Below are positions 1-64,000 of a stretch of DNA of 64,000 nucleotides, in pieces. The stretch is from Mobula hypostoma (taxonomy: Eukaryota), in contig NC_086097.1 of the NCBI RefSeq assembly GCF_963921235.1, positions 168,518,001 through 168,582,000 on the forward strand, given 5' to 3'. Position 1 is the first letter of the stretch. Each line of letters opens with the position of its first letter. The notes under the pieces were generated by a model. The model did not search any database. It had not been told where the DNA came from and was given only the letters and a program-made list of their open reading frames with translations. Position numbers and translations under genes: made by a program.

Positions 1-243
1 CCTTTCTTATTACTCAGTTCCATCCATAACGCCACACTAGGCGAGTTCTCCGGTCTGTCCTGACTGGGGACTGCTGTGACTTTTTTCCTGAATAGTAACA
101 CCATCCCTCCTCCTCTAATTCCTCTTGTTCTGTCTCGTTTAAAACAATGGAACCCCGAAACATTGAGCTACCAATACTGCCCCTCCAGCAACCAAGTCGC
201 AGTAATGTCTGCTATACCATAATTCCATGTCTTGATCCATACC
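1..243 (-). mobile_element. CR1-type LINE endonuclease fragment, decayed
   Basis: Reads ...WNYGIADITATWL..., like the APE-endonuclease ITETWL motif. Confidence 0.55.
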
Positions 244-1200
244 CTGATGATGTTGAACACTGAGCTGTAATCAATAAGCAGCAGCCTGATGTCCAGGTGA
301 ATCAAAGCTGAGTGGAAAGCCAGTAAGATTGCATTCACTATAGAGCTAGTGTGGGGATAGGCAAATTGCAATGGGTCCAGGTCCTTTCTTATGCAGGAGT
401 TAAGTCTAGCTAACTCTCAAAGCACTTCATTACAGTGGCTGTGAGTGCCACTGGGTGAGAGTCATTGAGGAAGCTCACCCTGATCTTCTTCAGCACTGGT
501 ATGATTGTTGCCCTTTTGAAACAGGTGGAAACCTCTGAATGAGAGATTGAAGATACCCTTCAACACGCCTCCCAGTTGGTTGGCACAGGTTTTCAGTGCT
601 CTACCAAGTACACCAACAGGGTCCGATGCTTGCAAGGATTTACCCTCTTGGAAGATGCTCCTAAGTCAGCCTCCAAGACAGAGATCACCAGAGGCTGCAG
701 GAAATCACTCAGGTGTAGTTTTATTCTTCCTTTAAGTGTGCATAAAAGGTGTCAAGCTCAGCTGGGAGTGAAGCATCACAGCCGTTCACGATAGTAGTTT
801 TTGCTTTGTAGGAAGTAATGGCCTGCAAACCCTGCCAAAGCTGAAGTGCACCCGAATCAGTTTCTGACCTCAGCTGGAATTGTTCTTTCACTTTTAAAGT
901 AGCATTCTGTAGGTCATCCTAGATGTCTTTTATAGTTCTGGATCACTGGTCTTGAAGGCCACGGATCTAGCCCTTAGCAGACTATGAATCTCCTGGTTCA
1001 TCCACAACTTTTCATTTGGGTATGTCCAGTACTTTCTCAAAGGCACACACTCATCTGCACAGGTCTCGATGAAGTCGATGACAACTGTGGCGTATTCATT
1101 CAGATTTTAAGATTAATCCCTGGATATTGTCCAGTCCACTGGTTCAATGCAGTCCTGCACATGTTCCTTCACCTCCCCAGACCATATCTTCTTGATCCTC
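244..1200 (-). mobile_element. Rex1/Babar-like LINE RT fragment, decayed
   Basis: QFAY...LHSAL.HLD..RLLLIDYSSVFNII; similar to the element at 19668-22280. Confidence 0.75.
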
Positions 1201-1209
1201 AACACTGAT

Positions 1210-1530
1210 AGATAGTGAGAATGCGAATAGTCTTTTAAGGAGTTGGGAATCAAGAACTAGGGGGCATAGGTTTAAGATGACAAGGGAAAGATTTAATAGG
1301 AGCCAGATGGTCATTTTTTTTTTTTTTTTACACAGAGGATGGTTTATATATAGAAATGAACTGCCAGAGAAAGTGGATGAGGCAGGTACAATAGCGAGTT
1401 GGACAGATACACGGATTGGAAAGCTTAAGAAGGATAGAGGCCAAATGTGGACAAATGGGGTGAACTTGGGTCTTGGTTGTCATGGACCAGCTGAGCCAAA
1501 GGGCCTGTTTCTATGTTGTATGACTTCATG
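1210..1530 (+). mobile_element. CR1 LINE 3' fragment
   Basis: CR1 ORF2 C-terminal and 3'UTR-like sequence (gggcataggtttaag...gggcctgtttct). Confidence 0.65.
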
Positions 1531-1977
1531 ACACTGCTAACAGAGGAGGAACCAAGTTGAAGGCATGATCTTCTGTTGAATTTTGTCACTGGTTTGCTTC
1601 AGCAGACCTCCGAGGGACTAATTGATAATGGAATTGGAAAAGGCAGGGAAAGTGTGAATGTCTCGATTTTGGAGGGATGTCTTCAGAGGAGTCAACGAAT
1701 CTCATTTAGGCAGTAAGAAAAAAAAACAGTAACATTCAACTAACCAAGCTTTGGTGAAATAGATGAAAGGCTTATCAACTAACACACATCAACAATAATT
1801 TCTTGTTAATCTGTTTTCTTCTTTTGAGAAATTATGACAAACAGATGCCGTATATCCTATGTTTGATAAACGTTTTCTCAACTGCCATCTGAACAAAGGT
1901 CACAAACAATACAGACATACGACAGGAGAGTGATAAGAGCGATTTGTGAGGATGCGTGAGGAAGGCATGAGGCGAAC

Positions 1978-2048
1978 CTTTTACAGAACTGGCAGGTATA
2001 CGACCAGGTGAAGATGGAGAACCTCTTCGTTCGGCAACAGAAACATAA
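1978..2048 (-). CDS. SPIRE1: SPIRE1 exon (about exon 15), 71 nt, [23 protein letters not shown](R) (start of FYVE-type zinc finger)
   Basis: ctctctacag|TTA...AAAAG|gttcgc, phase 0/2; two CxxC pairs; correct frame not in ORF track. Confidence 0.95.
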
Positions 2049-2872
2049 CTGTAGAGAGAGTAAGACTCACAGTTAGGACCATGTCATTAAATAGTCTGGG
2101 CTTACAAATGCAACTTTTTTCAGCTTGTATATGAATCACTGGCTGCTTGCTCTGGGCCATGTCCCTTCCTCTAGCAGGGTCCGAGGTAGAGTGGTCCACC
2201 GGGAGCCCCACTTACAGCTCATTGACGAGGCACAAGGTAGGACAAAGCAGAACAGCTTAGCTCCTCCTTCAGGGCGAGTGGCCAGCTACACTCTCAGAGC
2301 GGCATCGGTGGTTGTGGAGGCAGACTCCTCCCACCCCACAAGGATCACCAGCTGTCAAAGCTGTTAGTGATACTGAATTGAAAAACAAAAAAAACCCCAG
2401 CAGATGATGGAATCTGAAATAAAAACAGAAAACACTGTGGATGACACTTCAGATTTCTGATGAAAAGCCTTCAGCCTGAAAAATTCTCTCTCCAGAGATG
2501 CTGTCAGAACAGCTGTTAACCTAGCAATTTTTTGTTTTTCTTCATTAATTCATTTTTTTGACATTCATAAACATTCAAGTTCATTTACACTCTGTTAAAC
2601 TTTGGAATTAGAATTGGTTTATTATTGTCACATGTACCAAGGTACAGTGAAAAGCTTGTCTTGCATACTATTCATTCAGATCAAATCATTACACGGTACA
2701 TTGAGGTAGAACAAGGTCCAACAATAACAGTGCAGAATAAAGCATAACAGCTATCGGGAAAGTTTTATAGAATTTTAAAATTACTGCAAATTAATCAAAA
2801 GACCCTGCCTGACTTTCTCCTGGTATCTGATATACTTCTGAGGAGTCTACTGTCTAGAAAGTGGGTTCAACA

Positions 2873-3515
2873 AGACATAAGACCATAAGACAAAGGAGCA
2901 GAAGCCAGCCATTCAGCCCATCGAGTCTGCTCCGCCATTTTATCTTGAGCTGATCCATTCTCCCATTTAGTCCCACTCCCCTGCCTTCTCACCATAACCT
3001 TTGATGCCCTGGCTACTCAGATACCTATCAATCTCTGCCTTAAATACACCCAATGACTTGGCCTCCACTGCTGCCCGTGGCAACAAATTCCATAGATTCA
3101 CCACCCTCTGACTAAAAAAATTTCTTCGCATTTCTGTTCTGAATGGGCGCCCTTCAATCCTTAAGTCATGCCCTCTCATACTAGACTCCCCCATCATGGG
3201 AAACAACTTTGCCACATCCACTCTGTCCATGACTTTCAACATTCGAAATGTTTCTATGAGGTCTCCCCTCATTCTTCTAAACTCCAAGGAATACAGTCCA
3301 AGAGCGGACAAACGTTCCTCATATGTTAACCCTCTCATTCCCGGAATCATTCTAGTGAATCTTCTCTGTACCCTCTCCAACGTCAGCACATCCTTTCTTA
3401 AATAAGGAGACCAAAACTGCCCACAGTACTCCAAGTGAGGTCTCACCAGTGCCTTATAGAGCCTCAACATCACATCCCTGCTCCTATACTCTATTCCTCT
3501 AGAAATTAATGCCAA
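2873..3515 (-). mobile_element. 5'-truncated CR1 LINE with an uninterrupted 182-aa ORF2 C-terminus
   Basis: LYKALVRPHLEYC..FWSPY...RMRGDLIETF...FFSQRVVNLWN; 3' tail tcttatggtcttatg. Confidence 0.92.
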
Positions 3516-4399
3516 TTATGTGTGAAGTTTACCCTATTTGTACACCTCACAAGTTTAAACAAATATTCTTTGCTTCTTTTGATTTGAACTTATTTCTTAC
3601 ATCCTTCACATACATGAGGGGTAAAAATCTTTACGTTGCGTCTCTGTCTAAATGTGCAATGTGCAATCATAGTAATTTATAATTTATAATAAATAGAACA
3701 GAATGCTATTCAAACAATCGTGAGGTGGCTTTTTCTTTCATTCAATTAAATTGTGGCTCAACTCCATTTTCCCACCCTGCCTCTGTAACTTTCAAATGAC
3801 ATAAAAAATCTCTCAACACACTTTGAAATTTTTTTCGGGGGGGGGAGGCTGTTCTGAATTTCTACTGTTCCAAGAGTAGGGAAATACAGCCTAAAGCCAG
3901 TGCATAATGTCCTGGCTCTGATGATAAGTTGGTGTCCTCTTACTCGCATTTTCTTATTAGAAAGAACACATTCTCCCCACCTTTCTCTTCAGCTTTTCTC
4001 ATCATCTCTGTCACCTCTTATTGATATGTTCTTAGGCCTAACCTATGCAACTAATCCTTGTAAAATAACTTGTGCTGACCAGCTCAGTAACACAATCACT
4101 ATATCCCAAGCTGGCAATGTTGGTGCACAACATTATTCTGTGTGATTTGACCACAGTTGTGTTCATGAGGTGTTAAAGATGGAAGTTTAGACTATATACG
4201 GCATGAAGATGAGGGAAAGCCACAGCAGAGGGTTTGCCGAATGGACTCCCAGAACAAGGGAGTGCATTGAAAGAGTTAAGCTTCCAAGGACAATTCTGGT
4301 AAGCCTATGCATCACATTGTTTTGGATGAGCATCTCCCTCAGAATTAAACATGAGTACTGCATAAATAATCCACTGTACTAATCCAGCAACTTTAGGAT

Positions 4400-5645
4400 G
4401 AGGCTTTCCTTTCCTGGAGATTAGAGATGTCCTCCTCCTACAAAGAATGGGGTTTTCTTTCCTCCATCGTTGATGCTGCCCTCACCCACATCTTCTCCAT
4501 TTCCCCAACATCCACGCTCAGCCCACCTTCCCACCACTTTAACAGGGATAGAGTTCCTCTTGTTCTCACCTACCATCCCAGGTGCCCTTGCATCTAACAC
4601 ATCATTTTCTGCAATGTCTGCCATCTTCAGTGGGACCACAACGACTGCTTCCTCTGTGATTCCCTAATATGTTCATCCCTCGCCACTAAGCTCCCTCCTG
4701 GCACATACCCCTGCAAGTGACAGAAGTGCGTAACTTCCTCCCTCACCTCCATTCAGTCCCTCCAGGTGAGACAACACTTCACCTGAAAAGCTTTTGGGGT
4801 CATCTCTTGTATCCGGTGCTTCCAATATGTCTCCTTTACATTGGTGAGAATCAACATAGACTGGGGGACCGCTTTGTCGAGCACCTTAGCTCCATCCACA
4901 AAAAGCAGGATTTCTGAGTGGCCAACCATTTCAATTCCAATCCCCATTCCCATTCCATCATATTGGTCCATGGTTCCTGAGAGTGCCACGATGAATGCAC
5001 TCTCAGGTTGGTATTCCGCCTTGCTAGCCTCCAACCTGATGGCATGAACATCAATTTTCAGAATCAGGTTTAATGTTATCAGCATATGTCATGAAATTTG
5101 TTGTCTTTTTGGCAGCAGTACAATGCAATACATAATAATAGAGAAAGAAAAAGAATTAGAATAAATAAATACATAAAATAGTGGAATTAAATAAGCAGTG
5201 CAAAAATAAAAAAATATAGTGAGCAGTGGAGCAGGAAGCTTTCCAACTTCTGGTAATTTTTTTCCCCCTCCACCTTCCCTCGTTTTCATTTCCCCAGTCT
5301 GGCCTCTTACCTCTTCTCCTCACCTGCCTATGACCTCCCTCTGATGCCCCTCCTTAACTTTCTCCCATGATCCACTCTGTTCTTCTATCAGATTTCTTCT
5401 GCAGCCCTTTAACTTTTCCATTTATCACTTCCCAGCTTCTCACTTCATCCCCCTTTCCAACCCATCTGGCTTCAACAATCAGCTTCTAGTTTGTCCTCCT
5501 TTCCCCTCCACCCACCTACTTATTCTGGCGCCTTCCCCCTTCCTTTCCAATCCCGATGAAGGGTCTTGGCCTGAGATGTCGATTATTTATTTACATAGAT
5601 GCTCTCTGACCTGCTGAGTTCCTCCAGCAATTTTTGTGTGTAACC
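4400..5645 (+). mobile_element. Penelope-like element fragment (GIY-YIG region), interrupted by a Rex-type 3' tail at about 5058-5225
   Basis: LYIGENQHRLGDRFVEHL; terminal gatgaagggtct...ctgctgagttcctccagca motif shared with other copies in the window. Confidence 0.8.
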
Positions 5646-6004
5646 CTAAGTTAAACCCTGAACCCCAGTACATGGAGTTTTCATGTGGTCATATGAACTT
5701 TGCCCCACTTCATCTTCCAAATCTGAAAGATGTGGCAATTTGTTGGTTAATTGAATAGTTTGCTGAAAGGTAGATAGGAAGGTGAAGAAGGCATTTATCA
5801 AGTTAGCCTCCATCAGTCAGGGAGTTGACTACAAGAGACTATGTTGCAGTTGTACAACCTAGTATTATTTTAGAGGGTTGAGATTTGTTAAGAATCAACT
5901 ACATTATTGGGTACAGAGTCACATATGCTGGAGACAGCGCAAAGGAGATTCACCTGGATTGGCAGACCTTAGTTAGGGGAAAGATTGGATATGTTGGAAC
6001 AAAG

Positions 6005-6875
6005 TATCATAAAGCCAAAAGACTTATGAGCAGAATTAGGCCATTTGATCAGGGACAAGTTATTGATTCCCTCTCAATCCCATTCTTCCACCTTCTTCCC
6101 ATAATCTTTGACACCCTTACAAATTAAGAACCTATTGATCTCTGCTTTAAATATCCCCAGTGAGTTGGCCTGTGGCAATGAATTCTACCGATTCACCACC
6201 CTCTGGCTGAGGAAGTTCCTCCATCTCTGTTCTAAAGGGTTGTCCTTCTATTCTGAGGGGATGTCCCAGACTCTCCCACAATTGGAAACTTCCTCTCCAC
6301 ATCTACTCTATCTAGGCCTTTCAATATTTGGTAAGTTTCAATGAGATCTCCCACTTATTCTTCTAATCTCCTTCAAGCACAGACCCATAGCTATCAAATA
6401 CTCCTCGTACATTGACCCCTTCATTGCCAGGATCATTCTCATAAACCTCCTCTGGACTCTCTCAAAAGACTTAGATACGGGACCCAACACTGCTCAGAAT
6501 ACTCCAAATGTGGTCCAACCAAAATCTTAGGAAGTAAGCTGAGGGCTGATCTGATAAGGTTATATAAAATTATAACAGGAATAGATGAAGTGCTCAGTCG
6601 CACGATAGAGGTGTTAAAAAGAAGAAGGCAGAGGTTTACGGTGAGAGGAAGGGGTTTGTAAAAGGGATTTGAGGGGAACTTTTGACAGAAAGTGGTTGAT
6701 ATCAGGAACTCATTGCGAGAGGATATGGTGGAATCAGAGACCCTTATGTTTAAGAAACACTTAGAGATTTGAATAAACAAGGCATAGCAGTTTATTTTGA
6801 ATTAATGGGATTAGTGTAGAAAGGTAAAAAGGTCTGTCAGGATAGGCCAAAGTGTGTGCAGTACAACTCTATGAC
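6005..6875. mobile_element. Two divergently oriented decayed CR1 3' fragments (minus about 6005-6520, plus about 6535-6875)
   Basis: PHLEYSEQCWVPYL on minus; ctgagggctgatctgata...gaggtttacggtgagagg on plus. Confidence 0.65.
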
Positions 6876-7719
6876 ATTAGATCAGAAAATGAGAGTGGAT
6901 TACCTTCCCTCAAGGATATTATTAAGCGAAACACGGTTAATGATAATCTATTAGCTTTATAAAAACTATATGGAAGCTTATTTATTTAACTGATTTAGTT
7001 GTAATTCGCAGCAGTAGTAGGATTTGAATTCACATTGATAGTCAATTCTCCAGCCTTTGGATACTGGAACAGAAACATGAATTAAGTAGGTGTTTAAGAG
7101 TTGCCTGAAACACTCAACTGGTCTGGTCAATAAACAACATGAGATTTTAGAGAACTAAACTATTTTCCATTTCTATTTTTGAGAAATGAGCATATGACAC
7201 AATGACTCAAAATTCCCATGACAAGCATTTTCTCGGTTGGACTATTAATCCGAAACCACCTGATCACTGAACTAACTTGTAGTCCACATTCCCCTCAGAG
7301 ATTCTCATTTTTAATCTAAGAGAAAATAACTGTAAAGGAGTTTGGAGTCTGGATTGGAAAATAAATGGAGCATTCTGGTATCCATGCCACTCATGTGGGG
7401 GGAAAGCCAGTAAGATAACTAATTTCCAAGAATATTAGAGAGAAAAGCAGACTTGCCTTTGTATAGTGCCTTTCATCCCAAAGTGTTTTATAATCAAATT
7501 ATTTTGAAAGGTGATTAGGGTTGTGTGCACACAGTAGATAATTTGGGCACAGCAAGCTTCCACTAAAGCAATGTGATCTTGAGGAGGTAATTTGTTTGCT
7601 GAGAGATAACCATAGTGTAGGTCACCAGCGACAAGTCTCCTGCTCTTCTTCAGCAGAAGAGCCTACAGAATACACTACCTGTATGTGCAGACAGGGCCTT
7701 GGTTTCTCTCATCATTGAA

Positions 7720-8150
7720 TAGTACAGTACAGCACAGCACGGGAACAGGTCCTTCAGCGTACGGTGCATGTGCTGAACATGATGTCAAAATAAACAAAGT
7801 ATCATCTGCCAGCACAAGATCCACATCCCTCTATTACCTCCACATTCTATCTAAAAGCCTCTCAAACACCTACATCATATCTACTTCCACCATCACCCCT
7901 GACAGCAGGTTCCCGGCACCCAACACTTCCTCTGTAAACAACCCTGCCTTGCACGTTTCCTTTAAGCATTCTGCCCCTCACCGTAAATGCACGGACTCTA
8001 GTATCTGAAATTTCAATCCTGGAGTTAAAGATCCAAACTGCCTACTCGATCTACGTCTCTCACAATTCTATACACTTCAGTCGGGTCTCCCCTCAGCCTC
8101 CAGTGTTCCAGAGACAACATCCCAAGTTTGTCCAAACTAATGATCCTAAT
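7720..8150 (-). mobile_element. CR1 3' fragment
   Basis: LDKLGMLSLEHWRLRGDPTEVYRIVR. Confidence 0.75.
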
Positions 8151-8828
8151 TGTGTCACCACAGAGACCGCAGCACTCCCACTGTAATGCAAAGATGAACA
8201 ATATGCTCAAGTATCTGGACAGGGACTTGAACGCACATCTTCCTTACTCAAGGGCAACAGCACATCCCTTTCAACCGTAGATGACAGCCAGCTTTCAAGT
8301 CAATTAGCTGCCAATCCCAAAAGCTTTTAAATTCTTGCTTTAAAAGGTTCATTTTTCCTAAATAAATGGAATTAATTTATTTAGCACTTGTCCTGTTTTC
8401 TTTTATGACTTAACAATTCAAGTGCTTAAGAAGGAGGCAGAAGTGTGGCATGGTAGACATAGACTTCAGCATGGCTGTACAGATGTCAAGAAATTTCTCA
8501 TAAAAGAGGGGCCTAAAACTCGATGGCAAAGGTTAAAGGAAAGGGGTAGGAGATTAGAGGGGGCCTGAAGAATAGTTTCATCCAGGGGCTCATTGCCATC
8601 TTAATCACACAGCCCGAGGGGGTGACGGGGGCAGAATATTTGCAGTTTCTCTTCCTTTGCACAAGGTTGTTCATTAGTCTATGTATAGCTTTTCATAAAT
8701 TCTATTTCTTTTTTCCCCTGTAAATACCTGCAAGCAAATGAATCTCAAGTTTGTATATGGTAACATATATGTACTTTGATAATAAATTACCATTGGATTT
8801 TTAAGAAGTATCTAGATGAGAACTTGAA

Positions 8829-9735
8829 TCACAAGTCAAATTTATTTATATAGCACATTTGAAAACAACCCACGTTGACCAAAGTGCTGTACAGATCAGA
8901 GCAGATAGCTAAAATCACAAATACAAGAAACAGACATAACCAATAAGGCAAACAGCTTATTAGCACAAAAGAAACAACACAAGGGCCAAGGCACAAGCCA
9001 AAAACCAGCCACATCAGTAGGATTCAAACGCTAGTGAATAAAAGTATGTTTTGAGCCTGGATTTAAAAGTCGATGGAAGGGGCAGATCTGATAGGGAGGG
9101 GAATGCTGTTCCACAGTCTGGGGGCTACAATAGCAAAGGCGTGGTCACCCTTGAGCTTAAGTTTAGATGGCGGGACAGCCAGGAGCTCCAAGTCAGCCGA
9201 CCTGAGGGACCTGGAAGTAGAATAAGGGGTTAGAAGGTCTGTGATATAAGGGGGAACCAGCCCATTTAGGGCTTTATAAACAAACAGGAGAATCTTAAAA
9301 TCAATTCTAAACCATACTGGCAGCCAGTGGAGAGAGGCCGGGATAGGAGTAATATGGTCCCTCTTCCGGGCACCTGTCAGGAGCCTGGATGCGGCATTCT
9401 GGACCATTTGCAGGGATGACTGACAAATCCCAGTATACAGGGAGTTGGAGTAGTCCAAGCGGGAGGATATAAGGGCGTGGATGACTTTCTCGAGATCTTT
9501 GAAAGAAAGAAACTGCTTGATTTTGGCAATAGTACGAAGCTGGAAAAAAATGGCTTTTACTACTGCATTAACTCGCTTGTCAAACTTAAAGGCAAATCAA
9601 ATATCACACCAAGGGAATTAACATGGGGTTTGACAAGGGTGGACAAGTTACCAAGGCTGTTGGTAATCACTTTGATGGAGTCAGGGGGGCCAAATGGGAC
9701 AACTTCAGACTTGCCTTCATTCAGCTGTAAGAAGT
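8829..9735 (-). mobile_element. L2-clade LINE, 5'-truncated
   Basis: FLQLNEGKSE...LGVIFD; DYSNSL...LQMVQNAASRLLTG...HITP..ASLHWLPV.FRIDFKILL.VYKALNG; tail cactttggtcaac...gtgctatataaataaa. Confidence 0.9.
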
Positions 9736-9814
9736 ACACAAGAGACAAAATGCACAAGCACAAGATGTCTAGTATCAGAGGGCATGCATTCAAAGTGAGA
9801 GGGTAAGTTCAAAG

Positions 9815-10380
9815 GAGCAGGCTCCTGAAGCCTGTCATGGCCAGGGGAAGAGAGGGAATAAGCTCCCACTACCTATCAAATGCTCCCAATGGCATGCTTC
9901 TTAAACAGCCTCTGACAACCAAGTCCAGCTTCTGGCCTTCACTCTGGTTTCATTCCGAAGCCTGATGGAACCATTTCTACTGACAGGAGAAGGGGCAAAG
10001 GCGAGTTATTGGCACCTTATAACCAGTCGCTTCGGACATATGGGGCTCCTCAGCTGTGTTTTGCAGCTCCTCTGGGGAAAAAAATAACTGATCTCTAATT
10101 TCCTGCCTTGCGGCTGTACCCACTCATGGAAAAGGCTTTGGCTGCAAACTCCAAGGAAAATTCTGGAGCTGGAGTCCCCACGGCAGTCCTCTGTTGAGGT
10201 CCACGCTGAATGGCAGCTCGTGCAACATCACTGGTGCAAAACTGTACTGGTCTCTGACGTTCCTTTGCACTCATCAGCTGCGTGGGGAGGAAGAGCCATT
10301 CCTCTCCATATCGCACTGCGTATCACGTAGACAGTTAGGATGCAACATCAATGGCTGAACCTGACCAAGGGACGGCCTCA
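9815..10380 (+). mobile_element. Non-autonomous RTE-related element inserted in a CR1 fragment
   Basis: Non-coding; 3' half resembles the tail of the SINE at 58488-58789; splits CR1 sequence ttcaaaggag | ...ggggcaagtt; RTE assignment is from recall. Confidence 0.5.
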
Positions 10381-11402
10381 AGTTGTGGGGCAAGTTGTTT
10401 TAAATTTTACAGAGAGTGGTGGGTCCCTGGACTGTGCTGCCAAGGCTGGTAGTGGAAGTAAATACTTAGGCAAATGAACGTGTAAAGAATGGAAGAATAT
10501 TGTCATTTTGTAGGCAGACAGGACTAATTTAGTTAGACGTTTAGTTACTAATTTAATTAGTTTGGCACACTATTATCTGAATGGCCTGTTCCTGTGCTTT
10601 GTGTCCTAGACTACAAACTAATGCCGGTAAATGGTTACTTGATAATCAGCATAAACATGATAGCATGAATAGCCTTTCTCTGTTCTGCATTAATGGCCGC
10701 CGGGGCTCCTGTGCGGGGTCACACCGGTGTCACGAGGCCAGCTGCTTCTCCCTGAATGGGACGCTCCTGCTTACACTCGCTACCCTTTACCCGCCCGCAA
10801 GGAGGATTACATGCAGTAGATGTCTTCCTTACTGAGTCAGATGTCAGCACGTGGGTGGTAGGATGTGAAGAATAGAGGAAGTGAGCTTGAAATGACAAGG
10901 CAGTAGGAAAGAACTCAGGAACAACGGAAACACAGAGTAACCCTGACAGCAGTCTGAAAGAGAGATTATCAGACTGATGACTGCTTCGTGTTCACTCATT
11001 TCGCTCATCACACATATTTGCCTTCAACCATTTGGCTCTTGAACCAAGCCTGATCACTACCGCACTATGGCCATTTCGCACTACACAGGACAGTGCCTCA
11101 TGACGTGCCTCGCAAAAGGCAAGTAGGTGGAGTTGAGGCCACATGCTGATCAGCCATGATCTTTTTGAATGGTGGAGCAGGCTCCACAGGCCAAATAGTT
11201 CACCTCTGCTCCTTTTTCTTATGTTGCCTGGGATGGAACATTCCAGTTATAAGGAGCGACTGGATCAGCTGGGTGTGTTTTCGCTGGACCAGAGCAGTGA
11301 CCTGATAGAGGTATACAAAACTATGAAGGGGTTAAATGGGGAAGGCAGCAGGATTTTTTTCCCTCTAGGTCGGGGAGTCTAAAACAAGAGGATATAGGTA
11401 TA

Positions 11403-11641
11403 GGAGGGAGAGAGGGAACGTTGACCCAGACCATGAGAGGCCTGTGTCAGGCATTTTCATGCCTTACAAGGTGCAGATTGGAAGTCTGTGCAGGGGGCCA
11501 CTCCTTGCACAGACACTAGAGCAACGTGTGGTTAAGTGTCTTGCTCAAGAGAGCAAACATGTTGCCACAGCTGAGGCTCGAACTAGTGACCTTCAGATCA
11601 CTAGACGAATGCCTTAACCATTTGGCCATGTGCCCAACACG
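11403..11641 (-). mobile_element. tRNA-derived SINE with CORE-like domain and 8-bp TSD
   Basis: A box tggccaaatgg, B box agttcgagcc, cttgagcaagacacttaac; TAGGTATA repeated at 11395-11402 and 11642-11649. Confidence 0.8.
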
Positions 11642-12007
11642 TAGGTATAAGTGGAGAGGTAAAACGTAGAGGACACCTGAACGGGTAATTTTTCACCCAG
11701 AGAGTAGCTAGAATTAGGAATTCATCAGCCAAGGTAGTGGTGGAGACAGGTACCTTCCCAATACATAAGAAGCAACTAGACAAACAGTTGAATTGCCAAG
11801 GCATATGAACAAAATGTGGGTATGGGAGAATTAGGTAAGCCTAGTGGTTAGCATGAACTTGGTGGGCAGAAAGGCCTGTGTCTGTGCTGTACAACCTGAT
11901 GTTTCTACTTTGAAGAGGAGCAGGGGAAATATTCCCAGTGTCCAAGCCATTCTTTTATTACTTCATCAACATGAAAAAGTATTTTGTCCATTGTATATTG
12001 ATGTTTA

Positions 12008-12375
12008 GACCACAAGACCATTAGATATAGGAACAGAATTAGGCCATTTAGTCCATTGAGCCTGCTCCGCCATTTCATCATGGCTTTTCCATTTTCCCAC
12101 TCAGCCCCAATCTCCTTTCTTCACCTTGTATCTCTTCGTGCCCTGATTAATCAAGAATCTATCAACCTCCGCCTTAAATATACATAAAGATGTGGCCTTT
12201 CACAGCTGCCTGTGGAAATGAATTCCACAGATTCACCATTCTCTGGCTAAAGAAATTCCTCCTCATTTCTGTTCTAAAAGGATGCCCCTCCATTTTGAGG
12301 CTGTGTCCTCTGGTCAGACTCTCCCACCATAGGAAACATCTTCTCCACATTCACTCTGTCAAAGCCTTCCAATTT
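12008..12375 (-). mobile_element. CR1 3' end
   Basis: Similar to the CR1 copies at 2873-3515 and 53601-54277, including the 3' tail. Confidence 0.8.
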
Positions 12376-13529
12376 TTTGATGAGAGTTTGCTCTGCACTA
12401 AGCAGATGGCAAATTTCACCATGTTTTGAATTTCACTATGTTTCAAATTATAAAAGTACTGTTTGATTATACTTTCTCAGGATACAAAGCCTCTATATTT
12501 CCCTCTCTGCAGACTAACTCTGCTATCATTGCAGCATTTATGTCCATTTGTGAAAGAATTGCTCCAGACACATTGTTTGCTTCACTGCGAGGTCTTCCGT
12601 TGAACAACTTGGTTACCAGGTTTGGTCCTGGAATCTGATTCACACTGAGCCATTAACAACCTTCCCACCATACACAAGGCCTAAGCCAACAACGTGGTGG
12701 AAGAAACTTCACTTACCTGGGTGAGTGCAGATCCAACGGAGAAGTCTGATACCATTTACCCACTCTGGCTGGTATCCCACATGCCAACCTGACCATTCAC
12801 TCTCTCCACCACCAGCTGCACAAAGGCTGTAGTGTGCACTGCACTTCCTCACTTCACCACAACTCTCAACCCCACAACCTCTACCCCAGGAAGGACAAGG
12901 GGAAACGGGCACACCACCATCTTCTGAGGTTGCACCACAGCTGACATGAAAATGTACCACGGTTAATTCATTTCCACTAGGTCTACATCCTGGAACTTCC
13001 TCCTCTATGGCACCAAGGGAGTACGTCCACCCGAGGACTACAGCAGTTCATGCCAGTTACTCACTATCACCTTCTCAAGAGCAATTAAGGCTGGGCAAAT
13101 AAATGGCAGCCTTGTCAGTGATGCACAGATAGTCGCAAAGAAAAATATGCCCCAGTAACCTCACAGCATCCACTAGTAACAGGACTGTGTGCAGCTGAAC
13201 CCCAGTGTGTAAATGGTTAGGAAGCCCAGTCGTGTCTCACTAGCTACTTTCATGGAACAGAGGGAAGTACAGCACAGGTGTTCTCTTCGACCTTAAACAT
13301 GAGCTGTTACTCTCTGCACAGACCATGTCTCACCTGCTGCATTCCCATCATTTTCTGGCATTATTTCAGATTTCCTGCATCTGCAGTTTTAAAAAATTCT
13401 TTGTCACATGACATCTGACTGCAGGACTCCGACATGCAGTTGGAAAGAGAAGTACAAGAAAGTGTTTTTTTTTTAAAAAAAGTTAGTAAAACATGAACCA
13501 GTTCATGCTGGTCAGAGTAATTTCCTAAC

Positions 13530-13667
13530 CTTCCCCTTCTTCAAGGCAGTGTAGATATCTTTGTATTGCTGGTACTTCTCGAGTTCCGCTTTCACCAGGA
13601 CCTGACGAATGTGCATCACTTCCTCCACTGTCAGAGCCAAGCATTCTACCGGGTAACAGAACTCCTC
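13530..13667 (-). CDS. SPIRE1: SPIRE1 exon (about exon 14), 138 nt, [46 protein letters not shown] (Spir-box)
   Basis: ttacag|GAG...AAG|gttagg, phase 0/0; matches recalled SPIRE1 Spir-box peptide. Confidence 0.97.
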
Positions 13668-14079
13668 CTGTAACACATCAGTGACTTTCAAAGCCATCCC
13701 TTGGCAGTGCAATATTCAACCAATTTTATTCTTAATTTACGATAACTATTGCTGTGGCAAAATCAATATACAGTAAATAAAATCAGGGAAGGTGGATAAT
13801 AGATACACAGGCACCGCACATTGCCTCAGAGAACACACTCAAACATATGAGTATGTTCATTTTGAATACTAGCACATAGAGACAGATTCATGACCTCGCA
13901 ATCTACCTCATTATGACCTCGTACGCATTGTCTGTGTGTTTGTAACCGTAATACTATTCTCCATTTGGTTATTGTTTGCCTCCTGAACTACCCCAATGCA
14001 CTGTTGTAATGAAATTACCTGTATAGATGGCACGTACCTTGCTACATGTGACAATAATAAATCAGTAAAAATACATGGA

Positions 14080-14420
14080 GACGTGCAGCACAGAAACAAG
14101 TCCTTTGGTATACTGAGCTCATAGTGCCATCAAGCACGCGTCTACACTAATTCCACAATGATCCCATGTTATTCCCCAACATTCCCAATCAACTTTTCCC
14201 AGGTTCCACCACCATCCACACACAAGGGACTATTTACAGTGGACGATGATGCTATCAATCCTAATGACTTTCAGATGTGGGAAACTGAGCACTCAGTGGG
14301 AACCGCAGGGACAAGGTGCAGGCTCCACACAGCCAGCACCTGAGGTCACGATTGAACCCAGGTGAATGGATCCCCGAGGCAGCAGCTCTAACAACGGGAC
14401 CACTCTGCTGCCCTGATGTG
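14080..14420 (-). mobile_element. Decayed tRNA-derived SINE (V-SINE/HE1-like)
   Basis: Minus-strand head tagagctgctgcctc...ctgggttcaatc...gtgctggctgtgtggag. Confidence 0.55.
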
Positions 14421-16699
14421 CTTTCAAATTGTTGTCAGCGTTTTTCTCACATGTCGTTTAAGCACAGTATCAGGTATCATATAAAAATCAAGATAGTTTG
14501 AGTTAAATTATTGGTCACACTGTCACCAACCAAATAAAATGACAAATAGTCTTTGTTGGTAGTTATAAAATATAACCTCAAGTTCCATTCTCAGGTGTAA
14601 ACTTTACCAGGTTGAAATAGGAAATTCTACATCTTATGGATAAAGAAAATTTTAGATGGAACCTCTTTTGTCTTGGCTACAGCTACATGAATTCAGGACA
14701 ATATTACAGTGACAATCTTATTATAATTAGAGCCTACTATAGTTTTCTTTCATTTCCAACACAATCAACTAGAACTAATTTATTAGATAAGGATGTCATC
14801 TTTTTCAAAGACTAAAACAAAACTTTTGTGTTTTCTGATTTCCCATGAATTATAAGCTATTGACTGTTAGTGCACAGAGCAATACCATAGAGGCTTTCAC
14901 ACCAGTTCTAACTTTTAACAAGATCACAGTTGATCTGTCTGGCAGACAATTTTTGACAATCAAAAGTCCATCAGTTTCAAGCTTTAAAATCACAACAACC
15001 CAGCCATTAGTGGTGTTGTGTTCGAGGCTTCTCTGTGGGTATAAGTGCTTGCTATCTGCATTCCTGGAAGACCCAACTACAACAGGCTCCTTATTTCACA
15101 TCATGCAAGCAATGGAAACATTTCCCTGTTCTACCCAGTCTGTGCTAATCCAGAATGGATATTAATAGACACGAGTACCTGATATTCTGCCTGAATAGCC
15201 TATAATCCAACAGCATGAATATTGATTACCTAGAGTGCTGTTGATCCATTGCCGGATGGTGAGACGAGTTCGAGGACTTCTTAATTGATTATTGTGGACA
15301 CAAAGTGCTAAGTTGTCTCCAGTGTCATAAAGTTTCTCCAATTCAGTGTTTAAAGGAACTGGAAGATATTTTTATGCAATTATAATTTTCCTCTCAAGTT
15401 TTCTTTTGGAATGTCCTGGAGTTTAACATTCTAGAAACCTCAGGGTGAGGTCAATGTATCATCAGACTTCAGTAGTGAGAATTCTGATTCTCTCTCTTGC
15501 TCTCTCCATGGGTGAGAAAGTGAGACAGCATTTACCGAGTGTTGTGTTGTGCCTGTGTAATTAACACAAAGTGCTTGCATCCACCTTCCTTCACGTTCAG
15601 ATTGCTTGCCAAGAACAGAACACATCCTGTGCACTTCTGCCCAAACCTGCAATTCTGGTTTCCATTGTGGGTCTCTCCAATGTGCGAACGTATCAATTCA
15701 TTACACTGGAATCCAGGGAGCCAATGTGTGGACACGGCACGTTTCCATACAGAAATGCACAGGAGTGAGAGGAAATGATACAAGTTGAGGAATCACTCTT
15801 AAATCACATAGATACAAAATTCTTCGGAGTTCAGGCAGATGATTGTTGTTTCATTTTTTTTTGCCCACAATTAGGTGGGTGAGAGATAAGAGTCCAAATT
15901 CTGTGTGTTCCTGTAAGCTTCCAAAACATAATTTACAGTTGAACACCTCAAGTTCCAGCAGAAGTTGCAGTGAGCTAGCATGCAAGCATCAATTGATTAA
16001 GGAAGCAAACCGGACACTGACATCATCACTACAGCTGTACAGGACTTTGCTGAGACCATTTCTGAATTACTGCCAGAGTTTGTCTTCGAATTAAGGAAGG
16101 ATATACTTGCTTTTTAAATTAATGTACAGAAAGTTCACAAGGCTCACGTTCTTAACTCTCTTAACTCTTGTGGTTATTCCACGAGTGTCACTGCAATAAT
16201 TGTTTTTGCTCCACTTCAGGTTTCACTACAATCTTTCTACATTCTGTTATTTCGCTCTTGTTGCACTTACTGTTGTATCTATTATTGCCATGTATACTGT
16301 TTATTCTGTGAACAAGGAAATTCACTACACCTTGGTGTATCTGATAGTAAACTAATCTTACCACATCTAGATTAACTTCATGTATCTAAAGGGAAAAGGT
16401 TCAGATGCTAATGCTTTCTGGAATTTAGAAGAGTGGAAGACAATCTCATGGAAAAGTCCTGCATACTTAGGGGGCTGGACATGAAGTTGCTGAATGTAAT
16501 GGTCATCCATTTAAAGCCAGGACAAATTACTTCTCTCAACAAGTCGTGAATCTTTTGAATTTTCCACCCCTGAGAACAGTGGAGGGCAAATGATTGAGTG
16601 TGTTCAAGGTTAGGAGGTTGAGATTGATAGAACTTTAGTCTTTACTAGAATCAAGGGTGACTGAGAACACCTCCTCCAGCTCAAGATTCTCATGTTCTT

Positions 16700-17200
16700 A
16701 AGCTGACCTGGTTGCATCATGGCCTGGTATGAAAACTCACAGGAACACAAGAGGCTACTGAGAGTAGTAGAATTAGCCAGTTCAATCATGGGTACAGCTC
16801 TCTCCACCATGAGGGCATCTAAAAAGATGATGTCTCAGGAAGGTGACATCCAATCATTAAGAACTTCCACCAACTGGGCCGTGCCCTCTTCTCAGTGCTG
16901 CTATTAAGCAGGAGGTACAGGAGCCTGAAGACCCATGCCTCAAGGTCCAACAAAACCTACTTTGTCATTGAGATCTTGAACCAACCTGACAAAGCCTAGA
17001 ACTACCTTGGACTACACTTCTCTCAACCTGCACTAAAGTCATTATATTTACTTTTGTTTATTTTGGCATGAGAATTATGTATGATTTATGTTAATTTCAG
17101 TTTATGTTATTTATGTTAGTCATGTTTGTAATATACTATGCTGCAAAATGCTAATTTTGATGGCATTTATACCTTGTGTATATATGGCTACAACAATAAC
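16700..17200 (+). mobile_element. Rex1/Babar-like 3' fragment
   Basis: AWYEN...KRLLRVVELASSIMGTAL; AT-rich 3'UTR. Confidence 0.65.
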
Positions 17201-17600
17201 TTGACTTATGTATTATATTTAAAAGATTAAACCTTTTCTATTAACCTTGTCAAAAATGAAAATGAATTTCAGGATAACAAAATCTGAACAACAGGTATAG
17301 AAAAAAATTGAAGTAATAATTCCAATTTTATGTCCATCTAAAACCAAGATGTTAAAAATGAACAGGATATGGTTTGTGTCCTGCCCTAGAGCATAGAAAG
17401 CAAACCAATTTAAAAATAAAAATTGATTGAAATTGGGCATGATTTCTAAGTAGCAAAGAGAAATAGAATAGCTAATCAGATAGTTAGCCCGCCAACATAT
17501 AGAGCAAAGATCTTGCAATTTAATTTGCTGTTGTCTGCGAGGAAAGCAAGAAAGATTTAGTTGGTTTGAAAAAGCATTTAAAGAGAGCAAAGTTGCAAAC

Positions 17601-17774
17601 CTTTGGTCTCTTCCACCTGCTGGTAATGACTCCCTCACACAGTAAATACACCGCCCCAATGATGCCAAACAACGCAGCTTCCACAGGGTAAGAGTTAAGC
17701 ATGGAGGCTGCTTGAATGGTTGGAAAAAACGGTTGGAGATTCCTCCGAGGTAATAAACTGCTTAGCCTGGACAC
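17601..17774 (-). CDS. SPIRE1: SPIRE1 alternative exon 13/ExonC (mitochondrial outer-membrane anchor), 174 nt, VSRLSSLLPRRNLQPFFPTIQAASMLNSYPVEAALFGIIGAVYLLCEGVITSRWKRPK
   Basis: gtccag|GTG...AAG|gtttgc, phase 0/0, 58 codons, no stop; hydrophobic segment followed by basic RWKRPK; colinear with recalled human ExonC. Confidence 0.93.
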
Positions 17775-18504
17775 CTGGACAACAGATAAATGGTTACAAG
17801 GAAGGTCTGCATGGGCATTCTTGATCAGAGCCACGGTTTCTGGCCTTAGCCACAGCCAGACACTTTCAGTAACAACAGACGACAGACTCGGCAACCTGGG
17901 CTAACATTTCCTTCCAAATATAGATGATCCTGTGAGTAGGGGAAAAGGTGGATAGTAGTCAGGGGCTTGAGGTGGATAGTAGTCAGGGGCTTGGATCAGT
18001 CACCCAGAGAGGAAAAGGCCATCAATTTGTTACGGGCCTCTGCTGCCATTTGGGTGCCCACTAAGATTGCACTGAGATCCTACAGGGCAGCAAGAGACTC
18101 CCCTGTTCATCAACATTTGAGTTATACAGCCAAGAAACAGGCCCTTCAGCCCAATTCATCCATGATGAACAAGGTGCCTTTCTAAGCTAGTCCCATTTGA
18201 CGGAGTTCTGCTCATAGGCCTCTGAACATCTCCTTTCCATGAACCTGTCCAAGTGCCTTTTAAATGTAATTGCACCTCTATCACTTTCCCTGGCAACCCT
18301 TTCCATTCAGCAAACACTGTTTGTGAGATAAATTTTGCCCTTCAGATCTCTTTTCAATCTTCCTCCTCTCCCCTGAAACTTCCACTGCATCTATACCTCT
18401 TATGATTTTATACTGTACACCTCTAAAAGATCATCCTCCAGCCTTCAGGAGAAACACTCCCAGCATTGCCTCTCCAGTCCCAGCAACCTTCTTGTGAATC
18501 CTGA

Positions 18505-19265
18505 GCAACACCCACGAAACGCTGGAGGTCTGGCAGCATCTATAGGTGGGAATAAATATCCCACATTTTGGGCTGAGACCCTTCATCAGGACTGGACAGG
18601 AAGGGAAAAGATGCCAGAATAAGACGGTGGGGGAGGGGTAAGTACAGACTAGAAGGTGATAGTTAAAAACAGGAGAGGGGGAATGTTGGTGAGTGGGGGA
18701 GTGGGGATGAAGTAAAAATCTGGGAGGGAAGAGGTAAAGGGCTGAAGAAGAAATCTTATAGGAAAGGACAGTGGACCATGGAAGGAAGGGAAGGAGGAGG
18801 GGAACCCAATGGAGATGATGGGCAAGAGAGGAGAAAAGGAATGACAGGGTAACCAAGAAGGGGAATGGAAAGGATGAGAGATGGAAGAAATTACTGGGAT
18901 TCAGAGGAGTTGATGTACGTGCCATCAGGTTGGACGCTACTGAGACGGAATAAAAGGTGATGCTCCTCCAACCCGAGTTTAGTCTCATCATGCCAGTAGA
19001 GGAGGCCATGGACAGATATATTAGAGTGGGAATAGAAAGTCAAATTGAAATTGGTAGCCATTGGGAGACCCTGCCTGCTGCAGACAGAGTGAAGGTGTTC
19101 ATCAATGTGGCTCCCCCAATCTACATCAGGTCTTACCGAAGTAGAGGAGGCTGCATCAGACACAGTGGATGACCCTGACGGACTCGCAGGTGAAGTGTCA
19201 CCTCACTTGGACAGACTGATTGGGGCCCTGAATGATGCTGAGAAAGAAAGTGTAGGTACAGGAGA
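18505..19265 (-). mobile_element. Penelope-like element fragment
   Basis: EHLHSVC...PMATNFN...HGLLY...LEEHHLLFRLSSVQPDG; same terminal motif as other copies. Confidence 0.8.
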
Positions 19266-19667
19266 GCCTTTTCTGCACCATCTCTTGCTTAATCACATGC
19301 TTACCACAGTGCAGTAGCCTCATTAAATTATATTGTTAATGAAATTGAGCTTGTGAGAAAAAATGAGGAAATGTTGTTTCCAAGGCTGATGTGCCTGGAA
19401 CCAGGGATTTAGTCAAAATCAGAATCAGTTTTATTATCTCTGACATATGATGTGCAATTGGTTGTTTTTATGGCAGCAGTACAGTGGAAGACAAACAAAA
19501 AAATGCAAAAAAGAAATAGTGAGGTAACAAATCGTAAATACAAGAGATTTTGCAGATGCTAGAAATCCACAGCAACACACACAAAATGCTGTAGGAACTC
19601 AGGAGGTCAGGCAGCATCTATGGAAATGAATAAACAGTCAACATTTCAGGCAGAGAACCATCTTCAA

Positions 19668-22280
19668 TCAGAATCAGAATCACTGTTTATTATCACTGGC
19701 ATGTGACATGAAATTTGTTAACTTAACAGCAGCAGTTCAATGCAATACACAATCTAGCAGAGAGAAAAAAAATAAAATAAAAAAATAAACAAGCGTATCA
19801 ATTACATATATTGAATAGATTTAAAAACATGCAAAAACAGAAATACTGTATATTAGAAAAAAGTGAGGTAGTGTCCAAAGATTCAATGTCCATTTAGGAA
19901 TTGGATGGCAGAGGGGAAGAAGCTGTTCCTGAATTGCTGAGTGTGTGCCTTCAGGCGTCTGTATCTCCTACCCGATGGTAACAGTGAGTAAAGGGCATGC
20001 CCTGGGTGCTGGAGGTCCTTAATAACGGACGCTGCCTTTCTGAAACACCACTTCTAAAGATGTCCTGGGTACTTTGTAGGCTAGTACCCAAGATGGAGCT
20101 GACTAGATTTACAACCTTCTGCAGCTTCTTTCGGTCCTGTGCAGTAGCCCCTCCATACCAGACAGTGATGCAGCCTGTCAGAATGCTCTCCACGGTACAA
20201 CTATATAAGTTTTTGAGTGTATTTGTTGACATACCAAATCTCTTCAAACTCCTAATAAAGTATAGCTGCTGTTTTGCCTTCTTTATGACTACATCGATAT
20301 GTTGGGACCAGGTTAGATCCTCAGATGTCTTGACACCCAGGAACTTGAAGCTGCTCACTCTCTCCACTTCTGATCCCTCTGAGGATTGGTATGTGTTCCT
20401 TCGTCTTACCCTTCCTGAAGTCCACAATCAGCTCTTTCGTCTTACTGATGTTGAGTGCCAGGTTGTTGCTGCAGCACCACTCCACTAGTTGGCATATCTC
20501 ACTCCTGTACGCCCTCTCATCACCACCTGAGATTCTACCAACAATGGTTGTATCGTCAGCAAATTTATAGATGGTATTTGAGCTATGCCTAGCCACACAG
20601 TCATGTATATACAGAGAGTAGAACAGTGGGCTAAGCACACATCCCTGAGGTGCACTAGTGTTGATCGTCAGCGAGGAGGATATGTTATCACCAATCCGCA
20701 CAGGTTGTGGAGTTAGGAAGTCGAGGATCCAATTGCAGAGGGAGGTACAGAGGCCCAGGTTCTGCAACTTCTTAGTCAGGATTGTGGGAATGATGGTATT
20801 AAATGCTGAGCTATAGATGTAGGTGTCTGTGTTGTCCAGGTGGTCTAAAGCCGTGTGGAGAGCCATTGAGATTGCGTCTGCCTTTGACCTATTGTGGCGA
20901 TAGGCAAATTGTAACGGGCTTAGGTCCTTGCTGAGGCAGGAGTTCAGTCTAGTCATGACCAACCTCTCAAAGCATTTCATCACTGTAGATGTGAGTGCTA
21001 CCGGGCGATAGTCATTAAGGCAGCACACATTATTCTTCTTAGGCACTGGTATAATTTTTGCCTTTTTGAAGCAAGTGGAAACTTCTGCCCGTAGCAGTGA
21101 TAGGTTGAAAATATCCTTGAATACTCCCACTAATTGGTCCGCACAGGTTTTCAGAGCCTTACCAGGTACTCCATTGGGACCTTCCGCCTTGCGAGGGCTC
21201 ACTCTCTTTAAAGACAGTCTAACATTGGCCTCTGAAATGGAGATCACAGGGTCATCAGCTGCAACAGGGATATTCACAGCTGTAGTTGTGTTCTCCATTT
21301 CAAAGCTTGCATAGAAGGCGTTGAGTTCATCTGGTAGTGAAGCATCGCTGCCATTCATGGGTTTCGCTTTGTAGCAAGTAATGTCTTGCACACTCTGCCA
21401 GAGTTGCTGTGCATCTGATGTCGCCTCCAACCTAATTCGAAATTGTCTCTTCACCCTTGAAATAGCCCTCCGCAAACCATACCTGATTTTCTGGTACAGG
21501 CCTGGGTTGCCAGACTTGAATGCCACAGATCTAGCCTTCAGCAGACGAAGTACCTCCTGGTTCATCCACAGCTTTTGGTTTGGGAATGTACAGTAAGTCC
21601 TTGTAGGCACACACTCATCCACACAGGTTTTAATGTAGTCAGTAACAACTGCAGCATACTCATCCAGGTTCGAAGATGAATCCTTGAATACAGTCCAGTC
21701 CACCGATTTAAATCAGTCCTGTAGGTGCTCCTGTGCTTCCCTTGTCCATACCTTCTTGGTCCTCACTGCTGGTGCTGCAGTCTTCAGTCTCTGCCTATAC
21801 TCAGGGAGTAGAAGTACAGCCAGGTGATCAGACTTCCCGAGGTGAGGGCATGGAAAAGCACGGTAGGCATTCTTGACGGTGGTGTAGCAATGGTCCAGTG
21901 TGTTGTTTCCTCTGGTATTGCAAATGATCTGTTGATGGTAATTGCTTAGTGATTTTTTTCAGACTGGCCTCGTTAAAATCTCCCAAAATGATGAAGATGT
22001 TAGGGTGCGCTGTTTTGTGCATGTTGATCCCATTACTCAGATCATCTAAAGCCTGCTTGACGTTGGCCTGAGGTAGAATGTAAACTGCTACCAAAGTGAC
22101 GCCAGAGAACTCCTGTGGTAGGTAAAAAGGATGGCACTTTACTGCTAGATATTCCAGGTCTGGTGAGCAGAGTTGGGACAGCACTGATATATTTGTGCAC
22201 TAAGAGGAGTTGATCATGAGGCATACTCCTCCACCTCTGCTTTTGAGAGGCTCTGTAGATCTATCCTGACGGTGTATAGT
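19668..22280 (-). mobile_element. Rex1/Babar-like LINE, about 2.6 kb, with 460-aa ORF fragment (RT) and frameshifts
   Basis: [38 protein letters not shown]; (TTCTGA)n 3' tail. Confidence 0.92.
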
Positions 22281-23167
22281 AAACTGGGAGAGAAAGGGGA
22301 AGATGCCAGAATTAAAAAGTGGGGGGAAAGGAAGAAGGATTAGCTAAAAGGTGATAGGTGAAGCCAGGTGGGTAGGAAAGTTAAACAGCTAGAGAAGAAG
22401 GAATCTGATTGGAGAGGAGAGTGGATCATGGGGAAAAAGGGAGGAAGGAGGTGCACCAGGGGTATGCGATAGGCAAATGAAAAGAAGACGTAAGGGGCCA
22501 GAGTGGGGAATAGAAGAAGAGGGAAAGGGGAGGGGAAAAATGATAATAAACACACATTATTATCGATGAGGAAAAATCGATGTTCATGCCATCAGGTTGG
22601 AGGCTGCTTACGCAGAATATGAGGTGTTGCTCCTCATCGAAAGTGGCCTCCTCCAGGCAAAGGAGGTGGCTGTGGACCGAAATGTTGGAACAGGACTGGG
22701 GATAGGAATTAAAATGGTTGGCCACTGGGAAATTCCACTTCTTGCAGATGGAGAGGAGGTGCTCTACAAAGTGGTTCCTCAATGTACGTTGGGTCTCGCC
22801 AATGTACAGGTGGCTTCGTGGGGAGCACTGGATACAATAGACAACTGGAGGGGATTTGCAGGTGAAGTGTTACTTCACCCGGAAGGACTGTTTGGGGCCT
22901 TTAATGGTGGTAAGGGAAGTGAATGGGCAGGTGTTGCTTGCGGGGATAAGTGCCTGAAGGGAGACCAGTGGGGAAGGACAAATGGACAAGCAATCATGAA
23001 GGGAGCAATCCCTGCAGAAAGGGGAGAGTACGGGGGAGGGAATGATGTGTGTGGTGGTAGGATCCCATTGAACATGGTGGAAGTTATACATGGTGAATGA
23101 CGTGTCAGATGCGGAGGCACATGCGGTGGTAGTTGAGGACAAGAGGAAAACTATCTCTGTTCAGGTC

Positions 23168-23940
23168 GAGGGATCAGAGGTGGAGGAGTCAGCAACTTTA
23201 AATTCCTCTGTGTTATCATTTCAGAGCACCTGTCCTGGATCCTGCACAAAAATGCAATTATGAAAAAAGACAACAGTGCCTCTAGTTCCTTAGAAGTTTG
23301 TGAAGATTTGGCATGACATCTAAAGCTTTAGGTGTGTGGTGAAGAGTATATTCAATGGCTGTATCACTGTCTGGTATGGAAACACTGATGCCCTTGATTG
23401 GAAAATCCTACAAAGAGGAGTGGATTCGACCCAGTCCATCACGGGTAAAGTCCTCCCCATCACCGAGCACATCTACACGGAGCACTGTCCCAGGGAAGCA
23501 GCATCAGGGATCGCTACCACCCAGATCACGCTCTCCTATCGCTACTGCCACCAGGAAGGTACAGGAGCCTCAGGACTCACACCACCAGGCTCAGGTACAG
23601 TTATTACCCCTCAACCATCAGACCCGTAAACCACAGGGGATCAACTTCACTTACCCCATCACTGAACTGTTCCCACAACCTAAGGACTCACTTCCAAGGA
23701 CTCTTCATCGCGTGTTCTCAATATTTATTGCTTACTTACTATTACTGCTTAATTTTTTCATCTTTTGTATTTGCAGAGTTTGTTGTCTTTTGCACACTGG
23801 TTGTCTGCCCTGTTGAATGCAGTCTTTAAATGATTCTATTAAGGCTACTGGATTTACTGAGTATGCCCACAAGGAAATGAATCTCAGGTTTGTACATGGT
23901 GATACACAAGTACATTGATAATAAATCTACTTTGAACTTA
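23168..23940 (+). mobile_element. Rex1/Babar-like 3' fragment nested in the Penelope element
   Basis: GCITVWYGN...LQR.VDSTQSITG; tail aataaatctactttgaactt. Confidence 0.85.
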
Positions 23941-25244
23941 GAAAATTTTTTGAACTTTTATCTCTGATGTCCTGGAAAGGAAAGCCTCATCCCGGGAACA
24001 GATGCAGCACAGGTGAAGGAACTGAGAAAAAGGAATAGCATATTTGCAGGAGACAGGATTGGAAGAGGAAGGTCAAGATAAGAAAGGCCAAGAGGACAGG
24101 AAGTCATGATAGCCGTGGGATTCGGTACATTTGTAAAAGATGTCAGCAGACAGTTTGTCTCCAGAGATGGAGACAGTGTGATCAAGAAAGGGGGAGAGGT
24201 ATCAGAAATGGACCAAGTGAACTTAACTGAGAATGGAAGTTGGAGGCGAAATTCAAGAGCACAGCACGGGTGCATGAAGCAGCACCAATGCAGTCGTCAA
24301 TGTAGTGCAGGAGGAGTTTAGGAGCTTTACCAGGAAAGACTTGGAACATGGACTGTTCTACGTAGCCAACAAAAAGGCAAGCATAGCTGGGGCCCATACG
24401 GATACCCATGACTACCCCGAGTGCAGAGAAAGTGGGGGGATCTGAAAGGGAAATTGTTGAGGTGAGGGTCATTTCTGCCAGACAGAGGAGGTTTGTGATA
24501 GAAGGAAACTGGCCAGGTCTTTTGTTGAGGAAGAACCTTTAAGACCTTCTTGATGGGAGATAGAAGTGTGGTAGCGAGGTAACTTTACAATAATTTGGAG
24601 GGATTGGCAATTCAAGAGAAGAGAAAGAATCCTTCACCTGAATGGATGGCTGATGGCCCAAGCAGTGAGAAGTTTTTGAGAAAGATTTCAGTGGATTTTC
24701 GGCTGGAGAACCAAGGTAGTGTTAGTGTAGGAAGGCAGACCACTCACTTTAACATATCACTTCTCCAGTTTATACTGAGTGAACTGATCATGCTTTGTCA
24801 AAATGCAAAGTCCATATCCAGATAATTTACATTATTCCATTATTGATTTGACCCTGGGATTGTAGCACATTGCAAATTTTGCTCATGACACTTAAAGAGG
24901 GAACTTCAGAAGTATTTGTCGAGGTAGAACACCAAAGTAAAATGGCAAAGGACAGGAAAGTAGGATTAAATGATCTCCAGTGAATCCAACAGTGACACAG
25001 ATAAAAATTTCCCATAGTATTACATCATTTCAATTGGGCTGTAATGCAAAAGGAAAATGGTCTTGGTTTAATACAGTGAGTTAAGCCTTTAACTATTGTC
25101 CAAGTTATCCTGGACACAGTAAGCCCCAACCAACTGAAACCAAGCCATCTCAACAGAACTTTTATTTTGAAACCCGCTCACATTTCAGACCTTCCCTAGT
25201 ATATTGGATTGGTGGGATGTCCACCACGATTATCCTTCACTTAC

Positions 25245-25387
25245 CAGAGACTTGGAACTCTGTCTAGTGGGAGGAAGGAACTGACGTACATTGGTTGGCG
25301 TTTCCTTCTCAATAGAGTGCCGTCTTTGCGGAGCTTTCCGCCGCTCAGGCTGTGGTGTTGAGGAGATGGGTAGGAACATTGGAGGAC
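25245..25387 (-). CDS. SPIRE1: SPIRE1 exon (about exon 12), 143 nt, (S)[47 protein letters not shown]
   Basis: cctcag|GT...CTG|gtaagt, phase 1/0; highly conserved SPIRE1 peptide. Confidence 0.96.
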
Positions 25388-26039
25388 CTGAGGATATGAA
25401 GCAGAGTAAAAATGTCACCAGTTTTCTGTTTCTGAACTACCCCTCCCATCCACCAGGCAACGGTGAGGTGTGAAAGTCCAAACTAACAAAACAGCAGCTT
25501 TAGTCCCATTCAGATCTGAAAGTTGGTCTCCTATCCCTCAGTAGGCAAGACACTGATCTTGTGACCTGTGAAATGGCTGGTGAGAAGGCCCAGAGGTTAG
25601 ACATAATTATTGAGAGACATAAATTCAAATCCTACGATTAAAGTTGGAGAAGCTAAATTCAATGAAATATAATCTGCTTTCCCACAACCATTAGGTTCTT
25701 GAACCAATCTGCACAACTAACGCTTTCTCTGCAATGGAACACCACAGACCACCTCTGTATTACCAATGGGCATTGGTAATACAAAATACTGCAAGTCTGA
25801 TTCATTGGCAAGACCAATGGCAGGGGGGCTGTGTGGGAGAAAACGGAGGCTTGTGGAGGGTGCACAAGAATCCTTTCTGCCCCCTGCAGGCTGACTCTCC
25901 AGTAAAGTGCTTGCACCTTGGAAGACCAGCTTGATTGCTTTTGTCTGCACTGTAGGAGATGAGGACCTGCTGTGTGCTTGCTCTTGTAGAATTGTAGCTC
26001 CAGGACAACATTCCATGCACCATCAATCTTCAAGCTAAG

Positions 26040-27385
26040 CCTCTCAGGAACTTGTGCTAATATTAGGGAGAATCAGCATAGCTTTGTTCGGAGCAAGTTA
26101 TGTCTTTAGAATCAGCATAGCTTTGTTCAGAGCAAGTTATGTCTTTATAACTTGATTTTTCTGACAAGGTGACAAGGTGACAAGGGTGATTGATGAAGGT
26201 AGAGCTGAGGATGTTGTTTACAGGGATTTTAGTAAGGCATTTGACAAGTCCCCTCATGGGAGGCTCATCCATAAAATGAATGGGATCTATGGTGAATTGG
26301 CTGTTTGGATTTAGAACAGGCTTGCTCATAGAAAACAGAGGGTAGTGGTTGAAGGGACTTATTCTAGCTGGAGATCTGTCAGTAGTGGTCTTCTGCAGGG
26401 ATCTGTACTGGGACCACTGTGTTTGTGATGTATATAATGGGTGAAAATGTAGTTGTGTGGATTAGTAAGTTTGCAGCTGATACAAAGATTGGTGGTGTAG
26501 TGGATAATGTAGAAGACTGACAAAGAGTACAACAGGATATGGATCCCATGCAGATATGGACAGAGAGAAGGTAGATGGAGTTTAACCTGGCCAAATGTGA
26601 AGCGTTGGCAACTTGGTAGGTCAAATGCAAAGAGGTAGAATACTGTTAAAGGCAAAACCCTTAAGTGTTGATGAGCAGAGGAATCTTGGGGACCGAGTTC
26701 ACAGCTCTATGAAGGTGCCTACACAGGTTGACAGTGTAGTTAAGAGGCACATGGCATGCTTGACTACGGATTGAGGCATTGATCAAAAGTCAGGAAGTCA
26801 TACTGCAGCTTTATAAAACTCTAGTTAGGCCGCATCAGAAATATTATGTACATTTCTGGTTGCCCCATTGTAGGAAGGCTGTTGAGGCTTTGCTGAGGAC
26901 GCAGAAGTGGTTTAACAGGATGTTGTCTGGATCACAGGGCATGTGCTATTATGAGAGGCTAGAAAAAAACTTGGATTGTTTTCTCTGGAGCGGCAGAGGC
27001 TGAGGAGAGATCTGATAGAGGTTTATAAGATTATGAGAGGCAGAGACAAAGTAGACAGACAATATCTTTTCCCAAGGGTTGAAATGTCCAATACTAGACA
27101 GCATGCATTTAAGGTGAGAGAGGGTAATTTCAAATGAGATATGAGGGGCAAGTTTTTACAGAGAGTGGTGGGAGCCTGGAATGGTGATAGAGGCAGAAAC
27201 TTTAGAGACTTTTTAAGAGATATTTAGGTAGGCACATGACTGTGAGTAAAAATGGAAGGATATGGACATTGTGCAGGGAGAAAAAGATTAGTTAGCCATT
27301 TGATTACTAACTTAATTGATTCGACATAACATTGTGAGCTGAAGGCCCTTTTCCTGCGCTGTGCTGATCTATGTTTTATGTTCTA
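26040..27385 (+). mobile_element. Decayed CR1 LINE (RT to 3' end) with an internal 39-bp tandem duplication
   Basis: LQLYKTLVRPHQKYYVHFWLPHCRK; degenerate SKFAADTK; duplication at about 26069-26146. Confidence 0.85.
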
Positions 27386-29546
27386 CAAACGTTTGTATTA
27401 TTTTGTGACTGCCTATGCTATTGTAATTACACATACCATGTGTGACAGTATGTAGTGTTTGCACCTTTGCCCCAGGGGAGCACTATTTCACTTAGCTGTA
27501 CACATGTGTCTGGCTGAACTAAATTTAAATTGAACTTGAACACTTTTACTACCATGGATTGGCTCTGATTGTGTCTTCTTTCTTTTTTTATGATCATAAG
27601 ATATAGGAGCAGAATTATGCCATTCAGCCAATCGAGTCTGTTCCACCAGTCACGGCTGATATTTTTGTTTCCTCAACCCCACTCTGCCGCCTTCTCCCCC
27701 CAACCCTTAACTATCTTTATCAATCAAGAGCCTATCAATCACTGCCTTAGGTATAGCCAATGACTTGGCCTCTACAGCTCATTGTGGCAATGAGTTCCAC
27801 AGATTCATCACCTTCTGGCTGAAAATATTTCTCCTCATCTCAGTTTTCAAGGGATGTCCCTTTATAATCAGACTGCGGACCCTAGACGCCTCTGCTAAAG
27901 GAAACACCCTCTGCATGTCCACTTTTTCCAGGCCTTTCAGTATGGTCTTAGTTTTTTAAGGCACACTCTCTCTTCACTTTGTAAAATTTATGTACAACTT
28001 GTACTCCGTGTGTTGTCTGTATGCTGCTACAAGCATATTTTCATTGCATCTGTAGCACGACATAGCTGTGCACAAGACAATAAACTCAATTTGACTGGTT
28101 TTATTAATAGCGATCCCAAGTGTGGTTAAAACTCAGCAGTGAGGAAGGAATTGTCTTACTCTTACCTGGTATGGCCCAAGTGTGTGCCCAGGTTAACAGA
28201 CTTGACACCTGGACCTCAGAAATGGCCTGACCTACTACAGGTACAGTGTATCCAGTGGCCAAGCAGACAAATAAAAGTGGACCATGCAGAGTGCACCTGT
28301 CAGTGACAGTTTATCCAACTATTGTTTTTTTAGGAGGTTGGATGAGACTAGAACTAGATAAAGGTCATGGGTTAAGGGTGAAAAGTGAAATGTTTAAGGG
28401 GAACATGAGGGCGAACTTCTTCACTCAGAGCTGTGAGAGTACGGAACTACCTGCTAACAGAAATGGTGGAGACAGGTTCGATTTCAACATTTCAGAGAAA
28501 TTTGGATAAGTACATGAATGGGATTGGTGGGCTATGGTCTGGGTACAGGCCGATGGGACTAGGCTGGTTGATATTTTGGCATGGACTGGATGGGCCATAA
28601 GGCCTGCTTCTGTGTTGTAGAGTTCTATGATTCTATGGAAAGACTGAAAAGAAAATTTACAAGAATGTTGCTGGGACCTGAGGCCTGAGTTACGTATATG
28701 GAGAGGTTGAACAGGCTAGGTCATTATCCCTGGAATGTGTGAGATTGATGGGTGAACTTATAGAGGTATATTATATTAGGAGGGTCAAAGATTGGGTGAA
28801 TGCACAGTCTTTTCCCAGGAAAGGGGAATCAAGAACTACAAGGCATAGGTTTAAGGTGAGAGGTGAAAGATTTAAAAGGGACCTGAAGGACAACCTCTTC
28901 ATGCAGAGGGTGGATTATACATGGAACAGGCTGCTAGAAGCAGCTTAGGCAGGTACAATGACATCTGAAGGACACTTTTATAGATTTGTGGCTAAGAAAA
29001 TTTTCGAGGGCTATGGGCCAGATGGGACTGGCTTAGATGGGCATCTTAGTCAGCGTGGATGAGTTGGGCCCAAGGGCCTGTTTTTATCCTATATTACTCT
29101 ATGACTGTAATATGCTTTGGTATGTTCTTGTTCTTGATAAGTTTGAGGAACTAAACACCCAACTCACATTCGTAAATAAAAGTGATGCTCAAAGGAAATA
29201 ACTTCAGTTCTGTTGCAAAGTTAACTTGTGATTTGTATAAACTGAGGCACCGCAGAAGCTTTGCAGTTAGCATAACCCTTTACAGCATCAGCGATCACGG
29301 ATCAGTGTACCATTCCCACTACTGTCTGTACGTTCTCCCCATGACTGCATGGATTTTCTCAGGTTTCCTCCCAAATTCCTTACAGAGCTAGGGTTACTGA
29401 GTTCTCGAAGCATGGTGACACTTGCGGGCTGCCCTCGGACTATACTGGTCGTTGATGCAAATGACTCATTTCACTATATGTTTCGATGTTTCAATTTACA
29501 CGTGACCAACAATGCTAACCTTCATCCAAGATCACACTGTACTTAC

Positions 29547-29637
29547 TTTTTTTGCCATTTGGTGTCTCTGGGGAGCTTTCTTCCACCCTCAGTGTTGATC
29601 CACTGGAACTGCTCCTCACAATTTTAATTCGGTCCTC
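29547..29637 (-). CDS. SPIRE1: SPIRE1 exon (about exon 11), 91 nt, EDRIKIVRSSSSGSTLRVEESSPETPNGKK
   Basis: tttagcag|GAG...AAAA|gtaagt, phase 0/1; bridges the phases of the flanking exons exactly; Ser run in the same place as recalled mammalian EETLHKSTSSSS..., otherwise divergent. Confidence 0.85.
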
Positions 29638-29695
29638 CTGCTAAACAGATCGGGGCATACATAATTAAGTATGACACCATGACAGCAAGTATTTC

Positions 29696-29697
<2 letters not shown>

Positions 29698-29729
<32 letters not shown>

Positions 29730-29765
29730 GTTGGTGTGTGTGTAGTGTGTGTGTGTGTATAGTTG

Positions 29766-29798
<33 letters not shown>

Positions 29799-29870
29799 GT
29801 TGGTGTGTGTGTAGTGTGTGTGTGTGTGTGTATAGTATGCATAGTGTGTGTGCACGCATGTGTGCAGTGT
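29698..29870. repeat. Compound (TG)n/(CA)n microsatellite with recurring TATAGTTGG interruptions
   Basis: Directly visible. Confidence 0.95.
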
Positions 29871-31452
29871 GTTATGACGCACAACACTGCAGTCTGAGAT
29901 AAACCTTGAATGAACGCAGATGTGTCTCCTGAAACTCCCTATTTCCAATATATTTCTATGCACACTGTCTGCTGGAGCTAAGGAACCCATATAGGGGCCA
30001 ATACATTGCAGAGATACCGTCCGGACAGATGGAGCAAAGAACTGAAATTGTTCACTCTGCTATAGAACTGTGTTACCTTCAATGAAGATCAAGATCATAG
30101 ATTCAATGAGTTGTACAGCATGGAAATACGTCCTTCAACCCAAATTTTCCATGCGGACCAAGATGGGTCTGTTTCTGTGTTGGAGTGTTCCACAACTCTG
30201 TAAGACAAGTCTTGGAGTATTGTGTGCAGTTTCAGTCAGCACACTATGGGAAAAATGTGATTGCACTGGAGAGGGTACAAAGGAGGTCTACAAAATCGGT
30301 GTCTGGATTAGATTACTTGGATACGGAGAGAGAATAAATAGCTTGAGCTCATCTTTTCTAGAGTGGAGAAGGCTGAGGATTGACTTGATAAAGGTTTGTA
30401 ATTTATTAGGTACAGATATGATAGATTGTCAAAACATTTTTCCTGCGGCAGAGGTATCGTAAAAAAGAGAGTATGGGTTTAAGAAGGAATTTTAAAGGGG
30501 ATCTGAAGGGAAGAATGGGTGACATCTGGAACTTGATGCCAGAGGAAATGATGGAATCTTATACATTCACTACATTTAAAAGGCATCAAGACAGACACTT
30601 AAATAGGCAAGGCGTAGAAGGTGGTTGTCCTAATGCAGGCAAAGTGGGATTACATAGGCTGAAGAGTTTCTTTGCATGTTGTATGGCTCAGTGGCTGCAA
30701 TGTAAGACTGGGAACAAAGCACAGGCATGGAGGGGATCTTTCTGTTCACTCTGTGTGTGCCTGTTACTGCACTACTGACCAGCGATAATTCCCCAGGTAA
30801 CATCCCCGTAGTGAGCTAACCACAATTCAATACACTGACCACTGCATCATTTCAGGACCTTAAGGTATAGATTCCCTCAGTGTTCCTCCTTCCTTATACA
30901 ATCTGCAATTCTAAAATTCACCGTTGGCTTCAGTGAATCCCTGCTTTCTGATTAACCCTGCCTTCTTTTGTCTCTGTTGTGCTTTCTATAACGTGCCAGG
31001 TCCTTAAAGGTGTTAAGAAAGTTTATAAAGATTTATTATTTCACTGCACGATCATGGAAAGGCACATCCTGAACAAGAGAGTAAAAGATTTAACAGTTAA
31101 AATGCAGTCGATAGCAAAAACCCAGAAAATGCAGAAAATGCTGAAGAAAACATGGGTTGACACTTTGGGTGTTGACTCCTTAATGGGTAGAGAACAGAGG
31201 GATGTGATTGTTTTCAGTTTGCTGAGTGAAGACATGGAACCGTATGGACACAGAGATCTTTATCTACTCTAAAAATTCTATGGCTCACTCATGGTCATTG
31301 TGGGAATGACATGGTCTTTGTCTCCTGCAGGAAGCACCTTTTCACTGTATCCCTCTGGCTGTTTGCATCAGCAGGTTCGAGCATCATGACGCATACGGAA
31401 TTGAATGGAACAGAATTCAGGGAGTGAAATGGAATGGAGAATCATTACTATC

Positions 31453-31585
31453 TACAAACAAGAGAAAATCTGCAGATGCTGGAAATCCAAGCAACACACA
31501 CAAAATGCTGGAGGAACTCAGCAGGCCAGGCAGCATCTATGAAAAAGAGTACAGTTGACGTTTTGGGCTGAGACCCTTCCATAGG
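31453..31585 (-). mobile_element. Short Penelope-terminal fragment (another copy at about 47110-47230, plus strand)
   Basis: gcagatgctggaaatccaagcaacacacacaaaatgctggaggaactcagcagg, matching the terminus at 19538-19665. Confidence 0.7.
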
Positions 31586-33550
31586 AATGCAGAACATAGT
31601 GTTAAGAGTTACAGAGGAAGTGCAGACAGACAAATAAAGTGCAAGGGCTATGCCAAGGTAGTCTGAAAGATCAAGTGTTCAGCTTTATTGTATAATACGA
31701 TATGTTCAAGAGTCTTATTACCATGCATAGAAATTGTTCTTGAGCCTGGTGGTATGTGTTTTCAAGCTTTTGCATCTTCTGCCCCTGGAGAGGGGGGTGA
31801 AGAGAGACTGGAGTGGGAGGGGCTCTTGATTATCTTGGCTGTTTTCCTGAGGCAGTAAGAAGTACAAATGGAGTCACTGAAGGGGAGACTGGTTTTTGTG
31901 ATGGACCGAGTTTTGTTCACAACTCTCCATGATTACTTGTGATCTTGGGCCAAGCAGTGGCCAGACTAGGCCATGATGCATCCAAACAGGACGTGTTCTA
32001 TGGTGCATCGGTAAAAATTGGTGAGGGTCAACGGGGACATGCTGAATTTCCTTAGCCTTTTGAGTAGAAGTGCTGGTATGCTTTCTTGGTCATGCCAGCT
32101 ACATAGTTTGATCAGGACAAGCTATTAGCACCTTTTACATCTATGAACTTGAAGTTCTCAAACAGTAGTCTAAAGTACGTTTAAGTAATATGCCCCAGAA
32201 ACTTAATTGCACATTGCACTGTTTTAGAGCAAGAGTGAAATGTGGCAAGATCATTTCATATCACTCCAGAAAGTTGACTGGACTATTTCCTAGAGTGCAT
32301 TCCTGGCATGATTCCCAAACCAGGGATGTACATGGCGGCATTGCATGGGAACGAAAGCTACATTGCACCAGAAAGCTCAACGTGGGGCTAAGTCAGGATA
32401 ACATGATCTTCCCAATACAGCATCAAACTGGAAGGCTGCAGACAAGTAAGTTAGCCCTACATCCAGCAACTAACAACCACGTTCCCCTCCCAAACCCAAT
32501 CACCCTGCCAGGAAGTACCAGCACTTCCAAGTTCCCTCTCTGTCCTCTCCACTGCTTGCCCCAGTGTCCCAATGCCAACAGCCACCAAAACAAATGCCAG
32601 TCCTTTAACCTCTCTTTCCCCCAACCCCACTACTCCATTCCAAAACATGACACACAGTACCATGTCTTTGGCATTGGTGTGTACCGTTTTGGTTGTAGTA
32701 AATACATCATTAAACTGGAGAAACTACACAGAAGATTTACAAGGACGCTGACAGGACTCAGGGGCCTGAGTCATGGGGCAAGGCTGAGCAGGTTAGGACT
32801 TTATTCCTTGGAGAATAGGGTGACCTTATAGAGGTGCATAAAATCATGAGTGGCATAGACTGGGTGAGCACACAAGCTCTTTCTCTCAGGAAATGAGTAT
32901 TTAAAAGTAGACAGCACAGGTTCAAGTAAAAGATTTAAAAGACTTGAATCTTCATTCAGAGTGTGGTGTATGAAATTGAACAAGCTGCCAGAAAGTGTTG
33001 GTGAGGCAGATACAGTAACAACAGAGGTCCCAGCATCGATTCCTCCAGTCAAAATAACACCCTTCCACCAGAGGCTTCTATAGTCAAGCAAATTTGAAAC
33101 CTAATCTACCAACCTTTGGTGGATACAATGCATTTTAATCTTCTCGGCAAAGCTTACTTATTTGTGGCTGCCTCCCACGACAGAAATCTGGGAGGGAGCT
33201 CAGATGCAGATAGTAATTCAATGAACATTATGCATGACATCACTCTTCAAAACTGGACTCACAGCCAGAGGGAGATAGATGCTCACCTGTGCCCCAGTGT
33301 TCTGTGGTGAAAGACCTGTACCCACCTGTACTGTACCCCACCTTTAAATATATACTGTACTGGACAGGCTCCAGAGGAGGTTCGCAAAAATGATCCTCAG
33401 AATGAAAGGCTTACATTTTGAGGAATATTTGATGGCTCTGGCCTTTACAAAATAAAGTTCAGAGGATGATGAAAAATGTAATTGAAACCTACCAAATACT
33501 GAAAAGTCTGGATAGATGGGCATGGAGAGGAGGTTTGCAATAGCTGGAGA

Positions 33551-33942
33551 GCCCAGTGATGTTGTGGGGATGGAACTGGACTCTCTCACGGCGGTGTCTG
33601 AAAAGAGGATGCTGTCTAAGTTGCATGCCATCTTGGTCAATGTCTCCCATCCGCTACATATTGTACTGGGTGGGCACGGGAGTACATTCAGCCAGACTCA
33701 TCCCACCGAGATGCAGCACAGAGCGTCATAGGAAGTCATTCCTGCCTGTGGCCATCAAACTTTACAACTCCTCCCTTGGAGGGTCAGACACCCTGAGCCA
33801 ATAGGCTGCTCCTGGACTTATTTCCTGGCATAATTTACATATTACTATTTAACTATTTATGGTTTATTACTATTTAGTATTTATGGGACAACTGTAACGA
33901 AAGCCAATTTCCCCCGGGATCAATAAAGTATGACTATGACTA
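33551..33942 (+). mobile_element. Rex1-type LINE 3' end inserted in a CR1 fragment (related short copy at about 48905-49110)
   Basis: RMLSKLHAIL.NVSHPLH...RLIPPRCSTERHRKSFLPVAIKLYNSS; tail caataaagtatgactatgactat. Confidence 0.8.
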
Positions 33943-35269
33943 TAGAGTAGAGGATCCAAGGCGACAGTCTCAGTATTAGGGCATGTCCTTTCGGAATTGA
34001 TATCAGGAGGAATTTCTTCAGCCAATGGGTGGTGAACCTGTGGAATTCATTGTCACAGATGGCTGTGGAGCCCAAGTCACTGGGTGTATTTAAAACACAA
34101 ATTTACAGGTTCTTGACTGGTTAGGGGATTAAGAGTCATGGAGAGAAGGCAAGAGAATGGGGTTGAGAAAATAAGAAATCAGCCGTGATTGAATGGTGGA
34201 ACAGACTCAACGGGTCAAATGGCCAAATTCAGCTCCTATACCTTATGTCATGTTTTTTCAGTGTCAAGGTGAGAGACTGAACCCATCATTACAATTCCCC
34301 ATTATTATACAACAACAGACTTATATTCATTACTGCTGGATCCCAGTGTTAACGACAGACCTGCTTAAAGAGATGGGTGTTGCCAAGAAATGGCAAATGG
34401 ATTTAATTCAGTTCAGTGAGAGGTGTTGCCTTTTGGAAAATCAAACCAAGGTAGGGTGTTTACAGTCAACGGTAGGGTCCTGGCGAGGGTGTAGAATAAA
34501 GGGACCTAAAATAAAGTATATACAGTAGTTCCCTGAAGTTGGTGTCACTGGTTGATAGGAAAGTAAAGACTTTTGGCACTTTGGCCTTCAACAGTCATGG
34601 TCCCAAGTATAGAAGTAGGTCTCAGATCAAATCCTCGACTGTTTATTTATTTCCATAGATGTTGCCTGGCCTGCTGAGTTCCTCCAGCGTTTTGCTATAG
34701 AAGTAGGGATGTTACGTTATAGCAGTACAAGATCCTGGTGAGGCCACACATAAGGTGTTGCATTATGTTTTGGTTATTCTGCTTTAGGAAAGATGCCACT
34801 GAGTGCAGAAAAGATTTATGAGGATGTTACCAGGACGCAAGGGACTGGGCTACAGGGAAAAGTTGGGCAGGTGAGGACATTGTGCCTGGGGTTGCAGGAA
34901 ATTGTTGGGTGATTTTATAAAGAGGTGTCTCCCTCTCCCAAAGTTAGGAAATCATGAACCAGAGGGCAGAGGTGAGAGGGGAGAGATTTAATATGACTCT
35001 GAGGGGTAACTTTCTTTTAGTACAATGAGGGTGGTCTTCACATGGATTGATCTGCTAGAGGAATTCGTTGTGCCTAGCATATTAACAAAATTTAAACGAC
35101 ACTTGGAAGGTCCATCAATAGGAAGGGATTAAAAGGATATGGGTCACTTGTGGGTAAATGGCACTGTCTTGGTTATCATGGCCCAAATTGAGCCAAAGGG
35201 TCTGTTTTCATTCTGTATGACACTATGAAACACCAATGAGCCACACTTTGTGTTCTTTGGTTGAAAATC

Positions 35270-36690
35270 TAAGTCGATGTTGTATATTGGATTTTCAAAA
35301 GGCCTTTGACAAAGTGCCACACATGAGGCTGCTTAACAAGCCCATGGTATTGCAGGAAAGATGCTAACAAGGATAAAGCAGTGGCTGATTGGCAGGAGGC
35401 AAAGAGTGAGGATAAAGGGAGCCCTTCTGGTTGGCTGCTGGTGACTGACTAGTGGTGTTCTACAGGGGTCTGAGTTAGGACTGATTCTTTTTACGATATA
35501 TGTCATTGATTTGGTTGAAAGAATTGATGGCTTTGTGGGCAAGTTTGCAAACCATATGAAGGTAAGTGGAGGTGCAGGTGGTGTTGAGAAAGCAGGGAGG
35601 CTGCAGAAGGATTTGGACAGTTTTGGAGAATGGGCAAAGAGGTGACAGATGGAACACCTTGTTAGGAAGCGTATGGTCTTGCACTTTGGTAGAAGGAGTA
35701 AAAGCATCGACTATTTTCTAAATGGGGAGAAAATTCAAAAATCTGTGGTGCAAAGGGTCTTGGGAGTCCTCGTGCAGGATTCCCTGAAGTTTAATCTGCA
35801 GGTTGAGCCAGTGGTGAGGGAGGCAGACACAATGTTAGCATTCATTTTGAGAGGACTAGAATATAAAGGGAAGGAAGGATGTAATACCGAGGCTTTATAG
35901 GACACTGGTGAAGCAATTTTTGACCCCTTATTTAAGAAAGGCCTCCAAGAAGACTACAACTCTGTCATAGTTTGGAGGCTTGTGTGTTTCAATGACCCAG
36001 AGAGCTAAGTTGGCCGGGGCCATGGCTTTAAACTTTTGCTCTTGGTAGAGTCACCTATGCCAAACCTGTCAAAGGGGAGCGGCCAGACTAAGAGTGGTCA
36101 ACAGGTCCTCCAGGTTCAGGGGTACAGCTCAAGGCTAACCACCCTGACTGGTAAAACAAAACTGTTATGGAAACAGCAATGAAGAATACTTCTACATCTG
36201 AGTGCGGCAGTATACCTGAGTCTCCACCTGGGACTTGCATGACTGGTGAAAACTGAGAGGAAGCTACAGACATGATGAAGGAAACCCTCAAAATCACCAG
36301 TGATTGAGGACCTTCATTGCTGCCCTAAACACCAGTGGCATAACAGACAGTAAGTAAGAAAGAAACGATGTGCTGACATATGAGAGGGTTTAGGGGAGGT
36401 TCATGAGAATGATCCTGGGATTGAAAGGCTTAATGTATGAGAAGTGATTAATGGCCCTGGGCCTTTACGCCCCTGAAAGTTAGAAGAATAAGAGCAGATC
36501 TCATCGAAACCTTTCAAATGTTGAAAGGCCTGGATATAGTGGGTGTGGAGAGGAAGTTTCCTATGTTGGGGGAGTGTAGGACCTGAGGGCGCAGCCTCAG
36601 AATAGAGGGACGTCCATTTTGATCAGAGATGAGGAGGAATTTATTTAGCCAGAGGAGGGATAATCTGTGGAATTTGTTGCCACAGGCCAC
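35270..36690 (+). mobile_element. Decayed CR1 LINE interrupted by an RTE-related insertion
   Basis: gattttcaaaaggcctttgacaaagtgccacac (DFQKAFDKVPH) through the ORF2 C-terminus. Confidence 0.85.
35941..36362 (+). mobile_element. Non-autonomous RTE-related element with (TAAG)-type tail
   Basis: Splits CR1 ...tatttaagaaag | gatgtgctgac; TAAGAAAG at 35933-35940 and 36355-36362 is a possible TSD. Confidence 0.6.
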
Positions 36691-37307
36691 TTAATTGGGC
36701 TAAAATGTACTTGTCCCAATCTGTCCCAAATAAGCAGAATCCACTGCATATATTTTTTATGCCTCACATTGCAACACTGCACTGCTATAAAGCAACACAT
36801 TTCACGACATATCAACCTGACTCGGATACACTGCCACACCTATACCCACGGGCCTCGTCCTTTTCTAAATATATCACAATTGGTATGGGTTGCTGGATTT
36901 CCAAAACTGGGATTCACAAGAAAACCTTCCACTCTGACTTAACTCAAGCCATGGGAACACCTTTCCATTCCTCTGTCCCTGATCAGCATCCAGTTATTCC
37001 CTTCACAATGAGGAGTTGGACAAACTGGGATTGTTTTCTCTGTAGTGTCAGAGGCTGAGGAGAGATTTAGTAGAAGATTATACATTTATGTGATGAATAG
37101 ATAAGGTAGACAGTCAGAGTCATTTTCCCCAGAGTGGAGATATCAAATACTAAAAGGACAGAGGTTTAATGGAGTGGAAAGTTTAAAGGGCGTTTACACG
37201 GCAAGGTTATATGCCAAGGGCAGGAGGCCCAGAAGCGGCTGTCCTGGGATTGGGGGCCTGTCAATGTGTGTGAGGGGGCAGGTGAGTGGGAGGGTGTTTA
37301 ATGGCTT

Positions 37308-37855
37308 AGAAACATAGAAAAACTACAGCACAATACAGGCCCTTCAGCCCACAATGCTGTGCTGAATATGTACTTACTTTAGAAATTATCCAGGGTTACC
37401 CACAGACCTCTATTTTTCTAAACTCCATCTATCTATCCAGGAGCCTCTTAAAAGACCGTATCGTACCCGCCTCCACCACCGTCGCCGGCAGCCCATTCCA
37501 CTCTCTGTGTAAAAAACTTACCCCTGACACCTCCTCTGTACCTACTTCCAAGCACCTTAAAACTGTGCCCTCTCATGTTAGCCATTTCAGCCCTGGGAAA
37601 AAGCCTCTGACTATCCACACGATCAATGCCTCTCATCATCTCCTACACCTCCATCAGGTCACCTCTCATCCTAAGTTGCTCCAAGGAGAAAAGGCCGAGT
37701 TCACTCAACCTATTCTCACAAGGCATGCTCCCTAATCCAGGCAACATCCTGTAAATCTCCTCTGCACCCTTTCTAAGGTTTCCACATCCTTCCTATAGTG
37801 AGGTGACCAGAACTGAGCAAGTGGGGTCTGACCAGGGTCCTACATAGTTGCAACT
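37308..37855 (-). mobile_element. CR1 3' fragment, same family as 39125-40408
   Basis: MRGIDRVDSQRLFPRAEM...RGHSFKVLG; tail ttctatgtttct. Confidence 0.9.
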
Positions 37856-37857
37856 GG

Positions 37858-38108
37858 GCCTGTTCTGGGACTGACGGCCTGTCTATGTGTGTGAGGGGGC
37901 GGGTGGGTGAGAGGATGGTTAACAGCCTGTTCTGGGACTGACGGCCTGTCTAGGAGTGTGAGGGGATGGGTGGGTGAGAGGATGGTTAACAGCCTGTTCT
38001 GGGACTGACGGCCTGTCTAGGAGTGTGAGGGGGCAGGTGGGTGAGAGGGTGGTTAACAGCCTGTTCTGGGACTGACGGCCTGTCTATGAGTGTGAGGGGA
38101 TGGGTGGG
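37858..38108. repeat. 67-bp tandem repeat, about 3.7 copies
   Basis: aacagcctgttctgggactgacggcctgtct... recurs at 37921, 37988 and 38055. Confidence 0.92.
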
Positions 38109-39124
38109 AAAGTGGCTTGATTTGCAGTTGTCTCATTTTGTTCTGTTAATGTTGTCATTGCTTCTGTTGTTCTGCTGAACACTGCGGGCATGCTCTGCTG
38201 GAGCCTGAACTTGTGGCGACACCTGCGGGCTGCCCCCAGCACATCCTAGGGCGCCTTGGTTGTTAGTGCAAACGATGCATTTTGCTCTATACTTCGAGGT
38301 ACATGTGATAAATCAATGTGAATCTCAATCTGAGGTTTTGATTTTAAACACAGAGGGTGGTGGGTGTCTGGAGACTGCGGCCAAAGGTGGTAGTTTAAGT
38401 AGGTACAACAGCAATGTTTAAAAGGCACGTGAACGGGCAGGGAGTGTTGTGATAGAGACTATATGCAGATAGACATGCAGTTTGAAGGGCTGAAGGCCCC
38501 GTTCCGGTGCTGTACTCTGTGTTCTACATGCTTTATTGGTGGCGGTGGGGAACTTTCTTTGTGTGGTTACTGTCACGACTGCGGATAACACCATTCTACC
38601 GTTTTGCGCTCTTGCTGCATTTACTCTCACCGCGTAAACCGTTTACTCTGTGGAGCTTCATTTGAGCACAGAATATCCTTGCACTCTGGTGTACACGACA
38701 ATGAACTAATGTGAACATGAACCTATTGATCAACAACAGCAAATCCATTCAGCTGATAAAGTCAAACGCAGAGCTGAGCTTACTGTAATATGCACAGGTG
38801 CAATAAAAACTTACTTGCAGCAGGCACATAGCATCTGATGGACAACATTCACGAGAAAAACGTAAATTATACAAGAAAGAACACAACTAGAACAAAGAAA
38901 AAGTTCCCTGTAGAGGAAAGTGGTCATAGTGCTGAAGTAGTTGTCAGGGTTGTGCACGTTGATTCAACAGCTGAATGGAAGCAGCTGCTCTCGAACCTGG
39001 TGGGGGGGACGTGAGATGCAGTAATGTGCTTTGGATAATGAGAGCCTCCCCCCCCTCAGATGGATGGGCCTCACCGTGGCTTTCTTTCCTCCATAAACAA
39101 CCCAGTGCCCATGTATGTATGGGC

Positions 39125-40408
39125 CAGGCATGGTCGGCATGGCTCTGTCAAGGGCAGGTCGTGCCTTACAAGCCTGATTGAATTTTCTGAGGATGTGACT
39201 AAACACATTGATGAAGGAAGGGCAGTAGATGTAGTGTATATGGATTTCAGCAAGGCATTTGATCCGTTACCCCGTGCAAGGCTTATTGAGAAAGTAAGGA
39301 GGCATAGGAACCAAGGGGACATTGCTTTGTGGATCCAGAACTGGCTTGCCCACAGAAGGCAAAGAATGGCTGTAGACGGGTCATATTCTGCATGGAGGTC
39401 GGTCACCAGTGGTGTGCCTCAGGGATCTGTTCTGGGACCCCTTCTCTTCGTGATTTTTATAAATGACCTGGATGAGGAAGTGGAGGGATGGGTTAGTAAA
39501 TTTGCTGATGACACAAAGGTTGGAGGTGTTGTGGATAGTGTGGAGGGCTGTCAGAGGTTACAGTGGGACATCGATAGGATGCAAAACTGGGCTGAGAAGT
39601 GGCAGATGGAGTTCAACCCAGATAAGTGTGAAGTGGTTCATTTTGGTAGGTCAAATATAATGGCAGAATATAGCATTAATGGTAAGACTCTTGGCAGTGT
39701 GGAGGATCAGAGGGATCTTGGGGTCCGAGTCCATAGGATGCTCAAAGCAGCTACGCAGGTTGGCTCTGTGGTTAAGAAGGGATATGGTGTATTGACCTTC
39801 ATCAATCGTGGAATTGAATTTAGGAGCTGAGAGGTAATGTTGCAGCTACATAGGACCCTGGTCAGACCTCACTTGGAGTACTGTGCTCAGTTCTGGTCAC
39901 CCCACTGCAGGAAGGATGTGGAAACCATAGAAAGGGTGCAGAGGAGATTTACAAGGATGTTGCCTGGATTGGGGAGCATGCCTTATGAAAACAGGTTGAG
40001 TGAACTCGGCTTTTTCTTCTTGGAGCAACATAGGATGAGAGGTGACCTGATAGAGGTGTACAAGATAATGAGAGGCATTGATCGTGTGGATAGTCAGAGG
40101 CTTTTTCCCAGGCTGAAATGATTGCCACAAGAGGACACAGGTTTAAGGTGCTGGGGATTAGATACAGAGGAGATGTCAGGGGTAAATTTTCTACTCAGAG
40201 GGTGGTGAGTGTGTGGAATAGGCTGCCGGCAACGGTGGTGGAGGCAGATATAATAGGGTCTTTTAAGAGACTTTTGGATAGGTACATAGAGCTTAGAAAA
40301 ATAGAGGTCTTTAGGTAAGCCTAGTAATTTCTAAGGTAGGGACATGTTCGGCACAACTTTGTGGGCCGAAGGGCCTGTATTGTGCTGTAGGTTTTCTATG
40401 TTTCTATG
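39125..40408 (+). mobile_element. Relatively young 5'-truncated CR1 LINE (RT domain to 3' tail)
   Basis: YMDFSKAFD, PQGSVLGPLLFVIFINDL, KFADDTK; in-frame TGA at 39828-39830; tail ttctatgtttctatgt. Confidence 0.93.
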
Positions 40409-40602
40409 TTACAGTATCTGCTCGATTTGAGGTCAGGCATTGCCAACCCAGGCCCAATGCAGACTGATGTACCACAAGGAAGGGAACACATTTTGGGTTT
40501 ACAAATTTGGACACGAGGTGCATACACTTATGCAGATAGATGCAATATTTTAAAAATAAACGAGAGAATAAATGTTGTGCTCAGCAGCAGATTCCCCTTT
40601 AC

Positions 40603-40766
40603 CTCGGAATCGGAGCTGTCTATCTCAGCCAGCGTAGGTGCCTTCAGCAGTTTCTTTCTCTGGACCCGTATGGCACAAGGGTCGCTTTCAGTAGTTTGAG
40701 ACATGACTGCTCCATTGGCCACAAGCGGTGACAGGTCCTTTCTGCTCTTTTCTGGGGTCGCCACAT
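40603..40766 (-). CDS. SPIRE1: SPIRE1 exon (about exon 10), 164 nt, DVATPEK...QRKKLLKAPTLAEIDSSDSE (myosin-V globular-tail binding motif)
   Basis: tttacag|AT...GAG|gtaaag, phase 1/0; GTBM motif LLKAPTLAE. Confidence 0.95.
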
Positions 40767-43700
40767 CTGTAAAGACAGAAGAAGTGACTGAAAGGTCCTG
40801 CCAGTCTGCCGGAGTCTTTCTGTGCTTCTCGAAGCAGCCACATCCCAAGTATCGAGGTTAGAATTGCCACCTGGCTGGTTTCAGAACGACTTGGATTTGA
40901 GTGAATTACTGAGAAAGCTGGAAGTGTGAACCCGGCTGCGTTCAGCCAGGTCTTAGGTGCACCTTTTCCATTCTTGTGCCCTATTAGCACTTTTTGTTAA
41001 AGTGAGCTTGGCACATGATGGATGAGCAGCACATTCGAGACTTTGGGTTCTGTTCAATGTACAAACGTGGCAAGGTGACAACACTAATCAGGGATCGAAC
41101 CGCACTCCGCATTCCAATTCAACTACACAAAGTTTGTTAAACAACTGTTGACAATGTGTTAGTAAAGCATCACCTACAGACAGTCACTTTAAGAAGTCAC
41201 CATAGCCACTGCTCAGGCAATGCATCAACTTCACCACATTAACATTTGCTTCAAACTTGACTGAGTGGGGAAAGAGGACCCAAATGCTCCTATAGTATAA
41301 TTTAAGAAGCACTTGGATAGGTCCATGGACAGAAAGACTTGGAAGGATATGGGTCAAATGTGGGAAATTGCGACAAGCTAGGCAGGCATCGTTGCTGGCA
41401 TGAACTATTAGGCCACAGGCACTGCATCCATGCAGTATTGCTCTAAGATTCTATACACACTGTTTACCATTAAACTAGTTGCCTGAATACACCATCCCTG
41501 CTTTTAGGAGCCCAGCTAGAAACCGGACTTCATCAAGGATGGTGCTGGGGGAGGGGGACGAGAAGAGGGAAGTAAATGAAACAGTAAGATGTGAGAAGAA
41601 AGAAGTATTGGATTATAGAGGATGTAAGGAAAGTTAAGAAGGGGACAGAAGGAGAGAAAGGGTGAAGAAGGGTTGTGGGGGGTTCAGAGGGGGCAATGTG
41701 GGAGGAGGAGGGAGTGAGGTGGGTGAAAGCGGACGAGGCACTCTGCAAATACTCCTCTTGCCCCCACTGTGATGATCTGGCTCCCAGCCCTTGCAAAGTA
41801 CAGCATCATTACAGTGCCTGTGGTTACAGCATCATGCACCGAGGTCCACAGAACAGAGGTGGTGTGATCTTTATCAATGAGTGCAGTGTGGTAAAGTGTT
41901 GTGCCGGAGTGTGAAGACAAGAAATTGACATTCCAGTGTGGATGCTCATGAGGTTTACTCATTGAATAGTGAAATAAAATCAAAGATTACAGGTCACAGG
42001 TCACAATTTTCAGGTCAAACTTTGGTTGGAAGGACAGAAAGGAGCTGATAATGTCATCACCGATGCCACTGACTCTGGATAAATGACAGTGAACTAAGGA
42101 GGCTCATAATCAGAAGTGCCTGGTCCAGTTTTGAGGTGAGAATTCCACTGAAATGCTTGCAAATGATTAAAATACCCGCAAAAACATCTATAACAAGTGA
42201 TAGTTTTTAAAAAAATATGAAGTAGGTGCAAAGTGTTCCAACTTCCAGACAACAGCAGAATTGGTCTACCATTTATTCCTGAGGCATTTTAGCATAATTT
42301 TTATATGTTGAGTTTCCAACTTGGTTGGACCATTAACATAAATGGAGTTGCTTCACCCTCCAAATACCAAGGAAACTGAGGGATATGCGGTCAGTGCAAG
42401 TGCCACTGGGGTAAAAGATCAGCCTTGATCTCACTGAATGGTAGAGCAGGCACAACCTGCCAAATAGCCTATTACTGTCTCAGTCCCTTATCTGATGTGT
42501 ATCCTTTCCAACTACTGGGCAGTGGTGCATTGGCACTGGCTGTAGAAAAGAAATCCCACATGTCCTTTGAACAAGGCACCAGAGCTAAGACAGAAATCAT
42601 GGGGGCAGCTAGAAGAACAATCTTGGAAATCCACTGTTTCTTTAAATCAACATTAATAACCAAAATGAAGCAACTCAACAATAAATATAGACACTACAGT
42701 TGACTGACTAAAATGGTATGTAACCCCCCCCCCACCCCCGTGGGAGTTAAAAGTCATTAAAAGTCAATGATAGTGGCCAGTACAAACAGTACTGGCTTAT
42801 ACAGACCAGAGGGCTTACAGACTAGATAGGCAGTTTGCGCAGAGGTATCAGAAATAGCTTCAGACTTCACGTGAGCATGGAAGATCAATAACAGTGGTCT
42901 CCTTGCTGACCTTCATCCCATGATTCTCTCTGCAAAGTACATTAGGATGCGATGTTGTGAAAAGGGCAAATATCCTCACCATTTCCCAATCAAGAAATGG
43001 AAACTAGCAGTTAAATAAACTGGTTTGCTGGCACCCTGCTATTTGTCCTACACTGTGGTGTAAGATCATGACCTTATCTTCTTAAGATCATGACCTTATC
43101 TTCTACGCACCCTATCATAGTTTTACTAGCTCCAACACTTCCCATAAAGTGTTGTACTTTAAACATCTCCTTATCCAATGGAGCAGAAACATTATCAAAG
43201 ATACACTAGACAGATGAACTATAATGTCACATGTCAGGTGTGGACTATATGCATTATACTGTATACAGGTATATGCTTTATATAACCATATGCTTTTGAT
43301 TGCTAAAAATACTTTCTCTGTTTAAATTATGCAATCAATATACATGCGGATTTCTATCAGGAAAAGCCTTCAAGCCCATATAGCGACAGAGCTCTGCACT
43401 GGATGGAATGGGGCTGGAATGAAAGAACCACTAAGAGGTTAATTTCTAATTCCACTCTTACCCACTCACTCAAGGAATTTCCAGTAATATTCCCACTTTG
43501 TATAGATATCGTTAGAATCCCGAGGATTTGTGCTTGGCCCTCAGTGGTATTCTGGTGGCATTTATCTCTGCCCTGGTAGCAGACCCTCTTCAACAGCACC
43601 TCCTGCACCCAACACCCACAGTGGCCAGAAAAACAAGGAAACTCCACCAGCTGCAGCTTGGAAATTTGCCATTCCTTTACCGTGACGGGGCCTAATTCCT

Positions 43701-44096
43701 GGATCTCTCTCCCCAGTGGTACTGAGGAAGCACCTTCAAAAGAAGGGCTGCCATGGGTTTTAGCCATCACCTTCTCTAACCCAGTGAGGAATGGATAACA
43801 AATGCTCGGCTTCCCACGTCAGAATAAATAAATACATTTGTTCCACAATTTACCACATTTAGTTGCTTTTGACTCTATTTACAGTATGCGTCATGAGCTG
43901 AAAGCACCCTGACATCACAGATATTGAAGAGACACCATCACAGCCCCTGCACCCAAGCAAGTCACACAGCAAACAGCACAAAATTAACCCATGGAGCTGA
44001 GAATGGCCAAAGGAACGATGAAGTGAGAGATGCAAAAGCAGAAGCAAGGCGTGACAATAGGATGCACACGTCAGGTAGGGGAGCTGCCTTCTTTAC

Positions 44097-44138
44097 CTGA
44101 CCAGTCAAAACTGTGAGATATGCTAAGTGGTCTCCTTA
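44097..44138 (-). CDS. SPIRE1: SPIRE1 42-nt alternative cassette exon (about exon 9), (V)RRPLSISHSFDWS
   Basis: tttttcttacag|TAAGG...TCAG|gtaaag, phase 1/1, CTAAC branch-like motif upstream; resembles recalled mammalian AMRPLSMSYSFDLS. Confidence 0.9.
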
Positions 44139-44919
44139 CTGTAAGAAAAACAATCGGATGGTTAGGAAGAACAGTAAAATTACAGGGCATCGTCGTCATT
44201 AACACTTCATTGTTACAAAAAGACAGAGGTCAAGTACACTGAGCATAAATCCATATTTATTTGGAAATATTGAAGATCCTGAGTACTGAGGTTAACTCCA
44301 GCAGATCCCCTACTGTAAATGGCACAGAACCTATGATCCAGAATCACTACTAATGAGTCATGCTCTCTTCTTGCTACCACTGTGAAACAGGATATAAAGT
44401 CCACAACACCAGGTTCAGGAGCAGCTGCCTTCCCATAAGCATCAGGTTCCTGAACCGGCCTGCACAACCTTAACCCATCTCAGTAATTGAACACCACGGA
44501 CCACCTCCTTCCACTTCCCTGGGCTTATCTCAGATTGTCTCTTTTGTTTCACACAAAGATCTTGTCATTGCAGTTTTTTTCCTCTCTCTCTTCACTGTCT
44601 TGCACACTTTACACATAATTCAAATTTTGGGTGGGCGAGGTCTACAACTTTGCTGCAAGAGAGGTTTTCATTGCACTCCACAGTTACCTCGACCTGACTC
44701 ATCCTGAATCCCTCCAATTTCACCCTTCTGCACTAGACTCCATGAGAAGATCCACACTGGAGTTTGCTCAGAGTTCAGGACTTCCATATTTCTGTACGTT
44801 TGCAGGAATATCCTAAATTTTCACGTATACAATGAGCTCAAAGCTTTCTGTGCTCACTTTGACTGTCAAAACATGGAGAAAAATCATGAACTCCCACAGT
44901 CCTCAATGACCTTGTGATT

Positions 44920-46022
44920 TTAGTCTCTGAGGCCAATGTGAGAGCATCCTTCAGGAGGGTGAACCCAGAGGAAGCATCCAGCCCAGATGGGGTACTTGAC
45001 TGAGTACTAAGGAACTGTGCTGATCAACTGGCTGGAGTGTCCACCGAGATCTTTATCCTCTTGGCAGCCACCTGCTTGAAGCAGGCTTCAGTTATACCAG
45101 TGCCTAAGAAGAATGTGGTAAACTCAATGACATCATCCAGTAGCATTCACATCCACTCTGATGTCAGCAAGACCAAGAAACTGATACTGACCTCAGGAAA
45201 TCCATGAGCTAGTCCCCATCAGGGGATCAGAGGCGGAGAGGGTCAGTAACTGTAGATTCCTCAGTGTTAACATTTCAGAGGACCAGTCTTGGGCTCAGCA
45301 ATAATGAAGAAAGCATGACAGAGCCTCTTCTTCCTTAGGAGGCTGCGAAGATGCGGCAGGATATCTAAAACTTTGACAAACTTCTATAGATGCGTGGTGG
45401 AGAGTACATTGACTGACTGCATCACAGGCTGGTATGGAAACACCAATTCCCTTGAATGGAAATTCCTGCAAAAAGTAGTGGATATGGCCCAGTCCATCAT
45501 GGGTAAAGCCCTCCCCACCATTGAGCACATCCACATGGAGCACTGTCACAGGAAAGCAGCATCTGTCATCAGGGACCCCCACCACTCAGTTCATGCTCTT
45601 TCCTCACTGCTGCCATCAGGAAGAAAGTACAGGTGCTTTGGGACTTACACCACCAGGTTCAGCAACAGTTATTACCCCTTAACCATCAAGCTCTTCAACC
45701 AGAGGGGATAGCTTCACTCAACTTCACTTGCTCCATCACTGAACCATTCCCACAACCTACAGACTCACTTTCAAGGATTCGTCATCTTACGTTCTCAATA
45801 TTTATTGTTTGCTTGTTTGTCTAACTATTTATTTACTATTAATTTTTTGTAATTGTACAGTTTGATGTCTTTTGCACACTGGTTGCCACCCCGCTGGTGC
45901 GTCTCATTGACTCTATTATGGTTATTGGATTTATCGAGTGTGCCCACAAGAAAATGGATCTTAGGATTGTATATGGTGGCATATATGTACATTGACAATA
46001 CATTTACTTTGAACTTTGAACT
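44920..46022 (+). mobile_element. Rex1/Babar-like LINE with large internal deletion
   Basis: RVNP.EASSPDG-like start, then jumps to the C-terminal FYRCVVESTLTDCITGWYGN; tail tactttgaactttgaa. Confidence 0.85.
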
Positions 46023-49000
46023 TCAATGTATAAGGAAATGTTGGCAAAATCTGGATCATGGATTTAACAGCATTACCCAGGGACAAATGGGATATCAGGG
46101 TATTGATAAGTTTGGTTCAGTATCAAAGAACAGAGAGAAATGGAGTTGACAACTAGCAAACAGTTTGAAGCCCAGATCATGAGCTTTGGTCTTCAACACA
46201 GTTCAAATAAAATCAGTTTCATCCTTGCCCTGTTTATGTGTACTCTCCTCCAGCTCACCCATCTACAGTGATATCAGCATGGCCAGTGTGGTAAATCTCC
46301 CGGTCAACTAATTTGGTTTTGATCAAATATGAGCCTCCAAATGACTCAGCAATTAAATCCTTGGCAAATCTAGCATGGCTGAAAGATTAAGGGAACGGAA
46401 GTGATAACCTTTTCAATCCAATTTCCCCCCATTACTATCTCTCCTCATAGAAGTTAGGAACAGGAATAGACCATTCAAAATGGCAGACTAATCACACTGA
46501 TTCGTGACTATGTACCAGCTTTCTTCCTAGATCCACTGATTCCACTACCCCAAGAATGATATCTATCTCCTTGAACATATTTAATGATTTGGATTCATCT
46601 GTTTTCTGTGGTAGAGAATTTATCTTTCTCTGCAGAAGAAATTTCTCCTCATCTCAATCCAATATGACTTACCCTTTAACTTCAGAACCCACCTGCTTTT
46701 GAAGTCCCCCACCACAGGAACATCCTTCTTACATCCTATCTGAACAGTCATGTTAGGAATGTACAAAACTGTATGAAATTCCCTCTTGTCACTCAAACTC
46801 TGGTGAATTTAAGCCGGATTGACCCAAATCTTTGTTCATAAGACAGGCCACCCATGCCAGGAACCACTCTGGTCCCCTAGTATGATAGACTCTTGATCTC
46901 ATAATCTGCCTCATTATAATCCTGCACTGCACTCCCTCTGTAACCGTTGCACTTCATTTTGCATTCTGTTACTGATTTTCCTTGTTGTACTTCACTGTGT
47001 AAGGAACAGTACGCAAGACAGGTTTTTCACTGTATCTTGGTACATGTGACAAAAATAAATCAATTCCAAATTCCTTCTTCAGATGACATCAAAACTGCAC
47101 ACAATACTGAAGAAAGGTCTTGGCCCGAAACATCGACTGTTCATTTCCACAGATGCTGCAGGACCTGCTGAGCTCCTCCAGCATTTTGTGTGTGTTGCTT
47201 TGGATTTCCAGCATCTGCAGAATTTCTTGTGTTTATACTCAAGGGGTATTAAATTCCAGTACATGGATCTTTACAGGGAAACTTCTAACACTCAGAAAAG
47301 CAACAACTTTTTAACGTTTTGACTCAGATTGTTATCACTTAGTTACCCACACGATGTGGCCCCTCTCTCTTGGCAATAGGTGGGATATATTGTGGGTCAC
47401 AGGACTGATGCTACCTGAAAATCGCATTACTGCTCAAGTGTTGCAAAATACTTGGCTTGCATGAAAAGTTACAACAACTCTCCGGTGTGACCCATTGGGC
47501 CTTGGGAATGCATACCTCTCCTGTCTTTAGCCAGACAACAGGAACTCTGTTGTCAATGACAACCTATCCCTTATCCATGCGCGCGCGCACACACACACAC
47601 ACACGTACACTCCTCCCCAAAGGACAAGACCTAACCAAATAGCAAGAAATCCCAGTGCACTCCTGCAGGTTAAAGTCAGTTTGTCCCAGATGAGTGCAGA
47701 GTCAGTTGTGAACTGCACCTTGTGAGTGACCATCCGTACTCACATCCTGTGCAGGCCTGTGGGAGAAATACCTGTTGAAAGCAGCATGTTGTTTGGAGAC
47801 TGTAAAGAGTACTAACTCAGATGAATATTACGTCTCCCGCGAATACTACAGAAAGAATAAATGTGAGTGCTCCTGGTTTTCACTTCCTGCTCAATGAAGC
47901 TGCAAAAATGCAGTGTACCTGGGAAGACCAAACCCTTTTTCAGTCTGGATGTGGGGATATATTGGGTGCTCCTGTGTTGGCTCACAGTCTAAACCCTGGA
48001 AATCTTTCTGTAATGGCAATTCCTTCAGACCAACTGCAGTGGTTCAGAGTTGTGGCTCACCCCCACTTATTAACCATGGGGCAGTGAGGGTAGCCTCATA
48101 AACACACACATACCAAGACAAAATAGGGCATATCCTTGCAAAAGAATCTGCCCAACCCTATGTTTTAACTTGCTGCTCATTCCGTTGCCTCTGCTGCAAA
48201 TGCAACATTTAGCAAATGTACTCAAAAGTAAAAGTGCTTTAGCTTGTTCTGTGTATGAAACAAACTATTTAAAGACAAGGGTCTGAAATCGCACCACGAC
48301 TCAAGAGTCATTCTAAACTTGTGCTCTGTGTTGGGGAGGCTAAATTATTGCAAGGTTTGCATATGTGGGCTCCTCAGTAGTAACAACCTTTATCTGCTGA
48401 TTCCCCATATGTTATACCAAAATTGGCCTCACTTGGCGCACGAAGACTGACATTACATTTGTGCTAATGAACTTTGTACCCATATGCCCATCTGTATCTC
48501 ACCACACACACGGACGGCAGAACAACATTAGCAATTCTACATTGTCATACACAGCACACATCTAACTGAATTTAATGACAAAGGTGTCTTGTGTGGCAAA
48601 ATAAATTCTAGGCTTAATTACTGCCCCTTCATTGTTTTCCTGTCATTCCACCTGTTCCCAGTGGATATGGCTTGCTGTTAAAGTAGAGCCAGTACCAGGA
48701 GAATTACTCTGGACTTGACCAATGGGTGATGAACTTGTTCCTATCTTTAATTATACACCAATTGTTTAAAGTCTCAGATTAAAACAGTAAGCAGACAACC
48801 AATAGGATTTCTCAAACTAAGCTTGAAAAGCATGTTCATTATTGTTCTCCTGCCCTGGCACTTGCTCTCTGATCATTCATGAAAATTAATTACAACTGAC
48901 ATTGTAGCTCCTCCCGTGGAGGGTCAGACACCCTGAGCCAATAGACTGGTCCTGGACTTATTTTCCATCTGGCATAGTTTGCATTTTGTTGTTTGATTGT

Positions 49001-49344
49001 TTGTGGTTTTTGTATTGCTATATTTATGCTCTATTCTTGGTTGGTGTGGCTGTAACGAAACCCAATTTCCCTCGGGATCAATAAAGTAGATCTATCTATC
49101 TTTCTATCTATAAAGAATGAAAAATGCTGGTAACACTCAGCAGGCCTCTGTGGAAAGTGAAAAGGTGTTTAAGATGCCGTCTGACATACTGGCTGCTTCT
49201 TGAATTTTGTTTTTTATTTTAGATTTGTAGAATCAACAGTTTTTCTTCAAATTTTCATTTGACGTGAAGAACTGCTGCCTTTTAAATGGATATGCACACG
49301 GTCACTCACTCTGATGTTGATCGCAGTGACTGCTTAGCAAGCAT

Positions 49345-49890
49345 AGCATAGGACAGTACAGCCTTGCACAGGCCCTTCAGCCCACCATAGCTGTGCTGAT
49401 CCAGATGCTAATCTAAATTAATCCCTGTCTGTTCATGCTCTGTCTAAATGCCCCTCAACTGCTGCTATGGTATCTGGTTCCATCACCACCTCTGGTAGTG
49501 CATTCCAGGCACCGTCTACGAAAACCTGTTTTGAAAACCTCCTTTAAACTTTTCCCCTCTCATCTTAAACTTAAGCCCTCTAGCATTTGACATTCCCACC
49601 TTGGGAAAAAGTTTGTCTACTTTTTCTGTGCCATTCATAGTTTTATATGCTTTTATTAGGTCTCCCCTCAGCCTCCGTTGCTCCAGAGCCAACAATCCAA
49701 GTTTGCCCAACATCTGCTTATAACCCTCAAATCCATGCAGCACCCAGCTAAACCTCTTCTGCACTCTCTCCTAATCCTCCACTTTCTTCCTGTAAAGGGC
49801 CAACCAAAACTGCACACAGTACTCCAACCATGGCCTTAGCACACAGTACTCCAACCATGGCCTTAACAACATTGTGTACAGCTGCAACAT
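49345..49890 (-). mobile_element. CR1 3' fragment with a 27-bp tandem duplication
   Basis: LRPWLEYCV appears twice; LEQRRLRGDLIKAYK. Confidence 0.8.
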
Positions 49891-49962
49891 AGGAAGCAAA
49901 TAAAGAGAAGCAAATGCATAAACACTTTTATCCCAATGAAGATCCAAGCTCAGCAGACTCAC

Positions 49963-50092
49963 CAATACGATTGCGTCGAATCTCATCCGGTGACACAGGC
50001 CGTAGTTTCCGTTCAGACTTGATTTCCTCCAATATTCTCTCGTGAAGGCTCCGTGGACGAGGTGGGGTTGGTTTCAGTTTTCGGGCAGATGC
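49963..50092 (-). CDS. SPIRE1: SPIRE1 exon (about exon 8), 130 nt, [43 protein letters not shown] (linker 3 + WH2-D)
   Basis: Manual translation, not in ORF track; aaaaag|GCA...ATTG|gtgagt, phase 0/1. Confidence 0.96.
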
Positions 50093-50799
50093 CTTTTTCC
50101 AAAAGACATATCATATTAAAACTTGCACATCTCCCTTAAAACTCCCTTCTCACCTTAAGCCAATACCCTCTAGTAATTGCCACTTATCGAGTCCAAGCAT
50201 AGCCTGGGTGACCATCTTGCAGGGCTCTTCTGCTCTGTCTGCAATGCCCCAGAGTGCAAGACACTTCAACACCCCAGAGTCAGCTCTCTGCCCTCCCCAC
50301 TGCCAGTGAGGCCCAAGGCAAACCGGAAGAACAGCACCTCATATTCTACCTGGGTGGTCTATCATTCTTCACCCTTCCTCAGCCTTTGTGCAGTCACTGG
50401 AAAATAAGACTGACAATCTCAGAGCAAGACTGCTGTATCAGAGGCAGAAGAAGTAGATCTCATTGTTAGCTGCATCGGAAACCTGGTTAATTGCAGCTAC
50501 ACCAGATGCAGTGATATGACCGGAAGGTTTCACGATTTTCAGAATGGATCGAACCACAAACTCTGGTAAGGAAAAGGGTGGCAGTGTGTGTTTTTCAGTC
50601 AATTCTAGTTGGTGAATGGAAATGGAGACTACGTCAACTTCTTGTTCCCCTGACTTAGAACAACTAACAATTGTAGACCATTCTGTTTGCCTCGGGAGTT
50701 CTCAGCCGTGATCTTGATTGTGGTTTACATACTACCAGTGGCCAATTATAAGCAAGCACCTGCAAAACTGCATGAGGTAATCTGTAAGCACGTAATAGG

Positions 50800-51358
50800 A
50801 ATAGTTTCAAGTTCCTTGGTATACACATCACTGAAGATCTCACCTGGACTGTACACATCAGCTGTGCGGCAAAAAAAGCACAACAGCATCTCTTCCACCT
50901 CAGGCGACTGAAGAAGTTCAGCATGAGCCCCCAAATCCTCAAGATCTTCTACAGGGACACCACTGAGAGCACCCTGACTGGCCGTATCACCACCTGGTAT
51001 GGGAACTACACCAACCTCGATCACTGGGCATTGCAGAGAGTGGTATGGACAGCCCAGTGCATCTGTGGATGTGAACTTCCCTCCATTGAGAACATCTACA
51101 GCAGCAGGTGTGTAAAGGCGGCCTGGGAGATCATTGGGGCACCAGTCACCCCAACCACGAACTGGTTCAGCTGCTTCAGTCTGGCAAACGGTACCACAGC
51201 ATTAAAGCCAGGATCAAAAGGCTATGAAACAGCTTCTTTCTACATACCGTTAGACTTATAAATTCCCATGTCTGTACATTGCAACAAAGTCATAACACAA
51301 GGATTTTTACTCCCTCATGTAGTGGGACAGATGTAAGATTTAACTAAATTCAATTCAA
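50800..51358 (+). mobile_element. Rex-type 3' fragment nested in the endonuclease region of the long copy
   Basis: MSPQILKIFYR...ITTWYGN; tail aaattcaattcaa; host sequence resumes afterwards. Confidence 0.75.
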
Positions 51359-53600
51359 TATTCAACTTAACCAAGCCTGTTTGAAGAAAATCCTGCCCAG
51401 TTATCACCAGCACGTAACCTGTTGCATCAGAGATCCCAACACTACAGCATTGCTACACTATTATAAGAAATACCAATTGTTCCATTCCAAGACTGCATTT
51501 TTGCAAGTTGGATCATTTGGCCGTACTCTTACTACCTGCACACAGACAGGGCCCAAACAGCAAGGGTCCAGAGACAAGACAACCAAGAGGTGGTTGCAGG
51601 AGGCAGATGAACAGTTATAGGATTGCCTTGTGTCAGTGGGCTGGGTCGTGTTCACAATCTCACTTGAGGATCTGAATGACTATACCAGGGTCATTACAGA
51701 CTTCATTAAAACAGCTGTGGATGAGTCTGCCCTCACAAAATCCCTCAGGGAGCCATGGATGAACAATGAGAACCGGAATTTTCTGAGAACCAGATCAGAG
51801 GTATTCAAGTTTAGAGATCAGGAATGCTACAAGGGGTGCAGGTGTGATCTCCGTAACGCTATCTCACGAGCAAAGTGGAGATTCCAGACTAGTTTGGAAT
51901 CAATGAGGGATGTTCGACAGCTGTGGCAGGGTTTGAATGCCACACCCTCTTACAAAATTAAACCTTACGACATACGGACAGCAGAGCTTCGCTTCCAGAT
52001 GAGCTCAATAACTTCTAAGCTTGCTTTGATCACCAGAACAGGGAGGAACCATTGTGCACCCCAATGTCTCCCGATGATCCTTTTGCCTCAATATCTGAAG
52101 ATGATGTGCAAGCTGCCTTCAAGTGAGTCCAAGGAAAGCATCCAATCTGGACGGAGTACCTGGCCAAGTACTGAACATCTGTGCTGATCAACTGGTTGGT
52201 CTGTTCACGAATATCCTCAACCTCTCGCTCTGGCAATGTGTGGTACCCATCCACTTCAAGCAGGCTTCAATCCTAGAAGAGCGTGGTAGACTGTATAAAT
52301 GGCTATCACCCTGTGCCACTTACATCCACAATGATGAAATCTTTTGAGAGGCTGGTGTTGAAACGTATTAGCTCCTGTCCTAGTGGCAACCTGGATCCGT
52401 TCCAATTCGCCTACCGTAGCTACAGGTCTACAGCAGATGCCATCTCATTGATTCTGCACTCTGGAACATTTGGACAGCAAAGATGCATACATCAGGTTGC
52501 TCGTGATCAATTACAACTCATCATTTAACACCATCATCACCCCAAAACTAATCACTGAACTCCAAGACCTGGGCCTCAATACCACCTTTGTGCAATTGGA
52601 TCCTGAATTTCCTCACTTGTAGACCCCAGTCAATTTGGATTGGCAAAACCATCTCCTCCACAATCTCCATCAGCACAGGAGCACTGCAGGGATGTGTACT
52701 TAGCCCCCTGCTCTACTCACTTTACACCTGTGATTGTGTGGCTAAGTACAGCTCCAACACCATGTACAAGTTTGCTGATGACACCACTGCTAAGGACTGA
52801 ATCAAAGGGGGTAATGATTCAGCATATAGAAGGGAGATTGAAAACTTGGCCGAGTGATGTAATAACAATAACCTCTCACTCAATGTCAATAAGACCAACA
52901 AATTGCTTGTAGACTTCAGGAGAGGGAATCCGGAGGTCTGTGAGCCAGTAGTCATCGGAGGATCAGAGGTGGAGAGGGTCAGTAACTTTAAATTCCTGGG
53001 TGTCTCTATCTCAGATGACCTATCCTGGACCCATCATATAAATATAATTGCGTAGCAAGTACGACAGCACCTCTACTTCCTCAGGAGTCTGCGGAGATTT
53101 GGCACATCATCAAAAACCTTGGCAAACTTCTATAGATATGTGGTGGAAAGTGCACTGACTGGATGCATTACAGCCTAGTATGGGACCACCAATGATTTTG
53201 AGTGGAAAATCCTACAAAAGGTAGTAAATTCAGTCCAGTACATCACAGGTAAAACCCTTCTAACCATTGAGCACATCTACATGAAACATTGCTGTAGAAA
53301 AGCAGCATCCATCACCAAAGTTCCTCACCACCCAGGCCTTGCTTTTTTCTCACTGCTGCCATCAGGTAGAAGATACAGGTGCCTCAGGACTCACCTCACC
53401 AGGTTCAAGAACAGTTACTACCCCTCAGCCATCAGACTCTTGAACAAAAGGGGCTAACTATACTTATTCTATTTCTGGTGTTCCCACAACCAATGGTGTC
53501 ACTTTAAGGACTCTTTATCTAGTTATTTCATGCTATCATTATTTACTGTTCTTTATTTATATCAGTACTTGCACAGCTTGCTGTCCATTGATCCTATTTC

Positions 53601-54277
53601 GACCATAAGACCATAAGACATAGGAGCAGAATTAGGCCATCTGGCTCATTGAGTCTGCTCTGCCATTCAATCATGGCTGATCCTTTTTTCTTCTCCTCCT
53701 CAACCCCAGTTCCCAGCCTTCTCCCTGTAACCTTTGATACCACGTCAAATCAATAACCTATCAATATCTGTCTTAAATACACCCAACGTCCTGGCCTCCA
53801 CAGCTGCATGTGAAGACAAATTCCACAAATTCACCACCCCTTTGGGTAAAGGAATTTCTCCACATCTCTGTTTTGAAAGGGCGCCCCTCTATCCTGAGAC
53901 TGTGCCTTCTTGTCCTAGACTCTCCCACCATGGGAAACATCCTTTCCACATCTACTCTGTCTAGGCCTTTCAACATTCGAAAGGTTTCAATGACATCACC
54001 CCTCATCCTTCTGAATTCCAGCAAGTACAGACCCACAGCCATCAAACATTCCTCGTATGATAACACTTTCATTCCTGGAATCATCCTTGTGAACCTCCTC
54101 TGAACCTTCTCCAATGCCAGCACATCTTTACTAAGATCAGGGGCCCAAAACTGTTCACAATACTCAAGGTGAGGCCTCACCAGTGCCTTATAAAGTCTCA
54201 GCATCACATCCTTGCTCTTGTATTCTAGACCTCTTGAAATGAATGCTAATGTGGCATTTGCCTTCCTCACCACTGAC
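53601..54277 (-). mobile_element. CR1 3' fragment inserted into the Rex 3'UTR
   Basis: 168-aa ORF LYKALVRPHLEYCEQFWAP; tail (tcttatgg)n. Confidence 0.9.
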
Positions 54278-54389
54278 ACACGGTATTTATGGTTATCGTT
54301 CTACAGATTTGCTAAGTATGCCTGTAGGAAAAGAATCTCAGGGCTGTATGTAGTGACACGTTGATAATAAATTTTACTTTGAACTTTTG

Positions 54390-54870
54390 GCACTGGATCG
54401 ATAGTAATTGTGGAGGACATGTTGTTGCCATTCCAAACTGACTGGGGTTTGCATGTGAGAAAATCAAGAATCCAGTTGCACAAGAAGGTTTTGAGGCTCA
54501 TTGATTAGTCTTAAGGGGATGATAGTACTGAATGCTCAGCTCTAGTCAATGAAGAGAATCCTGAGGTAAGCATTTTCGTTGTCCAGATGTTTCAGAATGG
54601 AGTGAAGAGCCAATTAAATGACATCTACTGTTGACCTGTTGTGACAGTGGACAAGTCCTCAAGTTGCTTCTCAAGCATCAAGAATCTCGCAAAGCATTTC
54701 ATCACAGTGGATGTGGACAACAGTCATTGAGGCAGGTCACTGTGTTCTGCTTACGTACCTGTACAGTTGAAGTCTGCCTGAAACAGGCGGGTACCTCAGA
54801 CTGTTGAAGCGAGAGGTTAAAGATCTCAATGAACATTCCAGCCAGTTGATCAACACAAGTCTTTTGTAAT
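54390..54870 (-). mobile_element. Rex1/Babar RT fragment
   Basis: [29 protein letters not shown]. Confidence 0.7.
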
Positions 54871-55749
54871 CAGAAGTCAATGGGTTACAGCGACAGAAGA
54901 CCACAAACATACACTCATACAGAGGTAAATAATAAAGTGGCCACAGAGTGCATATTCCATTTGATAGGCTATTAAGAGAGAACTAGATGAGTGCACAAAG
55001 GTGAAAGACATCTTTGATAAATTCTTGATTAGTCAGGGCATGAAGAGATATGGGGAGAAGGCATGAAATTGGAGCTGAGAGGGAAATGGTTCAGCTATAC
55101 TCAATGGGCCAAATGGCCTTATTCTGCTCCTATATCTTAGTCTTATGACAAACTTAGAGGAAATGGTGGTTCATCAGGAGCAGGAGGGCCAGCATGGATC
55201 CAATGAGCCTTGCCACTAGAATTTCTGTGCAATTATTACATTTCGTTCTATGCATCATTTCATTATATTGAATCTGACATCTCATTGAAGCAGTTCAATT
55301 TGGCCTAGTTAACCTACTGTTGGTTCTTGTGGCTATCAGATTCAATCCTTTTATGCTTAAAAAAGCATTTGGAGATATTAAGGGAACTAAAATGGAAATT
55401 CAGGCCCTACACCACTGTCTACCAGGAAAAGTTGTGAACTGAGAATCACTCTACACTGTTAACCTGCATGGGCTTGTCTTGATCTCACTCAGGTCCTTCT
55501 GTCAGAGTAGGAAATATGTCCTCACCAAGTCTGATCCAGAATTTATTCCGACAAGGTGATCCTTAACCTCCCTTTGGAATACCCTGGGGCAATTAATGCC
55601 TTCCTGGCTTATGACACTCACATCCCATAAAAGAGCAACAGCCAGGAAAAACAAATATCAAACCAAACTGACTTATAGGTGATAGATAGAACTACTTATG
55701 TGGTGAGAAGGTTCCTCGTCCTGCATCCAAACAGGCTGCAGAGAGGTGC

Positions 55750-56075
55750 TGCTAGTGGAGTGGCTGCCTTATAGCTCCATAGACCAGGTTCTGTCCTAAC
55801 ACTGGTTGCTAAGGAGCTTGCACATTCTTCTGTGACCGTATGGGCTTCCTCCCATATTCAAAAGATGTGCGAGCAGGTAAGTTAACTGGCCACCATAGAC
55901 GGTCCTTAGTTGTGTAGGTGAGTGCTAAGATCTGGGAGGAGTTGAATAGAGTGTTGGTAGATCAAAAAACAGGCTTAATGTTGGATTGGTGTAAATGGGT
56001 GGTTTATAGTCAGTGTGGACTCAATGGGCTAAATAACCTGTTTAGTGCTGTGGCTTTTCTTCTCTATTACTCTAT
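55750..56075 (+). mobile_element. Decayed V-SINE/HE1-like SINE
   Basis: tRNA-like head, remnant V-domain (tgggcttcctcccatattcaaaagatgtgc), CR1-like tail. Confidence 0.55.
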
Positions 56076-56393
56076 AACTGTAAACACATTGCTCCAGAAT
56101 AGCACTGCTGTCAACTGGCAACTTTGCATTGATCTGGCAGATGCTAAAACCCTTGGCAATATGTCAGCTAGTGCAATTCACCACTCAAGTGCACTCAAGT
56201 GTTCTGACTATCATTTTGGAAGTCTATGGACTATCAGTAGCTCTTCTTAGGAAAGGGGAAACTAGCTGAAAGTTCATGCTGCAAAATTCAAGCTTGTCTG
56301 ATATACACTCCTGACTTCTAGTTGGCAGTTACCAGACCACCTTACAAGGGAATCAGGACTTTTGTGAATTCTGAAAAGATCTGCTGTACTCAC

Positions 56394-56480
56394 GGGATTT
56401 AATGGAGGACGAGAACGGATGAACTCCAGGATCATCTCATGGGCGCTCTTCTTCAATTTTGGAGGGATGTTCCCATTCAC
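56394..56480 (-). CDS. SPIRE1: SPIRE1 exon (about exon 7), 87 nt, [29 protein letters not shown] (WH2-C region)
   Basis: ctacag|GTG...CCC|gtgagt, phase 0/0; near-identical to recalled vertebrate SPIRE1 [29 protein letters not shown]. Confidence 0.96.
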
Positions 56481-58487
56481 CTGTAGGAGAGGATTGAGGA
56501 AAAGTCAGGTGGACATCACACAAACTTTGTAATTGGAGCAGGTGTGTAACAAAGTGTTGTACAGAAACATAAGAATGAAAGATTTCCAAGACGTACAAAG
56601 AACATGCAGTCAAATTGTAGTGGTGTCATAGACAGATAGATGCTGAAAAATTTCATGTGACATGAATCTCTTCACCAGGAGTGTAAATTGAACAAAATTA
56701 TCCATTGGATAATAAGCATCCTGAGTATATTTTCTCTTGCTGACCAATTCCCTGAAAGTCAATACATATTCAATAAAACGTCACATCCAATTAACCAATC
56801 GTGACACAACCACCTTACGCTAAAATTTCATGTGTTCTTAAATAAAACACAGTAAACACAGGTGTGAATCAGAGAGCTGGCTTTCTACCAGTAGCTTTCA
56901 CAAAGCATTGTTTCATACAACATGAGCAACACAAAACATGGCAAATAACTTTACAAAGTTAGCTTTCATCTCAATGTTATAACCATTCACCAGGGGAACA
57001 AGGACTTCCCACTTTTAAAAATGGAGGCAAACCATATGATCTCCATAAAATATCCCCTAATTTGTGTGGATTTTGGTATATGAATGTGATTCGCCAGGTT
57101 ATGAAGCCACAAAAGAGCAGAATGTCCTGAATTTGCAATTCCCTTAACCAGACATCTTCCACTCTTAACTCTTCCCATTCCTGACAGCATTGAGGGGTGG
57201 GGATTGATTGCCTGGAGGAGGCCCATTCATCTAATCCTTGTATAGTATCTTGGTACAGTAAAAATAATTAACTTTACATAGTGCCTATTTTAAATAATAA
57301 GATAAGTTATGCCTTTGCGTGGTTTGTTGCTTCATCTCGCATAGTTCTGCAATTACCTGGATCTTCTATTTACCCTCACGGATCACCACTCATTTCTCAG
57401 CAGAGAAAGGTACCATACTTAGAGTAAGTAGAAGGCCACAATACAACATGATTCATCTTTTGATTACCATCCAAGTTCTCAAAATCATGAGGCACATCAC
57501 ACTTTCTGCTGCCTGTGGCTACAAATCTGGGACCATAACTTCCTTTTAGTTGGATCAGATTCAATGCATGTGTGTCTGTAATCTTTGGATGGCAGTAACA
57601 CATCACTATCCTGCAGCTAACAGCTCGTAACACACTACTACAGCTGTACTTGTGGATCCTTTTCCTTTATTTTGAAGAAGTACACCAGGAAATGTACCAG
57701 GGCTAAGGGAGGGAAGTATCAGTGAATGGTGGTCCCTGACTGATGATCCTGCAGCACTGCTGGAGGTGTGGCGGGCAGCAATGCCAAGCAGGAAACAACT
57801 TCCTGTAAACCTCAATGAAATTGCAAACATTTCCACTTCAATCAAACTGTGATGAATCCAATCTGAGAGAGAACCACTTCAATACTTTACAGAGCACACT
57901 GCAATGATACAAAACAAAATTGTTCTAAGAACAGGCAAGTCTGTTTGTCACAGTGTTGTGACAATTTCAAAATGACAGGCACGGGTAACAAAGAGTGTGC
58001 ACACGACAGAGAGAGCGAGTGAGAGAGAGACGCAAAAGCAATCAAATTTCTGAACCGTCCATGAAGCCATGAATGCTACATCGCTACTCCACTTTTGCTT
58101 TATTTATTATAACTCACAGTGATTTTTATTTCTTATATTGTATTGCTGCCACAAGACAGTACATCTCATGACATATGTAGTAATAATAAACCACATTCTG
58201 ATTCTGAAAGGCTGTGAAAAGCAGAGCTGTAAGAAATGCATGCAGTAGGTGAGGCAAACCAGCTCAGAGAGAACAGCTGGATCAATATTACAGCAGGATG
58301 ATCTTCAGCAGAACGAGCCAGTTACACAATTACAGAGTCATAGGGCAGCAGACTCAAAGAGTATTACAGCATAGAAAGAGGCCGTTTGACCCAACATCTT
58401 TGTCAGCCAAGGTGGTCATCTAAGCTAGCTCTATTTGCTGGCACTTAGCCCACATCCCGTAAGCCTCAAAGTAAAGGCTAATTTATA

Positions 58488-58789
58488 TAAGTAAGGCATC
58501 CGTTAGTCTTGCGAGACCACGGTTTTCACTCTCCAGGGCGCAGGCCTGGGCAAGGTTGTATGGAAGACTGGCAGTTGCCCATGCTGCAAGTCTCCCCTCT
58601 CCACGACACCAATATTGTCCAAGGGAAGGGCATTAGGACCCATACAGCTTGGCACCAATGTCGTCGCAGAGCAATGTGTGATTAAGTGCCTTGCTTAAGG
58701 ACACAACACGTTGCCTCGGCTGGGGCTCGAACTCACGACCTTCAGCTTGCTAATCCAATGCCTTAACCACTTGGCCATGTGCCCACACT
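58488..58789 (-). mobile_element. tRNA-derived CORE-like SINE with 14-bp TSD
   Basis: A box tggccaagtgg, B box agttcgagcc; AAGGCTAATTTATA at 58474-58487 and 58790-58803. Confidence 0.88.
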
Positions 58790-59300
58790 AAGGCTAATTT
58801 ATACTTCTGTGTTAAATTGACACCGTAACCTACACAAGTGGCCTACGCGCATTGTGAGTATTTATATTTATGCGTTGATGTGTCTGCATCGCTCTGCAAT
58901 TCGCACATGTCGCACATGCGCACACACCTGCCCGCGCAAGGCTTCATGGTCTTGGTAGTCTTTCTTGGGGTAAACAAGTTTAAAGCGAGCGTCTTTTTTC
59001 GTGAAAGCGAAATGTGTCCTCCATAATTTCGGCGGTCTGTAAAGTTTTATGGAAAACATTGCAGCCAGAGTTCCTTCCCTGCCCTTCAGTCGCCCAATGG
59101 GAAGCTATTGCAGCGTAGGAGAAAATGCGATGCTACCAAGTGGACCAATCACAGCTGTTGCAGTCTGCGTTGCTGCGACGCATAGTTATATTTTGGGAGA
59201 GGTGCGCGTCAGGCTATGGCGTAGGGATCCACATAGGCTCTGTGTAGGGTTCGCGGCTACGCTGTACCTACGGCGTCAATTTGACACAGAAGTATAAATC
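58790..59300. mobile_element. MITE / non-autonomous DNA transposon (possibly PIF/Harbinger-like)
   Basis: Inverted repeats at 58797-58827 and 59269-59299 match at 29/31 nt; CpG-rich non-coding interior. Confidence 0.85.
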
Positions 59301-59660
59301 ATGATGGTATAAAATTAAGATGGGTATAGATAGAGTAAATGCAAGCAGGCTTTTTCCACTGAGGCTAGGGGAGAAAAAGACATGGGTTAAGGGTGAAGGG
59401 GGAAAAGTTTAAAGGGAACATTAAGGGGGGGCTTCTTCACACATAGAGTGGTGGGAGTGTGGAATGAGCTGCCAGGTGAAGTGGTAAATGCGGGCTCACT
59501 TTTAACATTTAAGAAAAACTTGGACAGGTACATGGATGAGAGCTGTATGGAAGGATATGGTCCAGGTGCAGGTCAGTGGGACGAGGCAGAAAAATGGTTC
59601 GGCACAGCCAAGAAGGGCCAAATGGCCTGTTTCTGTGCTGTAATGCTCTATGGTTCTAAT
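59301..59660 (+). mobile_element. CR1 3' fragment
   Basis: VVGVWNELPGEVVNAGSLLTFKKNLDRYMD. Confidence 0.85.
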
Positions 59661-61386
59661 GAACACAGATCCAACCTCTTTCTGCTCTCTTGATAGTACA
59701 GTCCTCGTGGGCACACATTCTTCATGAATTCTTCATAGAAAAAGTGATATTTGCACAACACCCAGCATCCAGTTCCAGGACAGAACAGTTAATGGAACAG
59801 GAGAGCAAGCAGTTATTTGTTGAACAGCCAATCCAATATAGACAATATAGATACATTTATTCACTGTATCTTTGTCTTTTACATTGTACACGTGGAGGAA
59901 AAGGGCCATGTGAAATGATAAAGCCTTTTAGTTATTTTTTGTTCATGGGATGCAGACATCCCTAGAAACACCAATCTTTATTGCTCATTCCTGAAATGAG
60001 GCCATTAAGAGTCAACCACATTGGTGCAGCTCTGACACTCAAGAAGCTCAGCACCACAAGAGCGGAGAATCCCATTGATTGGAATCCAGTCCACCTTCCT
60101 AACATTCATTCGTTCCGCCACCCCAGCACAGTGGCTGCTGCGTGCACCACGTAGGAAATGCACTGCTGTTACGCACCTCAGAGGTTTCAGGAGCATCTTC
60201 CAAACCAGGGAAGCAAGGGTGGCACAAGGAGGGGCACAGATTGCCCTCCAACTCAATCACCAAACTAACTTGGAAATGTAGGAATTTAACCTTTCCGGCT
60301 GATGATCCTCCTCCAGAAGAATCTGAACTGTAACTGTCTAACAGCACTAAGTGAGATCGCCTTTCCCACTAGGCTTGCAATGGTTCAAGAAGCCACTTCT
60401 TGGCAGGGATAGTTTAAGCTGGCCAATAGATGAAAGCCTTGCCAGCTACACCCTCACCCCATGAATAAATTAAACTTGTCCTCGGTTGAGTGTTATTACA
60501 TGACACAGATTTGTTCATGCTTGAGCAAACCAGTATACTTGTCCATTTTATTCCAGTCTGACAACAACTGCAATAATGAAGGCATTCAATCCTGTACAAT
60601 ATAGTCATTCTTCACTGTCACACTGTAACTGGAGAAAGGCAGTTAACTCCTTTCTTTGCTCCTTGTTTTAGAATCTCATTTAAAATTTTGCAAGAAAAAC
60701 ATTATGCTTTATATACAGAGCATCTGATTTCATTCTTTTACAACCTGCACTGCACTCTTGATGCCAATTTTTCTCCTGAATCATATGCCATAAGACATTA
60801 ATGGTTAAGTTACTGGTCCAGCATCAAAAGGCCTGGCTTATGGATCTAGTTTCACAACTTAAGAGTTTCACCATTGGACCTTAAATTTAATTAAATAAAT
60901 CTGAAATGAAAGAGTATGAACGATGTTGATCATGAAATTGTCAGACTGTTTGTAAAAAGCTGACGGGTTCACTAATGTCCTTAGAGTCACAAAGCATGGA
61001 TACAGGATGTTTGGCTGAACTTATCCAAGCCAACTATAATACCCTGGCAAGCTAATCTCACCTAACTGTGTTTGGCCCAGAGATTCTAAACCTCTCCACC
61101 CCATGTACTTATCTAGAAGTTTTTAAAATGTTGCTAATGTAGCCACCACATATTTCTGACAGCTCATTCCAATATGCACCATCTTTTGTGTGGAGAAGCT
61201 GCCTCTGATATGTCTTTTATATCTCTTGACCTTTATAGGAGGATCTCTGCCATCCTTACCCAGTGTGGTCTACCAATGTGTTAGTATCAATTGTGTCCTT
61301 CGCTCAGGGCAGTAAATACTGACCTCCAGTGGTCAATCTCATCCTTGAATCAACTTCATGCTTCGGTTGCCTGTACTGGTTTGTCA

Positions 61387-62285
61387 TATTACGTACCCCG
61401 TAACTGGGTTGCCAAACCAGCAGAAATGGATCACTCAGTTGGGAGTCTGGGGTACTAGAACTAAGAATGTTTTATTGAAGAAACAAGCAACACAGTAATC
61501 GAAAGGATAATAAATGCAACATTTCAGCGATGATTAACACACATGTGCACAGAATTAAGATAACAGCATCAATCAAACTCTATCGTTGTCTAGGGGTAAA
61601 TGACCAAATTTCAAAGTGACTCAAAGTTCAGTCCAGTTTAGTAGTTCAGTTCAGTTTAGTAGTTCAGTTCAGTTTAGTAGTTCAGTTCGCAGTAATCGTT
61701 GCCATGGCGATGGACAACGTGGGGGAAGAGAGAGAGAGAACGGGAACAACTGATCATTCAGAACGGCTTCACTCACAGACCGGCGAGATGGCTCACAAAC
61801 AGCTTATGGGCGGGTCCTTGGTGATGTCACCTGAGGTCACCGACTGTGACCCCTCCTCCAGATGCGGTCGATCCTCTGCAGTGAACCCGGCTCCCAGGCA
61901 AGGGCGGACACACACCGGGTTCCCGCTGATCGTACCTTTCCACCCTGGTCGTTGTCTGATACTTCTCACCCACTCGTGAGAGGCGCACCGCTTCCAGGGT
62001 CTTGTTACCTCGGGTGGCGTGTGTGTCTGTCTTAGCGAACCTGTCCCTTTTTATCCCCCTGCTGGGGTATCGCCTGTCCATCACTTCAAACAGTTCAGGG
62101 TTCAAAGGGGGAGCCGCTCCAGACAGCTCTCTCTCTCCCACGTCCCTTCATTACACATCTCCAGACGCTGCTCCATTGTTCCTTATCTCTCCTTCCCCTG
62201 AGGGCAGGTGGCAGACCAACTGCTGATGTCACTGATGCTAACCCAGGCCAGCAAACATCTTAATTTTATGTGTATTCTCGTAACA
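61387..62285 (-). mobile_element. Solo LTR (899 bp), probably Ty3/Gypsy type
   Basis: Inverted termini T(A)TTACG...CGTAACA; 4-bp TSD GTCA at 61383-61386 and 62286-62289; minus-strand GATAAAAA (62048-62055) and AATAAA (61471-61476). Confidence 0.88.
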
Positions 62286-62644
62286 GTCACTAGAGTTTTC
62301 CCCACAAACCTCAAACTATTTTATGGCAGTTAACTTATATCAGAATTCAGAAGTCACTGTTGGTGGAACACTTGCTCCCTCTCTAGTTTTGCATTGAATT
62401 GAAACCCACTTAAATCTCTCATTAACCTCCCTAGGCCAATGTCAATTTCTCTCACTGACTCTATTCATCAGCTATCTCTTTCCCCAGGAGAGTGTGAAAC
62501 GTGAGCAGGAGGAGATCCCTCGGGCTGCTCCACCATTCAACAACTGCGCCATTCCAGTGACATTCCCGCACTTCTTAATTCCCTCAATGTATCTCAACCT
62601 GGAATTTACTCACTTCCCCAAAGCCTTATTTATTTTATTTACAG

Positions 62645-62890
62645 ATAACAGAGTGGAACAGGCCCTTCGACTCAGGCCAGCAGCAACCCTAACCTAACCA
62701 TGGGACAAATTACAATGATCAATTTTCCTACTAACCAGTACGTCTTTGGACTGTGGAAGGAAACCCGAACACCCAGAGGAAACCCATGCATTAACGGGGA
62801 AGGACATAGAGACACCTTTTTGACGACGTTGCAACTGAACTCCAAATTCCCAAGCTGTAACAGTTATCACGCTAATCGCTGCACTACTGT
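62645..62890 (-). mobile_element. V-SINE (HE1-like); a weaker copy at about 29270-29520 on plus
   Basis: V-domain gcatgggtttcctctgggtgttcgggtttccttccacagtccaaagac. Confidence 0.8.
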
Positions 62891-63374
62891 GATGCCCTTT
62901 TGGGGGGAAAGAGAATTCCAAAGGACTCCAAATTCCTGCAGTGGATTCTATTACCACTGCTCTATAACCAGTCTCAAAGAGGGAAGCATCAGCTGTTCTT
63001 CTGATGAGAGGTTGTCCTGCCATTATTGACAGGGTACACCCTGGCAGGATGGCTTCCTCATGTTCCAGCGCTTCCACTCCAGCTCTGTGGATTCTGGAGT
63101 AGCAGCTGAAGCCAAAAAGGACAACAGTCTCTGCTAGAGAGGAGACAGGAGGTCCTTGATGGGATGGATGGTTCGGGAGGTGATATGCTCCTCTTTCCAC
63201 AACTAGAACAGTGCCCTGTCCACCAAAGGTGATGGCGAATTTCCAAATGGATGTCTGGTTCTGTTGAGAAGTGGCTTCCAAGACATAGTAAGTGGTGTAT
63301 GTTTTAGAGTGTCTTATCATGGGCCTTGCAAAAGGGGCAGGCTAGTGGGGGATACAAGTTTTGTGGAGGAGGAG

Positions 63375-64000
63375 GAGAAGATGGCGGCACGATGCAGCGT
63401 GCACAGCCTCTTCAGTGATGAATATCTGTAATCTGTCAAGTAGGAGGCCGTGCACAATTCTGATTTGATGGAGACAGACATGAGAGCACGGAGGAACATC
63501 TGGTGAAACTTCTGAAATGCCTGTTTCGCTGCCGCTGCTACTGTATGATCTGAAATCTCCAGAGGGGAAGGCCCCAAATCCTCGGCCTTGCCTGTTGCTT
63601 GGCAGCCGGGGCTGGAGTCGAAGCGCTTGGCAGAGATGGTGCTCAGTGCTCGGTGTCGGAGGGCTGGTCAGAGCCTCGAAGTTTTCGAACGACTCACGAG
63701 TCGGACTGTGGTCGGGTGCATCCAGGATGCTGCATCGGCAAGTTTGCGGCGCTGGAAGCTCATGGCAGCTTCCTTCTACCGTCTGCGTGAGATGTTGGGG
63801 CTGTCGGGACTTTGAGACTTTTTTTACCATGCCCATGGTCTGCTCTTATCAAATTATGGTATTGCTTTGCACTGTTGTAACTATATGTTACAATTATGTG
63901 GTTTTTGTCAGTTTTAGTCTTGGTCTGTCTTGTGTTTCTGTGATATCTTACTGGAGGAACATTGTATCATTTTTTAATGCATGCATTTCTACAAATGTAA
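63375..64000 (+). mobile_element. Non-autonomous LINE-derived element with CpG-rich 5' part and Rex-like AT-rich tail
   Basis: Begins AAGATGGCGGC; ends tgctttgcactgttgtaactatatg...gaggaacattgtatc; no credible ORF. Confidence 0.5.

Follow-up and report, generated by a model that had tools for sequence, protein, structure and literature searches.

Introduction

Among the closest described counterparts of the exon analyzed here is ExonC (exon 13) of mammalian SPIRE1, which by itself targets GFP to mitochondria (Manor 2015, PMC4574297; Straub 2020, 10.1101/2020.06.19.161109). These two studies disagree on membrane topology and on the partner formin. Manor 2015 reported that the C terminus of the isolated exon is protected and proposed that the isoform works with INF2 in mitochondrial division, whereas Straub 2020 found the C terminus of the full protein to be cytosolic, favored insertion as a helical loop, described strong co-localization with FMN formins and little with INF2, and tied the isoform to a myosin-5-dependent restraint of motility. 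In mouse brain, the exon 13 form is reported to be minor and exclusive of exon 9, and the turkey SPIRE1 gene is reported to have a 174-nt skipped exon whose inclusion depends on the tissue (PMC9922982).

The age of the exon has also been addressed. Straub 2020 described it in Callorhinchus milii and dated it to the jawed-vertebrate ancestor, and Kollmar 2019 (10.1101/591974) treats it as a feature of vertebrate SPIRE1 that is lacking in hagfish; our literature search found no paper on exon 13 in lamprey. Exon 13 is thus already published, and annotated, in cartilaginous fish. Here, we describe its ray counterpart and compare it with these systems.

Results

Nine SPIRE exons in a devil ray window

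The window, by which we mean the whole 64-kb stretch of DNA analyzed, contains nine exons, all on the minus strand, that we placed by TBLASTN with a ray SPIRE protein and numbered by counting back from exon 13. When spliced, they form one open frame with no stops, 347 residues long with exon 13 and 289 without it. The longer product is identical at 347/347 positions to isoform X1 of the NCBI Mobula hypostoma "spire homolog 1-like" model and at 345/347 positions to M. birostris X1, which identifies the source as a devil ray and bears out the chondrichthyan origin suggested in the initial annotation. The exons are as follows:

Exon 7, 56394..56480, minus strand: WH2 region; TBLASTN map and open frame; a loose end in the RNA contigs
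Exon 8, 49963..50092, minus strand: WH2 region; TBLASTN map, RNA contigs and open frame
Exon 9 (exon B), alternative, 44097..44138, minus strand: 42 nt, 14 aa, intact; both inclusion and skipping in RNA contigs
Exon 10, 40603..40766, minus strand: bears a KAPTLAE stretch, which we take to be part of the myosin-5 binding motif; protein match, RNA contigs and open frame
Exon 11, 29547..29640, minus strand: 94 nt, the size of the gap that the X3 contig leaves between its pieces of exons 10 and 12
Exon 12, 25245..25387, minus strand: donor CTG/GTAAGT; spliced to exon 13 in an X3 contig and directly to exon 14 in an X6 contig
Exon 13 (ExonC), 17601..17774, minus strand: 174-nt phase-0 cassette, 58 aa, with an apolar core (residues 33-46) and a basic tail; homology and RNA contigs
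Exon 14 (Spir-box exon), 13530..13667, minus strand: the M. birostris model and the human protein agree at 46/46 residues
Exon 15, 1978..2048, minus strand: start of the FYVE-type zinc finger; donor AAG/GTTCGC; boundaries by protein match only

Some features of the surrounding sequence deserve mention in their own right. The acceptor of exon 8 (50092, minus strand) is purine-rich (GGAAAAAG; 8/17 upstream pyrimidines), yet it is used in RNA contigs. The intron separating exons 12 and 13 draws very high repeat depth and holds a 463-residue stop-free frame (20324-21712, minus strand) that, by its motifs, looks like a LINE-type reverse transcriptase. The SPIRE1 introns also contain a 67-nt tandem repeat (3.7 copies, 37858-38108) and a TG microsatellite (29698-29831), while an exact 24-nt tandem duplication (17946-17993) lies ~170 nt upstream of the exon 13 acceptor.

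Exon 13 is intact and homologous to mammalian ExonC

As the initial annotation had described it, exon 13 (17774 to 17601) is an intact, frame-preserving exon of 174 nt, encoding 58 residues with no stops and lying at phase 0 between exon 12, which ends at 25245, and the Spir-box exon, which starts at 13667. Its acceptor (...CCAG/) stands behind a pyrimidine-rich tract, and its donor reads AAG/GTTTGC. This donor matches the consensus at 5/9 positions, the lowest score among the nine exons, tied with exon 15; four other donors of the SPIRE1 exons in the window match at 6/9. The initial annotation had seen in the non-consensus donor a fit to a regulated cassette, but since exon 15 scores equally and is not reported to be skipped, the argument is weak on its own and does not discriminate. 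Translated past the donor, the sequence reads K-V-C in the ray, in Callorhinchus and in three avian-looking sequences, and K-V-G in others. Because K-V-C is shared by the first three, the non-consensus donor looks old, judging from protein read-through rather than DNA.

The identity of the exon follows from its homology to the human segment, its position and its host gene. Aligned without gaps to the human segment (P0041), it is identical at exactly 32/58 residues, the figure given as approximate in the initial annotation, while none of 100,000 shuffles of the peptide reached 32 matches (maximum 13). This is below the identity to human of the neighboring exons, 42/47 and 46/46. The human segment itself shows, by eye, three differences from mouse ExonC as printed in Manor 2015. 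The shark-region search gave 140 matches, the best 120 of which all have the 58-aa segment at the exon 13 position; having been chosen by likeness to the exon, they show conservation among carriers, not frequency of carriage. Eleven columns are invariant in the resulting 121 rows (V1, R3, P9, S24, L26, E32, A33, G37, G40, L45 and W54). A Callorhinchus milii fragment (UniRef100_A0A4W3GEH1, P0134), obtained in a separate search, has exon 12 followed by the same exon, with 26/56 aligned residues identical, and the frame is conserved from chimaera to human. At a finer scale, residue 50 is Ile in the window and in M. hypostoma models, Phe in six other chondrichthyan models, and Tyr or Leu in two, and the contigs of a close relative list two changes in the exon, one synonymous and one nonsynonymous.

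No Pfam family corresponds to exon 13, and no donor family was seen among 1.84 billion representative sequences, which gave 17 matches. Of the 11 inspected, 8 correspond to the SPIRE1 exon and the other 3 are noise from repeat-rich sequence; 4 more show the tail of the exon, P0104 was already a named sequence, and P0132 falls outside those inspected.

The initial annotation had proposed that this splice switch dates to at least the jawed-vertebrate ancestor, a date that it thought might be new unless the exon was already annotated. The date agrees with the one stated in Straub 2020 (10.1101/2020.06.19.161109), and NCBI models from ten or more species of sharks, skates and rays contain the exon. 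The novelty is therefore lost, by the annotation's own reasoning.

Exon 13 is a cassette exon

Evidence for splicing comes from four of six runs (X1, X2, X3 and X6), belonging to two studies; none is recorded as RNA, and we took them to be RNA from their GT-AG joins. As repeats crowd the joint table, the joins of exon 13 were read from contig coordinates. Contigs drop rare forms, and their depth is a poor measure of expression. Exon 13 is included in 3/4 runs (X1, X2 and X3) and skipped in 1/4 (X6). In X3, from organism A and with no differences from the window, a 2,978-nt contig has exons 14, 13 and 12 contiguous over 455 nt, the exact sum of their lengths. In X6, from the closely related organism B, which differs from the window at few positions, exons 14 and 12 directly abut over 281 nt of a 3,305-nt contig. 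In X1, the exon lies within a 2,250-nt contig that shows no differences from the window. In X2, it forms a separate 231-nt contig with a depth of 134.8, and an exon 12 contig alongside it has a depth of 212.9, which suggests that X2 carries both forms. From these included and skipped contigs, exon 13 is a true cassette exon, with skipping seen only in organism B, and the junctions thus agree with the behavior foreseen in the initial annotation.

Exon 9 is mostly skipped in X1 (depth of 94.7 for the skipping path vs. ~19 for inclusion) and included in X2, X3 and X6. Since the minor exon 9 path (~19) was retained in X1 while the exon 13 contig is unbroken, inclusion of exon 13 in this run is suggested to be high. 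Moreover, one X3 contig has exons 9 and 13 on a single unbroken path, bearing in mind that contigs do not phase single molecules. The two exons are also combined in 19/120 database models, mammals included, among the best 120 of 140. Among the papers listed by a literature search that lacks most subscription journals, we found none on exon 13 inclusion levels in sharks or rays.

The host gene is SPIRE1

The KIND domain (PF16474, E 1e-70) is present in the M. birostris model P0002, its exons lying outside the window, and the WH2 cluster, Spir-box and FYVE-type finger of the ray gene were assigned by identity to human SPIRE1. Exon 13, at C1:168.536 Mb, is flanked by a CEP76 C2 domain ~280 kb away (C1:168.815 Mb) and, on the opposite side, by an M41 peptidase ~235 kb away (C1:168.297 Mb), which we take to be AFG3L2. 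These flanks presumably match the human gene order AFG3L2-SPIRE1-CEP76. The Spir-box identity, the presence of both SPIRE1-specific alternative exons and the flanking genes identify the host gene as SPIRE1, not SPIRE2 or SPIRE3.

Two SPIRE loci were found in G000, by searches that score best candidates only, so that there may be a third paralogue. The second gene, at G000:C55:43.94-43.98 Mb (L005-L009), is 67% identical in the Spir-box exon and is probably SPIRE2; its equivalents of exons 11 and 12 were not located. The initial annotation had suggested searching for the exon at such loci: no exon-13-like sequence was found in 40 kb of this gene, either by TBLASTN or with a profile of 41 unique segments (best score, -2.3 bits). 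Two M41-peptidase loci lie 0.9 and 1.5 Mb from it. Two weak genome matches (L002 and L003, E 4 and 9) were treated as chance, their 3.1 kb having shown no further SPIRE exon.

A predicted two-helix membrane anchor

AlphaFold, run with a 28-row alignment, predicts two helices in ray exon 13 (residues 18-27 and 30-54; mean pLDDT 66, pTM 0.32), with confidence limited to residues 31-50 (pLDDT 82-89). The prediction resembles the helix-loop-helix predicted for mouse. Two conserved glutamates bracket the apolar core of 14 residues, and the basic tail comes after it. The core is more hydrophobic in cartilaginous fish, the best 19-residue Kyte-Doolittle mean being 1.47-2.24 in seven chondrichthyan sequences vs. 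0.89-1.09 in four tetrapod ones.

Discussion

The window exon, a cassette, is very probably the ray orthologue of SPIRE1 ExonC (exon 13), and its inclusion likely moves the actin nucleator SPIRE1 off vesicles and onto the outer membrane of mitochondria. The data presented here establish the exon, with its frame, homology and two splice forms, and each step past splicing is carried over from mammals. By that analogy, the 58 residues would fold into two helices, one short and the other longer and hydrophobic, that insert into the outer membrane, most likely looping in so that both ends stay cytosolic. The KIND and WH2 domains would recruit formins and nucleate actin on mitochondria, the myosin-5 motif would recruit MYO5, and actin and MYO5 together might dock mitochondria and assist their constriction. 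We regard such loop insertion with actin/myosin-5 docking as the most likely arrangement in the ray. The transmembrane helix and INF2-linked fission assumed in the initial annotation represent one side of the published disagreement (Manor 2015, PMC4574297); the mammalian data favor a helical loop with cytosolic ends and support myosin-5/FMN docking besides fission with INF2.

Three other readings were weighed. One takes the exon for an open frame that arose by chance, or for a relic no longer spliced; it would fit with the poor donor (just 5/9) and with the finding that 5/44 AG-174-GT stretches in the two introns flanking exon 13, between exons 12 and 14, are stop-free by chance. Such stretches not being rare, the case for the exon stands on homology and RNA joins rather than on its frame, and it is precisely these that refute this reading, to which we give practically no credence: spliced contigs contain the exon, matching the window exactly in X1 and X3, and it stays in frame from chimaera to human. 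A little less remote, although still very improbable, is that the gene is one of the paralogues, SPIRE2 or SPIRE3; the exon would then predate the duplications within the SPIRE family. The NCBI name "spire homolog 1-like" and the SPIRE3 reported in chondrichthyans leave room for this, but the ray Spir-box exon is identical to human SPIRE1 at 46/46 positions, both SPIRE1-specific alternative exons are present, the flanking genes fit SPIRE1, and the more divergent gene on G000:C55 has nothing like exon 13 in the 40 kb examined.

Localization is where an alternative carries some weight. More hydrophobic anchors favor the ER in tail-anchored proteins, and each of the 7 chondrichthyan segments scored has a higher hydropathy than the 4 from tetrapods, which could change the choice of organelle. 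The exon could then be orthologous and nonetheless send SPIRE1 to the ER, or to the ER and mitochondria, strict mitochondrial targeting being a later tuning. We consider this unlikely, since the exon shares its length, spacing, basic tail and E32/A33/G37/G40/W54 pattern with that of mammals, in which it suffices for mitochondrial targeting. Mitochondrial anchoring of an orthologous SPIRE1 cassette therefore remains our preferred reading.

What the ray adds is limited by the fact that the jawed-vertebrate date, while true, is already in print. The ray data confirm the exon through RNA joins that document inclusion as well as skipping, and hint that the inclusion level of exon 13 and its coupling to exon 9 differ from mouse brain. 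We lean, by a little, toward a broader view, in which the exon 13 form may be the predominant SPIRE1 transcript of some devil ray tissues and may be spliced together with exon 9. The "minor, mutually exclusive" pattern of mouse brain would then not represent vertebrates in general, and the more hydrophobic chondrichthyan anchor might also differ in its choice of organelle. The divergent chondrichthyan sequences, with their 11 invariant positions, could guide tests of anchor insertion.

Known systems close to the window gene include the NCBI "protein spire homolog 1-like" models of Mobula hypostoma (XP_062915647.1 and others), M. birostris, Pristis, Hypanus, Leucoraja and sharks. Exon 13 is present in 9/9 members of the M. 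hypostoma isoform X1 cluster; these models are automatic and bear no mitochondrial-isoform label. The Callorhinchus milii exon is likewise a chondrichthyan copy, 26/56 identical, and the K-V-C past its donor is consistent with a shared non-consensus donor, but it comes from a holocephalan and spans 56 residues by alignment, not 58. The turkey SPIRE1 cassette (PMC9922982), whose inclusion depends on the tissue, resembles the ray exon in its 174 nt and its occurrence in a non-mammal, and is matched to ExonC by length and gene alone. Finally, the mammalian Spire1C/mitoSPIRE1/SPIRE1-E13 isoform (PMC4574297; 10.1101/2020.06.19.161109) shares with the ray the gene, the position between exon 12 and the Spir-box, the 58-aa length, the frame-preserving cassette, 32/58 residues, two predicted helices and a basic tail. 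The ray exon differs from it in having a more hydrophobic core, in an inclusion that is apparently major, not minor, in some runs, and in lying on one contig path with exon 9.
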